A stretch of DNA of 64,000 nucleotides, from positions 1-64,000 of the forward strand of contig JBBQFH010000013.1 in the NCBI GenBank assembly GCA_038321865.1, read 5' to 3'. Below the pieces are notes generated by a model that had not been told where the DNA came from, made no database searches, and was given only the letters and a program-made list of their open reading frames with translations. Below, in pieces: positions 1-64,000 of this stretch. A program made the position numbers and the translations under genes. Position 1 is the stretch's first letter. The number at the start of each line of letters is the position of its first letter. The stretch is from Gemmatimonadales bacterium (lineage in GTDB: Bacteria; Gemmatimonadota; Gemmatimonadetes; Gemmatimonadales; GWC2-71-9).

Positions 1-1271
1 GCCCCGCGGCCGGCGACGTCCTGGCACACGATTCGTTTCTGGATCGGGCCCGGGCCGAGCGTGAACTGGACAACGACGCGGAAGCCCGGCAGGCGCTGGG
101 CGGCTATCTCGTGGCGCGCCTGATCGACCGACTGCTGGAAATCACGGGCGCCGACGAGGATGCGCAGGCCTTCGCGTGGCAGCTCGAAGGGTGCCGGCGC
201 TTCGTCAACGATCTCGCCGATACCTCCGAAGTGTCGCATCTGCGCGGCATCATCGATGCGGTGAACGGGGATCCAGCCTACCGGAACTCCGTCGTCCGCT
301 TCAGCCTCAGCGCCTACGCCTATTACCTGGAACACGAAGGGCGCTGGAGCGAAGCGCTCGATGTGCTGGCGCTCTCGGCACGCGTGTGGGGCGGGGCGGT
401 GCCGCCGCGGGAACTGGCGGCGCTGTCGCTGGTTGTCGGCCGGCTCAACCGCCTGCTGGCGCGGTGGGAACGCGCCAACGACGCCTACCGGCTGGCGGAG
501 GAAGCCGCGCTGGAAGCCGGGGACACCTACTCCGCGTCACGCGCCCGGCTCGGTCGGGGTGCGGTGGCCCGAGGCCAGGGCAACTACCCGCAGGCGCGTG
601 CGCTGGCCGAAGCGGTGATCGCATCGGCCGGCAACCCGGATCAGTCGGACATCCTCGGCCTGGCCTACGGCGATCTGGGTGCCGTGCTCGCGCGCATGGG
701 GCTCAGGATCGAGTCGCTGCAGGCCACCTACCAATGGTTCCTTCGCGCGACCGATCCGGTGCAGCGCGCGGCCGCGCTCGGCGACCTCGGCATCATGCTG
801 GCCCAACTGGGCGCCGCCGACGGCGCGCGTTGCGCCTTCGAGATGGTGGTCGACAGCGGAGCCCGTTTCCAGCTCTCCACCAACGCGCGCCTCGAGTTGA
901 TGCAGATTGAGGGCGCCGCCGGCAATCGCGTGGCCTTCGAGCGTCACCGGGCGGAGGCCAGGAAGCTGGCCGACCGCATGCCCCCCAGCATGGGGGTAGA
1001 TTACCGATTCAAGTCGGGGGCCGGCTTTGCGCAGTTCGGACAGGTCGAACGGGCGCGCACCGTCTGGGAAGAGGCCCGGACGATGGCGGAAGCGCACGGG
1101 CTGAACGACTGGTACTTCAAGGTGGACCAGGCCCTCGCCGGCCTCGAGAAGGCGGTGATGCCCGCCTCCGCGGCGGGCCTGACCGCCCTGGAGCGCGACT
1201 TCGGTGCCGACGCGGTGGTGGCCGGAATCGGCGCGGGGCTCCTGCAGCACAAGGAGTTGGCCCGCGCCTGA
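1..1271 (+). CDS. TPR-like alpha-helical repeat protein, 5' end probably outside the window
   Basis: The frame is open from position 3 (PAAGDVLAHDSFLDRARAE...) through the 111..1271 ORF. It has repeated TPR-like helices (GRWSEALDVL, ARWERANDAYRLA, GNYPQARALAE, ALGDLGIMLAQLG) and no signal peptide or enzyme motif in the visible part. Confidence 0.75.
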   Translation, partial: PAAGDVLAHDSFLDRARAERELDNDAEARQALGGYLVARLIDRLLEITGADEDAQAFAWQLEGCRRFVNDLADTSEVSHLRGIIDAVNGDPAYRNSVVRFSLSAYAYYLEHEGRWSEALDVLALSARVWGGAVPPRELAALSLVVGRLNRLLARWERANDAYRLAEEAALEAGDTYSASRARLGRGAVARGQGNYPQARALAEAVIASAGNPDQSDILGLAYGDLGAVLARMGLRIESLQATYQWFLRATDPVQRAAALGDLGIMLAQLGAADGARCAFEMVVDSGARFQLSTNARLELMQIEGAAGNRVAFERHRAEARKLADRMPPSMGVDYRFKSGAGFAQFGQVERARTVWEEARTMAEAHGLNDWYFKVDQALAGLEKAVMPASAAGLTALERDFGADAVVAGIGAGLLQHKELARA

Positions 1272-1283
1272 CGGCCACCCTTA

Positions 1284-1427
1284 CTAGTGGCAGCGGTTGA
1301 CGGGCCCCTGGGTCTCGCAGGTGGTGTCCAGGGACGGCCGCGGGCCGGTGACATCGGCGCAGGCAGAGGCGAGCGCAGGAACGACCAGCAGGACGGCCAG
1401 GACGACGAGCTTCTTCATGTGAGTCAT
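1284..1427 (-). CDS. 47-aa secreted or lipoprotein peptide MTHMKKLVVLAVLLVVPALASACADVTGPRPSLDTTCETQGPVNRCH
   Basis: GAGGG RBS 5 nt before ATG 1427; KK plus hydrophobic h-region plus ASA-C lipobox-like site; tandem TAG-TAA stops at 1286..1281; it fills the gap between the TPR and AraC genes. Confidence 0.7.
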   Translation of the reverse strand: MTHMKKLVVLAVLLVVPALASACADVTGPRPSLDTTCETQGPVNRCH

Positions 1428-1508
1428 TGTATCCCTCGGGCTGAATTGGTTCAGGGGGCTGCCGGGAACCAATGTCCCGGATTTCTCACGGCTTTATTAG
1501 GCCTTTTT

Positions 1509-1537
1509 TGCGACAAATAGGGCCCCAAGTGCGACAA
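1509..1537. promoter_or_regulatory. TGCGACAA direct repeat with 21-bp period, candidate AraC-type binding site
   Basis: Identical 8-mers at 1509-1516 and 1530-1537 in the AT-rich region between the peptide gene and the AraC gene. Confidence 0.4.
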
Positions 1538-2341
1538 CCACTGATCGTGGCGGCCGTTCCTTCCGAACGGCTCTCCCGGCTTCGCTCCGCCGGCTCGGAC
1601 CAGCACCGCTTTCTGGGTGCGGCAAGCTGGGCGGATGCCGTTGAGGCGATTCGGGTGCGGCCGGTGGTGATGGCCGTGGTAGACCCCATGCTGGGGGGCT
1701 CGCCGCGGACCCACGAGATCGAGCGGCTCAGGCAGCTCTTTCCGTCGCTGCCGCTCCTGGTCTATACGGTGCTGGTGCCCGAAACGGCCGGCGCCCTGCT
1801 CACGCTGGGCCGAGCCGGGATCCGGCGGGCGGTCTTTCACCGCCTGGACGACTCTCCCGAGTGCCTCCGGGAGGCGCTCCGCGGCGAGCTGGAGCAGTCG
1901 GCGTCACGACGGGTGATCTCGGCGCTGTCCGCCCGATTGCCGGGGCTTCCGGACACCGTGATGCAGGCGCTCGAAGGCACCCTCCACGCTCCCGCCTCGA
2001 CGCCGACGGTGTCCCATCTCGCCTATCGCGCGCAGCTCACGCGGCGCGGCTGCGAGCGCGTGTTCGCCAAGCTCGGGCTTCCGTCCCCCGGCGTCGTGAT
2101 GCTGATGGCGCGCCTGCTGTACGCTCATCATCTGCTGCTGGATCCGGGCTACACCGTGGAGGACGTCGCGTTGAAGCTCGGATTCGCCAGGGCACGCACG
2201 CTGCAGATGCATTTCCGGGGCGTGTTCGGACGCACCGCCGGTGATCTCAGGCTCTCCCTGTCGATCGCGGAGACCGTCGCCGTCGTGACCGAGCGATTCT
2301 TTCCGTCCGGTGGTGCCGATGCCCGGGCGGTTGCCTCGTGA
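1529..2341 (+). CDS. AraC-family transcriptional regulator with a receiver-like N-terminal domain
   Basis: C-terminal double HTH (TVSHLAYRAQLTRRGCERVF ... YTVEDVALKLGFARARTLQMHFRGVFGRT). The N-terminal beta/alpha domain looks like a degenerate REC. Start is uncertain (ATG 1472 or GTG 1529). Confidence 0.8.
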   Translation: MRQPLIVAAVPSERLSRLRSAGSDQHRFLGAASWADAVEAIRVRPVVMAVVDPMLGGSPRTHEIERLRQLFPSLPLLVYTVLVPETAGALLTLGRAGIRRAVFHRLDDSPECLREALRGELEQSASRRVISALSARLPGLPDTVMQALEGTLHAPASTPTVSHLAYRAQLTRRGCERVFAKLGLPSPGVVMLMARLLYAHHLLLDPGYTVEDVALKLGFARARTLQMHFRGVFGRTAGDLRLSLSIAETVAVVTERFFPSGGADARAVAS

Positions 2342-2754
2342 CCTTGCGTGTCCTGGTGGTCGATGACGAGCCGGCCATGCGCCGTTCCCTCGAGCGCGCC
2401 CTGGGCGTCGAGGGATACGAAGTTCACACCGCGGCCGACGCGGACTCGGCCTACGCCGTGCTCCAGGAGGTCGAGGTGGACGCGGCGCTGCTCGACCTCC
2501 GGATGCCGCAGCTCACCGGCGAGGCCCTCGCCGTGGCGATGCTGCATCGATGGCCCTATCTCAGCGGCCGGATCATCCTCATGAGCGGCGACCCGTTCGC
2601 CGTGCGCGAGGCATGGCCGGTGGTCCTGCGGTCGTGTCCGCTGCTGGGCAAGCCGTTCAGTCTGGAGTCGCTGCACGAAACGGTGAGCGCCCTCATCACC
2701 CGCGCCGCTGCCGACGCGGCGGCCGGCGCGGTCAAGCGGCGCCGGCGGGAGTGA
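2338..2754 (+). CDS. Single-domain response regulator (REC)
   Basis: VLVVDDE, LLDLRMP, MSG and KPF motifs; GTGA overlap with the upstream stop. Confidence 0.9.
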   Translation: MTLRVLVVDDEPAMRRSLERALGVEGYEVHTAADADSAYAVLQEVEVDAALLDLRMPQLTGEALAVAMLHRWPYLSGRIILMSGDPFAVREAWPVVLRSCPLLGKPFSLESLHETVSALITRAAADAAAGAVKRRRRE

Positions 2755-3410
2755 TCGTGGGATCTCCGATCGTCGCCCCTTCAACCGATCCGCTGGGAAC
2801 GTTACGCGAGTATCGGGCGCTGGCGCCCTGGGGGCTGCGGGATCTGAGCGCCGTCGCCGGCGCCATCCTGGAGGCGTCGGCGGTGGTCCCCATCAACGCC
2901 GCCGCCGCCGCACGGCCGAGCGAACGAACCATTCGTTTTTACGTGATGCGGGGGCTGGTGAGTCCGCCGGACGGCCGCGGGACCGCGGCCGTATACTCCT
3001 ATCGCCACCTGCTGCAGGTACTCGCGGTCAAGCTGCGCCAGATGGAGGGCGCGACGCTGGAGACCATCGCGCGTGAGGCAGCGGGATTTACCGGCGACGT
3101 CGTCGAGCGGCGCGTGGCGCTGGCGCTTGGGGCCTCGCTCGTCCCGCCGAGCGGGCTCCGCCTGTTGCAGGATCCGGGCACCGGGCGCGGCCGGGTGGGC
3201 CGGGCGCTGCAGGGCTGGTTCACCGCACCGGAGCGGACCGATGCGGCCAGCGCGTCGCGCTGCCGCCGCATCCCGGTCGCCGCGGGCGTCGAAGTGCTGA
3301 TGGATGAGCAGCACCCGATTCTGCGGATGGGCGCCGATGCCGACGCGATCGCCGAGACCGTCCGCCGGGCGCTGGCCGCCATGATGCCCGGCGCGCCCGG
3401 CGACGGCTGA
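2751..3410 (+). CDS. MerR-like HTH transcriptional regulator
   Basis: PSERTIRFYVMRGLVSPPDGRGTAAVYSYRHLLQVLAVKLRQMEGATLETI is MerR-type. GTG 2751 overlaps the REC stop (GTGA). Confidence 0.8.
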   Translation: MIVGSPIVAPSTDPLGTLREYRALAPWGLRDLSAVAGAILEASAVVPINAAAAARPSERTIRFYVMRGLVSPPDGRGTAAVYSYRHLLQVLAVKLRQMEGATLETIAREAAGFTGDVVERRVALALGASLVPPSGLRLLQDPGTGRGRVGRALQGWFTAPERTDAASASRCRRIPVAAGVEVLMDEQHPILRMGADADAIAETVRRALAAMMPGAPGDG

Positions 3411-3439
3411 CACTCACGGTTTTCCGGGAAGGGACTGCC

Positions 3440-4015
3440 ATGGGCCTGATCGTCCTGCTGGTGATCGTCGCCGCCGTGTGCTTCTGGATCATGAGCGCCT
3501 ACAACGCGCTCATCTCGCTCAAGAACCAGGTCCACAACGCCTGGAAGCAGATCGACGTCCAGCTGAAGCGGCGGCACGACCTGATTCCCAACCTGGTCAA
3601 TACGGTGACGGGCGCGATGGACTTCGAGCGCGGCACGCTCGAAGCCGTGATTTCGGCCCGGAACCGCGCGGTCGGCGCGGCCGGCGTACAGGACACGGCC
3701 CGGGCCGAAGGCGAGCTCTCGCAGGCGCTGGGGCGCCTCTTTGCGCTGACCGAGTCATATCCCCAGCTGAAGGCGACCGGCAACGTGGCCCAGCTCCAGG
3801 AGGAGTTGACCAGCACGGAGAACAAGATCGGCTTCGCCCGCCAGCTGTACAACGACACGGCGACGCAGTACAACACCCGCCAGATGCAGTTCCCCACGAC
3901 GCTGGTCGCCGGGCTCGCCAAGGCAGCGCCCGCCGAGCTCTGGGAGATCGAGGACGCGGGGGAGCGCGCGGTGCCGGTGGTGGACCTGTCGTCACCGCGG
4001 CCGCCCGCGCCCTGA
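3440..4015 (+). CDS. lemA: LemA family protein
   Basis: N-terminal TM; YNALISLKNQVHNAWKQIDVQLKRRHDLIPNLV; ESYPQLKA; TENKIGFARQLYN. Confidence 0.95.
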   Translation: MGLIVLLVIVAAVCFWIMSAYNALISLKNQVHNAWKQIDVQLKRRHDLIPNLVNTVTGAMDFERGTLEAVISARNRAVGAAGVQDTARAEGELSQALGRLFALTESYPQLKATGNVAQLQEELTSTENKIGFARQLYNDTATQYNTRQMQFPTTLVAGLAKAAPAELWEIEDAGERAVPVVDLSSPRPPAP

Positions 4016-4031
4016 CGCGCTCGGCGCGCCG

Positions 4032-5081
4032 ATGAGCGACGCCAACCTCTTTGCCCAGCAGGAAGCCAACCGCCGCCGCTCCGCGTGGCTCATCGCCGGC
4101 TTCGTCCTCTTCTTCGGCTGGGTCGGCTTCGGCGGTGACCTCGCCTTCGGCCTCCTGACCGCCGATGCGCCGCCCGGCGCCTACCACCACACCGTTCCAT
4201 TCATCGGAATTGTCACCACCGTGATCGCCGCAGTCACCTGCCTCTACGCGTGGGTGCGCGGGGCCGATCGCGTGCTCTGGTCCACCGGCGCGTGGGAGCT
4301 GATCGAGCCGCTCACACCCGATCAGCAGCAGCTGTTCAACGTGGTGGACGAAATGGCGATCGCGTCCGGGCTCAAGCGCCCGCGGATCTGGCTGGTGCCG
4401 GACGACGATCCCAACGCCTTCGCCACCGGCCGCGATCCCGCCACCGCCAGCCTCGCGGTCACCCAGGGGCTGCTCGATACGCTGAGCCGCGACGAGCTGC
4501 AGGCGGTCGTCGCCCACGAGATGGCGCATATCCAGAATTACGACGTGCGCCTGATGACGCTGCTCGCCTCCATCGTCGGGGCGGTCGCGCTGATGTCGGA
4601 TGGGATGGGCCGGATGCTGCGGGGCGGCGCGCGGGCCGGATCGATGGGCGGGGTCGGGCGGCGAATGGGCGGAGGCGGCAAGCGGGGCGGTGCCGGCGCC
4701 CTCGGCCTCATCGTGCTCGTCCTTTGGCTCCTCACCCTGGTGATCGCGCCGATCGTCTCGCGCATTCTGGCGATGGCGGTGAGCCGGAAGCGGGAATTCC
4801 TGGCGGACGCGACCAGCGCGCAGTTCACCCGGAATCCCGGCGCGCTCGCGTCGGCGCTGGAGAAGCTGAATGCCGCCGCCGCTCCGACGGCCTCCATCGC
4901 GAAGGGGACGGCGCATCTCTGCATCGTGGATCCCGCCGCCCAGCGCTTCGACGGGCGCTCGGAGGGGCTGACGGGGATGTTCTCGTCCCACCCGCCGATC
5001 GGCGAGCGCGTGGCCCGCCTGCGGGAGATGGCGTTTCAGCAGCGGCCCGCCGCGCCGACGTCACTGCCGTCGGCCGGGTGA
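4032..5081 (+). CDS. htpX: M48 family membrane zinc metalloprotease (HtpX-like)
   Basis: PNAFATG, HEMAH, SRKREFLAD and SHPP motifs; follows lemA. Confidence 0.9.
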   Translation: MSDANLFAQQEANRRRSAWLIAGFVLFFGWVGFGGDLAFGLLTADAPPGAYHHTVPFIGIVTTVIAAVTCLYAWVRGADRVLWSTGAWELIEPLTPDQQQLFNVVDEMAIASGLKRPRIWLVPDDDPNAFATGRDPATASLAVTQGLLDTLSRDELQAVVAHEMAHIQNYDVRLMTLLASIVGAVALMSDGMGRMLRGGARAGSMGGVGRRMGGGGKRGGAGALGLIVLVLWLLTLVIAPIVSRILAMAVSRKREFLADATSAQFTRNPGALASALEKLNAAAAPTASIAKGTAHLCIVDPAAQRFDGRSEGLTGMFSSHPPIGERVARLREMAFQQRPAAPTSLPSAG

Positions 5082-5090
5082 CGCCGCCCG

Positions 5091-6656
5091 CTAGGCCGGT
5101 GCGCGCGCCGCTCGCCTGCCGCTGACCTGGAAGCCCACCCGGGCGAATTTCTCCCAGTCCGTCTTGCCCCGCCATGCATCCAGCAGTCCGCGGAGCCGCC
5201 AGTAGAGGGTCAGCTGGCGGAAGCCGAGGTTTTCCAGTACCGCATAGGCGAGCAGCAGCATGACGTCGCGCTTGCGGTCGAAGGGCAGGAGGCCGCGCTG
5301 CAGGCGGTCAGCCAGACCCATCCGGAATCGCCAGGCACCGACGAGCACCGCGAAGACGTTGACCAGGATGCCGTAGCCCATGGACGCCAGGAAGAACGCG
5401 AACAGGAATTCGTAGTTGAGGAACCGGTAGCCGGTGAGGATCTCCAGCAGCCAGAACAGCAGCACGAAGGCGTACCCGGCCAGCTCGACCAGCGGGCCGT
5501 AGTATTCGAACACCCAGAAGGTCGGCAGCGCGAACCAGCCGATGCGGCCGTATTTCCGGCGGAACAGCATCGCGCGATGATACATCAGCGACTCCCGGAG
5601 TCCGCGATACCAGCGGCCGCGCTGCTTTCTGAGCGACTCGAAGCTCTCGGGCACCTCGGTCCAGGCCACCGGATGGGGCAGGAACGCGATGCGCTTGTGC
5701 TGCTGCTTGTCCCGCACGTAGCGGTGCAGCCGGACGACCAGCTCCATGTCCTCGCACACCGTCCCGGTGCGCGCGCCGACGTATTCCTGGGTGATCCGGT
5801 GGGTCACGAACGGGGTCAGGTATCCCCCCGCCCGGATGACCGTTTCCTTCTCGAACACGGCGAAGACGCCCGACAGGATCAGGATGGAATCCACCCGGTC
5901 GAGGCCGGTGCGGCCGGTGGTGAAGGAGCGGAGGTATTCGACCATCTGAAAGCGTGCGAGGTCGTGGGCCGGCAGCCCCACGCTCACCACGCGATTGTTG
6001 CGGATCACGCAGCCGTTGGCGATCGCGACCTGCCCGCCCACCGCCACGACGCGCGGATCTTCCTGGATCACGCGCATCAGCTCCTTCAGCGCGCGCTGGT
6101 CGAGAATGGAATCGGCATCGAGCGACACGAAGTAGGGCGCGGTCGACGCATTGATGCCCGCATTGAGCGCGTCGGCCTTGCCCGCGTTCTCCTTGTCGAT
6201 CACGATGACGTGGGCGACGGCGGGAGGCAGCGGGATCGTCGCCTCGTAGAGGGCCCGTACCGGCGCGGTGCCGATCGCCTCGCGGTAGGGCAGATCGCTC
6301 CGCCGGAGGCGCAGCGCGTCCTTCAGGCGCTCGAGCGTGCGGTCGTCCGACCCGTCGTTGATGACCACGATCTCGAATCGCGGGTAATCGCAGTGGATGA
6401 GGTTCATGACGCTGTCGACGATCGTCACTTCCTCGTTGTACGCCGGGACGACCATCGTCAGCGGCTTGGTGTAGCCGCCCGAATCGATGAGATCGAGATC
6501 CTCGACGAAGTGCCCGGCGACGCGCCGGCGCACCTGGCCGGCGGACAGCATGACCAGGATCAGCGTGTAGGTGTTGTACAGCAGGAAATACGCGAGGAAG
6601 AAGGGCTGGACCACCAGCCCGACGCTCACCAGCAGGTGGATCAGCGTGTCCTTCAC
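5091..6656 (-). CDS. Processive GT2 glycosyltransferase (PgaC/IcaA-like)
   Basis: PAYNEE, NDGSDD, GKADALNAG, DADS, EDMEL and QRGRW motifs with N- and C-terminal TMs; GTG 6656 overlaps the HEAT gene stop (GTGA). Confidence 0.9.
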   Translation of the reverse strand: MKDTLIHLLVSVGLVVQPFFLAYFLLYNTYTLILVMLSAGQVRRRVAGHFVEDLDLIDSGGYTKPLTMVVPAYNEEVTIVDSVMNLIHCDYPRFEIVVINDGSDDRTLERLKDALRLRRSDLPYREAIGTAPVRALYEATIPLPPAVAHVIVIDKENAGKADALNAGINASTAPYFVSLDADSILDQRALKELMRVIQEDPRVVAVGGQVAIANGCVIRNNRVVSVGLPAHDLARFQMVEYLRSFTTGRTGLDRVDSILILSGVFAVFEKETVIRAGGYLTPFVTHRITQEYVGARTGTVCEDMELVVRLHRYVRDKQQHKRIAFLPHPVAWTEVPESFESLRKQRGRWYRGLRESLMYHRAMLFRRKYGRIGWFALPTFWVFEYYGPLVELAGYAFVLLFWLLEILTGYRFLNYEFLFAFFLASMGYGILVNVFAVLVGAWRFRMGLADRLQRGLLPFDRKRDVMLLLAYAVLENLGFRQLTLYWRLRGLLDAWRGKTDWEKFARVGFQVSGRRAARAPA

Positions 6657-9600
6657 GCGCCGCCGGCCCACTCCAGCATCGCCGCCACGCGCCCCCGCAC
6701 GTAGGGCACCGGATCGGTCCGCACGACGTCGGTGGCCACCGAATCGCGCACCAGCGCCAGCGCGAGGCCGGCGGCGAGGCGCCGGCGCTCGTCCGGAGCG
6801 CTTCGCGCCGCCTCGCGCAGCTCGGCGAGCGTGCCCGCATCCACGACCGCTTCCGCCGCGTCGGCCGGCGTCACGTCGGCCGGGAGCGCGTCGGCGTCGC
6901 CGCGAAGGATGCGTGCCACCCCCACGGCCGCCCGCACCCGCGCGTCGCCGTCGGCGGCGAGCTCATCGAGCCCCTCTCCGCCGGGAGCCGCCACGAGCAG
7001 CAATGCGATCCCGCGCCTGGTGTCGGCATCGGGATCGCCGAGCATCGTCGCGATCACGTCGTAGCGGCCGGCAGCGGCGGCGGCGCGGGCGGCCTGGCGG
7101 CGCACCGCCGTGACGGGGTCCCGGGCCAGTGCGCCGAGCCGCCGACCGTCGGCCAGATCCGGCCGGGTCACCCAGAGCTGCGCCAGGGTGGCGCGCGCGA
7201 CGGGTGACGTGCTCTCCGACAGCGGATGGAGCAGCGGCGCCAGCCCGGCGTGATGCATCCCCGCCGCCAGGCGAACCAGCACGGGCACCCGGCGCTCGTC
7301 CGCCATCAGCTCCCGCGCCACGGTCTCGAACGCGCCGAACGACGCCTCACTCCGGCCGGCGGCATCCGCCAGCGCCGCCGGATCCTCATCGCTCCGGAGC
7401 GCCCGCAGGATCGCGGGCAGCGTGGCCGCGGGATCGGTGCGGTCGAGCAGCGCGATGCCGGCACGGCGAACGAGCAGGCTCGGATCGGTGACGGCCGCGC
7501 GTGCCGCGCCCAGCAGCGCATCGCCCTCGAGCATCGGCACGACGGCGGCGAGTGCGGCGGCGCGCACCTCCGCGCTCGGATCGCCCCGCAGCAGGCCCAG
7601 CAGCGAGTCGCGGCTGCGCTCGCCCTGAAACGCGGTGAGCGCCGCGACCAGCCGCACGCGTTCCGGCGCCTCCAGCGTGCTGCGCATCCCCTCGGCCAGC
7701 TCGGCCTGCACGCCTTCACGCGATGACGCGGACAGGGCGCGGAGCTCGAGGCTGTGCGACTGACGCAGGCGCAATCCGAGCAGGCGATACTCGGGGTCGT
7801 CGCGCAGCCGTGCCTGCAGCAGCGCGCGCACGTCGCCCTCGTCCATCATCGTCCCGATCCGGCCGAGCATCGTCTCGCCCTCGGACGCGCCGAGTGCGAG
7901 GACCGCCGCGGCGCGCAGTGCCGCCGGCTGGCCCGAACCCGAGGCGGCCACCAGGGCGGCGGCCCCGCCGGGTGCACCGAGCAGGCCGATGGCGAGCGCG
8001 CTGCGTTCGCGCACGAGCGCCGAGGGGTCGTGCGCCAGCATGTCGAGCAGCGCCGGCGCCTGGTCGGACAGCTGCAGCCGGAACACGGCGTCGGCGGCAG
8101 CGGCGCGCACGCCTTCGTCGGGATCCTCCAGCGCATCCGCGACGTACGGCGCGGCGCCGGCGGTCCCGAGGGTGCCGAGCGCGCCGACGGCGGCGATACG
8201 AACGGCCGGCTCGGGGTCCTGGCTCAGCGGGCCAATCAGCGGCAGCGGGGCATCGGCCTTGAGCATGACCAGCGCACGTATCAGGGCGAGCTTGCTGGCC
8301 GAGTCGTGCCCGGTGACGAGAATGTCGAGCAGCGAGCGGACGGCATCGGGCTGGAGCTGGGCCACGGCGCCGACGATGGCCTCGCGCAGGGCGGCATCGC
8401 CATCGCGGAAGGCGCGCAGCAGCGCCGGCACGCTGCCCTCGCCTCCCGTGCGTGCGATCGCGCCGGCGGCCGCGACGCGCACGGCGCTTCCGGTATCACC
8501 CAGCAACGGGATCAGCTCATCGCTCAGGGCGCGCGCGCCGGCTTCCCCGACGGCGGCCGCCGCCGCCGCACGAACGCGTTGATCGGGATCGGCGAGGAGC
8601 CGGCGGAATTCGTCAACGGCGCCGCGATCGCGGGTCGCGCCGAGCGCGCGCGCGGCGGTCGCGCGGACCGCGGGTTCCGGGTCCGCGGTCCGGAGGCGAA
8701 GCGGCGGCCCGACGTCCGCGCCGCCCAGCTCGCCGAGCACGCGGATCGCGGCGGTTCGCACCGGCTCGGCCGGGTCCACGAGCGCCGTGAGCGCCGCGGG
8801 GACGCCGTCGCGCAGGCCGAGGGCGCGAATCGCGTCGAGCGCGCCGGCCCGGACGGTGGGGTCGCGGTCGGCGCCGGCGGTGCGGATCAGCTCGGGGGCC
8901 AGATCGGCGCGCCCGGCGCGTTGCGCCGCGCGAACCGTCGCCGCGCGTACCGCCGGCGATGCGTGCACCAGCAACTCGGCCAGGAGCTCCCGCGCCCCGG
9001 CGACGGCGAACTTGAGCAGCACCTCGTCCGCGTCGCCGGGGCCGGCCGCGTCGATCGTGCCCAGCAGTCGCTGCAGGAAGCCGAGCCGCTCGAGCGCGAT
9101 CGCCGAGCGGCTGCGAATCTCGTGGTCGGGATCGTCGAGCGCGACCAGCAGCGCGGGCTCCGCGGCGTCACCCACCTGCTCCAGCGCCTCGACGCTCCGC
9201 ATCCGGACCCACCAGGCGGGATCACCCAGGGCGCGAACCAGCCGGTCGATGACGTCGGGATCGCCGAACTGGCCGAGTGCGCCCGCGATGCGCGCACGGA
9301 CGAACGGGGCCGGATCGGTGAGCAGGTGCTCCAGGAGGTAGGGAACGGCGCGGCCGTCACCCAGCCGGCCGAGTGAGGTGGCGGCCTTGCCGCGCACCTC
9401 ATCCTCGAGATCGCCCAGCGTCCGGACCAGCACGGGAAACGCGCGCTTGGCCCCGACGTCTCCGAGGATGTTGGCGGCCCACGCCCGGCCCGGCTGGCGG
9501 CCCGGCTCCTCGAGGAAGGCGATGAGCGGGTCCACCACCAGGTCGCCGTGGCGGGAAAGGATGTCGGCGATGCGCGGCGCCAGCCACACTTCGGACGTCC

Positions 9601-10135
9601 TCAGCGCCTCGATCAGCGGCCCGACGGCGCGGGGGTCGGCGATCCGGGCCAGCGCGCGCAGCGCGATGTCGCGGACATCGGCGTCCTCGGTCCGGGTGGC
9701 CTGCACCGTGTCGAGCAGCACCGGCACCGCTTTGGCGCTTCCCACCCGCCCGAGAAGCTCGGCGGCAAAGGCGCGCTCGCGCCACCGCCGGGCGCGCCGC
9801 AGCCGTTCGATGTACTTGTCCACCAGGGCGAGCCGGTCGTACGCGTCGAGCAGCCAGGCGGGGCGGTCGGTCGAGCTGCGCGCCTGCTCTTCGAGGACGG
9901 CTTCGAGTGCTTCGAGATCGTAGAGCGTCCCGGCGCGGAGGATCGCGGGATTCAGCAGCTCGCGCTCGGATTGTGCCAGGCCGGCGACGAGGTCGCGATA
10001 CAGCCCCTTCCGCACGGCCAGCCGGCGCTCGAGCCGTGTCAGGTACGCCGTGTAGAAGAACCATGTGGCGATCGCCACGACACCCAGTGCGACCATCGAG
10101 GCCGCCGCCATCAGGATGATCGTGAGCGCGCTCAT
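6653..10135 (-). CDS. Membrane-anchored HEAT/PBS-lyase repeat protein, 1160 aa
   Basis: N-terminal TM, then many L-x-D-P-x-x-x-V-R-x-x-A-A-x-A-L-G repeats to the C-terminus. Confidence 0.9.
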   Translation of the reverse strand: MSALTIILMAAASMVALGVVAIATWFFYTAYLTRLERRLAVRKGLYRDLVAGLAQSERELLNPAILRAGTLYDLEALEAVLEEQARSSTDRPAWLLDAYDRLALVDKYIERLRRARRWRERAFAAELLGRVGSAKAVPVLLDTVQATRTEDADVRDIALRALARIADPRAVGPLIEALRTSEVWLAPRIADILSRHGDLVVDPLIAFLEEPGRQPGRAWAANILGDVGAKRAFPVLVRTLGDLEDEVRGKAATSLGRLGDGRAVPYLLEHLLTDPAPFVRARIAGALGQFGDPDVIDRLVRALGDPAWWVRMRSVEALEQVGDAAEPALLVALDDPDHEIRSRSAIALERLGFLQRLLGTIDAAGPGDADEVLLKFAVAGARELLAELLVHASPAVRAATVRAAQRAGRADLAPELIRTAGADRDPTVRAGALDAIRALGLRDGVPAALTALVDPAEPVRTAAIRVLGELGGADVGPPLRLRTADPEPAVRATAARALGATRDRGAVDEFRRLLADPDQRVRAAAAAAVGEAGARALSDELIPLLGDTGSAVRVAAAGAIARTGGEGSVPALLRAFRDGDAALREAIVGAVAQLQPDAVRSLLDILVTGHDSASKLALIRALVMLKADAPLPLIGPLSQDPEPAVRIAAVGALGTLGTAGAAPYVADALEDPDEGVRAAAADAVFRLQLSDQAPALLDMLAHDPSALVRERSALAIGLLGAPGGAAALVAASGSGQPAALRAAAVLALGASEGETMLGRIGTMMDEGDVRALLQARLRDDPEYRLLGLRLRQSHSLELRALSASSREGVQAELAEGMRSTLEAPERVRLVAALTAFQGERSRDSLLGLLRGDPSAEVRAAALAAVVPMLEGDALLGAARAAVTDPSLLVRRAGIALLDRTDPAATLPAILRALRSDEDPAALADAAGRSEASFGAFETVARELMADERRVPVLVRLAAGMHHAGLAPLLHPLSESTSPVARATLAQLWVTRPDLADGRRLGALARDPVTAVRRQAARAAAAAGRYDVIATMLGDPDADTRRGIALLLVAAPGGEGLDELAADGDARVRAAVGVARILRGDADALPADVTPADAAEAVVDAGTLAELREAARSAPDERRRLAAGLALALVRDSVATDVVRTDPVPYVRGRVAAMLEWAGGA

Positions 10136-10142
10136 CGCCGCA

Positions 10143-11204
10143 TCACCGGCTCTCGTCCACGAAGACGAGCGCGTGCCGCCGGGCGACGACCTTCTGCAGC
10201 GCCGCGTGCACCGCCGGGTCGAGCACCGTACCGACCAGGTCCCGCATCCGCTCGACCGCCTCCTGCGGGCGCATCGGCTCCTGGTACGGCCGGGAGGTGG
10301 TCAGCGCATCGTAGATCTCGACGGTGCCGATCACCCGCGCGCCGAACGGGATCGCGTTACCGGCCAGGCGGTCGGGGTAGCCGAAGCCGTCCCACCGCTC
10401 GTGATGGCTGCGCACGCTGGCGATCGTGTCCGTCAGATGGACCAGCGGGCCGAGGATCTGCGATCCCACGACGACGTGCTGCTTGACATGCTCGAACTCC
10501 TCGTCGCTCAGCGGGCCGTGCTTGTTGAGGATGTCCTCGCGGATGCCGATCTTGCCGATGTCGTGCAGCCGGCCCGCGGTGCGCACGCGCTCGATTTCTT
10601 CGTCGGTCGCGCCCATCTCCGCCGCCACGGTCGCCGACAGGTCGGCGACGCGGGCGGAATGGCCGCGAAGGTAGGGGTCCTTCGCCTCCAGCGCGTTCAC
10701 CAGCGCCTCCAGCGTGGCGACCGAGATGCGCTCCAGGTTGGCCCGCTCGAGCCGCAGCTCGGCTGACCGCATGGCGACCTCTTCCTTGAGCATGCGGTTG
10801 ATCTGGCGATCCTCGATCATCGCCGCGCGCTTCTCGAGCGCCCGCGCGATCGCCCGGCCCAGGACGGCCAGGTCCACCGGCTTGGTGAGATAGTCCATCG
10901 CGCCCCGCTGCATGCACAGCGCGGCGCTGGTGGCGTCGTTGTCGGCGGTGAGCATGAGCAGCGCGGCCGTCGGCTCGACCTCCAGCAACCGGGGCACCAG
11001 ATCCACGCCGCTGGCATCGGGCAGATGCACGTCGAGCAGGAGGCAGGTGATCTTCTGCCGGCGGAGCACGGCGAGCGCTTCCTCGCCGGTCGCGGCCGCC
11101 GCAACTTCGTACCCCTGGTGGATGAGGAACCGCCCGATCGGGTTGCGGATCGACTCCTCGTCGTCCACGACGAGAACCGTCACGGGCCCGTCTGGCAGAG
11201 TCAC
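10143..11204 (-). CDS. Response regulator with HD-GYP cyclic-di-GMP phosphodiesterase domain (RpfG-like)
   Basis: REC (VVDDE, LLDVHLP, KP) plus KDPYLRGHSARV, LHDIGK and HHERWDGFGYP. Confidence 0.93.
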   Translation of the reverse strand: MTLPDGPVTVLVVDDEESIRNPIGRFLIHQGYEVAAAATGEEALAVLRRQKITCLLLDVHLPDASGVDLVPRLLEVEPTAALLMLTADNDATSAALCMQRGAMDYLTKPVDLAVLGRAIARALEKRAAMIEDRQINRMLKEEVAMRSAELRLERANLERISVATLEALVNALEAKDPYLRGHSARVADLSATVAAEMGATDEEIERVRTAGRLHDIGKIGIREDILNKHGPLSDEEFEHVKQHVVVGSQILGPLVHLTDTIASVRSHHERWDGFGYPDRLAGNAIPFGARVIGTVEIYDALTTSRPYQEPMRPQEAVERMRDLVGTVLDPAVHAALQKVVARRHALVFVDESR

Positions 11205-11236
11205 TGGAGCTCCGGAGGGCGGAGGAGGGTGCCCGG

Positions 11237-11266
11237 AAGCTAGGGCCGCGCCCCGCGGCCCGTCAA
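11237..11266 (-). promoter_or_regulatory. Sigma70-like promoter TTGACG-N18-TAGCTT for the HD-GYP/HEAT/GT2 operon; the spacer is palindromic
   Basis: CGTCAA at 11261-66 and AAGCTA at 11237-42 on the + strand; GGGCCGCG-ccc-CGCGGCCC at 11243-61. Confidence 0.55.
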
Positions 11267-11277
11267 GAAAAAACAGC

Positions 11278-12120
11278 TCAGCCGACGAACTGTACCTCGA
11301 CCCGTTCGGGAATCACGCCGGCCTCGAAGGCCCGATCGAGCAGCGTCTGCACCGCCGCGCGGCCACGCGGCCCGTAATCCACCGTCCACTCGTTCACGTA
11401 CATCCCGACGAAGGTGTCGGTGCGCTCGTCACCGATACCGCGGTTGAACTGCTTGGCGTGCGCCAGTGCGGGCGCCCGATTCTCGAGCCCGTAGACGATG
11501 CTGGCGCGGAGGTCGCGCGCGATCTGCTCGATGACGGCGGCACCGAGGTCGCGGCGGACGACGTTGCCGCCCAGCGGCAGCGGCAGTCCCGTCTCCTCCA
11601 GCCACCACGCGCCGAGATCCTGCCAGAGCTCAAGCCCGTCGTCCGCGTAGGTGAGCTGGCCTTCGTGGATCAGGAGGCCGACCTCGACATCGCCCCGGTG
11701 CACCGCGGCCTCGATCTGGTCGAACGGCACCACCACGATGTCGACGTCGGGCTGGTACAGCCGGAGCGCGAGATACGCCGTGGTGAGCAGCCCCGGGACG
11801 GCGACCCGGCGGCCCTTGAGCGCGGCCCGCGGATCGACCGGGGCGGGGAGCTTCGACACCAGGCGCGGCCCGTACCCGTCACCCATCGAGCTGCCGGAGG
11901 CGAGCAGCGCGTAGTCCTTCGAGATGTAGGCGTACGCATGGATCGACACGGCCGTGACCTCGAGCTCGGCCCGCCGTGCGCGCTGATTGAGCGACTCGAT
12001 ATCCGACAGCTCGTGCACGTAGCGGAGGTCGCCGGTGTCCACCTTCCCCTCGGCGAGTGCGTAGAACATGAACGCATCGTCGGAGTCGGGGCTGTGGGCG
12101 ACGCGGATCGTCCGGGGCAT
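11278..12120 (-). CDS. mqnD: 1,4-dihydroxy-6-naphthoate synthase (futalosine menaquinone pathway)
   Basis: HSPDSDDAFMFYAL, DIESLN, GDGYGP, PGLLTTAYL, IHEGQLTY, LPLPLG and YVNEWT motifs. Confidence 0.88.
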   Translation of the reverse strand: MPRTIRVAHSPDSDDAFMFYALAEGKVDTGDLRYVHELSDIESLNQRARRAELEVTAVSIHAYAYISKDYALLASGSSMGDGYGPRLVSKLPAPVDPRAALKGRRVAVPGLLTTAYLALRLYQPDVDIVVVPFDQIEAAVHRGDVEVGLLIHEGQLTYADDGLELWQDLGAWWLEETGLPLPLGGNVVRRDLGAAVIEQIARDLRASIVYGLENRAPALAHAKQFNRGIGDERTDTFVGMYVNEWTVDYGPRGRAAVQTLLDRAFEAGVIPERVEVQFVG

Positions 12121-12957
12121 CTACACCCCCGCCTTCCGCTTGAACTCGTCGATGAGGCTGGAATGGTCGGCATATTCGGCGCGCCGGGCCGCGTTCTCGG
12201 CGGCGTAGTGCGCCCGGAATCCGGCGTAGGCCGCGCGCAGCGCGGTGCTGTCGCCCTGGAATTCGGCGATATCGGCGCGAACGATGTAGGCCAGCAGATA
12301 GCCGGGCGTCTTCGCCAGCATCGTGTCGGTCAGGGCCCGCGCCTCGGCCAGCTGGCCCACCTGTGCGTGCAGCACGGCGGCATGATAGCGCTCGTCGTTG
12401 CTGACGCTGTCGAGCTGGGTGTAGGCGCCGAGGGCCATCGGCGTGAAGTTGACCACCGTCGTCGTGTCGCCGCGCGCCGCGGCGTCCATGATGCGGTTGT
12501 CCAGGCGAAGAAAACGCTCGGCCGGGCTCAGCTGGCTGATGTCCGGCGCCTTGCCGGTGGGCAGTCCGCCGCCCGGATCCCCGCCGCCGCCGCCGGTGCC
12601 GGCGGGCGCGGAGTTGCCGGCGTTCGCCATGTCCGGTGCGGCCGCGGCCGGCCGATCGCGAACCACCTTATAGACGATCAGCAGCAACAGCAGCGTGACC
12701 GCGGCTCCCGCCACCAGCCATGCCGTGCGCTCCGATCGGCGGGCCGGGAGCGGCTGGCGGCCGGCCCATCCCGCGCCGACAGCGCCGGCGCCCGGCGCCG
12801 GCTGGCCGCAGCGGTGACAGAAACGCGCCTGGGGGGAGAGCGACGCCTGGCAGGCCGAACAGGCCCTTGGCCCGGCCGGGGCACCGCAGGCGCTGCAGAA
12901 TCGGCCTGCAATGGGAGCGCCGCAGGCGGCGCAGGCGGGGGGTGCAGGCTCGGTCAC
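12121..12957 (-). CDS. Double zinc-ribbon membrane protein with helical/TPR-like C-terminus
   Basis: Four CxxC knuckles (CAAC, CSAC, CSAC, CHRC), a single TM, a Gly/Pro linker and a helical C-terminal domain. Confidence 0.75.
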   Translation of the reverse strand: MTEPAPPACAACGAPIAGRFCSACGAPAGPRACSACQASLSPQARFCHRCGQPAPGAGAVGAGWAGRQPLPARRSERTAWLVAGAAVTLLLLLIVYKVVRDRPAAAAPDMANAGNSAPAGTGGGGGDPGGGLPTGKAPDISQLSPAERFLRLDNRIMDAAARGDTTTVVNFTPMALGAYTQLDSVSNDERYHAAVLHAQVGQLAEARALTDTMLAKTPGYLLAYIVRADIAEFQGDSTALRAAYAGFRAHYAAENAARRAEYADHSSLIDEFKRKAGV

Positions 12958-13083
12958 GTGCGCTCCGGAAGGTGGGGAAGGGACTGGCCAAAATCTAATC
13001 GCCCGCCCGGGATTTCTCTCCCGCCACCCCTCCTAGCGCCGGTTCCGGCCCGGTGTTAGCATAAGCCAGCCTAGGAGACCTCC

Positions 13084-13389
13084 GTGGCCCATTCCCAGCA
13101 GCAGCATTTTGGCCCGCTCGCGACCGCGCTCTCAACTCAGGCAGAGCGCCATCTGGGTGACCTGGCCCGAAGCGACCGGAGCTGGAGCGTGTATCTCGAA
13201 ACCCGCCTCGACGCGTCGGCCGGGTCGCGCGGGCGCGCGTGCCTCACCGGCCGCCTCCACTTCGTGGACGGGATCCGCCGGCTGACCACCGCCTGGATCT
13301 TCGTGGCCGACAGCGATCCGGAGATCCTGGCGCGCTTCAACGAGTTCAGCCCCGCCGAGCTGTGGCGTCTGGCGGAGAGCCTGGCGTAG
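13084..13389 (+). CDS. Hypothetical protein, 101 aa
   Basis: AGGAG RBS before GTG; protein-like sequence (WSVYLET, GRLHF, TAWIF); fills the gap before glnA. Confidence 0.6.
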   Translation: MAHSQQQHFGPLATALSTQAERHLGDLARSDRSWSVYLETRLDASAGSRGRACLTGRLHFVDGIRRLTTAWIFVADSDPEILARFNEFSPAELWRLAESLA

Positions 13390-13411
13390 CGCACGGCAGT
13401 TTCTGCAGTGT

Positions 13412-13440
13412 TTGCACGATTCCGGCGGCGAACCTACATT
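13412..13440 (+). promoter_or_regulatory. Sigma70-like promoter TTGCAC-N17-TACATT, 7 nt before the glnA ATG (likely leaderless)
   Basis: Read directly from the sequence; no SD between the -10 and ATG 13448. Confidence 0.6.
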
Positions 13441-13447
13441 CGCCACC

Positions 13448-14827
13448 ATGCCCTCTCCCCAATCGCCCGCGCTCGCTGACTTTCCGTCCAATCTTTCCGG
13501 TGCGTCGAAAGCGGACATCCTGAAGCTCGCCGCGGCCTACGGCGTGGATTTTCTGCGGCTCCAGTTCACCGACATTCTCGGCGTCAACAAGAACGTCGAG
13601 GTGCCGCGGAGCCAGTTCGGCAAGGCGCTGGACGGCGAAATAATGTTCGACGGATCGTCGATCGAGGGGTTCGTCCGGATCGAGGAATCGGACATGCTCC
13701 TCAAGCCGGACCTCGGCACCTTCCGCATCCTTCCGAACGACGATGAAGGCGGCCGGGTCGCCCGGCTTTTGTGCGACATTCACACACCGGACGACGCGCC
13801 CTTTGCCGGCTGCCCGCGGCTCGCCCTCAAGCGCCAGCTCGAGCGCGCGGCCGCCATGGGGTATTCCATGATGGCAGGCTGCGAGGCGGAGTTTTTCCTG
13901 TTCGAGCGCGGGGCCGACGGCGGCCCCAGCACCGTGACGCATGACGATGCCGCCTATTTCGATCTCGGGCCGGTGGACAAGGGTGAAGAGATCCGGCGGG
14001 TGATCGTCGAGCAGCTGGTGCTGATGGGCTTCGAGGTCGAGGCGGCCCACCACGAGGTGGCGCGGGGCCAGCACGAAATCGATTTCCGCTATGCCGACGC
14101 GCTGACCACCGCCGACAATCTCGCCACCTTCAAGTTCATCGTCCGCAACGTCGCCAGCCGCTACGGCTACATCGCGTCGTTCATGCCCAAGCCGATCCAG
14201 GGCATCAACGGCAGCGGCATGCACACGCACCAGTCGCTGTTTCGCGGGCCGAAGGACAACGCCTTCTTCGATGCGAAGGCCGAGCACCAGCTGTCGGCGG
14301 TGGCGCTGAGCTACATCGAGGGCCTCCTGCAGCACGCACGCGGGTTCTGCGCCATCACCAATCCGCTGATCAACAGCTACAAGCGGCTGGTCCCCGGCTA
14401 CGAAGCGCCCGTCAACGTCGCATGGTCGATGCGGAACCGCTCGCCGCTGGTGCGCATTCCCGACCGGCGCGGCGCCGGCACGCGCTGCGAGCTCCGCATG
14501 CCCGACCCCAGCTGCAACCCCTACCTGGCGCTTGCGGTGCAGCTCGCCGCCGGGCTGGACGGCGTGGAACACGAGCTCGAGGCCCGCGAGCCGGTGAACC
14601 GGAACATTTTCCGGATGACCTACCGGGACCGGCGCAAATACCGGATCGACGAGCTGCCCCGTGACCTGCACGAGGCGCTGGAGCTGCTGGAGAAGGACGA
14701 CGTGGTGACGGCCGCGCTCGGCCCCCATCTCACCGAACGGTTTCTCGAGGCCAAGCGGGAAGAGGTGCTGCAGTACAACCTGCAGGTGAGCCAGTGGGAG
14801 ATCGACAGCTACCTCGGGCGGTACTGA
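13448..14827 (+). CDS. glnA: Glutamine synthetase type I
   Basis: FDGSSIEGFVRIEESDM, HHEVARGQHEI, FMPKP...NGSGMHTH, NSYKRLVPGYEAP, NRSPLVRIP and ELRMPDP motifs. Confidence 0.97.
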   Translation: MPSPQSPALADFPSNLSGASKADILKLAAAYGVDFLRLQFTDILGVNKNVEVPRSQFGKALDGEIMFDGSSIEGFVRIEESDMLLKPDLGTFRILPNDDEGGRVARLLCDIHTPDDAPFAGCPRLALKRQLERAAAMGYSMMAGCEAEFFLFERGADGGPSTVTHDDAAYFDLGPVDKGEEIRRVIVEQLVLMGFEVEAAHHEVARGQHEIDFRYADALTTADNLATFKFIVRNVASRYGYIASFMPKPIQGINGSGMHTHQSLFRGPKDNAFFDAKAEHQLSAVALSYIEGLLQHARGFCAITNPLINSYKRLVPGYEAPVNVAWSMRNRSPLVRIPDRRGAGTRCELRMPDPSCNPYLALAVQLAAGLDGVEHELEAREPVNRNIFRMTYRDRRKYRIDELPRDLHEALELLEKDDVVTAALGPHLTERFLEAKREEVLQYNLQVSQWEIDSYLGRY

Positions 14828-14830
14828 GGC

Positions 14831-15526
14831 TCACGGCCGGGACCGGAGCACCAGCCGGACCCGTCCGTAGCTGAGCGGCAGGTCGAGCTGGGCCGGAAGC
14901 CGCCGGGCATCGTCGGTCAGCCAGAGATCGCTCCTCGTTCCGGCCGACACGATTCGCACCAGCAGACAGGGCGCGCTGCTGCCGTCGCCCAGCACCACGC
15001 CCTCCCGCTCGGTGACGCTGACCGTGAGCGGATTGTAGCCGTTCTTGAAATAGCCCCGGAGGCTTCGGGTCTCGCCCACCCGGAGCGGCAGGGTCCGCAG
15101 ATAGTAGAGCATCGCCAGCTCGTCGAGCGGTGCGGCCGGCGTCACCCAGTCCTGACGCGAGCCGACCTCGCGATAGCGGAGCGAGTCGCCCACGATCTCG
15201 AAGTGATGCTCGTCGGTGCGGCCGGCGAGGGTGACGCGCCGGTCGAAGCGCCGCGACTGGAACGGCGCGCCGCCGGCCCGCGACGTCATCGCGTAGTCGG
15301 CACGGAGCCCTGGTGCCCCGCCGGTCCCGCTCATGGTGAAGACGAATACCCGTGCTCCCCGCACGCTTTCCATCCGGGTGACCGTCGTCGTCGCCGAGCC
15401 GGCGGACAGCCGGCCGATGCGGGCGTCGTAACGCAGCGTTTCCCCGACGCTGAAGGGAAGGGGCGCTGCCTGCCCGCTCGCGAGCAGCATGATCCCGAGG
15501 CCGATTCGCGTAAATTGCAGCATCAT
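14831..15526 (-). CDS. DUF3108-like secreted protein
   Basis: Signal-like N-terminus; PFSVGETLRY, PLDELAMLYYLRTLPL and LWLTDDARRLP motifs; start uncertain (15526, 15523 or 15490). Confidence 0.65.
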   Translation of the reverse strand: MMLQFTRIGLGIMLLASGQAAPLPFSVGETLRYDARIGRLSAGSATTTVTRMESVRGARVFVFTMSGTGGAPGLRADYAMTSRAGGAPFQSRRFDRRVTLAGRTDEHHFEIVGDSLRYREVGSRQDWVTPAAPLDELAMLYYLRTLPLRVGETRSLRGYFKNGYNPLTVSVTEREGVVLGDGSSAPCLLVRIVSAGTRSDLWLTDDARRLPAQLDLPLSYGRVRLVLRSRP

Positions 15527-16313
15527 GCCTGCTCCTCTTCCCGCGGCATTCCTGTTTGACCTGGACGGCACCCTCTACCAGGGTGACGCCGCACTGCCCG
15601 GCGCCGTGGGCACGATCGCATCCCTGCGGCGCCGCGGCATCCCCTTCCGGTGCGTGAGCAACACGACGAGCCGCTCCCGTGCGATGCTGGTCGAGCGGCT
15701 CGCGCGCTACGGCTTCGACATCGGGGCGGACGAGCTGTTCACCGCCACGCTCGCCGCTGCGGCGCTCGCCCGCGAGCGCGGGCACCGCCGCATCGCGCCC
15801 TTCCTGCCACCCGCGGCGCTCGCCGACCTGACCGGGTTCGACCTGGTCGGCGGCACGTCGGGCCATGCCCCAGCCCAGCCCGACGCGGTGCTCATCGGCG
15901 ATCTCGGCGAGGCCTGGTCGTACGCCCACATGCAGGAAGCGTTCGGCTGGCTCCTGGGCGGCGCGGATTTCCTCGCCTGCTCGCGCGACCGCTACTGGCA
16001 GCGCGGCCCGGAGACCGCGCTCGACTGCGGTCCCTTCGTCGTCGGGCTGGAATATGCCATCGGCCGGGCCGCCGCCGTGGCCGGAAAGCCCAGTGCGGGC
16101 TTCTTCCGGGCCGCGCTGGCGACCCTCGGTGACGTGCCGGCCGAGCGGGTCGCGATGATCGGCGACGATCTCTGGTCGGACGTCGCCGGCGCCCAGGCGG
16201 CGGGGCTGCAGGGCTGGCTCGTCCGTACCGGCAAGTTCCGGCCCGAGGCGCTCGCCGCCTCGGACATCGTGCCCGAGCGCGTCCTCGCCAGCGTCGCCGA
16301 CGTGACAGCGTGA
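15525..16313 (+). CDS. HAD-IIA hydrolase (LHPP/NagD-like phosphatase)
   Basis: FDLDGTLY, SNTT, GKP, MIGDDLWSDVAGA and VRTGKF motifs. Confidence 0.9.
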   Translation: MPAPLPAAFLFDLDGTLYQGDAALPGAVGTIASLRRRGIPFRCVSNTTSRSRAMLVERLARYGFDIGADELFTATLAAAALARERGHRRIAPFLPPAALADLTGFDLVGGTSGHAPAQPDAVLIGDLGEAWSYAHMQEAFGWLLGGADFLACSRDRYWQRGPETALDCGPFVVGLEYAIGRAAAVAGKPSAGFFRAALATLGDVPAERVAMIGDDLWSDVAGAQAAGLQGWLVRTGKFRPEALAASDIVPERVLASVADVTA

Positions 16314-16337
16314 GCGGATTCCTGTATTCTTTTCGGC

Positions 16338-16754
16338 ATGACCATCCCTGCCGATGAGGCCGTTCCGCCGCCGCCGCCGCCGCGCCGCCGCCGGTCGCGC
16401 GCGCCGTTCATCGTGGCGCTGGTGCTGCTGTCGCCGATCGTCCTGCTGGCGCTCTATACGCTGATGGCGCTCAACTGGTCCTACTCCGACGGCGATCGCT
16501 CGGGCTACCTCCAGAAGTTCTCCCGCAAGGGCTGGATCTGCAAAACCTACGAGGGTGAGCTGGCGATGTCGTCGGTGCCCGGCGTCGCGCCGACGATCTG
16601 GACGTTCAGCGTGCGGGACAAGACCGTGGTGAACGCGATGAACGCGAACCTCGGCCAGAAGGTCGTGCTCCACTACAACGAGCATCGCGGCATCCCGACG
16701 ACCTGCTTCGGCACCACCGACTATTACGTGGACAGCGTCCGCGCCGTGAAGTAG
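16338..16754 (+). CDS. Conserved membrane-anchored hypothetical protein
   Basis: TM followed by YSDGDRSGYLQKFSRKGWICKTYEGEL...FSVRD...LHYNEH...CFGTTDYYV; TATTCT 7 nt upstream of the ATG. Confidence 0.75.
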   Translation: MTIPADEAVPPPPPPRRRRSRAPFIVALVLLSPIVLLALYTLMALNWSYSDGDRSGYLQKFSRKGWICKTYEGELAMSSVPGVAPTIWTFSVRDKTVVNAMNANLGQKVVLHYNEHRGIPTTCFGTTDYYVDSVRAVK

Positions 16755-16763
16755 CCGTCCGCC

Positions 16764-18776
16764 TCAGAAGATGTAGCGCACCGAGCCGACCACCGATCTC
16801 GGCTGGCCCGGTGCGACGAACGCTCCCGCCTGCAGTTCCGGATACGCCCGGTTCAACAGATTCCTGAGACCGACCTCGATCTGGGCCCGGCCGGCCTGCA
16901 CGCCGCCGCTCAGGTGCAGCAGGGCGTAGGCGGGGAGCGTCACGCCCGGCTCGTCGAACGGGCTGTAGGGGCCCACGACGTTGCTGCCGAGGCGCAGGTG
17001 CCAGATCGCGCCCGGCGGCGCCACGTCCAGAGCCGCCGACCCGACGAATTTCGCGGTGTTGTACACCCGGACCCCGAACAGCGTGTCACCCTCCTCGGTG
17101 AGGAAGCGGCGATACTTCGCATCGTTGAGGGTGGCGTTGAGCGAAAGGCTCACCGCGGAGCCCAGCCGAGCGCGTACCTCCGCGTCCACGCCCTGGCGGC
17201 GGCTCGCGCCGTTGTCGGTGGCCTGCAGCGTGATGGGATCGAACGGCTGCTCGTTGCTCACGTCCATCCGGAACAGGGCGATGCTCGCATTCACGCGGCG
17301 GCCGTCGAACTTGACGCCGCTCTCATAGGCCCAGGCGGTGACGAGCGGCAGTGACGGGTCCTCGATCACGCCGTTGGCCTGGCGAAATCCCCGCGACACG
17401 TTCGCATAAACGTCACCGATGCGCTTCAGGTGGTACAGCGCGCCGAGCTTGGGTGAGACGATGGTGGATCCGGCGCCCATCGCCGCGCCTCCGCGCGGGG
17501 TGGTCCGGGTATCGAGATGATCGAGGCGGCCACCGAGACTCAGCCGCAGGTGTTGCCCCACGTCGGCCACGCTCTGCGCGAACAGCGCCCCGGACACCTG
17601 CCGCGACACGGCAAGCGTCTGCGCCGAGTCCCGGACACGGACGCTGGTGAACCAGTTCTCATAGTCGGCGTGGTCCCAGCGCGCCTCGCCGCCGAAAGTG
17701 AGCTGTGCCCGCGGGAGCGACCAGGTGAGCGCGCTGGTCGCGCCGAACCCGTAGCGTCGGTGCTCCTCCTCCGTCTGGCTGCCGCTTCCTTCGCCCGCCC
17801 CGCCCTCGGGCGGCACGGTCAGGAAGAGCTGCCACCGCGCCTGCGTCGCGTAGGCCGTGCTTCGCCACACGATCGGCGCACCCGACGGCGTGAGGCGCAC
17901 GCTCACGCGCTCCTGGGCCCGCCGCTTGAACCCGCCATCGCTCGGCTCGGCCACGACGGCATAATTCCGGTCGGCGAACTGCTCGCTGGTGAGAAAGCCG
18001 GGCGAATCCCAGGTCGCATCGTACAGCTCGACGCCGGCATCCACCGACGCGGCGGGCGAGAGGTCCCGCACGATGCGCGCATGCGCCTGGCCCAGCGCCG
18101 AGCCGCTGTTGGGGCGCCAGCCGTCCTCCCGCATGGCCCTGAGCCCGAAGACGCCCCCGCTCCCCTGCCGATCGAAACCGGTAAGCAGCGCGCCCTCGGC
18201 CCGGCCATACATGCCGCCCGATGCCCAGAGACTGGTGCCGCTGGTTCGCTCCAGGGTGCGGATGTTCACCGTCCCCGCCAGCGCGAAGTTGCCGTAGACG
18301 GCGCTGGTCGGCCCCTTGAACACGTCGATGCTCCGCACCGCCTGCGGGAACAGCAGGCTCCAGTCGCTGTACCCCTCGGCGTGGCCGTTGATCGGCTCGT
18401 TGATCGGGACGCCGTCGATCCAGAGCGCGACGTCCGTCGAGTGGTCGGAGCTGAAGCCGCGCAGGGATACGTCGGAGGCGAAGCCGGGCCCCTGACCCTG
18501 GTCGTGCACCTCGAGTCCCGCGGTCTGCCGGACGAGGTCATATGGATTGAGTGCCGGCGTGCGCTGCAGCACCACGGTCGGCACGCTGGTCGTGCTGGAC
18601 GGGTCTTCGCGGCGGACCGGCGCCGACGTGACCGTCACGGCGGGCAGCTCCACCGGCTGCGACAGCGTGTCGCCGTGCTGATGAATGCGGATCGTATCCG
18701 GTGTCACGGGCTGCTGGGCCGCGACCACCGACAACGGGGCTACCGCCAGGACGAGCCCGGCGAACAGACGGTGCAT
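16764..18776 (-). CDS. TonB-dependent receptor (probably metal or metallophore uptake)
   Basis: Signal peptide from ATG 18776 (MHRLFAGLVLAVAPLSVVAAQ); TonB-box-like VTVTSA; plug (LRGFSSDHSTD...DGVPINE...HAEGYSD...KGP); barrel ending VGSVRYIF. Confidence 0.9.
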   Translation of the reverse strand: MHRLFAGLVLAVAPLSVVAAQQPVTPDTIRIHQHGDTLSQPVELPAVTVTSAPVRREDPSSTTSVPTVVLQRTPALNPYDLVRQTAGLEVHDQGQGPGFASDVSLRGFSSDHSTDVALWIDGVPINEPINGHAEGYSDWSLLFPQAVRSIDVFKGPTSAVYGNFALAGTVNIRTLERTSGTSLWASGGMYGRAEGALLTGFDRQGSGGVFGLRAMREDGWRPNSGSALGQAHARIVRDLSPAASVDAGVELYDATWDSPGFLTSEQFADRNYAVVAEPSDGGFKRRAQERVSVRLTPSGAPIVWRSTAYATQARWQLFLTVPPEGGAGEGSGSQTEEEHRRYGFGATSALTWSLPRAQLTFGGEARWDHADYENWFTSVRVRDSAQTLAVSRQVSGALFAQSVADVGQHLRLSLGGRLDHLDTRTTPRGGAAMGAGSTIVSPKLGALYHLKRIGDVYANVSRGFRQANGVIEDPSLPLVTAWAYESGVKFDGRRVNASIALFRMDVSNEQPFDPITLQATDNGASRRQGVDAEVRARLGSAVSLSLNATLNDAKYRRFLTEEGDTLFGVRVYNTAKFVGSAALDVAPPGAIWHLRLGSNVVGPYSPFDEPGVTLPAYALLHLSGGVQAGRAQIEVGLRNLLNRAYPELQAGAFVAPGQPRSVVGSVRYIF

Positions 18777-18843
18777 GGTGCGCTCTGCGCAGAAGAATGC
18801 CGGCGCAAGGCGCGCCCGGCGAGACCGAGTTGAATGCGGGGTA

Positions 18844-19197
18844 CTACGCGCGGAGCGAGGGCGGACCGAGAGCGGGAGGAAGGTCGTGCGGGCGGACGCT
18901 GACGCGAAGTCGCGGCTCGGCTCGCGGAACGATGACCGCGATCGGCTGGACCGCGACCTGTCGCCAGCCGGCCGCCGTGGCCAGCGGTACGGCGGTGCCG
19001 CAGCGGACGAGACAGAGGTCACAGCAGGTTGCGTGGTGCGCCTGATGCGCCGGTCCCGGCCGGTGCGATGCGTCGGCGTGATGGACCTCGTGCGCCGGGG
19101 CCGGTGTTCCGGCCATCGCGAGCGGCACCACGACGGTCGCCAGGAGGATGGCGATCGCGAGCGCGAGCCGGGCGATGCGTGAGACGCGGCGATGCAT
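18844..19197 (-). CDS. DUF2946-like His/Cys-rich leader protein (CruR/CutF-like)
   Basis: Signal/TM segment, His-rich stretch, CCDLCLVRC, and C-terminal PPALGPP; lies 67 nt upstream of the TBDR start. Confidence 0.7.
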   Translation of the reverse strand: MHRRVSRIARLALAIAILLATVVVPLAMAGTPAPAHEVHHADASHRPGPAHQAHHATCCDLCLVRCGTAVPLATAAGWRQVAVQPIAVIVPRAEPRLRVSVRPHDLPPALGPPSLRA

Positions 19198-19203
19198 GGC
19201 CCG

Positions 19204-19232
19204 GATATAGCGACGACGACGGCGCCGGTCAA
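19204..19232 (-). promoter_or_regulatory. Sigma70-like promoter TTGACC-N17-TATATC, 6 nt before the leader ATG (leaderless)
   Basis: GGTCAA at 19227-32 and GATATA at 19204-09 on the + strand. Confidence 0.5.
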
Positions 19233-19278
19233 GCACGCGATTCACAACCGCGGGCTATCCGTTTACCTCTTCGTCGTG

Positions 19279-20280
19279 ATGAATCCGCACGATCCCGGCA
19301 CCGAGTCCGCCGGCGCGCGCGCCGGCCTTGTCGGCCCCGGCACCCAAGTCCCGGTGGCGGTGCCGGGCGGCGGGAGCGTGCTCGTCGGCACCGCGGGCTG
19401 GACCGATCCCACACTGACTGCGCCCGGCGTATTCTATCCGGCAGGCGCCACCTCCGCGGAAGACCGGCTGCGCTACTATGCCAGCCGTTTTCCGATCGTC
19501 GAGATCGATTCACCATATTATGCGCTCCCGAGCCGGCGCTCGGCGGAGCTCTGGGTCGCGCGCACCCCGGACAGCTTCACCTTCGACGTGAAGGCCAACG
19601 CACTGATGACCGGCCAGCCAAGCGAAGTGAGCCGGCTGCCCAAGGCGCTGCGGGATGCGCTGCCGCGCGAGCTGGCGGAGAAGCGCCGCATCTACGGCAG
19701 CGAGCTGCCGGCGGAGCTGTACGACGCCGTCTGGGCCTGGTTCGTGGACGCGCTGGAGCCGCTGCACGCGGCGGGCAAGCTGGGCGCGGTGCTGCTGCAG
19801 TATCCCAAATGGTTCCTGCCGAACCGCGAGAACGCCGAGTCGCTGCTCGACGCGAAGCGCCGGCTGGGTGAATACGGCGCGGCCGTCGAATTCCGCAACC
19901 ATCGCTGGTTCGCCGGGCGGACGGGTGCGCGCACCCTGGAGTTTCTGACCGAGCAGGAGCTGCCGCTGGTCATGGTGGACGGACCGCAGGGGATGGAGAG
20001 CAGCATTCCGCCGCTCCACGCGGTGACGTCGGCCCGTCTGGCGGTGGTCCGCCTGCACGGCCGGCGGCGCGAAACGTGGGAAACGCCCGGCGTGTCGGTG
20101 GCGGAGCGGTTCCGCTATCTGTATGACCGGAATGAGCTGCAGGAGTGGCTGCCCGGCATTCTCGATGCCGCGCGGGAGGCCAGGCGGGTGCACGTGATTC
20201 ACAACAACTGCTACGCGAACTACGGCGCCACAAACGCGCTCGAGATGGCCTCGCTGCTTCGGGAGCGGGCCGAGGCCTGA
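19279..20280 (+). CDS. DUF72 (YecE-like) protein
   Basis: GTAGW, LRYYASRFPIVEIDSPYY, FDVKA, KLGAVLLQYP, VEFRN, VRLHGR and HNNC motifs. Confidence 0.9.
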   Translation: MNPHDPGTESAGARAGLVGPGTQVPVAVPGGGSVLVGTAGWTDPTLTAPGVFYPAGATSAEDRLRYYASRFPIVEIDSPYYALPSRRSAELWVARTPDSFTFDVKANALMTGQPSEVSRLPKALRDALPRELAEKRRIYGSELPAELYDAVWAWFVDALEPLHAAGKLGAVLLQYPKWFLPNRENAESLLDAKRRLGEYGAAVEFRNHRWFAGRTGARTLEFLTEQELPLVMVDGPQGMESSIPPLHAVTSARLAVVRLHGRRRETWETPGVSVAERFRYLYDRNELQEWLPGILDAAREARRVHVIHNNCYANYGATNALEMASLLRERAEA

Positions 20281-20292
20281 CGCGGGGCGCGG

Positions 20293-20604
20293 CTACCGAT
20301 CCAGGGACCAGCTCCCGACGGCGACGACCGCGGCGGCGATCGAGGCCGCGACCGCCATCACCTTGGCCACCCGCGCCATCGCGGGGCGAAGACAGACCGG
20401 CGAATCGCGGAATTCGAGGCCGTGCAAGGGCAGGTGAAGGCGACGGTCACCGAAGTCGAGCAGTACCATGCCGTCGCGGTCGTCGTCCCGGCGGCGGCCG
20501 GGACACACGTCGTGCCAGCCGTCGGTGCTGACGCCGCTCGGCAGGATCAGGCGATCGGGCAGAATGCGGGCCTGCGAGCGCCGAAGCGAGATGGAAACTG
20601 GCAT
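20293..20604 (-). CDS. Hypothetical protein with C-terminal hydrophobic segment
   Basis: Fills the gap between DUF72 and PAP2; AGGA upstream; no recognisable motif. Confidence 0.4.
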   Translation of the reverse strand: MPVSISLRRSQARILPDRLILPSGVSTDGWHDVCPGRRRDDDRDGMVLLDFGDRRLHLPLHGLEFRDSPVCLRPAMARVAKVMAVAASIAAAVVAVGSWSLDR

Positions 20605-20720
20605 GAAGCTGGGGATCCTGAACCGGGTGGAAACGGGCAGCGGCAGGCGCGGCGGGAATGACGAAGTATACTCCCCGGCCGGTGCTTGCGGGAAGCGCGT
20701 GACCGGTACTCATTGGACGC

Positions 20721-21437
20721 ATGGTTTCGCTGCCCCAGCCCGCTCCGCCAACCCCGGCGGCGTCTCCCGCGGCACAGGTCCGGTCCGAGCGATTCGTCGG
20801 CCTGACGCTGCTCGTGGGCATCATCGCGGCCGTGGTCGTGCTGGGACTGCTGACCTGGCTCGCCCGCGAAATGCTCGAAGGCGAGACCCTCAGGTTCGAT
20901 GAGGCGGTGCGGGGCGCGGTGCATTCGGTCGCGGGGCCCGGGCTGACGCGTCTCATGCTCGCGGCCAGCCGGTTCGGCTCGCCCGTCTGGCTCGGGCCCG
21001 TCGGGGCCGTCATCGCCCTCTACTTCTTCGCCAGGGGATGGCGCCGTGCGGCGCTGCTGCTGCCGCTCACACTCATCGGCACCGGTATACTGGACACGCT
21101 GCTGAAGTACAGCTTCCAGCGCGCGCGCCCGACGGCGTTCTTCGACTACCCGCTCCCGACCTCCTACAGCTTCCCGAGCGGCCACGCGATGTTCAGCTTC
21201 TGCTTCTTCACCGTGCTCGCCGCCCTGCTGTCCCCCCGGCTCGCGCGGCCGGAGCTCCGCGTGCTGACCTGGACGCTGGCGATCGCCGCCGCATTGCTGA
21301 TCGGGCTCTCCCGCATCTATCTCGGCGTCCACTATCCCAGCGACGTCATCGCCGGTTACGGGACCGGGTTCGTCTGGGTGGTCGTCGTGGCGTTCGGGGA
21401 CCGCGTGGCGCACCGCATCAAGCACGGCCAGGCGTAG
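20721..21437 (+). CDS. PAP2 family membrane phosphatase
   Basis: KYSFQRARP, SFPSGH and SRIYLGVHYPSDV motifs. Confidence 0.92.
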   Translation: MVSLPQPAPPTPAASPAAQVRSERFVGLTLLVGIIAAVVVLGLLTWLAREMLEGETLRFDEAVRGAVHSVAGPGLTRLMLAASRFGSPVWLGPVGAVIALYFFARGWRRAALLLPLTLIGTGILDTLLKYSFQRARPTAFFDYPLPTSYSFPSGHAMFSFCFFTVLAALLSPRLARPELRVLTWTLAIAAALLIGLSRIYLGVHYPSDVIAGYGTGFVWVVVVAFGDRVAHRIKHGQA

Positions 21438-22327
21438 TGCCGCCCGTGGTGGTGCTGCTCAATGCGTCTTCCGGCAAGGGGAAGGCGCCGGCGGCGGCGA
21501 AGCTCATCCAGGAGATGTTCGCCGAAGCGGGCCGCGAGGTGCGCGTCGAGCTGGTGAACGGCGGCGAGCGCCTGCGCACCCTGGCACTGGAAGCGGTCGG
21601 CGGCGGGTGCGCCGCCCTGGTGGCGGGCGGCGGCGACGGAACGATCAACACCGCCGCGTCCGCTGTCGCCGGCACCGACATTCCCCTGGGCGTACTGCCA
21701 CTCGGCACGCTGAACCACTTCGCCAAGGATCTCGGCCTGCCGATCGATCTCGCCGAGGCGGTGCGCATCGTGCTCGGCGGCCGGACCACGCGGGTGGATG
21801 TCGGTGAGGTCAACGGCCGCGTCTTTCTCAACAACTCGAGCATCGGCGTGTACCCGCGCCTCGTTCGCCTCCGCGACCGGTACCAGAAGCGCGGACTGGG
21901 CAAGTGGATCGCGGCGTTCTGGGCCATGCTCGTCGTGCTGCGGCGGCATTCCTTCATGGGCGTGCGCGTCGTCGCCGACGGCGAGACGATCGTGCGTCGG
22001 ACGCCCTTCGTCTTCATCGGCAACAACGAGTACAGGATGGCAGGGACGGACGCCGGCAGTCGCGAGTCCCTGAACGGCGGGACGCTGGCGCTCTATCTCA
22101 TGAACGCGACCGGCCGGCGAAGTCTCCTCTGGCTGGCCTGGAAGATCCTGCTGGGCCACACCCAGCAGCTGCGGGAGCTGGAGACGGTGCTGGTGCGCGA
22201 GGCGACGGTGGAAACCCGCCGCGGGACGCAGAAGGTGGCCATCGATGGCGAAGTGATGGACGAGACGGGACCGCTGGAGTATCGCATCCGTCCCGGCGCG
22301 CTCAACGTTTTCACAGGTGACAGCTGA
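21437..22327 (+). CDS. Diacylglycerol/lipid kinase family protein (YegS/DgkB-like)
   Basis: NASSG, GGGDGT, PLGTLNHFA, FLNNSSIG and DGE motifs; GTG overlaps the PAP2 stop. Confidence 0.9.
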   Translation: MPPVVVLLNASSGKGKAPAAAKLIQEMFAEAGREVRVELVNGGERLRTLALEAVGGGCAALVAGGGDGTINTAASAVAGTDIPLGVLPLGTLNHFAKDLGLPIDLAEAVRIVLGGRTTRVDVGEVNGRVFLNNSSIGVYPRLVRLRDRYQKRGLGKWIAAFWAMLVVLRRHSFMGVRVVADGETIVRRTPFVFIGNNEYRMAGTDAGSRESLNGGTLALYLMNATGRRSLLWLAWKILLGHTQQLRELETVLVREATVETRRGTQKVAIDGEVMDETGPLEYRIRPGALNVFTGDS

Positions 22328-22328
22328 C

Positions 22329-23066
22329 ATGCGGACGTCGAATCCGGCACTGAAGGACGCACTGTACGGCACCCGGGCGGCGGCCGGCGAGGAGGCCATG
22401 ACGATCAACGGCACGATCGGCAAGGCATTCGTCCTCATGCTGCTCGCGCTCGGCACGGCGACCTTCACCTGGCACGCCGCACTCAACGGGCGGCCCGGAC
22501 TGGCCAGCGCCGGCATGCTGGTCGGCGTCATCGGCGGCTTCGTCGTGTCGCTGGTCGGCATCCTCAAGCCGCGCACCGCGCCCTTCACCGCTCCGGCCTA
22601 CGCGCTGCTCGAAGGCCTGGCGCTCGGCGCCATCTCCGCCTTTTACCAGACGCGCTACGCCGGCGTGCCGATCCAGGCGGTGACGCTGACCTTCCTGACG
22701 CTCTTCTCCGTGCTCGCGCTCTACCGCGCGGGCGTACTGCGCGCGACCGAGCGGTTCCGCGCCGTCGTCATGGCCGCGACGTTCGGCGTCATGCTCTTCT
22801 ACATGCTCTCCATCGTGCTGGGACTCTTCGGCATCCAGGTGCCGCTGATCCAGGACGCGTCACCGGTCGGCATCGTGTTCAGCGGCGCGGTGCTGATCCT
22901 GGCCGCCATGCACTACGTGCTGGACTTCGACTTCATCGAGCGCGGCGCCGCCGCCGGCGCGCCGAAGTACCTCGAGTTCTACAGTGCGATGGCCCTGCTC
23001 ATCACCACCGTCTGGGTCTATCTCGAGGCGCTTCGCCTCTTCAGCAAGCTGCAGCGCCGCCGCTGA
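22329..23066 (+). CDS. Bax inhibitor-1/YccA family membrane protein
   Basis: MRTSNPAL, MTINGT, YALLEGL, LDFDFIERG and VWVYLEALRL motifs; about 7 TMs. Confidence 0.88.
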   Translation: MRTSNPALKDALYGTRAAAGEEAMTINGTIGKAFVLMLLALGTATFTWHAALNGRPGLASAGMLVGVIGGFVVSLVGILKPRTAPFTAPAYALLEGLALGAISAFYQTRYAGVPIQAVTLTFLTLFSVLALYRAGVLRATERFRAVVMAATFGVMLFYMLSIVLGLFGIQVPLIQDASPVGIVFSGAVLILAAMHYVLDFDFIERGAAAGAPKYLEFYSAMALLITTVWVYLEALRLFSKLQRRR

Positions 23067-23069
23067 ACC

Positions 23070-26000
23070 TCAGAAGGGGCGGCCGCCACCGCCGCCGCCG
23101 CCGTCGAATCCGCGTCCCTCGCCCTGGCCGCCGGGGCCGCCCTGGCCCCGGCCCCGCGGCGTCCTGATCCGCTCCGGTACCTTGGTCCACTGTTCCGGGG
23201 TCAGCACCGCCTGCACGTCGGCAAGCGCCTTCCGGCCGCCGGCCTGCGCTTCCTGGATCCGCGGCCGGAGCGCCATGAACAGCCGGGCCGGGTCCGGGCT
23301 CGGTCCCGCCTTGGTGACTTCCGCCTGAATCGCCGCGGCGAGCGCCGCGTGTTGCGCCCTCACCGAGTCGGCCAGGACCTTGAGCTTCGCCTGCTGGTCG
23401 GCGGTGAGCGCCAGCGAATCCTTGAGCACGAGGATGGAATCAGCCGGATTCGGCAGGAAGGCGGCCATCCGGTTCACCAGTCCCTCGGAACCCGCGGCCC
23501 CGCGGCGGAGTCCTTCCAGCGCCTGGCGGGTCCGGTCGGGGCCGATGGTCAGGCGCGCCTGGATGCCGACCTGGAACGGCGATCGGATCGCGGTGGTGGT
23601 GCCGCCGGTCGCTCCGAAGCGCTCGTTCACCGCGTAAGTGAAGTTGTGCGTGGTCGAGTCGAAGCCGGTGACGTACAGCAGCGTCGCATCGGGCCGCGCA
23701 TTCAGCCCCCAGCCGTGCGCGTTGGCCGAGCCGTGGATGAGATCGTCGACGCCGCGCAGCAGGTTGACCGTCACCACCGAGATCATCAGCTGGCGGCGGA
23801 GGCCGAGGATGGTCGGCCGGTAGTTGAGCTGCAGGTCGAACGATCCCTGCCATGGGCCGAGACAGCTGTTCCGGCCCGCCACCACACCGAGCTGCGCGGT
23901 GAGGCAGCTGCGGATGCGGCTCGGGGCCGTCGCGATCAGCCGGTCCATCGCGGCGCCGATGGCGGGATCGGGCGCGGTGCCTGACGTGAAGATGTACGCC
24001 CGGTCGTTCCGCAGCCCGTCTCCGTTGATGTCGGAGCCCACGCGCGGCGTGAACGGCGTGCCCGAGGTCAGGCGCGCAATCGTGGTGATCTCGAGCGAGC
24101 GGCCGATCGGATAGGTGAGGGTGGTGAGAAACGAGTGGCGGCGCTCGAGGTCACTGGTCGCCCACTCGGGGATGTTGGGGTTGCCGGCGGTGGTCGCCGA
24201 TCCGAAGCCCTGGGTGCCGAACCCGCTGCTGGAGAGCTGGTCCCGCGAGCGGGACAGGCTGTACGACGCCTGGAAGATCACGCCCTTGCGGGTGATGCCG
24301 CCGAGCGACGCGGTGAGCTGCTTCGAGGTGGATGCGAGGCCGGAGTTGGCCTGGATCACCTGACCGAACGCCGCGTCACGCCGGGAGCCGGTGAAGCCGA
24401 CGGCGCCGGTCGCCGGATCGATCTGGCTCGGATCCACGAATACCGGCCGGTTGCCTTCGTTCGACAGACCGAATTGCGGCGTGTCGTTGAGGTTGAGATC
24501 GGTGAAGCCGGTCTGGCTCACTCCGCGCGCGTAGCTCCCGTCGAGCGAGAAGCGGATCAGCTGGGTCACGGCGCGCTGCATGCCGAGAGACGTGCGCCAG
24601 GAACGCGGCGCCTGGAAGCCATCGCGGAAGACCAGCGCGTTGGGCGCGGTGGTCGCGATCGCCGGCCCGCCGGGGGCGCATTCCGTGGGGATGGTGGACG
24701 GGTCGGCGGCGTAGGCGGCCCAGTCCGGCGTGGGCGAGCCCTCGCCGACGCAGAAGAACTGCGATTCCGAGTTGACCAGTCCGGTGGATGACTGCGCGAA
24801 CGACGCGAGCGACAGCGGCATCGGGCTCCGGAATTCCCCGCCGCCGCCGCGGATGATCCACTTGGGCGGCGCCCCTTCCTGCTGTCCCAGCGTCCAGCTG
24901 AATCCGGCGCGCGGGCTCAGGTGCGTTTCGGATGGAAGCCGGTCGGTACGGCTGCCGAAGCTGGCATCGAGCGCCGGGTTGTAGGCCGGGGGGTTCCGGA
25001 ACGAGGAGCCCTCACCGCGGACGCCGTAGGTGAGCTGGAGGCTTCGGGTGGTGCGCCAGGTGTCCCCGAAGTACGCGGCATAGTCCACACCGCTGGCGTT
25101 CCGCGCGAGCGGCGCCACGGTGCGCGCGAAGCTCGCCGGGCGCCCGGCTTCGAGATCGGCCAGCGAGTTGAACTGGAACGAGCCGAGCTGATTGGTGGAC
25201 GAGACGTCGTTCGAGCGCTGGACATTGTACATCAGCCCCAGCTTGAGCCGGTGCACGCCGGTGCCGGGGAGCCAGGACAGCTCATCGCTGGTCTCCAGGC
25301 CGTGCGTGCGCGAGCGCTGGGGAAACCCCGTGGCACCGCCGAAGGACAGCGCGCTGATCGACGTCGACCCGTCCGACAGCTCCGAGGCGACCTGCACTCG
25401 GCCCGCCGGCAGCGGCGTGAACGCCGCACCGTCTCGCTTGGAGCCGGTCAGGTAGGCCCGCGCCTCGTTGATGAAGTGCACGCCGAAGCGGGACGTGAGC
25501 GTCGCCATGCCGCCGCCGCCGTCGGTATCGAGCGTGCCGCCGGTCTGCGGCAGTGACAGCGAGCCCACCCGTGACGGATCCTGGCTCGAGCCGCGCCAGT
25601 CGCCGCGCAGCGTCAGGGTGTGCGCATCGGACAGGAGGTAGTCGAACCGCACCAGCGCCGAGTAGTTGTTGCTTTTCCGGCTGCTGGGGAAAATGGTCGT
25701 GGCCGAGGTCACGCCCTGGCTCGCGAGGATCGAGGTGAGGCGCGCCACCGAGTCCGGTGACACGCCCAGGCGCTCGAGATCGGTGCTCGTCGCGTCGAGC
25801 AGCGTGGGCTGCGCGTCGGTCCGGAGCGTCGCCTGCAGCGAGCCGAACACGAAGAGCCGATTGTTGATGATGGGGCCACCGAGGCCGCCGCTCAGCAGGT
25901 TCTGGGTGAAGCCGCTGGTGAAGGGCGAGTCGCCGCCGTCGACGGTGAGGCCGTCGTCTCGAAGCGAATAGTTGGCCGTGCCCTGGATGACGTTGGTGCC

Positions 26001-26735
26001 GCCGCGGGTAGTGGACGCGACCAGCCCGCCGCTGAACTGCCCGCGGGCCACGTCGTAGGTGCTGGTGACCACCCGCGTGCTCCGTACGGCGTCCTGCGGC
26101 ACCGAGCCCGAGCCGAACAGGAGCCCGTCGAGCGTCACGGCGTTCGCATCGGCCCGCTGGCCCGCCACCGAGAAAGCGGCGGCACTCGTGTCGGTTCCCG
26201 CGAGCGCCACCACGCCGGGCACCAGCGCGACCAGCGCGGTCAGGTCGCTGGCGTCGATCGGCAGGCGCGCGACGTTGTCGGGCGTGAGCACCCGTTCGGT
26301 GGATCCCGGCGTCGGCAGGTCCGGCGCCCGGACCTGCCGGCGCGAGCGCACCGTCACCGCGTCGAGCTGGATGATCGAGGTACCCAGCGCCACGTTCCAG
26401 ACCAGGCGGTCCTCGTCGGCCTGGCGGCTGAGCGTCGTCGTGCGCGGGGCCATCCCGATCATCCGGGCGGTCATCCGGTACTGGCCGCCGCCGTCCGGAA
26501 AGACGATCGTGTAGCGGCCCCGCGGGTCGGTCAGCTGACGGCGGGTGATCTGGGTTTCCAGGGAAAATGCCTCGATCGTCGCTTCGCCGAGCGGCCGGCC
26601 GGTCGAGTCGCTCACGACACCGGTGATGACGTCGGTCGTGGCGCCCACCTGGGCCCGGGCGGCGGCCGGCAGGGCCATCCCGGCGAGGACGGCGAGGGCG
26701 CGAAAACTGGCGCGAATGCGAACCGGCTTCATCAT
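23070..26735 (-). CDS. Oar-like TonB-dependent outer-membrane protein (carboxypeptidase-regulatory-like N domain) with an extra C-terminal LTxxQ helical domain
   Basis: Signal peptide; GVVSDSTGRPL...TDPRGRY...GQYRM; plug (GQRADANAVTLDG, YDVARGQFSGG...TRGGTN); barrel strands; tail containing LALTADQQAKL...LTPEQW and Gly-rich end. Confidence 0.8.
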   Translation of the reverse strand: MMKPVRIRASFRALAVLAGMALPAAARAQVGATTDVITGVVSDSTGRPLGEATIEAFSLETQITRRQLTDPRGRYTIVFPDGGGQYRMTARMIGMAPRTTTLSRQADEDRLVWNVALGTSIIQLDAVTVRSRRQVRAPDLPTPGSTERVLTPDNVARLPIDASDLTALVALVPGVVALAGTDTSAAAFSVAGQRADANAVTLDGLLFGSGSVPQDAVRSTRVVTSTYDVARGQFSGGLVASTTRGGTNVIQGTANYSLRDDGLTVDGGDSPFTSGFTQNLLSGGLGGPIINNRLFVFGSLQATLRTDAQPTLLDATSTDLERLGVSPDSVARLTSILASQGVTSATTIFPSSRKSNNYSALVRFDYLLSDAHTLTLRGDWRGSSQDPSRVGSLSLPQTGGTLDTDGGGGMATLTSRFGVHFINEARAYLTGSKRDGAAFTPLPAGRVQVASELSDGSTSISALSFGGATGFPQRSRTHGLETSDELSWLPGTGVHRLKLGLMYNVQRSNDVSSTNQLGSFQFNSLADLEAGRPASFARTVAPLARNASGVDYAAYFGDTWRTTRSLQLTYGVRGEGSSFRNPPAYNPALDASFGSRTDRLPSETHLSPRAGFSWTLGQQEGAPPKWIIRGGGGEFRSPMPLSLASFAQSSTGLVNSESQFFCVGEGSPTPDWAAYAADPSTIPTECAPGGPAIATTAPNALVFRDGFQAPRSWRTSLGMQRAVTQLIRFSLDGSYARGVSQTGFTDLNLNDTPQFGLSNEGNRPVFVDPSQIDPATGAVGFTGSRRDAAFGQVIQANSGLASTSKQLTASLGGITRKGVIFQASYSLSRSRDQLSSSGFGTQGFGSATTAGNPNIPEWATSDLERRHSFLTTLTYPIGRSLEITTIARLTSGTPFTPRVGSDINGDGLRNDRAYIFTSGTAPDPAIGAAMDRLIATAPSRIRSCLTAQLGVVAGRNSCLGPWQGSFDLQLNYRPTILGLRRQLMISVVTVNLLRGVDDLIHGSANAHGWGLNARPDATLLYVTGFDSTTHNFTYAVNERFGATGGTTTAIRSPFQVGIQARLTIGPDRTRQALEGLRRGAAGSEGLVNRMAAFLPNPADSILVLKDSLALTADQQAKLKVLADSVRAQHAALAAAIQAEVTKAGPSPDPARLFMALRPRIQEAQAGGRKALADVQAVLTPEQWTKVPERIRTPRGRGQGGPGGQGEGRGFDGGGGGGGRPF

Positions 26736-26847
26736 ACGGAGCGGGCCTTGGCTGGAGCGGAGCGAACCGGTCCCCCACGGCAGGGGGCGGCGACGGTAGC
26801 TATACGGCCGGCGATCGCCGGCCGTTGGCACCGAACATCAGGCGAGA

Positions 26848-26872
26848 GAACCGCCAGCACCCCGGGCGCGTC
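26848..26872 (+). promoter_or_regulatory. ECF-type promoter GAACC-N16-CGTC upstream of the Met-rich protein / ECF sigma / anti-sigma operon
   Basis: GAACC 26848-52 and CGTC 26869-72; same geometry as the two sites at 29594-29650. Confidence 0.75.
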
Positions 26873-26920
26873 CTCCGGTCGTCAACCCGGCTGGACTCAC
26901 ACCGTTCAAAGGACGATCCC

Positions 26921-27268
26921 ATGCTGTCGCATACTTGGCGCCTCACGTTGGGTTTTGTGGTTATCCTCAGCGCAGCGGCCGCGCTGCCGGCGCTCGCGCA
27001 GGGCACGACCGGCACCATGCAGCACCCGGCCCGCAAGCACCCCTCCAGGGCGCATGGCACAATGACGCGAAACACAATGACGCATGATTCCATGGGGCAC
27101 GGCGTCATGTCACATGGAGCGAGGGCAGGCAGCGCGCTGCCCATGGACTCGATGGCGCACGGATCAATGAATGCCGGGACGATGGAGCATGGGGCCATGA
27201 CGCACGAAACGATGACGCACGAGACGATGAAGCACGATACCGCCAGCTCCATGAAGGCGACCCACTAG
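26921..27268 (+). CDS. Secreted Met/His-rich pentapeptide-repeat protein (MxHxx; related in pattern to MXKDX repeat proteins)
   Basis: AAGGA RBS; 26-aa signal peptide ending ALA; mature 89 aa with 13 Met, 12 His and no Cys: MTHDS MGHGV MSHGA ... MAHGS MNAGT MEHGA MTHET MTHET MKHDT. Confidence 0.85.
   Translation: MLSHTWRLTLGFVVILSAAAALPALAQGTTGTMQHPARKHPSRAHGTMTRNTMTHDSMGHGVMSHGARAGSALPMDSMAHGSMNAGTMEHGAMTHETMTHETMKHDTASSMKATH
27197..27241 (+). repeat. 15-bp coding tandem repeat, 3 copies
   Basis: atgacgcacgaaacg / atgacgcacgagacg / atgaagcacgatacc. Confidence 0.8.
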
Positions 27269-27907
27269 GTGACGCCCGCCCGGCATCCCGCGGCGCGCGG
27301 GGCTGGTCTCCCGCGGCTGCGGGATCGCCCAGCCGGTGAGCGCGACGCGGCACTCCGTGCCCGCCTGATCGCGCGGGACGAGCGCGCGCTGGCCGAGCTG
27401 ATCGAGCTGGCCACGCCGTGGCTCCTCGGCGTGGCCCAGGGCATCCTGCACGATGCGGACGAGGCCGAGGAGGTCGTGTCCGATGCGCTGCTTACGGCAT
27501 GGAACCGGATCGAGCTGCTGGCCGAGGAAGACGCCATGCTGATGCCCTGGCTGCTGCGCATCACCAGGAATCGCGCGATCGACAATCTCCGCCGCCGCGC
27601 GAGCTGGCGGCGCCGGGCCACGCGGGCCCTCACCTTCGGCGCGCTTCCCGGCCCATCAGTTCCGCCGGTGGAGCCCAACGAGGCGGGGCACCCCGGGTGG
27701 CACGTGCACGAATCGGTGCACGGCGCGCTGCGCACCCTGCCGGAGGAGCAGCGCACCGCCGTGGAGCTGGCCTACTTCAACGGGCTGACGCACTCGGAAG
27801 TGGCCGAGCGGCTGGGCATTCCGATCGGAACGGTGAAGACCCGGCTCCGGCTCGCATTCGACAAGCTTCGCGGCACCCTGGCCCCGCTGAAGGGCTGGGT
27901 CCTATGA
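27269..27907 (+). CDS. ECF sigma-70 factor (SigK-like)
   Basis: Region 2 (EAEEVVSD...AW...WLLRITRNRAID) and region 4 (LPEEQRTAVELAYFNGLTHSEVAERLGIPIGTVKTRLR). Confidence 0.93.
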   Translation: MTPARHPAARGAGLPRLRDRPAGERDAALRARLIARDERALAELIELATPWLLGVAQGILHDADEAEEVVSDALLTAWNRIELLAEEDAMLMPWLLRITRNRAIDNLRRRASWRRRATRALTFGALPGPSVPPVEPNEAGHPGWHVHESVHGALRTLPEEQRTAVELAYFNGLTHSEVAERLGIPIGTVKTRLRLAFDKLRGTLAPLKGWVL

Positions 27908-27917
27908 TGGAGGCCCC

Positions 27918-28646
27918 ATGACCGCACACGACTGGTTCATCGAGCATCGCACGGCATACGTCACGCGGACGCTCGAGCCGGAGGAGGAGCGCAGTTTTGC
28001 CGATCACCTGCGCGGGTGCGAGGAATGCCGCCGCGAGGTCGCCGCGGTGGAGCACGAGCTCGCCTGGCTGCCGATGGGCGCGGCGCCGGCTGCCATTCGT
28101 CCGGGGCTGGCGCGACAGATCTACGAGGGCGCGCTCGAGCCACGCCGCGCGCGCGTGCTCCGCCGGGCGGCGCCCTGGGCCATGGCGGCGTCCATTCTGT
28201 TCGCCGCCGCCGTGTGGACCGCGTCCCATCGCCGGGTGGAAGCGCTTGCGGCGACGCTCGACGTGCGGGACCGGCGCCTGGCGGCGCTCACCGACACGCT
28301 GTCCGTCATGCGGCAGGCCAGCCGGGTGCTCCAGGCCAGCATCACCATGGACGGCCACCAGGGTGGCATGATGATCTTCGCCGACGAGCGGACGCACCGC
28401 TGGAACGTCGTGGTGCACGGACTGCCGCCCGCGCCCAAGGGCGAGATGTATCAATTCTGGTTCGTGTCGGAGGATGGAATGGTGCGCGGCGTCCAGATGG
28501 ATTTGCGGAATCCGCACCCGGCGTTCTTTACCGTCGGGATGCCGAGCACCGGCGGGAAGGTGATGGGCGCGGCACTGACCATGGAGACGGTCTCGGCCAC
28601 CGGAGCCACGCCGCCCGGCCGCATGCTCGCCCATCTGATGCTTTAG
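27918..28646 (+). CDS. Anti-sigma factor (ZAS domain, TM, RskA-like C-terminal domain)
   Basis: GGAGG RBS; HLRGCEEC (HxxxCxxC); one TM; LPPAPKGEMYQFWFV...AALTME. Confidence 0.88.
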   Translation: MTAHDWFIEHRTAYVTRTLEPEEERSFADHLRGCEECRREVAAVEHELAWLPMGAAPAAIRPGLARQIYEGALEPRRARVLRRAAPWAMAASILFAAAVWTASHRRVEALAATLDVRDRRLAALTDTLSVMRQASRVLQASITMDGHQGGMMIFADERTHRWNVVVHGLPPAPKGEMYQFWFVSEDGMVRGVQMDLRNPHPAFFTVGMPSTGGKVMGAALTMETVSATGATPPGRMLAHLML

Positions 28647-28648
28647 GG

Positions 28649-29032
28649 CTAGAGCCGGACCTTCACGGCGCGACACACCAGCTCGCCGCGGTTGCAGATC
28701 CCTGCGCGCAGCAGGCCATGCAGGGTATCGGCGGGATACGACAGCCAGGCGACGGGCGCCTCGGTGTAATAGGCCGAGTCGGGAGTGACGCCGGCCGCCG
28801 CGAAACGGAGCACACTCCCGTCGGACAGCTCGATCGCCGGCGGGATCCGAGCGTTGATCTCCTGCGAATCGGGCACGATCAGACGGACCAGGGTGCCCCG
28901 GCCGCTCGGCTCGAAGGTCAGTTGCGGCCCGGTGATAATGGCCGTGACTGGCGCGGGCACGTCACGGCGGCAGGCCGCGGCCGCCGCGGCCAGCGCAATC
29001 GCACACCCGATACCCGCTCGGCCGGACATCAT
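28649..29032 (-). CDS. Lipoprotein with a C-x6-C dithiol (DsbD N-terminal-like domain)
   Basis: AAAC lipobox-like site; beta-rich; C-terminal AGICNRGELVC; ATGA overlap with the upstream thioredoxin gene. Confidence 0.6.
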   Translation of the reverse strand: MMSGRAGIGCAIALAAAAAACRRDVPAPVTAIITGPQLTFEPSGRGTLVRLIVPDSQEINARIPPAIELSDGSVLRFAAAGVTPDSAYYTEAPVAWLSYPADTLHGLLRAGICNRGELVCRAVKVRL

Positions 29033-29565
29033 TCCGACAGCAGTTCGCGAATCCGCATGTCCCACATCCTGTAGTTGGCGTCGCCGACGTGAAACTCACC
29101 CGCACCTTCATACCGGATATTGCCACGCTTGTCGATCAACACGAAGCTGGGCCAGTAGCGGATGCCATAGAGATTCCATGTCCGGTTGTCGTTGTCCTGC
29201 GCGTTGGGATACTCGATGCCGTATCTCCGAAGCGCCCGGGCGACGTTCGCGCGGTCATGCTCGCCGGCGTAGGGCGGAAACTCGGGGGTGTGCACGCCGA
29301 TGATGGTCAGCCCCTTTGGCCGGTACCGATGATCGAAATCGACAAGCGACGGTACGGTGTTGGTGCAGTTGTAGCAAGTGAATACCCAGAAGTTGAGCAG
29401 TACCACCTGGCCCCGGAGTGACGCCAGCGTGATGGGCGCGGGGGCGTTCAGCCACTGGGTGTTGGCCCAGGCGGGTGCCGGCCGGGGGTCGGTACGGTGG
29501 GGGACGGAGAACACTCCGGCGCCGATCGCCGCCGTGGCCACCGCCAGGAACAGGGGGCTACGCAT
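29029..29565 (-). CDS. Exported TlpA/DipZ-like thioredoxin-fold redoxin
   Basis: Signal-like N-terminus; WLN...LRGQVVLLNFWVFTCYNC, GVHTPEF, YWP and LIDKRG motifs. Confidence 0.9.
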   Translation of the reverse strand: MRSPLFLAVATAAIGAGVFSVPHRTDPRPAPAWANTQWLNAPAPITLASLRGQVVLLNFWVFTCYNCTNTVPSLVDFDHRYRPKGLTIIGVHTPEFPPYAGEHDRANVARALRRYGIEYPNAQDNDNRTWNLYGIRYWPSFVLIDKRGNIRYEGAGEFHVGDANYRMWDMRIRELLSE

Positions 29566-29593
29566 GGTTGCTCCGGTAAAGAGTCGCCACAGG

Positions 29594-29618
29594 GACGCAC
29601 TGGGCCGAAAACCGGTTC
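29594..29618 (-). promoter_or_regulatory. ECF-type promoter GAACC-N16-CGTC for the thioredoxin / lipoprotein operon
   Basis: GGTTC 29614-18 and GACG 29594-97 on the + strand, 16-nt spacer. Confidence 0.75.
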
Positions 29619-29625
29619 TTCCGGA

Positions 29626-29650
29626 GAACCGTTTGCGCTCCCGCAGCGTA
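29626..29650 (+). promoter_or_regulatory. ECF-type promoter GAACC-N16-CGTA for msrB-msrA
   Basis: GAACC 29626-30 and CGTA 29647-50, 16-nt spacer. Confidence 0.75.
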
Positions 29651-29696
29651 TAGAGGGTGGAGCACAGACGACCCGACGACTTGGAGAGGCAATATC

Positions 29697-30242
29697 ATGT
29701 TGACACCCCGGTTTCTGAGCAGGACCACGCTGGCGCTTGCCGCCGTCGTGGCGACCGCGGGCTGTGATGCGCGCGCTCAGGCCACCCGCGGCAATCCGAG
29801 CGATGCCGAGCTCAGGAAGCGGCTGACCGAGATCCAGTACGAGGTCACCCAGCACGACGCCACCGAGCCGCCGTTCCGGAACGCGTTCTGGGACAATCAT
29901 GAGGCGGGGATCTACGTGGACATCGTCTCCGGCGAGCCGCTGTTCAGCTCGCTCGACAAGTACGAATCGGGCACCGGCTGGCCCAGCTTCACGCGCCCGC
30001 TCGAGCCGCGCAACATCGCCACCCGGAGCGATCACCAGCTGATCGAGGACCGGACCGAGGTGCGCTCGGCCCGTGCCAATTCACACCTCGGTCACGTCTT
30101 CACCGACGGGCCCCGGCCCACCGGACTCCGCTACTGCATGAATTCGGCGGCCCTGCGGTTCATCCCCGCCTCGAAGTTGCGAGCGTCGGGCTACGCGCAA
30201 TACGAGCGGCTCTTCGCCGCACAGGGAGGAACGACGAAATGA
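29697..30242 (+). CDS. msrB: Peptide-methionine (R)-S-oxide reductase, predicted lipoprotein
   Basis: TAGC lipobox; [36 protein letters not shown] and RYCMNS motifs. Confidence 0.95.
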
Positions 30243-30943
30243 GCGGACCGATGAGGGGCGGACTGACCTTCGGACTGGCGGCGGTGGCGCTGCTCGCCTT
30301 TGCCATGCCGCGCGGTGCGCGCTCGGCCCACGCCGCGATGCTGCCCGATCCGGTGGCGGACCAGGTGCTCGCCGGGCCGAAGGGGGAGCAGGTCGCCGTG
30401 TTCTCCGGTGGCTGCTTCTGGGGCATCGAGGCGGTCTTCGAGCATGTGAAGGGGGTGCGAAGCGCTGAATCGGGGTACGCGGGCGGAGCGGCGTCCACGG
30501 CGGCCTACGAATTCGTGGGCACCGGCCGCACCGGGCACGCGGAGTCGGTGCGCATCATCTATGACTCGTCCGAAGTGTCGTACGGGCAGCTGCTGAAGGT
30601 GTTCTTCTCGGTGGCCCACGACCCGACCCAGCTCAACTATCAGGGGCCGGACCACGGCACCCAGTACCGTTCGGCGATCTGGTATACGACCCCGGAGCAG
30701 CAGCGGATCGCGCAGGCCTACATCGCGCAGCTGACCGCGGCAAAGGCGTTTCCGCGCCCGATCGTGACCCAGGTGAATCCCCTGACCGGCTTCTACCCCG
30801 CCGAGGCGTACCATCAGGACTACGCGATGCGGAACCCGCACTCGCCGTACATCGTGTACAATGATGCACCAAAAGTCGAGCGCCTTCGCACCGAACTGCC
30901 TGCACTGTATAGAGATACCCCGGTGGCGTCGGCCGCGCGATAA
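30239..30943 (+). CDS. msrA: Peptide-methionine (S)-S-oxide reductase, exported
   Basis: Signal peptide; GGCFWG, GYAGG, GHAE, HDPT, QYRSAI and AEAYHQDY motifs; ATGA overlap with msrB. Confidence 0.95.
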
Positions 30944-31041
30944 CTCCGGGTGTGCCCCCCGACACCGCGGCGCCGGTGCCCCGGGGGCTAGCTTGGGTGC
31001 AGTCCTGTTCGCTGGATTGCGCCTCACTCGAGAGGAAGACC

Positions 31042-31800
31042 ATGCCGAGATTCACTCTGCCGTTGCTCTGCGCCGCCATCGCCGTCGCCGCCTGTTCGGG
31101 CGGGGACCGGAAGGATGCGGCTGTGACCGACAGCCTCGGCCGCGATCTGCAGATGCCCGCGGCCGACGCCAACGCGCCGTTGAACGATCGCGGCACCGCC
31201 GCTGCCACGTCCGGGAATGGCGCGGTATCCACGCCCCGAAGCACGTCGACGACCACGTCAGCGAGTTCCGGTTCCGGTGGCCGGCTCGCTGCCGGGACCA
31301 CGTTCACGGCGCTCACGACGCGGAGCATATCGTCCGCCACCGACAAGGCCGGTGAGACCTTCACGGCCCGGGTCGGCACCAGCGTGAAGGATGCGTCGGG
31401 GCGCGTCGTGATTCCGGCGGGCTCGCTCGTCACCCTGCGGATCACCGCCCTCCACGAGTCCGAGAACAAGAGCGACAACACCGGCACGCTGGCGCTCGCG
31501 CTGCAAAGCGTCGAGATCAACGGCCAGACCTATTCCATGGACGGCTCGGCGCGCGCGCATTCCGTGCTCGTGGGCCGGAAGACGAACGTCAACGACGTGG
31601 CGAAGGTCGGCGCCGGCGCCGGCATCGGCGCGGTGGCGGGACGGGTGCTCGGCGGCAGCAAGGGGACGGTGATCGGCGGCGTCCTGGGCGGCGCGGTGGG
31701 TGCCCAGCGTGCGGTGGAGACCAAGGATCGGGACGTCGTCGTCTCGTCGGGTTCGACGGTCACCATCACCCTCGGCAGCCAGTTCGTGGCCAGCCGCTAG
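31042..31800 (+). CDS. Lipoprotein with beta-rich domain and glycine zipper
   Basis: GAGG RBS; VAAC lipobox; AGTTF...VIPAGS...; GAGAGIGAVAGRVLGG. Confidence 0.75.
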   Translation: MPRFTLPLLCAAIAVAACSGGDRKDAAVTDSLGRDLQMPAADANAPLNDRGTAAATSGNGAVSTPRSTSTTTSASSGSGGRLAAGTTFTALTTRSISSATDKAGETFTARVGTSVKDASGRVVIPAGSLVTLRITALHESENKSDNTGTLALALQSVEINGQTYSMDGSARAHSVLVGRKTNVNDVAKVGAGAGIGAVAGRVLGGSKGTVIGGVLGGAVGAQRAVETKDRDVVVSSGSTVTITLGSQFVASR

Positions 31801-31801
31801 G

Positions 31802-31940
31802 TCAGGGCGCGTCGAGCGCCTCGCGCACCTTGTTTGCGAGTGAATTGGCGGTAAACGGTTTCTGCAGGAAGATGGCGTCGTGCTCCAGCAGCTGGTGCTG
31901 GAGCACGACGTCCGTGCGTAGCGGGTCGATCGGTGAAGCC
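31802..31940 (-). pseudogene. Remnant of a receiver-domain C-terminus
   Basis: ...DVVLQHQLLEHDAIFLQKPFTANSLANKVREALDAP-stop resembles the end of hybrid-kinase REC domains; GFTD is in another frame; no upstream gene body. Confidence 0.5.
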
Positions 31941-32080
31941 GCGCGAGCTGAGCATGCGCGCTGCCACGTTGCGTGCGCCTGCTGGGTTCGAGGGCATGGC
32001 GACGGAAGGCGGGGACGACGGAGTATGGTCGGGTTATATTCCTTCCGCCGTCGCCCCACCGTCCAGCAGCCGATCAGCTC

Positions 32081-32151
<71 letters not shown>

Positions 32152-32192
32152 CTGAGCTAACTCGGACAGCACATCGCCCCGCAGCTAGCGGC

Positions 32193-32226
32193 AAGGCCGG
32201 CGTCAGTATCTGACGCCGGCCTTTCG
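32193..32226 (+). terminator. Intrinsic terminator-like hairpin after tRNA-Cys
   Basis: AAGGCCGGCGTCAG-tat-CTGACGCCGGCCTT, a perfect 14-bp stem ending in a short T run. Confidence 0.75.
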
Positions 32227-32343
32227 TGTATCCGGTCAGAGGATCGGCCCACCATCTGGCCGCCACGTCGCGCCTTGCGAGCGCCCGGCGTTGAAATCAC
32301 ATTGACACTTCCGCTGGCCGCCCCTCTTCATCAGGCCTGACGC

Positions 32344-33954
32344 ATGCGCTGGATCGCCCCGCCCGAAAAGGATACCGGGACCACGACGCTCGAGCGCCGG
32401 CTCTGGGAGGCCGCCGACCAGCTCCGCGCCAACTCCGGTCTCACCGCGCAGCAGTATTCACAGCCCGTCCTCGGCCTGATCTTCCTCCGCTTCGCGGAAG
32501 CGCGCTTTCTGGCTCTCCGCCAGGCCCTGGAGACCCAGGCGAAGGGCCGCCGCCGGGGCTCCCGGCTGGATGACCCGAAGGCGTACCATGCGGAAGGAGT
32601 GCTTTATCTGGCGCCGGAGGCACGGTTCGAGCGCCTGCTGACCCTGCCTGAGCAGGCGCAGGTGGGCAAGGCGCTCAACGAGGCGATGAAGGCGGTCGAG
32701 CGCGACAATCCCGAGCTCAAGGACGTGCTGCCGCGGAGCTACCAGATCTTCGCGAGCGTGCTGCTCAAGGACCTGCTCAAGCGGGTCTCCGAGATTCCCG
32801 TAAATCTCGAGTACGACGCCTTCGGCCGGATCTACGAATACTTCCTCGGCGAGTTCGCCCGGACGGAAGGCCAGAAGGGCGGTGAGTTCTTCACGCCGTC
32901 CAGCATCGTGCGGCTGCTGGTGGAGGTGCTGGAGCCGTTTCACGGCAAGATCCTCGATCCCGCCTGCGGCTCGGGCGGCATGTTCGTCCAGAGCGCCCGC
33001 TTCGTGGCGGAGCACAAGAAGAACCCGGCGTCGGAGCTGGGCATCTATGGCCAGGAAAAGGTCCAGGAGACGATCAAGCTCTGCCGCATGAACCTCGCGA
33101 TGCATGGGCTCGAGGGAGAGATCCGAGAGGCGATCAGCTACTACGACGATCCGCACCAGGGCCTCGGCCGCTTCGATTTCGTGCTAGCCAACCCGCCGTT
33201 CAACGTGAACGCGGTGGACAAGGATCGGCTGGAGAAGGAAACCGGCGAGGGAAAGCGTTATCCCTTCGGCCTGCCCAACGCGGACAACGCCAACTATCTC
33301 TGGATTCAGCTCTTCTATTCCAGTCTCAACGCTCGCGGCCGGGCCGGATTCATCATGGCCAACTCGGCGTCGGACGCGAGATCATCGGAGCAGATGATAC
33401 GCCGGAAGCTGATCGAAGCCGGCGCGGTGGACGTGATGGTTGCGGTCGGGGCGAACATGTTCTACACCGTGGCATTGCCCTGCACCCTCTGGTTCCTGGA
33501 CCGCGGGAAAAAAGGGACGCCGCGCGCCAACAAGGTGCTCTTCCTCGACGCTCGACATCTGTTTCGGCAGGTAGACCGGGCGCATCGTGACTGGGCGCCG
33601 GGCCAGATCGGATTTCTGGCCAACGTGGTCCGGCTGTATCGAGGCGAGGAGCCAGACTACAGGTTGGGCGACGCCGAAGCACGGGCGAAGATCGTTGAAG
33701 TGTTCGGGAAGAAGCCGAAATACAAGGACGTGCTGGGCCTCTGCAAGGCGGTGACCATTGAGGTGGTTGAGGCTCAGGGATGGAGCTTGAACCCGGGAAG
33801 ATACGTCGGAGTAGCGCCCGGAGAGCTGACCAGCGATGAAGACTTTAAGACTCGGCTGCAGATGATGAACGAGGAGTTGGAGGCTCTCAAGCTCCGTGCG
33901 CATGAGCTTGAGGATTCGGTCGCAGGAAACGCCGCAGAGCTCCTCGAAGGATGA
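32344..33954 (+). CDS. hsdM: Type I RM methyltransferase subunit (m6A)
   Basis: [31 protein letters not shown] and ANPPFN motifs. Confidence 0.96.
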
Positions 33955-35204
33955 GCCCTGTCAATTGGGCTCGGTGCACGCTCGGCGAGTTAATGGAGAT
34001 CAGGCACGGATATGCCTTCGCCGGCGAGTATTTTGTCGACGATGGAGAGTTGGTTCTCTTGACGCCGGGCAGCTTCAACCTGAAAGGGGGCCTCCGGCTC
34101 AAGGGTGCGAAGGAGAAGTTCTACGCCGGTCCAGTCCCGCCTGGATACCTGCTGGAAAGGGGCGACATTCTGGTCGCCATGACTGATCTCACTCAGCAGG
34201 CACCCATCCTCGGTAGCTCCCTTGTAATTCCGGAGAGCGGTCGCTTTCTCCACAACCAGCGACTCGGTAAGGTGGTGAACCTAAACACTGACCGGGTGAG
34301 GTCAGAATTCGTAGCTCATTTATTCAACGCTCCGTTCGTTCGCGAGCAGATCAAGGGAAGCGCGTCAGGGGCGACTGTTCGTCATACATCTCCCACACGA
34401 ATCGGCGAGGTCATTATAGACCTCCCGCCACTTTCGGCTCAACGGCAGATAGCCGCGGTACTCTCCGGGTACGGCGACCTGATTCAGACGAACCTCCGCC
34501 GCACCCAGATCCTCGAGGAGATGGCCAGTGCCATCTACCGCGAGTGGTTTGTGCTTTTTCGGTTTCCGGGCCATGAAGGAATTGCTCGGGCGGAGTCACC
34601 AATCGGTTTAATTCCTCAGGGTTGGAGCACCCGCCCTCTAGGTGACGTTTGCCACCTGGTAATGGGGCAGTCTCCTCCGTCCGAGTCCTACAATGATTTC
34701 GGAGAAGGTTTGCCTTTTCATCAAGGGGTCAAGGATTTCGGGGCGCGGTTCCCGTCGGATCGCATGTTCTGTACATGCGAGGGCCGCTTGGCTGAAGCAG
34801 GCGACGTCCTACTCAGTGTGCGAGCTCCCGTGGGCCGAATGAATATGGCCAACAAGCGGATGGTTATGGGTCGTGGCCTATGCGCCATCCGGCATCACGA
34901 AGGCCATCAGGCGTTTCTCTGGGAGTTGCTTCGTGATCGATTCCAAGAGGAGGACTCCATCGGCAATGGTTCGATATTCGCCGCCGTGACGAAGGCAGAA
35001 CTGGCGGGCCTGCACATGCTCTGTCCTCCTGTTTCGGTATTAGAGGCGGCCTCCGCACAGTTGGTCCCACTTCACCGCTTGACGGAGTTGTTGAGTGTGC
35101 AGGTCGCCAACCTTCGCGCCACCCGCGACCTCCTCCTCCCACGCCTTATGTCCGGCCAGCTCACCCTCCGCGAGGTCGAGGAGGCCGTCCCGGCCTCCCT
35201 TTGA
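33951..35204 (+). CDS. hsdS: Type I RM specificity subunit
   Basis: Two TRDs joined by [14 protein letters not shown]...[12 protein letters not shown]...IPQGW; ends [19 protein letters not shown] overlap with hsdM. Confidence 0.95.
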
Positions 35205-35236
35205 CCGGGAGTATTGCTGTCAAAGCGAATCGGCGT

Positions 35237-35269
35237 AACTTTTGATAACGACTTCCGCTATCAAAAGTT
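35237..35269. promoter_or_regulatory. Perfect 11-bp inverted repeat AACTTTTGATA-N11-TATCAAAAGTT, candidate operator of the fic gene
   Basis: AT-rich palindrome ending 9 nt before ATG 35279. Confidence 0.6.
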
Positions 35270-35278
35270 GCCGCCACC

Positions 35279-36445
35279 ATGCCGACCAGGTCCACCCGCG
35301 CAGGACGATGGGTACGCCAGCAGGCCGGGGCCGAGGGGTTTTCCGCCTTCGTGCCCGCCGGGCTGCCGCCTGCGCCGGCGGTCAGGTTCACGCCTGAGCT
35401 GCAGCGGCTGAGCGAGGCGGCGGGGCGGGCGCTCGGACGGCTCGAAGGGGTGTCGGCCTCGCTGGAGCCGGACCGGCTGCTGTACATGTACGTCCGGAAG
35501 GAAGCGGTGCTCTCGAGCGCCATCGAGGGAACGCAGTCCACCCTCTCGGACCTGCTCCGCTTCGAGGCCGAGGCCGCGCCGGGCACACCGGTGGATGACG
35601 TGCGCGAGGTGTCGCGCTACGTCGACGCGCTCCAGTACGGGATCGGACGCATCCGCTCCGGCAAGCTCCCACTCTCGCTCCGGCTCCTGCGAGAAGTTCA
35701 CAAGGTGCTGACCAAAGGTGGACGGGGCGGCGTCCAGGCGCCCGGACAGTTCCGCCGCACCCAGAACTGGATCGGCGGCACTCGGCCCGGCAATGCGCGC
35801 TACGTGCCGCCGCCGCCGCACGAGATGCTCGCCGCCCTCGACAACCTCGAGCGGTTTCTCCACGATGAGTACGGCTTCACCCCGCCGGTCATCAAGGCCG
35901 GGCTCGCGCACGCCCAGTTCGAGACGATACACCCGTTCCTCGACGGCAACGGACGAGTCGGGCGCCTGCTCGTCAGCCTGATGCTGGTCGTGGACGGTGT
36001 GCTGTCACAGCCCTTCCTTTACTTGAGCTTGTACTTCCGGGAGAACCGGGCCGACTACTACGACGCCCTCCAGCGCGTCCGCACACACGGCGACTGGGAG
36101 GGCTGGCTCCGCTTCTATCTGATCGGCGTGGAGGCGGTGGCCGCCCAGGCCGCGGATACCGTCACCGCGCTGACGTCGCTCTTCGATCGGGACCGGACGC
36201 GCATTCAGACGCTCGGCCGCGCCGCCGGCAGCGCGCTCCAGGTGTACGACGTGCTCCGGCGGCGGATCGTGGTCTCGATCTCCGGTGCCGCCGAGGAGGC
36301 GGGCGTCACCTGGCCCACCGCGAAGGCGGCGCTGGAGCGGCTGCGCGTGCTCGACATCGTGGACGAAAGCACCGGGCGCAGGCGTGATCGCCTGTACACC
36401 TATATCAGTCAACTCGAGATCCTGAACCGCGGGACGGACGCGTGA
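35279..36445 (+). CDS. Fic family protein (N-terminal inhibitory helix, C-terminal HTH-like)
   Basis: EAVLSSAIEGT and HPFLDGNGRVGR motifs; GTGA overlap with the hsdR start. Confidence 0.93.
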   Translation: MPTRSTRAGRWVRQQAGAEGFSAFVPAGLPPAPAVRFTPELQRLSEAAGRALGRLEGVSASLEPDRLLYMYVRKEAVLSSAIEGTQSTLSDLLRFEAEAAPGTPVDDVREVSRYVDALQYGIGRIRSGKLPLSLRLLREVHKVLTKGGRGGVQAPGQFRRTQNWIGGTRPGNARYVPPPPHEMLAALDNLERFLHDEYGFTPPVIKAGLAHAQFETIHPFLDGNGRVGRLLVSLMLVVDGVLSQPFLYLSLYFRENRADYYDALQRVRTHGDWEGWLRFYLIGVEAVAAQAADTVTALTSLFDRDRTRIQTLGRAAGSALQVYDVLRRRIVVSISGAAEEAGVTWPTAKAALERLRVLDIVDESTGRRRDRLYTYISQLEILNRGTDA

Positions 36446-39400
36446 CGCCACACGGGTTCACGGAAGACCAGCTGGTCGAGAAGCCGGCGCTCGAGCTGCT
36501 CAAGTCGCTCGGCTGGGACGTGGTGTCCGCGGCGGAGGAGGTGTTCGGGACAGAAGGTACCCTCGGCCGCGAAACCCCGGGCGATGTCGTGCTCGTTTCG
36601 CGACTCGAGTCCGCACTCCTGAAGCTCAACCCTGAGCTTCCGCCCGAGGCCATTGCCGGTGCGGTGGACGCGCTCGCCCGAGACCGGTCAGCGATGAGCC
36701 TGGTGGCGGCCAACCGGGAGATGTGGGAGCAGCTCCGTGACGGCGTGGCGGTGACGGTGCATGATTCGGCGCACGGCGGCCAGCGCGTCGAACGCGTCCG
36801 CGTCGTGGACTGGCACGATCCTGTCGCCAACGACTTCGTGGCGGTGAGCCAGCTGACCGTCACCGGCCAGCTCTACACCCGCCGGCCTGACGTCGTCGGC
36901 TTCGTGAACGGCCTGCCGCTGGTGGTGCTCGAGTTCAAGAAGCCGGGACAGCCCGTCCGCCAGGCCTTCGACGGCAATCTCACCAGCTACAAGTCCGATA
37001 TTCCGCAGCTCTTCTGGGCCAACGCGCTGCTCATCGTGTCCAACGGAACCCAGAGCCGGGTGGGATCGCTCACGGCGGACTGGGAACGGTTCTTCGAGTG
37101 GAAGCGGATCGAGCGGGAAGACGAACCGCGCCGGGTATCGCTGGAGGTGATGCTCCGGGGGACCTGCGATCGCGCCCGGCTTCTCGATCTGGTCGAAAAC
37201 TTCACGCTCTTCTCCGCGCAGGGGGCCAGCGTGGTGAAGCTCATCGGGCAGAACCACCAGGTGCTCGGCGTCAATAACGCCATCGCCGCGACCCTCCGCG
37301 CCCGGGAGGAAGGCCACGGGCGCGGCGGCGTCTTCTGGCAGACACAGGGCTCGGGCAAGAGCTTCGCGATGGTCTTCTACGCGCAAAAGATCCTTAGGCG
37401 CGTGCCGGGCAACTGGTCGTTCGTGGTGGTCACCGACCGGATCGAGCTGGACGACCAGATCGCCCGGACCTTCAAGGCGGTCGGCGCGGTGAGCGAGGGC
37501 GAGGCGGACGAGTGCCATGCCGGGTCCAGCGCGGAGCTCCGCGCACTCCTCCAGGGGAACCACCGCTACGTCTTCACGCTGATCCACAAGTTCCAGTCGC
37601 CCGACCCGCTCTCCGACCGGCGCGACATCATCGTGCTCACCGACGAGGCCCACCGGAGCCAGTACGACACCCTGGCCCTCAACATGCGAGCCGCCCTGCC
37701 GAAGGCGATGTTCCTCGCCTTCACCGGGACGCCGCTGATTGCCGGGGAGGAGCGGACGCGCGAGGTCTTCGGCGACTACGTCTCGATTTACGACTTCGAG
37801 CAGTCGGTCGAGGATGGCGCCACCGTCCCGCTCTATTACGAGAACCGGACCCCGGAGCTCAGGCTCGAGAACCCGGACCTCAACGAAGACATCTACGCGC
37901 TGATCGAAAATGCAGCGCTGGACGAAGCGCAGGAGGAGGAGCTGGCCCGCCGCCTCGGACGGCAGTACCACCTCATCACCCGCGATGACCGGCTGGAGGC
38001 GGTGGCGAAGGACGTGGTGCAGCACTTCCTCGGCCGGGGATTTCTGGGAAAGGCGATGGTGGTCTCGATCGACAAGGCCACGGCGCTCCGCATGCACGAC
38101 AAGGTGCGGGCGCACTGGGCTGTCGAGCGACGACGCGTGGAGCAGGAGCTTCAGCGGCTGTATCCCCGGCAGGCCGCAACCGACGAGTACGCAGAGCTCC
38201 TCCGGAGGCTCGAGGTGCTCACGACGACGGACATGGCCCTCGTCGTGTCTTCGGAGCAGAACGAGGTCGCAAGCATGCAGGCGCTCGGGCTCGACATCGT
38301 CCCGCACCGGAAACGCATGAACGACGAGTCGCTCGATGAGAAATTCAAAGATCCGGCCGATCCGCTTCGGCTCGTGTTCGTCTGCGCCATGTGGCTCACC
38401 GGCTTCGACGCGCCGAGCTGCTCCACTGTCTATCTCGACAAGCCGATGCGGAACCACACGCTGATGCAGACCATCGCCCGGGCCAACCGCGTCTATCCGG
38501 GAAAGCACAGCGGGCTGATCGTCGACTATGCCAACGTCTTCGCGTCGCTGGAGAAGGCACTGGCCATCTACGGACGTGGCCGGAGCGGCGACACCCCGGT
38601 CCGGGACAAGCAGGAACTGGTGGAGGCGCTCGGAGCGGCGCTCGCGGCTGCGGCGCAGTTCTGCGGGGGGCATGGTGTAGACCTCGCCGCCATCGAGGCG
38701 GCGCCGGCCGGAAGCATGGCGCGTCTGACGCTGCTCGCCGAGGCGGTGGACCGGCTCATTACTCCGGACCCGATCCGGAAGGATTTTCTTGGACACGAAC
38801 GTTTCGTGAGCACGCTGTATCGCGCGGTGAAGCCGGATCCGGTGCTCGTCGGCTTCTGGAGTCGCGTGATGACCCTTGCTACCGTGGCCGGCGCGATCCG
38901 GGAGCGTACGCAGCCGGAGCAGCCGGGCGACATCTCGGTGGTGATGGCCGCGATCAACAAGCTGCTCGACGAGTCGATCGCGGCCGACGGCTACCGGATA
39001 CGCGAGGGAGCGAACAGGGGCGGCCGGCCCGCCGTCATCAACCTGGCCGACATCGACTTCGACGTGCTGGCGAAGCGCTTCGAGAAGTCCAACCGGAAGA
39101 ACGTCGAGCTGGAGCAGCTCCGGGTCGCGATCCAGGCCCAGCTGGGGCGGATGGTAGAGCTCAACCGGACTCGGGTGGACTATCTCGAGCGGTTTGAGGC
39201 GCTGATCGAATCCTACAATGTCGGGAGCCGGAATATCGATGAGCTGTTCCGGGAGCTGGTCGCGCTGAGTAACGCCCTCTCAGCGGAACAGCAGCGCCAC
39301 GTGCGGGAGCAGTTGACCGAGGAAGAGCTGGCGGTGTTCGATCTGCTCACCCGCCCGGGACCGACACTGAGTGCCGAAGAACGCGATGAGGTAAAGAAGG

Positions 39401-39627
39401 TTGCTCGGCAACTGCTCGAGACGGTCAAGACTGCCATCGTGCTCGACTGGCGGCAGAAGGCGCAGGCGCGGGCGCGGGTGCGGATCGCGATCGAGGATGC
39501 GCTGGACGGCGGATTGCCGCGCGCGTACACCCCCGAGTTATATAATGAAAAGGTCGGGGTGGTGTTTGAGCATGTCTATGAGAGCTACCAGAACGACGGG
39601 CGCAGCGTCTATTCGCGAGTTGCCTGA
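36442..39627 (+). CDS. hsdR: Type I RM restriction subunit
   Basis: RPDVVGFVNGLPLVVLEFK nuclease motif; TQGSGKS, DEAHRSQY, FTGTP, LTGFDAP and QTIARANR helicase motifs. Confidence 0.96.
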   Translation: MTPHGFTEDQLVEKPALELLKSLGWDVVSAAEEVFGTEGTLGRETPGDVVLVSRLESALLKLNPELPPEAIAGAVDALARDRSAMSLVAANREMWEQLRDGVAVTVHDSAHGGQRVERVRVVDWHDPVANDFVAVSQLTVTGQLYTRRPDVVGFVNGLPLVVLEFKKPGQPVRQAFDGNLTSYKSDIPQLFWANALLIVSNGTQSRVGSLTADWERFFEWKRIEREDEPRRVSLEVMLRGTCDRARLLDLVENFTLFSAQGASVVKLIGQNHQVLGVNNAIAATLRAREEGHGRGGVFWQTQGSGKSFAMVFYAQKILRRVPGNWSFVVVTDRIELDDQIARTFKAVGAVSEGEADECHAGSSAELRALLQGNHRYVFTLIHKFQSPDPLSDRRDIIVLTDEAHRSQYDTLALNMRAALPKAMFLAFTGTPLIAGEERTREVFGDYVSIYDFEQSVEDGATVPLYYENRTPELRLENPDLNEDIYALIENAALDEAQEEELARRLGRQYHLITRDDRLEAVAKDVVQHFLGRGFLGKAMVVSIDKATALRMHDKVRAHWAVERRRVEQELQRLYPRQAATDEYAELLRRLEVLTTTDMALVVSSEQNEVASMQALGLDIVPHRKRMNDESLDEKFKDPADPLRLVFVCAMWLTGFDAPSCSTVYLDKPMRNHTLMQTIARANRVYPGKHSGLIVDYANVFASLEKALAIYGRGRSGDTPVRDKQELVEALGAALAAAAQFCGGHGVDLAAIEAAPAGSMARLTLLAEAVDRLITPDPIRKDFLGHERFVSTLYRAVKPDPVLVGFWSRVMTLATVAGAIRERTQPEQPGDISVVMAAINKLLDESIAADGYRIREGANRGGRPAVINLADIDFDVLAKRFEKSNRKNVELEQLRVAIQAQLGRMVELNRTRVDYLERFEALIESYNVGSRNIDELFRELVALSNALSAEQQRHVREQLTEEELAVFDLLTRPGPTLSAEERDEVKKVARQLLETVKTAIVLDWRQKAQARARVRIAIEDALDGGLPRAYTPELYNEKVGVVFEHVYESYQNDGRSVYSRVA

Positions 39628-39759
39628 CGGGGTTGGTCCAAAGTCCACGGGATGGTCACGCCGTTCCATTCGAGCTCCGCACCGAGCGACGTACGCGTCA
39701 TCCGCCCAGAGGCATGCACGAGCTGCGAGGGCGCGATTCGGTTGCAGACACGTAGTGAC

Positions 39760-42402
39760 TTACTGCCCCGCCGCGAGGCGCTCGAAGCGCGGATTGCCCT
39801 TGAGCGAGGCGAACAGCGGATCGATCCGGAGCCAGGCGGGGGTCAGGTCGTAACCGATTTTACGTACGAGCGGCTCGAGCAGATCGAGCGCCTTCGCCGG
39901 CTCCCCGGTCAGCAGGTAGATCCGCGCCAGCTGATGGCGAAGGTAATCGCGATATCGCTCATCGCCGCGCGATGCCCACCCGCCTTCGCGGGCCGCCCCC
40001 GCCTTGTCGCCAAGATAGGCCAGCGCAACGCCGAGGATCACGTGCCGCTGCGCGTCGCCGGGTGCGGCCAGCAGTTGCTGTTCGAACGCCACTCGCGCGG
40101 TATCGGCATAGGCCATCGCGACCTTCCGATCGCCGCGGAGCCAATGCGTGTGCGCCATCACGATCGCCCAACCTGCGCGGTCGTCGTCGAACGCCGCGGG
40201 GGTGAGCCGAAGGAGGAGTTGCTGATCGGCGTCCTCGAGTACCCAATAGAGATCAAAATATTCCGCGACGTACGCCACCAAGGCGGTGTGGTCCACCGCG
40301 GCCGGCGCCGCGCGGAGCACCGCCTGCGCCCGGGCGAGGTCGCCCCGGGCCAGCTCCACGATCGCGCGCTCTTCCCGGATGTGGAGATCCGCCGGCGCCA
40401 GCGCGAGCGCGCGATCGAGCGCAGCGGCCGCTTCGGGAAGGTGCCGAAGCGTCCGGAGCGCCACGCCGAGACGCCGGGCGGCGACCGCCGAACGGGGATC
40501 GAGTGCCGCGACGTGGCGCGCGTGCACGAGGGCGGAATCCCATTGGCTCCGATTCATCTCGTTGCTGACCATCAAACCGAGCAGGAGCGGATTGGACGGC
40601 GCATGTCTGAGGCCGGCTTCGGCCGCGGCGCGTGCCTTTCCCAGGTCGGCGGCCACAAACGTGAAGTACGCGGCGAGCGCCCACTGGCTCTCCGCGGCAT
40701 CGGGCGCCAGGGTCGCGGCACGTTCGGCGGCGTCCCGGGCGGCGGCGGCCAGGGCCGGCGCCGGGACGCCGTTGCCGTAGAGTAGTGACCGCGCAAAGGC
40801 CAGGTGGCTCCAGGCCAGCGCGAACGCGGGATCGAGTGCGGTGGCCTGTTCGTACCAGGTGGTTGCGCGACGCAGGCTGACCGGATCGGAAACCAGCAGG
40901 TTGTTCGAGACCTCTTCGCCCCGGAGATAGGCGTCATACGCGGCGAGATTGCCGGTGGGCCGCCCGGCGAGCGCCCGCCGCGCGCTGTCGCCCAGCGCCA
41001 CGTCGAGCGCCTGGGCCACCTTGCCGGCGATGTCGGTCTGCACCTGGAAGACGTCGGTGAGCGCGGCGTCGAACGGCGCCTGCCAGCGGGTGGTCGGCGT
41101 GCCGTTCACGATCTCGACCAGCTCGGGATTCACCTGGACCCGGCTGGTGCCGTCGGCGTGACGCTCCCAGCGCACCGTGGCCGTGAGCAGGTAGCGCACG
41201 CCCAGCTCCTCCGCGATGGCGCGGGGCGCCTTCGTCGTCTTGGCATACGGGGTGGAGCTCGCCCGCGCGATCACCTGCAGGCCGCCAAGCTCGGACAGCT
41301 TGCCGCGCACCTGGTCGGCAACGCCGTCGGCGAAGTAGGCGTCATCCGGCGCGCCGAGGTTTTCGAACGGCAGCACGGCGAGCATGCGCACGCCCGCGGC
41401 GGCATCACCATGGCCGCCGCGTCGCCACGCGAAGAGAATCCCGAGCCCGAGCACGAATCCGACCGCGAGCGTGCCGAACGCGACCGGGAACCGGCGGCGG
41501 GCCCGCGCGGGCGCCGCCACGATTGCCGGCGCCGCTGGTGCGGTCGCGGCACTGATGGAGTGGGCCGGCGTGAGCGCGGCCGCGAACTCGGCCGCGCTGG
41601 CGAACCGGTCGGCCGGTGTCCGTGCCAGCGCCTTCTGCACCGCCTGCGAGACGAACGGCGGCACCGAGTCGCGCAGCTGATCGAGCGGCTTCGGCGATTC
41701 GGTGAAGCGCCGTGCGATCATCGCCTGCGGTGTCGCGGCCACGAACGGCGTCTGGCCCGCCAGCATCTCGTACAGCACCGTCGCGAGACTGTAGACGTCG
41801 GTGCGGGCATCGAGGTCCCGCTCGCCCGCCGCCTGCTCGGGGCTCATGTACGCCGCGGTGCCGATCGACGTGCCCGTCTCGGTCAGGTGCTCGGACTCGG
41901 CCCTGAGCCCGCGGGCGATGCCGAAATCGGCCACGAGCGCGTGGGTGCCGGAGAGGAGCAGATTCTCCGGCTTGATGTCGCGGTGGACGATGCCGTGATG
42001 GTGCGCGTAATCCAGCCCGTCGGCCGCTTCACGGGTGATCCGGAGCGCGTCCTCGAGCGGCAGCTGCTTTTCGCGAGTGAGCCGCTGGCGAAGGGTTTCG
42101 CCCTCGACGAACGGCATGCTGAACCAGAGGACCTCGCCGCCGGGCGCGCCGAGGCTGCCGGAGTCGTGCACGGTGAGGATGTGCGGGTGCTGCAGCCGGG
42201 CGGCCAGCCGGATCTCCCGCTGGAAGCGCTCGGGGCCGAGGGCGTGGGCGAGATCGGGGTGCAGCACCTTGAGGGCGACGGGGCGGTCGTGCCGGATGTC
42301 GTGCGCGAGGTAGACCGTGGCCATGCCGCCACGGCCCAGCTCGCGTTCGATCGTGTAGGACGATGCCAGCCCGGTCCGGAGCTGCGCCAGCAGGTCGGCC
42401 AA
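39760..42402 (-). CDS. Hanks-type Ser/Thr kinase with TM, TolB-like domain and TPR repeats
   Basis: GRGGMATV, VALK, HRDIKPEN, DFG and YMSPE motifs; AVLPFENLG...YFADG; TPR C-terminus; TTG start. Confidence 0.92.
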   Translation of the reverse strand: MADLLAQLRTGLASSYTIERELGRGGMATVYLAHDIRHDRPVALKVLHPDLAHALGPERFQREIRLAARLQHPHILTVHDSGSLGAPGGEVLWFSMPFVEGETLRQRLTREKQLPLEDALRITREAADGLDYAHHHGIVHRDIKPENLLLSGTHALVADFGIARGLRAESEHLTETGTSIGTAAYMSPEQAAGERDLDARTDVYSLATVLYEMLAGQTPFVAATPQAMIARRFTESPKPLDQLRDSVPPFVSQAVQKALARTPADRFASAAEFAAALTPAHSISAATAPAAPAIVAAPARARRRFPVAFGTLAVGFVLGLGILFAWRRGGHGDAAAGVRMLAVLPFENLGAPDDAYFADGVADQVRGKLSELGGLQVIARASSTPYAKTTKAPRAIAEELGVRYLLTATVRWERHADGTSRVQVNPELVEIVNGTPTTRWQAPFDAALTDVFQVQTDIAGKVAQALDVALGDSARRALAGRPTGNLAAYDAYLRGEEVSNNLLVSDPVSLRRATTWYEQATALDPAFALAWSHLAFARSLLYGNGVPAPALAAAARDAAERAATLAPDAAESQWALAAYFTFVAADLGKARAAAEAGLRHAPSNPLLLGLMVSNEMNRSQWDSALVHARHVAALDPRSAVAARRLGVALRTLRHLPEAAAALDRALALAPADLHIREERAIVELARGDLARAQAVLRAAPAAVDHTALVAYVAEYFDLYWVLEDADQQLLLRLTPAAFDDDRAGWAIVMAHTHWLRGDRKVAMAYADTARVAFEQQLLAAPGDAQRHVILGVALAYLGDKAGAAREGGWASRGDERYRDYLRHQLARIYLLTGEPAKALDLLEPLVRKIGYDLTPAWLRIDPLFASLKGNPRFERLAAGQ

Positions 42403-42603
42403 GTCATTCCCCGGTTGTAAGCGGTGACACCGGAATCATATCGCCGTGCGGGAGGATTGGCGAATCGTTACTTCATAAAGACTCCTTCACGCAAAAAACG
42501 ACTCGTTCTCATCTTCCCATCGGTAGGTTGAGTCGGTGGTCCCGGATTCGTGGCCTGAATCCTGGTCCCGGTCGCTGCTGTTTCCTTTCGGAAGGAGCGC
42601 ACC

Positions 42604-44013
42604 ATGCTGCCTGTCGCCTTGCTGTCGATTGTCCTGCTGGGGAGCGCGCCACACCGTGGGGCAGTGCTCCGCTCCGACCCGCTCGACGGGGTGGTACGGG
42701 CCTACATCGCGGCGCACACGGTGGCACGGACCCGATTCCTGGCCGAACATGCGGCGATTCCGAGTTTCGCCCGCCAGACGGGGCTCGCCTGTTCCGCCTG
42801 CCACACCTCCTTCCCGCAACTGACCGCGTTCGGTCGTCTGTTCAAGCTCAACGGCTACACCATGACCGGCCTTCAGCTCATCCAGGCGGGCGACAGCGGG
42901 AAGCGCGAGACGTTGAAGCTGGGCCTCATCCCGCCCATTTCGGCCATGGTCCAGACGTCGTTCTCCCAGACCAAGCGTGCGCCGGACGGCACCCAGAACG
43001 GCAACGTCGAGTTTCCGCAGCAACTCAGCCTGTTCGTCGGGGGCGAGATTACGCCGCGGATCGGCACGTTTCTCCAGCTCACGTACTCGGGCGCCGACGG
43101 GGCGATCGGCATCGACAACGCCGAGCTGCGGTTTGCCAACCGGACCCAGGTTGGCGCGAAGGAGCTGATCTACGGGCTGACGCTCAATAACAATCCGACC
43201 AGCCAGGATGTGTGGAACACCGTGCCGGCATGGCGATTCCCCTACGCTTCCTCGGGCACGGCTCCGACTCCGAGCGCGGCGCCGCTGCTCGAGGGCGCCC
43301 TGGCGCAGCAGGTCGCCGGGCTCGGCGCGTACGCCATGTACAATGGGCAGTTCTATGGCGAGTACAGCGCGTATCGGTCGGCTGCGCAAGGTGGCCCACA
43401 TCCCCCCGACGCCAGCGCGACGAACACGATTTCCGGCGTCGCATCGTATTGGAGAGGGTTCTTCCAGCACGCCTGGGGCAGCAATGCCGTCATGCTCGGC
43501 ACGTTCGGCATGTCGGCCAAGCTGTTCCCCGCGGGCGTAGCTGGTGACGTGAACCGCTATAACGATTTCGCGCTGGACGGCCAATACGAGCGCAAGATCG
43601 GCAGCTCGAGCTTCAGCGCTCACGGCTCCTGGCTGCGCGAGCGCCAGCACCTGGACGCGTCGTTCGCAGCGGAGGAATCGGCGAACGCCAGCAACACGCT
43701 CAAGGCGCTCCGGCTCGACGCCGGCGTCCTGACGGCATCGCGCATCGGCCTGACCGTGGGCTACTTCGGGACCACGGGAACGACTGACGCCCTGCTGTAC
43801 CCCAGTGACCCCGTGCTGGGCAGCGCCACCGGGTCCCCCGACAGCAGGGGCGTGCTCGGTGAGCTGTCGTACATGCCGTGGCTCAACACCCGGTTCTCGC
43901 TACAGTACGTCGCGTACGGCAAGTTCAACGGAGGCAAGAGCGACTACGACGGTTCCGGACGAACGGCCAGCGACAACAACGTGCTCTACCTCCTGGCATG
44001 GGTCGCATTCTGA
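42604..44013 (+). CDS. cyc2: Cyc2-like fused monoheme cytochrome c - outer-membrane porin
   Basis: AAGGAG RBS; IPSFARQTGLACSACHTSFPQLTAFGRLFKLNGY matches the Cyc2 N-terminal signature with one CxxCH; amphipathic barrel strands ending YLLAWVAF. Confidence 0.8.
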   Translation: MLPVALLSIVLLGSAPHRGAVLRSDPLDGVVRAYIAAHTVARTRFLAEHAAIPSFARQTGLACSACHTSFPQLTAFGRLFKLNGYTMTGLQLIQAGDSGKRETLKLGLIPPISAMVQTSFSQTKRAPDGTQNGNVEFPQQLSLFVGGEITPRIGTFLQLTYSGADGAIGIDNAELRFANRTQVGAKELIYGLTLNNNPTSQDVWNTVPAWRFPYASSGTAPTPSAAPLLEGALAQQVAGLGAYAMYNGQFYGEYSAYRSAAQGGPHPPDASATNTISGVASYWRGFFQHAWGSNAVMLGTFGMSAKLFPAGVAGDVNRYNDFALDGQYERKIGSSSFSAHGSWLRERQHLDASFAAEESANASNTLKALRLDAGVLTASRIGLTVGYFGTTGTTDALLYPSDPVLGSATGSPDSRGVLGELSYMPWLNTRFSLQYVAYGKFNGGKSDYDGSGRTASDNNVLYLLAWVAF

Positions 44014-44409
44014 ATGCAGTGGCGTCCGGAGGCTTGGCCGGGACCGATCCTCGGGCGCTTGCTGCTGCTGCTGGTGGCCGCGGCGCTTCCGTACGGCAGC
44101 GCCGCGGGCCAGGCGCCGGCTGGGCCGGACGTGACCGCGGCAGCCGCCGCGGGCCGCAAGATCTTCCATGGGGCGGGCACCTGCTTCGCCTGTCACGGGG
44201 GAAAACTGGAGGGGACGGCGATCGCCCCGACGCTGCGGGCGCACAAATGGCGCAATGGTGATGGGTCACTCGATGCGATCATCCGGATCGTCTCCCACGG
44301 CGTGCCGGGCACACTGATGGTGTCCCATCCTGGCGGGATCAGTGACGCGCAGCTGAAGGAGGTTACGATGTACGTGTGGGCCGTCAGCCAGGGGAAAACT
44401 CCGCCGTGA
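44014..44409 (+). CDS. Exported monoheme cytochrome c
   Basis: Signal peptide; GRKIF...CFACHG; candidate distal Met in GVPGTLM; starts immediately after the cyc2 stop. Confidence 0.88.
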   Translation: MQWRPEAWPGPILGRLLLLLVAAALPYGSAAGQAPAGPDVTAAAAAGRKIFHGAGTCFACHGGKLEGTAIAPTLRAHKWRNGDGSLDAIIRIVSHGVPGTLMVSHPGGISDAQLKEVTMYVWAVSQGKTPP

Positions 44410-44864
44410 CGTCCGTGCCCGGAGTGGCCCGGATCAACACCGGACGCGCCGCCGCCGCGGGCCTGATCGGCACGCTGTTCGCGACCGCGCTCTGGCTCCT
44501 GGAGCCGTGGCTCGGCCTCCCGCGGCTGGCGGTCGGGCAGATCCTGAGTCACTTCATCGCGGTGGCGACTGCCTACTTCTCTCCGGGTCCGGCGGCGGGC
44601 TGGACGATCCACGTGCTCGTCGGGATGCTGCTGGCGGTGGCGTATGCACGCGGGTTCGTCGGCCGTGTGCGAGGGGCGCCGATCGCCCGTGGACTGCTTT
44701 ACGGCTGCGTGATCTTCCTGGTCGCGCAGCTGGTGTTCACCCCGCTCGTCGGGGCCGGGGTCTTCTCGCGAGGCGACGTGCCGATGCTCGCCGGCTCTCT
44801 CCTCGGACACCTGCTCTACGGCGGCATCGTCGGCGGGATCTACGGCGTGCCAAAGGCGGAATGA
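44406..44864 (+). CDS. Small membrane protein (about 4 TM) with intramembrane His residues
   Basis: GWTIHVLVG and LLGHLLYG; GTGA overlap with the cytochrome gene. Confidence 0.7.
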   Translation: MTSVPGVARINTGRAAAAGLIGTLFATALWLLEPWLGLPRLAVGQILSHFIAVATAYFSPGPAAGWTIHVLVGMLLAVAYARGFVGRVRGAPIARGLLYGCVIFLVAQLVFTPLVGAGVFSRGDVPMLAGSLLGHLLYGGIVGGIYGVPKAE

Positions 44865-44952
44865 ACCGCCGACGGCCAGGCACTTGCCGCCTTACTTGCC
44901 CTCCCCCATTCCCGCCGCCATACTTTCCGCCACACCCCCACAAGGGCACAAC

Positions 44953-45777
44953 GTGGACGAACTGCGCGGCCGGCCGGAACCGACCGGTGCGACGCCCAAG
45001 GTCCCGATGGCAGGGCTCTTTGGCCTCGGTGCCGTGACCAACTTTTTTGACACCCTCGGCATTGGATCGTTCGCGACCACGACCGCAGTGCTCCGGCTCT
45101 TTCACATGGTCGACGACGAGAACATCCCGGGGACGCTGAATGTTGGACACGCGATCCCGACGATTACCGAGTGCATCATCTTCATCATCCTGCTGGGTGG
45201 CCTGATCGATGCGCCAACCATTGTCTGCATGGTCGTCGCGGGCGGGCTCGGTGCCTGGTACGGGACCGGAATCGTGGTCCGCTGGCCGCGCCGCGAGATC
45301 CAGCGTGCGATGGCGGTGGCGCTGATCGTGACGGCGTCGTTCATGGCGCTGCGGCTGCTCAAGAATCTGTCGCTCGACGAAGGCACCATCGGGCTCCGCG
45401 GCGCCGCGCTCGCCATCGCGGTGCTCGCCAGCATGTTGATCGGGTCGCTCACCAGTCTCGGCATCGGCAACTACGCGCCCACCATGGCGGTCACCTACAT
45501 GCTCGGCATGAACCAGAAATCGGTCTTTCCAATCATGGCGGCCTCCGCGTCGCTGATTCTTCCGGCCGCCGCGCTCCGATTCTATCGTGCCGGGCGTTTT
45601 GACAAGCGCACGGCGATCGGACTCGCGATCGGCGGCATTCCTGGCGTCCTTGTTGCGGCCTTCGTGGTCAAGGCGCTGCCGCTCGGGACGGTGAAGTGGA
45701 TCGTGGTCGGCGTGCTGCTCTATACGGCGGTGACGCTCTGGATGTCGTCGCGCAATGCAGCCAGCACCGCCGGATGA
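44953..45777 (+). CDS. TauE/SafE (TSUP) family permease
   Basis: [34 protein letters not shown] and GGIPGV motifs; start uncertain. Confidence 0.8.
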
Positions 45778-46901
45778 AGATTTCCGCGATTCGTGCCTAC
45801 CAGGTCGACCTGCCGCTCCATGACGGGAGCTATAAGTGGTCAGGCGGCAACGCGGTGTCGGTGTTCGACTCCACCGTGGTCGCGGTGGAAACGGATGACG
45901 GCCTCACCGGGTGGGGTGAAGTCTGCCCGCTCGGACCGGCGTATCTGCCGGCGTACGCCCGCGGGGCGCGCGCCGGGATCGCGGAACTCGCTCCCCAGCT
46001 CATCGGTGCCGACCCGCTGGCGCTTGGCGAGCTGAACGAATTGATGGACCGCGCCATGCGAGGTCATCCGTACGTGAAATCGGCAATCGACATGGCGTGC
46101 TGGGATTTGCTGGGCAAGGCGAGCGGGTTGCCCGTGGCGACGCTGATGGGCGGGCATGTCGGTGCGGATTTCGCGCTGTACCGCGCCATTTCCCAGGAAT
46201 CGCCGGCGCAGATGGCCAGGAAGATCGGGCAGTATCGCCGGGAAGGCTATCACAAGTTTCAGCTCAAGGTCGGTGGGGACCCCGATACCGATATCGACCG
46301 GATCAAGGCCGCGGCCGCGGTACTCTCGCGCGGTGATGTGCTGATTGCGGATGCCAACACCGGCTGGACCCAGCATGCCGCGATCCGCGTCGCCGACGCG
46401 GTCCGCGACGTCGATGTCTACATCGAACAGCCCTGCATGACCTATGAGCAATGCCTGGCGGTGCGGCGTCACACCAGTCGGCCGTTCGTGCTCGATGAAG
46501 TCGTGGACGGCATCGATATGGTGGTGCGCGGTGTGGCGGATCATGCGATGGACATCATCAATCTCAAGATCTCGAAGGTCGGCGGCCTCACCAAGGCACG
46601 ACAGATCCGGGATCTGTGCGTGTCGCTGGGCATTGCGATGACGATCGAGGACACCTGGGGCGGCGATATCATCACCGCGGCGATCGCGCACCTCGCGCAC
46701 AGCACGCCCGAACGCTTTCTCTTCTCTTCGACGGATTTCAATTCGTATGTGACGGTGGCGTTTGCCGACGGCGCACCGCGACGAAAGAAGGGTCGCCTTG
46801 CCGCATCCCGCGAACCGGGGCTTGGTGTTCGTCCGAAGATGAAGGTGCTGGGGCGTCCCGTCATCGACATCGACCGGTTCGACTCCGGTCTGCACCTGTG
46901 A
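45774..46901 (+). CDS. Enolase-superfamily (MLE subgroup) enzyme, cis-3-hydroxy-L-proline dehydratase-like
   Basis: [49 protein letters not shown] and EDTWGG motifs; ATGA overlap. Confidence 0.8.
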
Positions 46902-46929
46902 GTCGGGGAAAGTAGCCAGGAAAGGCAGG

Positions 46930-47835
46930 ATGGTGCCCGCGCTACGCTGCGTGCTGCTGTCACTGCTCGTCGTGTCGGCTCCGATCCAGGCCCAGGCCCC
47001 GTCGCTCGCGGCCGTCGTCGTGCTGCTCGGCACCGGCATGCCCCGGCCGGATCCCGCCGCATCCGGGCCCGCGACGGCGGTGGTCATCGGCTCCCGGGTC
47101 CTGTTGTTCGATGCCGGGCCCGGCGTCGAGCGGCAGCTCCGGGCCGCCGGCCTGCCCATCGCCGGCGTCACCGCACTCTTCGTCACCCACCTGCACAGCG
47201 ATCACACCCTCGGCTATCCCGATCTCATCCTGACGTCCTGGGTCATGGGACGCGACCGGCCGCTCGACGCCTACGGCCCGCCCGGACTACGCCGCATGAC
47301 GGCGCACCTGCTCGCGGCCTTCGACGAGGACATCCGGATCAGGAGCGACGGCCTGGAGCACGAGCCGAGACTCGCACCGCAGGTGCGGGTGCACGAGATC
47401 CAGCCCGGCGTCGTATACGACAGCGGAGGGGTGCGCGTCACGGCGATCCCCGTGCTCCACGGCGCCTGGAAGTACGCGTACGGATACCGGATCGACACGC
47501 CGGGGCGGTCGATCGTGATCTCGGGCGACACCCGGCCGTCGCCGGCGCTCGAGGCGGCCAGTCGTGCAGTGGACGTGCTGGTGCATGAGGTATACGCCGC
47601 CGCCCGGCTCAGACCCGAGCCCCGGCCCGGCGGCGAGGATTGGCCCGCGTACATGCGGGCTTTCCATACTTCCGACACGGAGCTCGGCGCACTGGCGGCG
47701 CGCGCCGGGCCGAAGCTGCTCATCCTGAGCCACCTGATCCGGATGGGTGCGAGCGATCAGGAGCTGCTGGACGGTGTCCGGGCCGGGGGGTTCCAGGGGA
47801 GAACGGTCGTCGGCCGGGATCTTGACCGCTACTGA
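46930..47835 (+). CDS. Exported MBL-fold hydrolase (RNase Z/AtsA arylsulfatase-like)
   Basis: Signal peptide; LGTG, DAG, THLHSDH, SGDT, HE, HT and SH motifs. Confidence 0.85.
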   Translation: MVPALRCVLLSLLVVSAPIQAQAPSLAAVVVLLGTGMPRPDPAASGPATAVVIGSRVLLFDAGPGVERQLRAAGLPIAGVTALFVTHLHSDHTLGYPDLILTSWVMGRDRPLDAYGPPGLRRMTAHLLAAFDEDIRIRSDGLEHEPRLAPQVRVHEIQPGVVYDSGGVRVTAIPVLHGAWKYAYGYRIDTPGRSIVISGDTRPSPALEAASRAVDVLVHEVYAAARLRPEPRPGGEDWPAYMRAFHTSDTELGALAARAGPKLLILSHLIRMGASDQELLDGVRAGGFQGRTVVGRDLDRY

Positions 47836-47917
47836 CCTTTACTGTGGCTCATAATAGAAGGGCACGATTGCGACGACGCTGTCGCCGGCAGAGAACCCGA
47901 AATTGGTCAGGCGGCGC

Positions 47918-49093
47918 TCACGCCCGCCGCCCAGGGCCGAAGGGTTCAGTGCCCTCCTCCAGGATCGCCACGTACGGGGTGTAGCTGAACACGCGGTCGC
48001 GCAGACGGTCTCCCAGCCGCTGTACCACGTCCAGCCGCTCGAGGTGCGCCAGCGACTTGTTGATCGTGGCGGGCGTGAGACCCGTCGCCTCGACCAGCGC
48101 CGTCGTGTTGGTGACCGGCCGCGACGCCAATGCCTGGTGCACGGCGAGGGCCGACGGCGCCGCGCGGCCCAGCTGCGCGATCCTTGCACGATCGTGCTCC
48201 ACGAGCGCATGCAGCCGCTGGATGGCACCGACGGCCAGGGTGGCGCTTTCCAGCACGGCGTCGGCGAAGAAGCGTAGCCACGTCTCCCAGTCGCCTGAGC
48301 GGCGGGTGACATCGAGCAGCTCGTAGTATCGCTGCCGGTGCTGTTTGAAGTAGAGCGAGAGATAGAGCAGTGGCTCGCGCAGCACTCCTTCCTGGCACAG
48401 CAGCAGCGTGATCAGCATCCGCCCAACCCGGCCATTGCCGTCGAGGAACGGATGAATGGTCTCGAACTGGATGTGGCTCAGCGCGGCCTTGATGAGCGGC
48501 GACGTCGTCTCGTCGTGCAGGAACCGCTCGAGCCGGCCCATGCAATCGGCGACCTCATGGGCCGGCGGCGGCACGAAGACCGCATTGCCGGGCCGAGTCC
48601 CGCCAATCCAGTTCTGGGCGCGGCGGAACTCGCCGGGGTCGGCGTGTTGCCCGTCGCCGCCCTTCATCAGCCGGCGGTGTACCTCGCGGATCAGCCGCGA
48701 TGAGAGCGGGAAGCCGCTCCGCAGGCGCTTGAGCCCGTGGTCGAGCGCGGTGACGTAGCGGCTCACCTCACGGGTGTCGGTGACCGGCGCCTGTCCGGCT
48801 TCGCCGAGTTCGAATAGCAGCAGGTCGGTGAAGCTGGAGCGCGTCCCCTCGATCATTGAGGAGAGCACCGCCTCCTTTCTGACCAGCGAATCGAGCAGGA
48901 GCGAGGTGTCGGGCAGAAGCTGGGAGATTGCGTCGAGCCGGCCGAGGGAGAGGACCGCGTCGTCAAAGCGGGCGCGCAGCGCCGGCGACCAGACAATCGC
49001 CGGCTTCGGCGGAAGCGGGGCGGGGACGAATGCCCGCACCGTCTCGCCGCCCGCCGTGACCGAGTGGTAGCGGCCCTGCAGCCCGCGCTTCAT
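47918..49093 (-). CDS. Fic family protein (second paralog)
   Basis: EAVLSSMIEGT, QNWIGGTRPGNA and HPFLDGNGRVGR motifs. Confidence 0.93.
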   Translation of the reverse strand: MKRGLQGRYHSVTAGGETVRAFVPAPLPPKPAIVWSPALRARFDDAVLSLGRLDAISQLLPDTSLLLDSLVRKEAVLSSMIEGTRSSFTDLLLFELGEAGQAPVTDTREVSRYVTALDHGLKRLRSGFPLSSRLIREVHRRLMKGGDGQHADPGEFRRAQNWIGGTRPGNAVFVPPPAHEVADCMGRLERFLHDETTSPLIKAALSHIQFETIHPFLDGNGRVGRMLITLLLCQEGVLREPLLYLSLYFKQHRQRYYELLDVTRRSGDWETWLRFFADAVLESATLAVGAIQRLHALVEHDRARIAQLGRAAPSALAVHQALASRPVTNTTALVEATGLTPATINKSLAHLERLDVVQRLGDRLRDRVFSYTPYVAILEEGTEPFGPGRRA

Positions 49094-49246
49094 GTGATGG
49101 CAAGCTCAATTAGGGAGTATCGCTAATTTAGGATAGAGGCTGTGACTAAATCAAGGTCGCTGGCCATTTGAGGGCGACCGACATGACACCCCGCGCTGGG
49201 GTCTGCTGCCTGTGCCGCCGTTATACACAGTTAACATTTGAGATGC

Positions 49247-49275
49247 TTGACTTACCCGATCTCCGGCACTATCTA
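49247..49275 (+). promoter_or_regulatory. Sigma70-like promoter TTGACT-N17-TATCTA just before the cupredoxin start
   Basis: Read directly; GTG GTG follows 2-5 nt later. Confidence 0.4.
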
Positions 49276-49277
49276 CC

Positions 49278-49607
49278 GTGGTGCGCACCCTCACTGCCCT
49301 CTTGTTGCTGCCCGGCCTGCTGTCCATGTCCGGACCGGTGCCCCGACACCGGCCGGGCCGGGACCGCGCGATCGTGATCGAGAACTTCGCGTATGCTCCC
49401 GCGACCGATACGGTGCGGGTCGGACAGGCCGTCACCTGGACCAACCGCGACATCCTCCCTCATACCGTGACCGGTACCTCGCCGCGGCTGGCGTCGGGCA
49501 GCATCGCCGCCGGCGGCTCCTGGCGCTACGTCGCCACCCGGCGAGGGACCTTCACCTATCACTGCCGGTTCCATCCGACCATGCACGGCACGCTCGTCGT
49601 GCGATGA
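49278..49607 (+). CDS. Exported cupredoxin (amicyanin/plastocyanin-like)
   Basis: FAYAP, VTWTNRD..PHTVT and YHCRFHPTMHG give the type-1 Cu ligands H, C, H, M. Confidence 0.88.
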   Translation: MVRTLTALLLLPGLLSMSGPVPRHRPGRDRAIVIENFAYAPATDTVRVGQAVTWTNRDILPHTVTGTSPRLASGSIAAGGSWRYVATRRGTFTYHCRFHPTMHGTLVVR

Positions 49608-49657
49608 CCCGCACCGCGGGTCGGCGCGGTGCTCCACTTCCAGACAACGAGACCACC

Positions 49658-50179
49658 ATGAAGCTCCATCGCATTCTTGCCGGCCTGCTGGCCACCTCAG
49701 CCGGTGTCGCCGCGGCCGCGCTCGCGCAGGCTCCGACCGATCCCCAGATCGCCGCCATCGTCGTGGACGCCAACCGCGTGGACATCGCCGCCGGCAAGCT
49801 CGCCGTGGCCCGGTCGCACAACGCGCAGGTCAAGGCCTTCGCGCGCGACATGATCCGGGACCATTCCGCTGTGAATGCCCAGGCCGTCAAGCTCGTCACC
49901 AGATTGCACGTGAAGCCGGAAGAGAACGCCACCAGCCGTCAGCTGACCGCGGGCGGCGTCACCAACCGGAAGAACCTGCAGACGAAGCGCGGGTCCGCCT
50001 TCGATCACGCCTACATCGACAACGAGGTGGCCTACCACCAGGCCGTGCTCGATGCGGTGGACCAGACGCTGATCCCGAGCGCGTCCAACGCCGAGCTGAA
50101 GGACCTGCTCACCAAGACGCGGCCGGCATTCGTGGCGCACCTGGCGCATGCGAAGCAGGTGCAGGCCGCGCTGAAGTAG
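49658..50179 (+). CDS. DUF4142 (ferritin-like) exported protein
   Basis: Signal peptide; TDPQIAAI, VKAFARDMIRDH, FDHAYIDNEVAYH and HLAHA motifs. Confidence 0.88.
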   Translation: MKLHRILAGLLATSAGVAAAALAQAPTDPQIAAIVVDANRVDIAAGKLAVARSHNAQVKAFARDMIRDHSAVNAQAVKLVTRLHVKPEENATSRQLTAGGVTNRKNLQTKRGSAFDHAYIDNEVAYHQAVLDAVDQTLIPSASNAELKDLLTKTRPAFVAHLAHAKQVQAALK

Positions 50180-50205
50180 ACCAACACTCGCGGGAGGCGT
50201 CTGGA

Positions 50206-50601
50206 ATGAACGCGCGACTGATTCCCGTCATGCTGGCGCTGCTGGCGGGCTGCTCCAGTTCCACCAGCCCCAGCACCACGCCGGGCGTGGATGTCTCCAT
50301 TCAGCCCGGCGCCGCCGCGAAGACAACCGACGCCTTTGCCCCGAGCCCGTTCACGGTCTCGCTCAGTTCCGGCGGGATCGTGCACTGGCGGAATGGCGAT
50401 GTCGGCTCCTCCGGCGATGCCTACGGCAACGGCGCCACTCCCGGCACGACCCATGACATCGCGTCGGACACCCCGGGCCTGTTCGATTCGGGATCGCTGG
50501 CGCCCGGCGCCCTGTTCCAGCACACCTTCGCGGTGGCGGGCACCTATCACTACCACTGTGCCATCCACCCGACCATGACGGGGATCATCGTCGTCAACTG
50601 A
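50206..50601 (+). CDS. Cupredoxin-domain lipoprotein
   Basis: GGAGG RBS; LAGC lipobox; THDI, FDSG and YHCAIHPTMTG motifs. Confidence 0.85.
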   Translation: MNARLIPVMLALLAGCSSSTSPSTTPGVDVSIQPGAAAKTTDAFAPSPFTVSLSSGGIVHWRNGDVGSSGDAYGNGATPGTTHDIASDTPGLFDSGSLAPGALFQHTFAVAGTYHYHCAIHPTMTGIIVVN

Positions 50602-50680
50602 CGGCGGCAGGGCTGGACCATCGCTGGCGGCGGCAATGACCTAGATTCCGTCATCACCCGCTCCGAGGATGCGTCCAGCC

Positions 50681-52330
50681 ATGCGCCTTCCCGTCATTGT
50701 CGCTCTCCTGCTCGGCGCCGCGTCGGCGCTGCCGGCCCAGACCCCCGTCTACACCCGCGCCGATACCCTGCGCGGATCCTACGAGACGCCGGGCCGGGCC
50801 TGGTGGGACGTCACCTTCTACGATCTGCACGTTGCGATCAGTCCGGCCGACAGCAGCATCCACGGCTGGAACGGGATCACCTACCGCGTAACCAAGGCGG
50901 GACAGGAGCTGCAGATCGACCTGATGACGCCGCTCGAGGTGGACAGCATGGTGCAGGACGGCGCCCGCGTCCCCTTCCGGCGGGACAGCAACGCCTTCTT
51001 CGCCACGCCGGCAACGCCGGCCCGCACCGGTGACCTCCGCACGATCACCGTCTACTACCACGGACGCCCCCGCGTCGCGCGCCGTCCGCCCTGGGAAGGT
51101 GGCTACTCCTGGTCGGTGGACAGTCTCGGCCGCCCCTGGATCGTCACGACCGATCAGGGCGTCGGTGCCAGCATCTGGTGGCCCAACAAGGACACCCAGG
51201 CCGACGAGCCGGACAGCCAGCGCGTGGCGCTCACCGTCCCGGACTCGCTGCAGGAAGTCTCCAACGGCCGGCTCCGGAGCACGACGCACAATGCGGACGG
51301 GACCACGACCTACGAATGGTTCGCCGTCAACCCGATCAACAACTACGCGATCGCCGTCGCCGCCGGCCACTACGCCCATTTCAGCGACACCCTCCAGGGC
51401 GAGGGCGGCCGGCTCACCCTCGACTACTGGCCGCTCGACTACCATCTCGACGCCGCGAAACGGCAGTTTCCCCAGTCCGTCTCGATGCTGAAATGCTTCG
51501 AGCACTGGTTCGGCCCGTACCCCTGGTACGAGGACGGCTACAAGCTGATCGAGGTGTCCAACAACGGCATGGAGCATCAGAGCGCCGTCGCCTACGGCAA
51601 CCGCTACGCCAACGGTTACCGCGGACGGGACGCCTCCGGCACCGGCCTCGGCCTCAAGTGGGATTTCATCATCGTGCATGAAAGCGCCCACGAATGGTTC
51701 GGCAACAACATCACGACGAAGGACCTCGCCGACATGTGGGTGCACGAAAGCTTCGCCAACTACGCCGAAGGGCTCTACACCGAGTGCCTGTTCGGAAAGG
51801 AGGCGGGAGCCGACTACATCGTCGGCAACCGGAAGGGGATCCGGAACGACCGCCCGATCGTCCCAGCCGCCTACGGCGTGAACGCCCAGGGCTCGGGCGA
51901 CATGTATCCCAAGGGCGGCGCGATGCTGCACACGATCCGGCAGATCGTGGGCAACGACGAGAAGTGGCGCGGCATTCTCCGGGGACTCAACTCGACCTTC
52001 CGCCACCAGACCGTCACCGGCCGGCAGGTGCAGGACTACATCAGCCACCAGGCCGGCACCGACCTCTCGAAGGTCTTCGAGCAGTACCTCACGACGATCA
52101 AGGTCCCGGTGCTGGAATACCGGATCACGGGGAAGACCCTCTCCTACCGCTGGGCCGACGTGGTACCCGGTTTCGCCATGCCGGTCGCCGTAACCCTCGG
52201 CGACAGCACGTACGGCATCATCCACCCGACCGAGAAATGGAAGACGAAGAAGATCGCGCTGACCGACCCGGCCGCCTTCAAGGTGGACCGCAACTACTAC
52301 GTGACCGCGCGGAATGCTGCGGCGAACTGA
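50681..52330 (+). CDS. M1 family aminopeptidase, exported
   Basis: Signal peptide; GMEHQ, HESAHEW(x)E and MYPKG motifs. Confidence 0.92.
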   Translation: MRLPVIVALLLGAASALPAQTPVYTRADTLRGSYETPGRAWWDVTFYDLHVAISPADSSIHGWNGITYRVTKAGQELQIDLMTPLEVDSMVQDGARVPFRRDSNAFFATPATPARTGDLRTITVYYHGRPRVARRPPWEGGYSWSVDSLGRPWIVTTDQGVGASIWWPNKDTQADEPDSQRVALTVPDSLQEVSNGRLRSTTHNADGTTTYEWFAVNPINNYAIAVAAGHYAHFSDTLQGEGGRLTLDYWPLDYHLDAAKRQFPQSVSMLKCFEHWFGPYPWYEDGYKLIEVSNNGMEHQSAVAYGNRYANGYRGRDASGTGLGLKWDFIIVHESAHEWFGNNITTKDLADMWVHESFANYAEGLYTECLFGKEAGADYIVGNRKGIRNDRPIVPAAYGVNAQGSGDMYPKGGAMLHTIRQIVGNDEKWRGILRGLNSTFRHQTVTGRQVQDYISHQAGTDLSKVFEQYLTTIKVPVLEYRITGKTLSYRWADVVPGFAMPVAVTLGDSTYGIIHPTEKWKTKKIALTDPAAFKVDRNYYVTARNAAAN

Positions 52331-52343
52331 GCGGCCCGGCGGC

Positions 52344-52856
52344 ATGTCGCACCCGGCGCGCGCGCTGGCCTTTCTGCGCATCGTCACCGGGCTCTACTTC
52401 GCCAAGACGATGTTCACCAAGTTCGCCATCGTGTTCGTGGGCGGATGGCTGCCGCTGCCGGGTCCCTCCGCGCGCTGGATCGCGACGCTGCCGGTGCTGG
52501 TGGGGAAGCAGGCCGCCGGCAATCCGGTCGAGTGGTACCGCAACTTCCTGGTCGATACGGTGATCCCGCACGCGCACCTGTTCGCCGTCCTCACCGCCTG
52601 GGGTGAGGCGGTCGTCGGCATCCTGCTGACGCTGGGGTTCCTGACCGGGATCGGATCGCTGGTGGGATTGATTCTCGTCGTGAGCTACGGGCTGGCCACG
52701 CAGTGGATGTCGCCGGGCCAGCAGGGCTTCCACCTGCTGCTGGTGTCGCAGATGCTGGTCTTCTTCCTGGCCCGGGCCGGCCGCCGCTGGGGCGTGGACG
52801 GCGTGCTGGCCCGCACCCGCCCGAAATCGCTGCTCGCGCGCCGGCCGTTCTCCTGA
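52344..52856 (+). CDS. DoxX/DoxD family membrane protein
   Basis: LRIVTGLYF, WYRNFL...GEAVVGILLTLG and AGRRWGVDG motifs. Confidence 0.8.
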   Translation: MSHPARALAFLRIVTGLYFAKTMFTKFAIVFVGGWLPLPGPSARWIATLPVLVGKQAAGNPVEWYRNFLVDTVIPHAHLFAVLTAWGEAVVGILLTLGFLTGIGSLVGLILVVSYGLATQWMSPGQQGFHLLLVSQMLVFFLARAGRRWGVDGVLARTRPKSLLARRPFS

Positions 52857-52857
52857 G

Positions 52858-53880
52858 CTAGCGGCCGATCGCGACGCCCCACGGCGACCGGCCCACCGGG
52901 ATCCGCCGGGTCACCGCCAGCGTCGCCGCGTCGAGCACGGTGACGTCATTCGACGGCCCGTTCGCCGTATAGAGCCGGCGCCCGTCCGCGCTGATCGCGA
53001 TCCCCCACGGCCGCTTCCCGACCGGAACCGTGCGGACCACCCGCCCCGTGCCCGCATCGATCACCGACAGCGTACCACCGCGCCCGTTGGTCACGTAGAC
53101 GCGCCTCCCGTCGGCCGAAACGGCGATGCCCATCGGCTTCGAGCCGGCCGGCATCTGAATCACCGCCGTCACCCGGCGCGCCGATGCGTCCACCACCGAG
53201 ACGGTCCCGCCCACCTCCGCGGTCACGTACCCCGTCGCCCCGTCGGGCGAGAAGGCGATTCCCCGCGGCCGCGCTCCCACCTCGAAGTGGACGAGGTGGG
53301 CACCGGTGCCGGCGTCGATGACGGTGATGTCGTGGTCGGCTTCACCGGTGATCCAGACCTCGCGGCCACCGGGCCGCGCCCGCACTCCCTCGGGCTCATG
53401 TCCCACCGGTGCCGCCATGATCACCTTCCCGGTCGCCACGTCCACGATCGACGCGGTGCCGGCGTCCTCGTTCGAGACGTAGAGCCGCTGCCCATCATCG
53501 CTGATGTCGAACGCCTCGGGATCGGTTCCGCCGGGCAGCACCCGCTCGACCCGGCGCGCTGCCACATTCACCACCGCGATCCCGTCCTTCGACCGGTCGA
53601 CCGCGAGCTTCGCGCAGTCCGCATCGCTCATCGACGGCGGGCACTTGGGCGAGCCGCTCACCGCCACGAAGACGCGGCCGTCCGGCCCGACTCGCACTCC
53701 GCGGGGGCGGGTGCCGACCGGAATCGTCGCGATCACGCGGCCGGAGCCGGCGTCGATCACCGACAGGTCGCGCGAATCCTCGTTGGTGACGTACACCAGT
53801 CCGTTCGCGCCGGCGGATGTCCGGCACGCCGCACCGGCGATCAGGATGACCGAGGCGACCGCCAGCCCGCGATTGCGCAT
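52858..53880 (-). CDS. YVTN beta-propeller repeat lipoprotein
   Basis: GAAC lipobox-like site; repeated YVTN/YVSN...SVIDA...IPVG.RP.G blades. Confidence 0.88.
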   Translation of the reverse strand: MRNRGLAVASVILIAGAACRTSAGANGLVYVTNEDSRDLSVIDAGSGRVIATIPVGTRPRGVRVGPDGRVFVAVSGSPKCPPSMSDADCAKLAVDRSKDGIAVVNVAARRVERVLPGGTDPEAFDISDDGQRLYVSNEDAGTASIVDVATGKVIMAAPVGHEPEGVRARPGGREVWITGEADHDITVIDAGTGAHLVHFEVGARPRGIAFSPDGATGYVTAEVGGTVSVVDASARRVTAVIQMPAGSKPMGIAVSADGRRVYVTNGRGGTLSVIDAGTGRVVRTVPVGKRPWGIAISADGRRLYTANGPSNDVTVLDAATLAVTRRIPVGRSPWGVAIGR

Positions 53881-53972
53881 GCTCCGACACTCCCGGTTCG
53901 GGACGCCGCACGATTAGCTTCACCCGCGCCGGAAGGGCGGGGTGAATCCATCATAATGAACTGGGCGGCCAC

Positions 53973-54524
53973 ATGACGCAGCAGTCGGACACCGGCGGGT
54001 CGCTCGCGGCGCTGGCCGCGGACCCGGAGCACGCGACGATCCCCGTTCTCTGGTCCGCGCTCCCGCCGGAGGATCGGCGCCGAGCCGTCGAGCTTGCCGC
54101 CGCCGGTGATCGTCAGCTCAGGGGCGTGCTGGTCGGCGTCGTGCGGCAGACGCCCCGGTACCGCTCGTTCCGTCCCGCCAGCTTTTCCTCCTGGACGCCG
54201 GAGCGGCTCGCCGGTGCGGTGCAGCAGCCGGGCCTGCTTCCAGTCGAGATCATGCAGCCCGCGCTCATCGCGCTCCACCTGCAGGACCGCGCCGGAATGC
54301 TCGCGGCCTTTCTCGATGCCGTCGGCGTTCCCCACGTCGACGGCCTGATCCAGGACATGCCGGAAACGCTGGCGGCGACTCCGGCACAACTCGGAGCCGC
54401 CGCCGACGCGCTGCTCGGCCGCTTTCCGGCCGATCAGGTCCTCACATACATCCTCACCCTCCGCCTGCTCGAGCCCGAGCTGTGGGCCGGCCTCGACTCC
54501 TGGCTCGCGGCCAGGCGGCCATAG
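53973..54524 (+). CDS. Hypothetical protein
   Basis: Helical ORF with MLAAFLDAVGVPHVDGLI; fills the gap between flanking genes. Confidence 0.65.
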   Translation: MTQQSDTGGSLAALAADPEHATIPVLWSALPPEDRRRAVELAAAGDRQLRGVLVGVVRQTPRYRSFRPASFSSWTPERLAGAVQQPGLLPVEIMQPALIALHLQDRAGMLAAFLDAVGVPHVDGLIQDMPETLAATPAQLGAAADALLGRFPADQVLTYILTLRLLEPELWAGLDSWLAARRP

Positions 54525-54543
54525 CACTCACCGCGAAGGCGCC

Positions 54544-56385
54544 CTAGTACGGAGTCTTCGGCTCGGGAACGATCACGACCCGGGTGGTACGGCGCGGCGC
54601 CGCCGACATCTCGTCGATGTAGGCGACGGCGGCCGACAGCGTAGGGTCGACCGCCGCTCCCAGCTCGGTGGCGGCCATGGTACGGCCGCCGGCGACGCGA
54701 TACGAATACTGGGGCAGCGCGCTCAGGTCACGGATCTTGACCAGCATCACGACCGAGTCCCCCGGCACCGGAATCAGATCGACCGAGGCGATCACGTCGG
54801 CACCCAGCAGCGCCGCCACCTGCGAGGCCTCCCGGGTACGGCCCAGCACCCCGCGCACCTCTCCCTGATCCGCCACCCGGTATTCCTTCCTGCTCCGCAG
54901 CAGGTCCCGCAGCTTCCCCACCACCGCCGTCCCGGTCTGTGCCAGCTCCGGATGCCCCGCCAGCTCCTTCGGTTCGGTGATGACGATCCGGCGCGGCCCG
55001 CTCGGCGCGCCGGGCAGCGGTATCCGGAGTGTGTCGAGCCGCATCGACCCGTTCACCATCCGCTCCATCGTCTGCTGGTTGAAGCGCGGCAAGTCACCCG
55101 GGCTGAGCTTGCCCCCCGGGCCGGGCCGGCTCCACTCGGAGAGCGAGGCCCGCACGATCGAATCCACCGCGTGTCGCGCAAAGGCGGTGACCGCCTGGGT
55201 ATCCACGCCGGCGGCGGTCTTTCCCGCGGGTGCCGGCGTGAGCCGCTCCCGCACCGCCCGGGCGATGGCCAGCGAATCATCGCGGGTGAGCACGGCGCGG
55301 GCGGCCTGGGTCTCGACCGTCGGCGCCGCTGGCGCCGCAGCGGGCGCCGCCGGCGGGGCGGGACTGGCGGCTGTGATGGTCGCGACCGTCGGGGAATCCT
55401 TCGCCGCCCGGTTGCGCGCGGTGAGCAGCGCGGCCGCCGCCAGCAGCAATAGCGCGGCCCCGGCGATGGCGCGCCGGCGGCGCGATGCTGCCGGCACCGT
55501 CGCCGGCATCGAGCGGGTCGGCGTGGTGCCGCCCGACGGAATCGGAATCTGCTCCAGCTCCGTCAGCAGCTGCTCGGCGGTGGTGGGGCGGTTCTCCGGC
55601 GCCTTGGCCAGGCAGCGCATGATCACGCTCGAGAGCGCGGGCGGCACGTCGCCACGGACGGTGTGCAGCGGCTCGGGATCCCGGGTGAGCTGCGCCGCCA
55701 TCGTGGCGGTGGGGGACGGACCCGAGAAGGGCGATTCCCCGCTCAGCAGCTCGTAGGCCAGCAGCCCGACGGCGTAGATGTCCACCCGCTGGTCCGCCGC
55801 CGGGTCGGCGGCGAGCTGTTCCGGCGCCATGTAGGCCGGCGTCCCGATCGCCATCCCCGACGACGTCATCCCCGACACCGGAAGCGCCGCGCTCAGCGCC
55901 TTGGCCACGCCGAAATCGGTGACCAGCGCGTGCTGGCCCTGGGTGAGGATGTTGCCCGGCTTGATGTCGCGGTGGACCACGCCGCGGGCATGCGCGTATT
56001 CCAGCGCATCCACCACGTCATGCAGGATCCGCATCACCTCGCGCACGCTGAGCGGGGCCTTCCGCTCCAGCCGCGCCCGGAGCGATTCGCCCTCGATGAA
56101 GGGCATCGTGTAATACAGGAGCTCGCCGTGCTCGCCGGCGGAGAGGAGCGGCACGATGTGCGGGTGCTGCAGCTGCGCGGCGAGCTGGATCTCGCGGCGG
56201 AACCGCTCGCGATTGACCCCGGCCGCGAGCTCGGGCGGCAGCACCTTGACCACGACCTGGCGGCCGAGCGCCACGTCCGTCGCCATGAAGACGCGGCTCA
56301 TCCCGGCGCCCTTGAGCTCGGGGCCGAGTTCGTACGCCGGGGCGAGGGCGTCGCGGAGGTGGTCGAGGAAGGAGGTCACGGTCAT
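54544..56385 (-). CDS. Hanks-type Ser/Thr kinase with TM and extracytoplasmic domain
   Basis: GAGMSRV, VVVK, HRDIKPGN, DFG and YMAPE motifs; start may be GTG 56379. Confidence 0.92.
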   Translation of the reverse strand: MTVTSFLDHLRDALAPAYELGPELKGAGMSRVFMATDVALGRQVVVKVLPPELAAGVNRERFRREIQLAAQLQHPHIVPLLSAGEHGELLYYTMPFIEGESLRARLERKAPLSVREVMRILHDVVDALEYAHARGVVHRDIKPGNILTQGQHALVTDFGVAKALSAALPVSGMTSSGMAIGTPAYMAPEQLAADPAADQRVDIYAVGLLAYELLSGESPFSGPSPTATMAAQLTRDPEPLHTVRGDVPPALSSVIMRCLAKAPENRPTTAEQLLTELEQIPIPSGGTTPTRSMPATVPAASRRRRAIAGAALLLLAAAALLTARNRAAKDSPTVATITAASPAPPAAPAAAPAAPTVETQAARAVLTRDDSLAIARAVRERLTPAPAGKTAAGVDTQAVTAFARHAVDSIVRASLSEWSRPGPGGKLSPGDLPRFNQQTMERMVNGSMRLDTLRIPLPGAPSGPRRIVITEPKELAGHPELAQTGTAVVGKLRDLLRSRKEYRVADQGEVRGVLGRTREASQVAALLGADVIASVDLIPVPGDSVVMLVKIRDLSALPQYSYRVAGGRTMAATELGAAVDPTLSAAVAYIDEMSAAPRRTTRVVIVPEPKTPY

Positions 56386-56440
56386 GAATATATCTCTTAC
56401 GCCCTGTGGTCACAGGAGGTTGCAGGCGATAGCTTCCGGG

Positions 56441-57634
56441 ATGCTTAGACACCTCAATTGGTCCGCAGCGTTGCTCCTCGTGGTGCTCCTGCCGGTGCGC
56501 CCCGTCCTGGCGCAGAAGCCCGCCGCGTTCGACCGCGAGTGGGCCGGTATCCGATCCGCCTTCGACTCCTCCCTCCGCCAACAGGGCGTCGCCGGAGGGA
56601 GTCTCTGGTTCGTGCAGGGTGACGCCGTGCTCGGCCGCGCCGAATACGGCCTCGCCGACGTCGCCAGCGGCCGGCCGGTCACCGACAGCACGATCTTTCA
56701 CTGGGCGTCGATCACCAAGACCTTCACCGCCATCGCCATCATGCAGCTGCGCGATCGCGGGCTGCTCACGCTGGACGACCCGGTCGTGAAGTACGTGCCC
56801 GAGCTTCGCGAAGTGCACGACTCCTTCGGCGATATCAGCCGGATCACCATCAGTCAGCTGATGAGTCACTCCGCCGGCTTCCGGAACGGGACCTGGCCCT
56901 GGGGCGGGAGGCCGTGGCAGCCGTTCGAGCCGACCCGGTGGGCGCAGCTGGTCGCGATGATGCCGTACACCGAGATCCTCTTCGCGCCCGGCTCCCGTTA
57001 CGGCTACTCCAATCCCGGCATCATCTATCTCGGCCGCATCATCGAACGGCTCAGCGGCGAGGACTACGAGGTCTACGTCGACAAGAACATCCTCAAGCCG
57101 CTCGGCATGTACCGCAGCTACTTCGACATCACGCCGTATCATCTGTTGAAGGACCGCTCCAACGGTTACGAGGTGTCGGGCGGGAAGCGCACGGCGGTGG
57201 GGCTCGACTTCGACACCGGCATCACCGTGTCCAATGGCGGCCTCAACTCGCCGCTCACCGACATGGCGAGGTACCTCGCCTTCCTGGCTGGCGCGCCGGG
57301 CCATCCGGAGTACGAGGGTGTACTCAAGCGCGGCTCGCTCGAGGCGATGTGGCGGCCGGTGCTCCCCACGGGCAGCACCGCCGAAGGTGATTCGGTGACC
57401 GGCGGATTCTTTTCGCTGCATGCGGAGGGCCGGCGCTACATCGGCAAGACCGGCAGCCAGGCCGGCTACCGTTCCTTCTTCTACGTCCAGCCGGAGACGC
57501 ACACCGCCGCGATCGGGGTGACCAACACCTCGGGCGATGGTGACCGGGGGACCGGTCCCGACGCCGATGCGTCATGGCTCCTGGTCGACGTCCGCGACCG
57601 GCTGATGCGCCGGGTCTTCCCGCTCTTCAAGTAA
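56441..57634 (+). CDS. Serine hydrolase, beta-lactamase class C/AmpC-like family
   Basis: Signal peptide; SITK (SxxK), LMSHSAG, YSN and KTG motifs. Confidence 0.88.
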   Translation: MLRHLNWSAALLLVVLLPVRPVLAQKPAAFDREWAGIRSAFDSSLRQQGVAGGSLWFVQGDAVLGRAEYGLADVASGRPVTDSTIFHWASITKTFTAIAIMQLRDRGLLTLDDPVVKYVPELREVHDSFGDISRITISQLMSHSAGFRNGTWPWGGRPWQPFEPTRWAQLVAMMPYTEILFAPGSRYGYSNPGIIYLGRIIERLSGEDYEVYVDKNILKPLGMYRSYFDITPYHLLKDRSNGYEVSGGKRTAVGLDFDTGITVSNGGLNSPLTDMARYLAFLAGAPGHPEYEGVLKRGSLEAMWRPVLPTGSTAEGDSVTGGFFSLHAEGRRYIGKTGSQAGYRSFFYVQPETHTAAIGVTNTSGDGDRGTGPDADASWLLVDVRDRLMRRVFPLFK

Positions 57635-57638
57635 CCTG

Positions 57639-58493
57639 ATGACGCTCGATCTCGACCGGCTCGCGGCACGCCTTCCGCCGCGGCCGGTGACGCGCTTTGC
57701 GCCGAGTCCCACCGGCTATCTCCATCTGGGCCACGTCGTGAACGCGGTATGGGTGTGGGGACTCGCGCGCGCGCTGGGCGGCCGCGTGGTGCTCCGGATC
57801 GAGGATCACGACGGGTCCCGCTGCCGGCCGGAATACGAGCGCGCGCTGCTGGAAGATCTCGAGTGGCTCGGGCTGGTGCCGGACGTCATCGCGCCGAGGC
57901 AGAGCGATTCCGGTCCGGCCTACGAGGCGGCGCTTGCGCGGCTCGCGGCCGGGCACCACGTCTACGCCTGCGACTGCTCGCGGAGGACGATCGCCGAGGA
58001 GGTGGACGATCTGTTCGGGGAGGAGATGCGCTATCCCGGCCGCTGCCGGGACCGGGCACTCGCCGCGGGTCCGGGGAAGGGAATGCGCGTCGAGCTGACC
58101 CCGGGCAGCGAGTCGTTCGACGATGCCCGGCTCGGTCCGCAACGGCAGGAGCCTGCCGCGCAGTGCGGCGATCTCCTGCTTCGCGACCGGCTGGGCCACT
58201 GGACCTATCAATACGCCGTCACCGTCGACGACATGCGCGACGGCATCGATCTCGTCGTCCGCGGCGAGGACCTGCTGCAGTCCACCGGCCGGCAGATCCG
58301 GCTCGCCCGCATGCTGGGCCGCGCCGAGCCGCCGGTGTTCCTGCACCATCCGCTGATTCTGAAGCCGGGCGGCGAGAAGCTCAGCAAGGCGGCCGGCGAC
58401 ACCGGCGTCCGGGAGCTGCGGAACGCGGGCGTGTCGCCGGCCGACGTGCTGGCCGATGCGCGCTGGCGGAGCGGGGCTACCTTCCCCGCATGA
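57639..58493 (+). CDS. gluQ: Glutamyl-Q tRNA(Asp) synthetase-like protein
   Basis: RFAPSPTGYLHLGH, LRIED, CDCSR, VRGEDL and KLSK motifs; short, with no anticodon-binding domain. Confidence 0.85.
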   Translation: MTLDLDRLAARLPPRPVTRFAPSPTGYLHLGHVVNAVWVWGLARALGGRVVLRIEDHDGSRCRPEYERALLEDLEWLGLVPDVIAPRQSDSGPAYEAALARLAAGHHVYACDCSRRTIAEEVDDLFGEEMRYPGRCRDRALAAGPGKGMRVELTPGSESFDDARLGPQRQEPAAQCGDLLLRDRLGHWTYQYAVTVDDMRDGIDLVVRGEDLLQSTGRQIRLARMLGRAEPPVFLHHPLILKPGGEKLSKAAGDTGVRELRNAGVSPADVLADARWRSGATFPA

Positions 58494-60324
58494 TCCCGTT
58501 TCGCACCCGCACCGCCCGCGGCGTCGCGTTGGGATCGAATGCGATGCTCGTGGCGTTGTTCGGTACCGTGACGACCTTGGCGGCGAGCGTCACGTTGGTG
58601 CCGCCTCGGCGCACCACGATCGGCAAGTCGGCGCCCTCGCGCGTGTTGTACTGCGCCCGGAACTGATCGGCCCAGTTGTTGTCCCGCACCGGCACCGCAC
58701 CCACCGACACCAGATAGTCGCCCGCGCGGACACCGGCCCGATCGGCCGCGCCGCCCGGCACCGTGCCAACCACCCGGACACCGGTACTGTCGGTGTTGGC
58801 GTTGACGCCCACCCGGGCGACGCGCGAGCTGTCCGTCACCAGCCTGAGCCCGGCCAGCGGCAGCACGCTCGCCCACGGGTAGGGGTCTCGGCCGTTCACG
58901 TAGTGCGCCGCGAAATCGTCGAACGGCTTCCCGCCCGCCGCCTGCCGTACCGCGCTCCACCACTCCGCGCCGGTAAAGCCCTCGCCGTGCTTGTAGGTGC
59001 TCAGGTAGAGATTCCGCATCACCGCGTCGAGCGAGCGCTGGTTGTCGCTCGCGTCGCGGATGATGATGTCGAGCATGAAGCCCGCGAGCGCCCCCTTCGG
59101 ATAATAGAGGTACCCGCTGCCGTCCTTCGGATGAATCCAGGTCGAGAGCGACGCGTCCTCCAGGGCGGTGGGCGGCGCATTGATCACCGCGCCGATGTTG
59201 CCGTTCATCTGGCCGGCAAAGGCCGCCGAGTCGTACACGCCGGCGCGGGCGAGCGCCACCGACGCGTAATAGTCGGTGATTCCCTCACTGACCCAGAGCC
59301 ACGGCGTCGGCTGGGACGCCGAGTAGCGGTAGGGCACCATGTCGGCGGGGCGGAGCCGCTTCACGTTCCAGGCGTGGAAGATCTCGTGCGCGGTGACCGA
59401 GGTGACGATGGTGTCGAGCCCCGGCTGGAGATACGGCGTGCCGTAGATGCCGAGATGCGACGCCTGGTGCTCCAGCGCGCTCGCGCTGCCGCCGTAGGAT
59501 GAGTCGTACACGATCATCACGCTGTAGCTGTCCCACGGCGTCTCGCCGAGCACCGCCGACTCGGCGGGGATGATCCGGCTGACGCGCTTTTCCAGCGAGT
59601 CGCGGGCGGCGCCCTTGAGCGCGCCCATCGGATAGCTGGCGAAGCGGGTCCACTTGCCGCTGATCTGCAGGCTGTCGACGTCCAGCCGGCCGATCACGAA
59701 CGGCATGTCCACCATGTCGTGATAGTTCGACTCGCGATAGGTCCGCGGCGTCCCCGCCGGGTGCATGCTGGTCACCACCTGCCAGCCCGGCTCGGTCGTG
59801 ATCGTGACGGTGGCGGGGAAGTCGAGACCCCGGCCTTCGGGATAGAGGAAGACGTTGGTGCCGTTGAACAGCGCGAAGTCGGGCCGGGTCCAGGCCATCG
59901 CGTTGTCGAGCGAGTCCGCGACGTAGCTGAACGCCACCGTCATCGACCGCGCGCCGTTCGGCTGGATCCGCCAGGTGTCGTAGTCGAGCTTGTCCCATTC
60001 GAGCGGCCGGGAGCCGTCGGTCGGGCTGAAGCCGACGACGTTCTTGGCGAAGTCGCTCACCTCGTAGGCGCCCGGCGTCCAGGCCGGGAGCGAGAGGAGC
60101 ACCGGTCCGCTGCCGCTCAGGTCGAACGACATTGTGACCTTGAGCTGGCGGCTGGCCGCGGCGGCGCCGTCCACCGTGACGCCGTAGCGCACGTTCGCGA
60201 TGGGAGCCGACTGGTTGGTGGACGGAAGCAGGGTGATCGCCGAGCGGCGGGGCTGCTGGGCGATCACGGAAGGAACGGCGGCCGCGAAGGGCAGGGCCGC
60301 GGCGAATAACCGATGGAAACGCAT
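58477..60324 (-). CDS. M61 glycyl aminopeptidase with PDZ domain
   Basis: Signal peptide; PAWTPG, ALEH, HEIFHAWNVKR, EGITDY and YYPKG motifs; C-terminal PDZ (GGAADRAGVRAGD). Confidence 0.9.
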   Translation of the reverse strand: MRFHRLFAAALPFAAAVPSVIAQQPRRSAITLLPSTNQSAPIANVRYGVTVDGAAAASRQLKVTMSFDLSGSGPVLLSLPAWTPGAYEVSDFAKNVVGFSPTDGSRPLEWDKLDYDTWRIQPNGARSMTVAFSYVADSLDNAMAWTRPDFALFNGTNVFLYPEGRGLDFPATVTITTEPGWQVVTSMHPAGTPRTYRESNYHDMVDMPFVIGRLDVDSLQISGKWTRFASYPMGALKGAARDSLEKRVSRIIPAESAVLGETPWDSYSVMIVYDSSYGGSASALEHQASHLGIYGTPYLQPGLDTIVTSVTAHEIFHAWNVKRLRPADMVPYRYSASQPTPWLWVSEGITDYYASVALARAGVYDSAAFAGQMNGNIGAVINAPPTALEDASLSTWIHPKDGSGYLYYPKGALAGFMLDIIIRDASDNQRSLDAVMRNLYLSTYKHGEGFTGAEWWSAVRQAAGGKPFDDFAAHYVNGRDPYPWASVLPLAGLRLVTDSSRVARVGVNANTDSTGVRVVGTVPGGAADRAGVRAGDYLVSVGAVPVRDNNWADQFRAQYNTREGADLPIVVRRGGTNVTLAAKVVTVPNNATSIAFDPNATPRAVRVRNGIMRGR

Positions 60325-60384
60325 GACTCGTCCTGGCTGGAGGTTCGACGAGTCCTGACGGGAACGCCCCCGAAAAAGTTTTGG

Positions 60385-61635
60385 TTAGGCCGGCTTCTCC
60401 GCCGTTGGGCGGAACTCCCCCTCCCACCGGGCCATCACCGCCGATGCCAGGCAGTTGCCCACCAGGTTGATCGAGGTCCGCGCCATGTCCATGAAGGCGT
60501 CGACACCGAGGATCACGGCCACGCCCTCGAGCGGGAGGTGAAAGGTGACCAGGGTGCCGGACAGGATCACCAGCGAGGCGCGCGGCACCGCCGCGACGCC
60601 TTTGCTCGTCAGCATCAGCGTGAGCATCATCAGCAGCTGGTCGCCCAGGCCGAGATGGATGCCGGCCGCCTGCGCCACGAAGATCGACGCGACACCTAGG
60701 TAGAGGGTCGAGCCGTCGAGATTGAAGGAGTAGCCGGTCGGGATGACGAAGGAGACGATTCGGCGCGGCACGCCGAACTTCTCCATGTTCTCCATCGCCA
60801 GCGGCAGCGCGGCCTCCGACGACGCCGTGGTGAAGGCGAGCAGCCACGGCTCCTTGACCCACTGCCAGAATCCGCGAAGCGGGATCCGCGCCATCAGTGC
60901 GATGGGAATCAGCGTGACCACGATGAACACGATCAGCGCGAGGTAGAGCGTCCCCACCAGCTTGCCCAGGCTCCAGAGCACCTCGACGCCGTTCTTGCCG
61001 ATCGTCCCGGCGATCGCGGCGAAGATGCCGATCGGCGCGAACTTCATCACGATCCCGGTGAACTTGAACATCACCTCCGACAATCCCTCGCAGAAGCCGA
61101 GCATCGCCTCCTTGGGCCGCCCCTTCACCTGGGTCAGCGCGGCGGCGAACAGCACCGCGAAGAAGACGATCTGCAGCACCTCGTTGTTGGCGGCCGCCTC
61201 GAAGAAGCTCTGCGGCACGGTGTGCTCCAGCACGCCGCCCAGCGTGGTCGGCGCCCGCACCAGCTTCTCCGCCTCGCCGATCGGCGCGGACAGGACGACG
61301 CCCACGCCCGGCTTGAACAGGTTGACGGCGCCGAGCCCGATGAAGAGCGCGACCGTGGTGACGACCTCGAAATAGATCAGCGACTTGAACGCCAGGCGGC
61401 CGACCCGCTTGAGGTCGTCACCGTGGCCGGCGATGCCGATCACCAGCGCGCCGAAGACCAGCGGCACGACGATCGACTTGATCATGCGGAGAAAGATCGT
61501 GGAGAGCGGCTTCAGCGCGGCGCCGACGTCGGTGTTGAGCCAGACGTCGTGATCCAGAAAGCCCACGAAGGCCCCGAGGATCGTCGCGATGACGATCCAC
61601 CAGGTCAGCGAGATCCCGCGCAGAAACCGCCACAT
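60385..61635 (-). CDS. gltP: Dicarboxylate/amino acid:cation symporter (GltP/DctA family)
   Basis: FLRMIK, FTTASSEAALP, PTGYSFNLDG, SKGVAAVP and DMARTSIN motifs. Confidence 0.88.
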   Translation of the reverse strand: MWRFLRGISLTWWIVIATILGAFVGFLDHDVWLNTDVGAALKPLSTIFLRMIKSIVVPLVFGALVIGIAGHGDDLKRVGRLAFKSLIYFEVVTTVALFIGLGAVNLFKPGVGVVLSAPIGEAEKLVRAPTTLGGVLEHTVPQSFFEAAANNEVLQIVFFAVLFAAALTQVKGRPKEAMLGFCEGLSEVMFKFTGIVMKFAPIGIFAAIAGTIGKNGVEVLWSLGKLVGTLYLALIVFIVVTLIPIALMARIPLRGFWQWVKEPWLLAFTTASSEAALPLAMENMEKFGVPRRIVSFVIPTGYSFNLDGSTLYLGVASIFVAQAAGIHLGLGDQLLMMLTLMLTSKGVAAVPRASLVILSGTLVTFHLPLEGVAVILGVDAFMDMARTSINLVGNCLASAVMARWEGEFRPTAEKPA

Positions 61636-62741
61636 CAGCGGGAGCCCGCCAGCTCGCCGGCCTTGGCGCCGACGCCCTTGAGCAGCGAGGCGTAGGCCAC
61701 GCCGAACTTCTCCACCCCTTCGGTCTCCAGCTCCTCGGTCACCTTCGCAAGCGAGATGCCCGATGCCGCCAGCGCCGCCAGCTGCGCCGGCGCCGCCGCG
61801 ATCGCCTCCTGGATCCGGACTTCCGGCTTGCCGTGGTCGCGATAGGCCTCGAACGTCTCCGGCGGCATCGTGTTCACCGTGTCCGACGCGATCAGCGCCT
61901 CGACGTAGTAGACGTCGGGAAATTTCGGATCCTTGGTGCTCGTCGAGGCCCAGAGCGGGCGCTGCACCCGCGCGCCGCGCGCCGCCAGCTTCCGCCACCG
62001 CTCGCTCGCCACCGTTTCCTGGAACAGCTTGTACGCCATCGCGGCATTCGCGATCGCCGCCTTGCCACGCACGTTTTTGGGATCACCCATCGCGTCGAGC
62101 TGGGGATCGATCTTGGTGTCGACCCGGCTCACGAAGAAGCTGGCGACCGATGCCAGCCGGTCGATCGGGCGGTTGGCCTCGACCCGCCGCTCCAGCGCCC
62201 GCATGAACGCCTCGATGACCTGCGCGTAGCGCGCGACCGAGAAGAGCAGGGTGATGTTGATGTTGATCCCCGCGGCGAGACAGTGCTCGATCGCCGGCAG
62301 CCCCGCCAGCGTGCCGGGAATTTTGACCATCACGTTCGGCCGGTCCACCGCCCGCCACAGCCGCTCGGCCTCGGCGATCGTCCCCGCGGTGTCGTTTCCC
62401 AGGGTGGGAGAGACCTCGATCGAGACCAGGCCGTCGTTGCCGGCCGTCGCATCGTAGACCGGACGGAACACATCGCAGGCCAGGCGCACGTCACCGACCG
62501 CGATCGCCTCGAAGATCGCGCCCGCGTCCTTGCCCTCGTCGGTGAGCCGGCGGACGGTGTCGTCGTACACGGCGGTGTTGGCCACCGCCTTCTCGAAGAT
62601 CGACGGATTGGAGGTCATGCCGCGGAGCCCGTCGTCGGCGATCAGCCGGGCCAGCTTGCCCGAGGTGATCAGCTCCTGCGTGATATTGTCGAACCAGGGG
62701 CTCTGGCCCAGCTCGACCAGGCGCTTCAGTGGATTGCTCAT
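61635..62741 (-). CDS. tal: Transaldolase
   Basis: QSPWFD, TSNPSIF, SIEVSP, VKIPGT, NITLLFS, SFFVSRVD and WASTSTK motifs. Confidence 0.95.
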   Translation of the reverse strand: MSNPLKRLVELGQSPWFDNITQELITSGKLARLIADDGLRGMTSNPSIFEKAVANTAVYDDTVRRLTDEGKDAGAIFEAIAVGDVRLACDVFRPVYDATAGNDGLVSIEVSPTLGNDTAGTIAEAERLWRAVDRPNVMVKIPGTLAGLPAIEHCLAAGININITLLFSVARYAQVIEAFMRALERRVEANRPIDRLASVASFFVSRVDTKIDPQLDAMGDPKNVRGKAAIANAAMAYKLFQETVASERWRKLAARGARVQRPLWASTSTKDPKFPDVYYVEALIASDTVNTMPPETFEAYRDHGKPEVRIQEAIAAAPAQLAALAASGISLAKVTEELETEGVEKFGVAYASLLKGVGAKAGELAGSR

Positions 62742-64000
62742 GGGGATTTCCTCTTCAGGAGGCGCCGCACCGCCGCCGCGGCGTCATCGGGACTCAGGCC
62801 GTATTCCTTATATAGCCGCTCCGCGGGGGCGGAGCCGCCGAAATGATCGAGACCCAGGCAGATGCCGTCGTCCGTCACCCACTGGCGCCAGCCCATCGTC
62901 GCGGCCGCCTCGATGGAGACCCGGGCCCGGATCGCCGGCGGGAGGACCTCGTCGCGGTACGCCTGGGTCTGCCCCTCGAACAGGTCCCATGACGGCATCG
63001 ACACCACGCGGGCGCGGATCCCTTCCTTCGCCAGCAGCTCGGACGCCGCCAGCGCGATGCTCACCTCCGAGCCGGTGGCGATCAGGATCGCCTCGGCGCC
63101 GCCCTCCGGCTCGGAGAGGATGTACGCCCCGCGCCGGACGCCGTCAACCGCGCGTAGTTTCGTGTGATCGAGGATCGGCAGCTTCTGCCGCGTGAGCACC
63201 AGCATCGACGGACAGTTGGTGCGCTCGATGATCGTGCGCCATGCCTCGATCGTCTCGGTGGCGTCCGCCGGCCGGAAGAGCGCCAGGCCGGGAATGGCGC
63301 GCAGCATCGCGAGGTGCTCGATCGGCTGGTGGGTCGGACCGTCTTCGCCCAGTCCGATCGAATCGTGGGTGCAGATATAGATGATGGGGAGCTTCATGAT
63401 GGCGGCGAGACGGATCGCCGGCTTCATGTAGTCGCTGAACACGAAGAAGGTGCTGCCGAACGGACGGAGGCCGCCGTGCGCCGCGATGCCGTTAAGGCAC
63501 GCGCCCATCCCGTGCTCCCGGATCCCCCAGTGGAACACGCGCCCGCTCTCCTCGGGGCCGAAGGTCCCGCCTTCCTTGAGGGTGACGCCGGTGCTGCCAC
63601 CCAGGTCGGCCGACCCGCCGATCAGGTTGGGCAGCGACTTGGCCAGCGCGTCGAGCGCCTTGCCCGAGGCCTGCCGGGTGGCCAGCTGCGGCTGGTCGGG
63701 GGTGAACATCGGCAGCCCCTTGTCCCACCCCGCCGGCAGCTCACCCGACATGAACCGCCGGTACTCGGCGGCCAGGTCGGGAAAGGCCTCGGCGTAGCGC
63801 GCGAAGAGCGCATCCCATTCCTTCTCCATCGCGGCGCCGCGCGGCACCGCCTCCCGCCAGTGCGCCAGCGCCTCCGGCGGCACGAAGAACGCCGGCTCTT
63901 CCGGCCAGCCCATGATCCCCTTGGTCCGCCGGATCTCGTCGACGCCGAGCGGCGAGCCGTGGGCCTCGGAGCTGTCCTTCTTGGTGGGCGCCGGATCGCC
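62738..64000 (-). CDS. tkt: Transketolase, 5' part outside the window
   Basis: [35 protein letters not shown] and VSMPS motifs; frame open to the window edge. Confidence 0.95.

Follow-up and report, generated by a model that had tools for sequence, protein, structure and literature searches.

A conserved TPR protein, lipopeptide, and AraC regulator cassette in Gemmatimonadota, a likely peptide switch of a type so far described in Gram-positive bacteria

A gene cassette at the start of contig JBBQFH010000013.1 from a Gemmatimonadales bacterium, encoding a TPR protein, a small lipopeptide, and an AraC-type regulator, is likely a peptide switch of a type so far described in Gram-positive bacteria. 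Sequence comparison confirmed that the cassette is real and conserved; the function assigned to it is deduced. The first-pass annotation of the window (the whole 64,000-nucleotide stretch that was analyzed) had proposed an RRNPP-like module whose short peptide ends in a possible disulfide ring. Genomic support for such a module is strong, coming from gene linkage, a selected tail that tracks clades and is in some peptides tandemly repeated, the protein fold, and a predicted operator; the ring did not hold up as a conserved signal.

The TPR gene occupies positions 3 to 1271 of the plus strand, where the contig edge truncates it at the 5' end, and its product of about 430 aa is a predicted cytoplasmic peptide receptor. 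Full-length relatives are about 420 to 440 aa long, which suggests that approximately 10 to 15 N-terminal residues are missing here. The peptide gene (positions 1284 to 1427, minus strand) converges on it with 12 nt between the stop codons, and the tail-to-tail arrangement originally described was reproduced at 3-1271 and 1427-1284. The ribosome-binding site, signal with lipobox, and double stop first ascribed to this small ORF were all confirmed in the sequence. GAGGGA (positions 1432 to 1437, minus strand) lies 4 nt 5' of the ATG, with comparable sites in relatives, and the stop codon TAG is followed by TAA. The 47-aa product is a predicted pre-lipopeptide with a signal (residues 1 to 22), Ala-Ser-Ala preceding the lipobox Cys23 (codon at 1359-1361, minus strand), a D-x-T-G-P linker, and a variable tail. 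The candidate signal is the tail core E38-N44, of the ExQGxxN type (positions 1296 to 1316, minus strand), which is flanked here by C37 and C46, a pair that brackets 8 residues. The first-pass expectation that gene callers would easily overlook the peptide did not hold: NCBI and Logan both list it as a called gene, and its relatives are labeled hypothetical. A Logan contig spans positions 7-2367 with 0 differences, but the run behind it may itself be the source of the DNA analyzed here.

Scanning the flanks of TPR homologues for small signal-peptide ORFs, as the first-pass annotation had suggested, returned a convergent lipobox ORF of 28 to 95 aa at 128 of the 131 TPR loci with a complete 3' end. 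As a control, the same filter fired at 8 of 1,153 long ORFs in the source genome, one of them being this locus. This difference, together with the low dN/dS of the mature peptide (see below), places the linkage of the peptide above chance. The median distance between the stop codons of the TPR and peptide genes was 21 nt (127 loci). The tally of peptide orientation covered the convergent layout only, and three of the 131 complete loci were without a convergent lipobox peptide. AraC was found downstream at 120 of the 128 TPR loci with enough flank; at 3 of the 8 remaining loci it was found upstream instead, in the same orientation as the TPR gene, which shows that the TPR-AraC pair survives rearrangement. 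Two loci (L102 and L104) had the TPR and peptide genes and no AraC hit. Conversely, among 17 loci that matched the AraC profile away from any TPR gene, 15 could be evaluated and none (0/15) showed either a peptide of this kind or a match to the TPR; these were treated as paralogous receiver-AraC loci. Five weaker TPR matches included three full triads, two of them (divergent triads) in the complete single-contig genomes G031 and G073. Of the other two weak matches, L239 had the TPR and AraC genes and no peptide that passed the filter, and G208 had neither partner. A CheY-like receiver gene was located 3' of araC in 86 of 114 loci and was not detected in 28 of 114, including all five f7 loci.

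The TPR profile matched 177 of 401 genomes of the phylum at an E value of ≤1e-20 (f1, 93/166; f2, 69/93; f7, 8/70; few elsewhere), and in the order Gemmatimonadales the TPR protein matched 109 of 201 genomes; both totals include one unpublished genome (G090), on which none of the conclusions rests. Among the phylum genomes searched, the TPR protein was not found in many genera. Some genera had up to five TPR matches per genome, with differing tails and operators, and the source genome has a single copy. The locus set comprised 134 TPR matches scoring 100 bits or more, mostly the best-scoring places rather than a random sample, after 21 duplicates and one unpublished locus were left out. A TPR search returned 841 representatives at an E value of ≤1e-30, without taxonomy, and the relatives that could be named were Gemmatimonadales or Gemmatimonadota metagenome-assembled genomes. 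A tblastn search of plasmids with one f2 TPR protein as the query produced no match.

The first-pass annotation had described the TPR protein as containing TPRs only. The TPR fold was borne out, and the predicted structure (pLDDT, 93.8) adds four N-terminal helices and one C-terminal helix around about seven helix pairs, being all-helical and without a helix-turn-helix (HTH). Pfam TPR_12 was matched at an E value of 1.2e-6 and 29.1 bits, just below the 30.1 cutoff, and there was no NCBIfam family match for this protein. No 19-aa hydrophobic segment scored above 1.8 in 127 TPR homologues, none of which has a membrane-like segment. Whole-chain TM-scores were 0.55 for NprR (TMq), 0.50 to 0.54 for Rap proteins, 0.44 for apo RapI, and 0.35 to 0.48 for LGN/Pins. 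Foldseek E values tied between the Rap/NprR and LGN matches, with LGN the best, and a sequence profile returned NprR at an E value of 0.002, behind generic TPRs. Raps accounted for 3 of the top 6 rows by VIA Z score (APPBP2, 25.7; phi105 Rap, 22.6; MalT domain III, 22.5; pLS20 Rap, 21.8; LGN, 20.9; RapH, 20.4), and MalT domain III tied with Rap. The modeled fold is thus closest to Rap/NprR by TM-score, not uniquely so, and the protein resembles Rap in its predicted architecture. Fusions of the same TPR family to an ECF sigma factor (P0098 and P0295; 69% identity) tie the module to transcription control. A search for AraC-TPR fusions returned none, which is a weak blank; the single longer match (P0274) looks frameshifted.

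Constraint on the peptide was examined in a set of 127 peptides from about 110 genomes, with lengths of 39 to 63 aa. The mature part had pooled dN/dS values of 0.13, 0.13, and 0.21 in three groups and is, by this measure, under purifying selection. Values for the signal part were 0.40 and 0.68 in two groups, where it was the least constrained part, and 0.15 in the third. The lipobox Cys was invariant in 50 aligned peptides, and a T/S/A-x-P-type linker followed the lipidated Cys in 122 of 127. Features of Sec export, namely, a basic N-region, a hydrophobic core, and the lipobox, were recognized by the filter built for this analysis; no NCBIfam family matched the peptide. Tail variants followed the clades of the TPR tree (FastTree, midpoint rooted, read without its support values), and ExQG was common to 31 of the 34 peptides that belong to this TPR clade and absent from all 93 peptides from elsewhere. 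Such co-tracking of tail and receptor suggests a ligand without showing one, since shared descent alone can produce it. Nearly identical tails in paralogues of the same genome (L020/L116 and L112/L118) weaken the case for a strict specificity code. The tail was tandemly repeated two to four times in 6 of 127 peptides.

The cysteines of the proposed ring are present at this locus (C37 and C46), and the ring was rejected as a family-wide signal. A Cys pair follows the lipobox in 81 of 127 peptides, no Cys is found there in 46 of 127, and in this clade only 8 of 34 peptides have the pair, with 24 of 34 containing ExQG without a ring; the ring is therefore optional. Ring cysteines common to the whole family, as expected of disulfide- or AIP-type cyclic peptides, were not found. 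The commonest Cys-loop size, 7 residues (35/81), equals the tail repeat unit in L091 and L095.

The regulator gene (positions 1529 to 2341, plus strand) diverges from the peptide gene and contains an AraC HTH_18 domain by Pfam, in accord with the head-to-head arrangement first described. The start then assigned, ATG 1472, was not upheld: conservation sets in only at approximately residue 20 to 24 of the frame so read, relatives in the databases start where GTG 1529 lies, and the ATG overlaps a predicted -10 box, all of which make this start unlikely. The araC start is likely GTG 1529, judging from the alignments, giving a protein of 270 aa. Structural models gave its N-terminal domain a receiver fold. 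Among 87 such domains, the Asp was present in 85 and the Thr in 63, and the acidic pair and the conserved Lys of canonical response regulators were not found, with an Arg near the expected Lys place in 53 of 87. Lacking these residues of a phosphorylatable receiver, AraC would need another input, and phosphorylation is unlikely to be that input. The single-domain CheY-like protein encoded at positions 2338 to 2754 (plus strand; Pfam Response_reg), which overlaps the araC stop and is a frequent fourth member of the cassette, has the canonical acidic pair, Asp, Ser, and Lys.

The interval between the peptide gene and araC contains a direct repeat with a 21-bp period (positions 1496 to 1537, plus strand; half-sites at 1506-1515 and 1527-1536). 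A 21-bp-spaced direct repeat agreeing at no fewer than 8 of 10 bases was found at 104 of 120 loci versus 3 of 120 shuffled sequences. It is predicted to be the AraC operator; it spans both the -35 region of the peptide gene's promoter and the start of araC, the latter likely inside the second half-site. The predicted -10 box of the peptide promoter is at positions 1471 to 1476 (minus strand). A generic sigma-70 scan of positions 1200 to 1700 returned no promoter, as expected given the weak -35. An operator matrix built from 60 relatives' sites matched three places in the source genome (50.5, 44.5, and 36.5 bits), and no place in a shuffled genome exceeded 12 bits. The clade-variant operator pattern occurred in 40 of 151 family genomes (reversed control, 0). 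Among the 86 of these genomes with a TPR result, the pattern, which misses cassettes with other operator variants, was present in 22 of the 50 genomes that had the TPR and in 2 of the 36 that did not (a hand tally in which related genomes are not independent); in both exceptions the operator preceded a cassette-type araC at a contig edge.

Of 77 operator places listed, 67 were examined, comprising 26 cassette, 4 truncated cassette, and 37 remote sites. A and T at positions 2 and 6 of the -10 hexamer, which lie outside the search pattern, were found in 26 of 26 cassette sites. At the same distance in the remote sites, which include one probable repeat-array artifact (L185) and some homologous sites, the A was present in 28 of 37, the T in 27 of 37, and both in 23 of 37. 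An HTH_18 protein with tandem half-sites at a fixed distance from the -10 box corresponds to AraC/XylS class II activation, and there is a fairly strong case, drawn from these sequence patterns, that AraC binds the repeat and activates these promoters; binding is predicted. Coevolution of operator and recognition helix was considered and set aside: one residue of the first recognition helix tracked the operator core in 108 of 115 and 114 of 115 cases, with only 2 informative independent pairs for each (P = 0.5). The paralogous AraC of the source genome (C6) is disfavored as the operator binder, given that 9 of the 10 TPR-negative genomes tested had paralogue-level matches only and no operator hit.

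The operator and a dispersed set of predicted targets are well supported by these site searches. One site in the source genome precedes genes for a Cys-rich protein of 179 aa whose N-terminus resembles a signal, for a beta-propeller of the DUF5128 type, and for a paralogue with 49% identity; a search of the Atlas returned no hit for the Cys-rich protein. The other precedes a gene for a 1,489-aa NACHT protein that resembles the antiphage proteins HyoA and EruA, below the cutoffs. In relatives, remote sites were located before genes for receivers or hybrid kinases (seven sites), TonB receptors (three), and one outer membrane protein barrel, as well as S8, S41, and LysM-M15 peptidases, an RCC1-repeat protein, a CHAT protein, and GmrSD. 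Several unnamed targets had signal-like N-termini by eye, and some sites had no clear gene. The remote targets differ among genomes, even inside the genus, and this turnover suits an accessory social or defense program without proving one.

In Rap–Phr systems, the pheromone and receptor genes are on the same strand. The peptide gene at the 128 loci found here is downstream of the TPR gene but on the opposite strand, with its own predicted AraC-driven promoter. PlcR exerts positive feedback on its peptide gene and controls secreted proteins, and AraC/XylS class II activation involves tandem direct repeats next to or over the -35 (araI1-araI2 at araBAD). The cassette resembles the latter in its half-sites 21 bp apart at or over the -35 and its divergent regulator gene and differs from AraC at araBAD in having a pseudo-receiver input instead of a sugar-binding cupin and targets that are dispersed and lineage specific. 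The TPR fold is common to NprR–NprX and PlcR–PapR (NprR TM-score as above); NprR and PlcR carry their own HTH, whereas the cassette places DNA binding on a separate AraC protein, and the ECF sigma fusions form a one-chain analogue of the NprR/PlcR layout. The Enterococcus pheromones cCF10 and cAD1 derive from lipoprotein precursors and have an intracellular TPR-like receptor, the signal sequence being the pheromone. The cassette shares this kind of precursor and receptor, but it is the mature tail that is selected here, the signal being less constrained than any other part in two of the three groups.

Reports of RRNPP-type signaling concern Bacillota together with the mobile elements of these bacteria (PMC10075063 and PMC9765709). 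The five-point RRNPP signature, as given in PMC10075063, includes a propeptide of 10 to 100 aa, Sec export, and a TPR receptor of 250 to 500 aa as a direct neighbor; the cassette fits this signature, with a 47-aa propeptide, a Sec signal by the filter used here, and an adjacent TPR protein of about 430 aa. Among Rap–Phr systems (RapF–ComA–PhrF, RapH–Spo0F, and the Rap of pLS20), the likeness extends to an HTH-less receptor of about 400 aa with N-terminal helices and TPRs (PMC9765709 and PMC3246441), to an adjacent small exported propeptide whose variable C-terminal unit is sometimes duplicated, as also occurs in Rap propeptides (PMC11343458), and to orphan receptors and a response-regulator-type protein as the likely target. 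The pheromone gene of Rap–Phr is immediately downstream of the receptor gene, and lipobox propeptides are a minority of RRNPPA (211 of 2,734), according to PMC9765709, in contrast to the cassette, where all propeptides passing the filter are of the lipobox type. Further differences from Rap–Phr are the diderm host, the optional Cys ring, and the adjacent pseudo-receiver AraC as the proposed target. Identity between the cassette TPR protein and Rap is about 8 to 12%, and the likeness seen is one of architecture, short of demonstrated sequence-level homology. Because of the diderm envelope, the convergent layout, the general lipid anchor, and the separate pseudo-receiver AraC, the cassette was not filed as a member of RRNPP.

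A Rap–Phr-like peptide switch acting on the pseudo-receiver AraC is given a little better than an even chance; the model draws on the linkage, selection on the peptide, the TPR and receiver/AraC fold models, the 21-bp repeat, and the fixed distance to the -10 box. AraC would activate the peptide gene and remote targets. The precursor would receive its lipid at Cys23 and be moved outward by the Lol system; a tail of roughly 7 to 8 residues would be cut off, reenter through an oligopeptide ABC transporter, and bind the TPR groove. The TPR protein, exerting its control by contact, would then stop inhibiting AraC; the CheY-like protein is perhaps a second TPR target. A role as anti-activator, parallel to the inhibition of ComA by RapF (PMC3246441), is modestly favored over one as co-activator and would create positive feedback. 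The sign of control may also be the reverse, with a negative loop in which the peptide shuts the circuit off. Genes for Lsp, LolA, and six SBP_bac_5 proteins are present in the source genome, the last making an import route possible and no more. Several points count against the switch. The lipid anchor and two membranes would make release and reentry harder than in Bacillus; no processing protease or importer is linked to the cassette; and the fold match is not specific (LGN, APPBP2, and MalT domain III), which weighs on the Rap-like reading of the TPR protein.

The lack of a linked exporter or protease would fit a sensor of envelope or export state that is private to the cell, in which the TPR protein reads unexported precursor or periplasmic protease fragments and adjusts surface and secreted genes, with AraC activating the peptide gene. 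That anchoring matters is indicated by the invariant lipobox Cys, and envelope or secreted proteins are frequent among the remote targets. Lineage-specific tails, tandem tail repeats, and as many as five matches in one genome better suit identity signals than a housekeeping sensor, however, and a private sensor also sits poorly with the patchy occurrence of the TPR protein among the searched genera, so that this explanation is considered unlikely. Alternatively, the small lipoprotein may be an output (a surface tag, an adhesin, or an entericidin-like peptide) and the TPR protein a chaperone or an independent co-regulator of AraC, with no returning signal. The peptide is under the same predicted operator as other secreted proteins, three TPR loci have no peptide, and the motif in the post-Cys linker is widely kept. 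Yet the other targets are unshared among genomes, while the peptide is fixed tail-to-tail with the TPR gene even in the two loci without an AraC hit, and a cytoplasmic chaperone of 430 aa for a mature chain of 25 aa is hard to justify; such an output role is improbable.

The least probable of the explanations weighed is that the TPR protein acts on the single-domain receiver, as RapH does on Spo0F, with relay to AraC or to hybrid kinases. The frequent position of the receiver gene 3' of araC, its canonical residues, the presence of RapH among the fold matches, and the seven remote sites before receiver or hybrid-kinase genes are consistent with it, but 28 cassettes, all five f7 loci included, are without a detected receiver there, and AraC is the more constant partner.

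For the Rap–Phr-like switch acting on AraC, a broader form can be drawn: a lineage-coded, cell-to-cell quorum system with an intracellular receptor behind two membranes. The anchored precursor would shed its 7- to 8-residue tail, to be read by a Rap-like TPR protein that arose independently, and either the pseudo-receiver AraC or an ECF sigma factor fused to the TPR would drive a rapidly changing set of genes for secreted proteins, surface receptors, kinases, and anti-phage-like functions. This form is tentative, at slightly less than an even chance.

No paper on the cassette was found in a literature search outside which most subscription papers and supplements (e.g., the RRNPP_detector tables) fell, and a term search of PMC12700828 returned no mention of Gemmatimonad. 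The analysis supplies handles on the system in the form of a candidate signal core, a predicted operator and promoter geometry usable as a reporter, named targets, and the two complete single-contig genomes with a divergent triad. If the switch is real, peptide signals would reach cytoplasmic receptors across an outer membrane in an abundant and mostly uncultured diderm phylum.

The probable start codon of the pseudo-receiver araC gene (GTG, window 1529-1531) falls within the second half-site of the predicted operator and lacks a clear ribosome site. Close g4 relatives use TTG as the araC start codon, likewise within the second half-site. This arrangement suggests that AraC represses its own gene.

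Copies of the operator were also found elsewhere in the same genome (G000). The best copy, on contig C3, lies directly ahead of a gene group (L166:8418-10745) in which a gene encoding a DUF5128-type beta-propeller sits between genes for two Cys-rich proteins that are 49% identical and have signal-like N-termini. These Cys-rich proteins matched no family in Pfam or NCBIfam. On contig C37 (L167:8410-12990), the leader behind an operator copy contains a short inverted repeat that may form an RNA structure, and next comes the gene for a 1,489-aa NACHT protein similar to antiphage HyoA and EruA. The opposite flank holds a serine-hydrolase gene. In a relative (L234, G265 C1), an operator-bearing promoter immediately precedes an integrase/transposase gene, followed by a lipoprotein-like gene.

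Another family of pseudo-receiver AraC proteins, whose recognition helix is conserved, is represented by L038:4267-5124 on G000 C6, L244-L248, and L253-L257; each of the 10 TPR-negative f1 genomes that were tested carries it. No TPR gene, peptide gene, or clear 21-bp repeat was found near these araC genes.

Downstream of the cassette (window 2754-5081), genes for a MerR-like HTH protein, LemA, and an M48 peptidase occur in an order identical to that in five f1 relatives (L031, L032, and L034-L036). They are followed on the reverse strand (window 5091-10135) by a glycosyltransferase-like membrane gene and a 1,160-aa repeat-rich gene, both assigned by eye from the sequence.

Cassette arrangement varied among relatives. 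In the rearranged cassettes L092, L093, and L043, araC lies upstream of the TPR gene on the same strand, and the f4 peptides among them have long acidic linkers that terminate in three Asn residues. The TPR genes L018 and L160 have neither AraC nor peptide genes nearby, similar to the orphan Raps of Rap–Phr systems. In two database sequences at 69% identity, P0098 (644 aa, representing a cluster of 5) and P0295 (687 aa), the cassette TPR family is joined in frame to an ECF sigma factor (Sigma70_r2 and r4_2 domains), possibly forming a peptide-sensing sigma factor in one chain.
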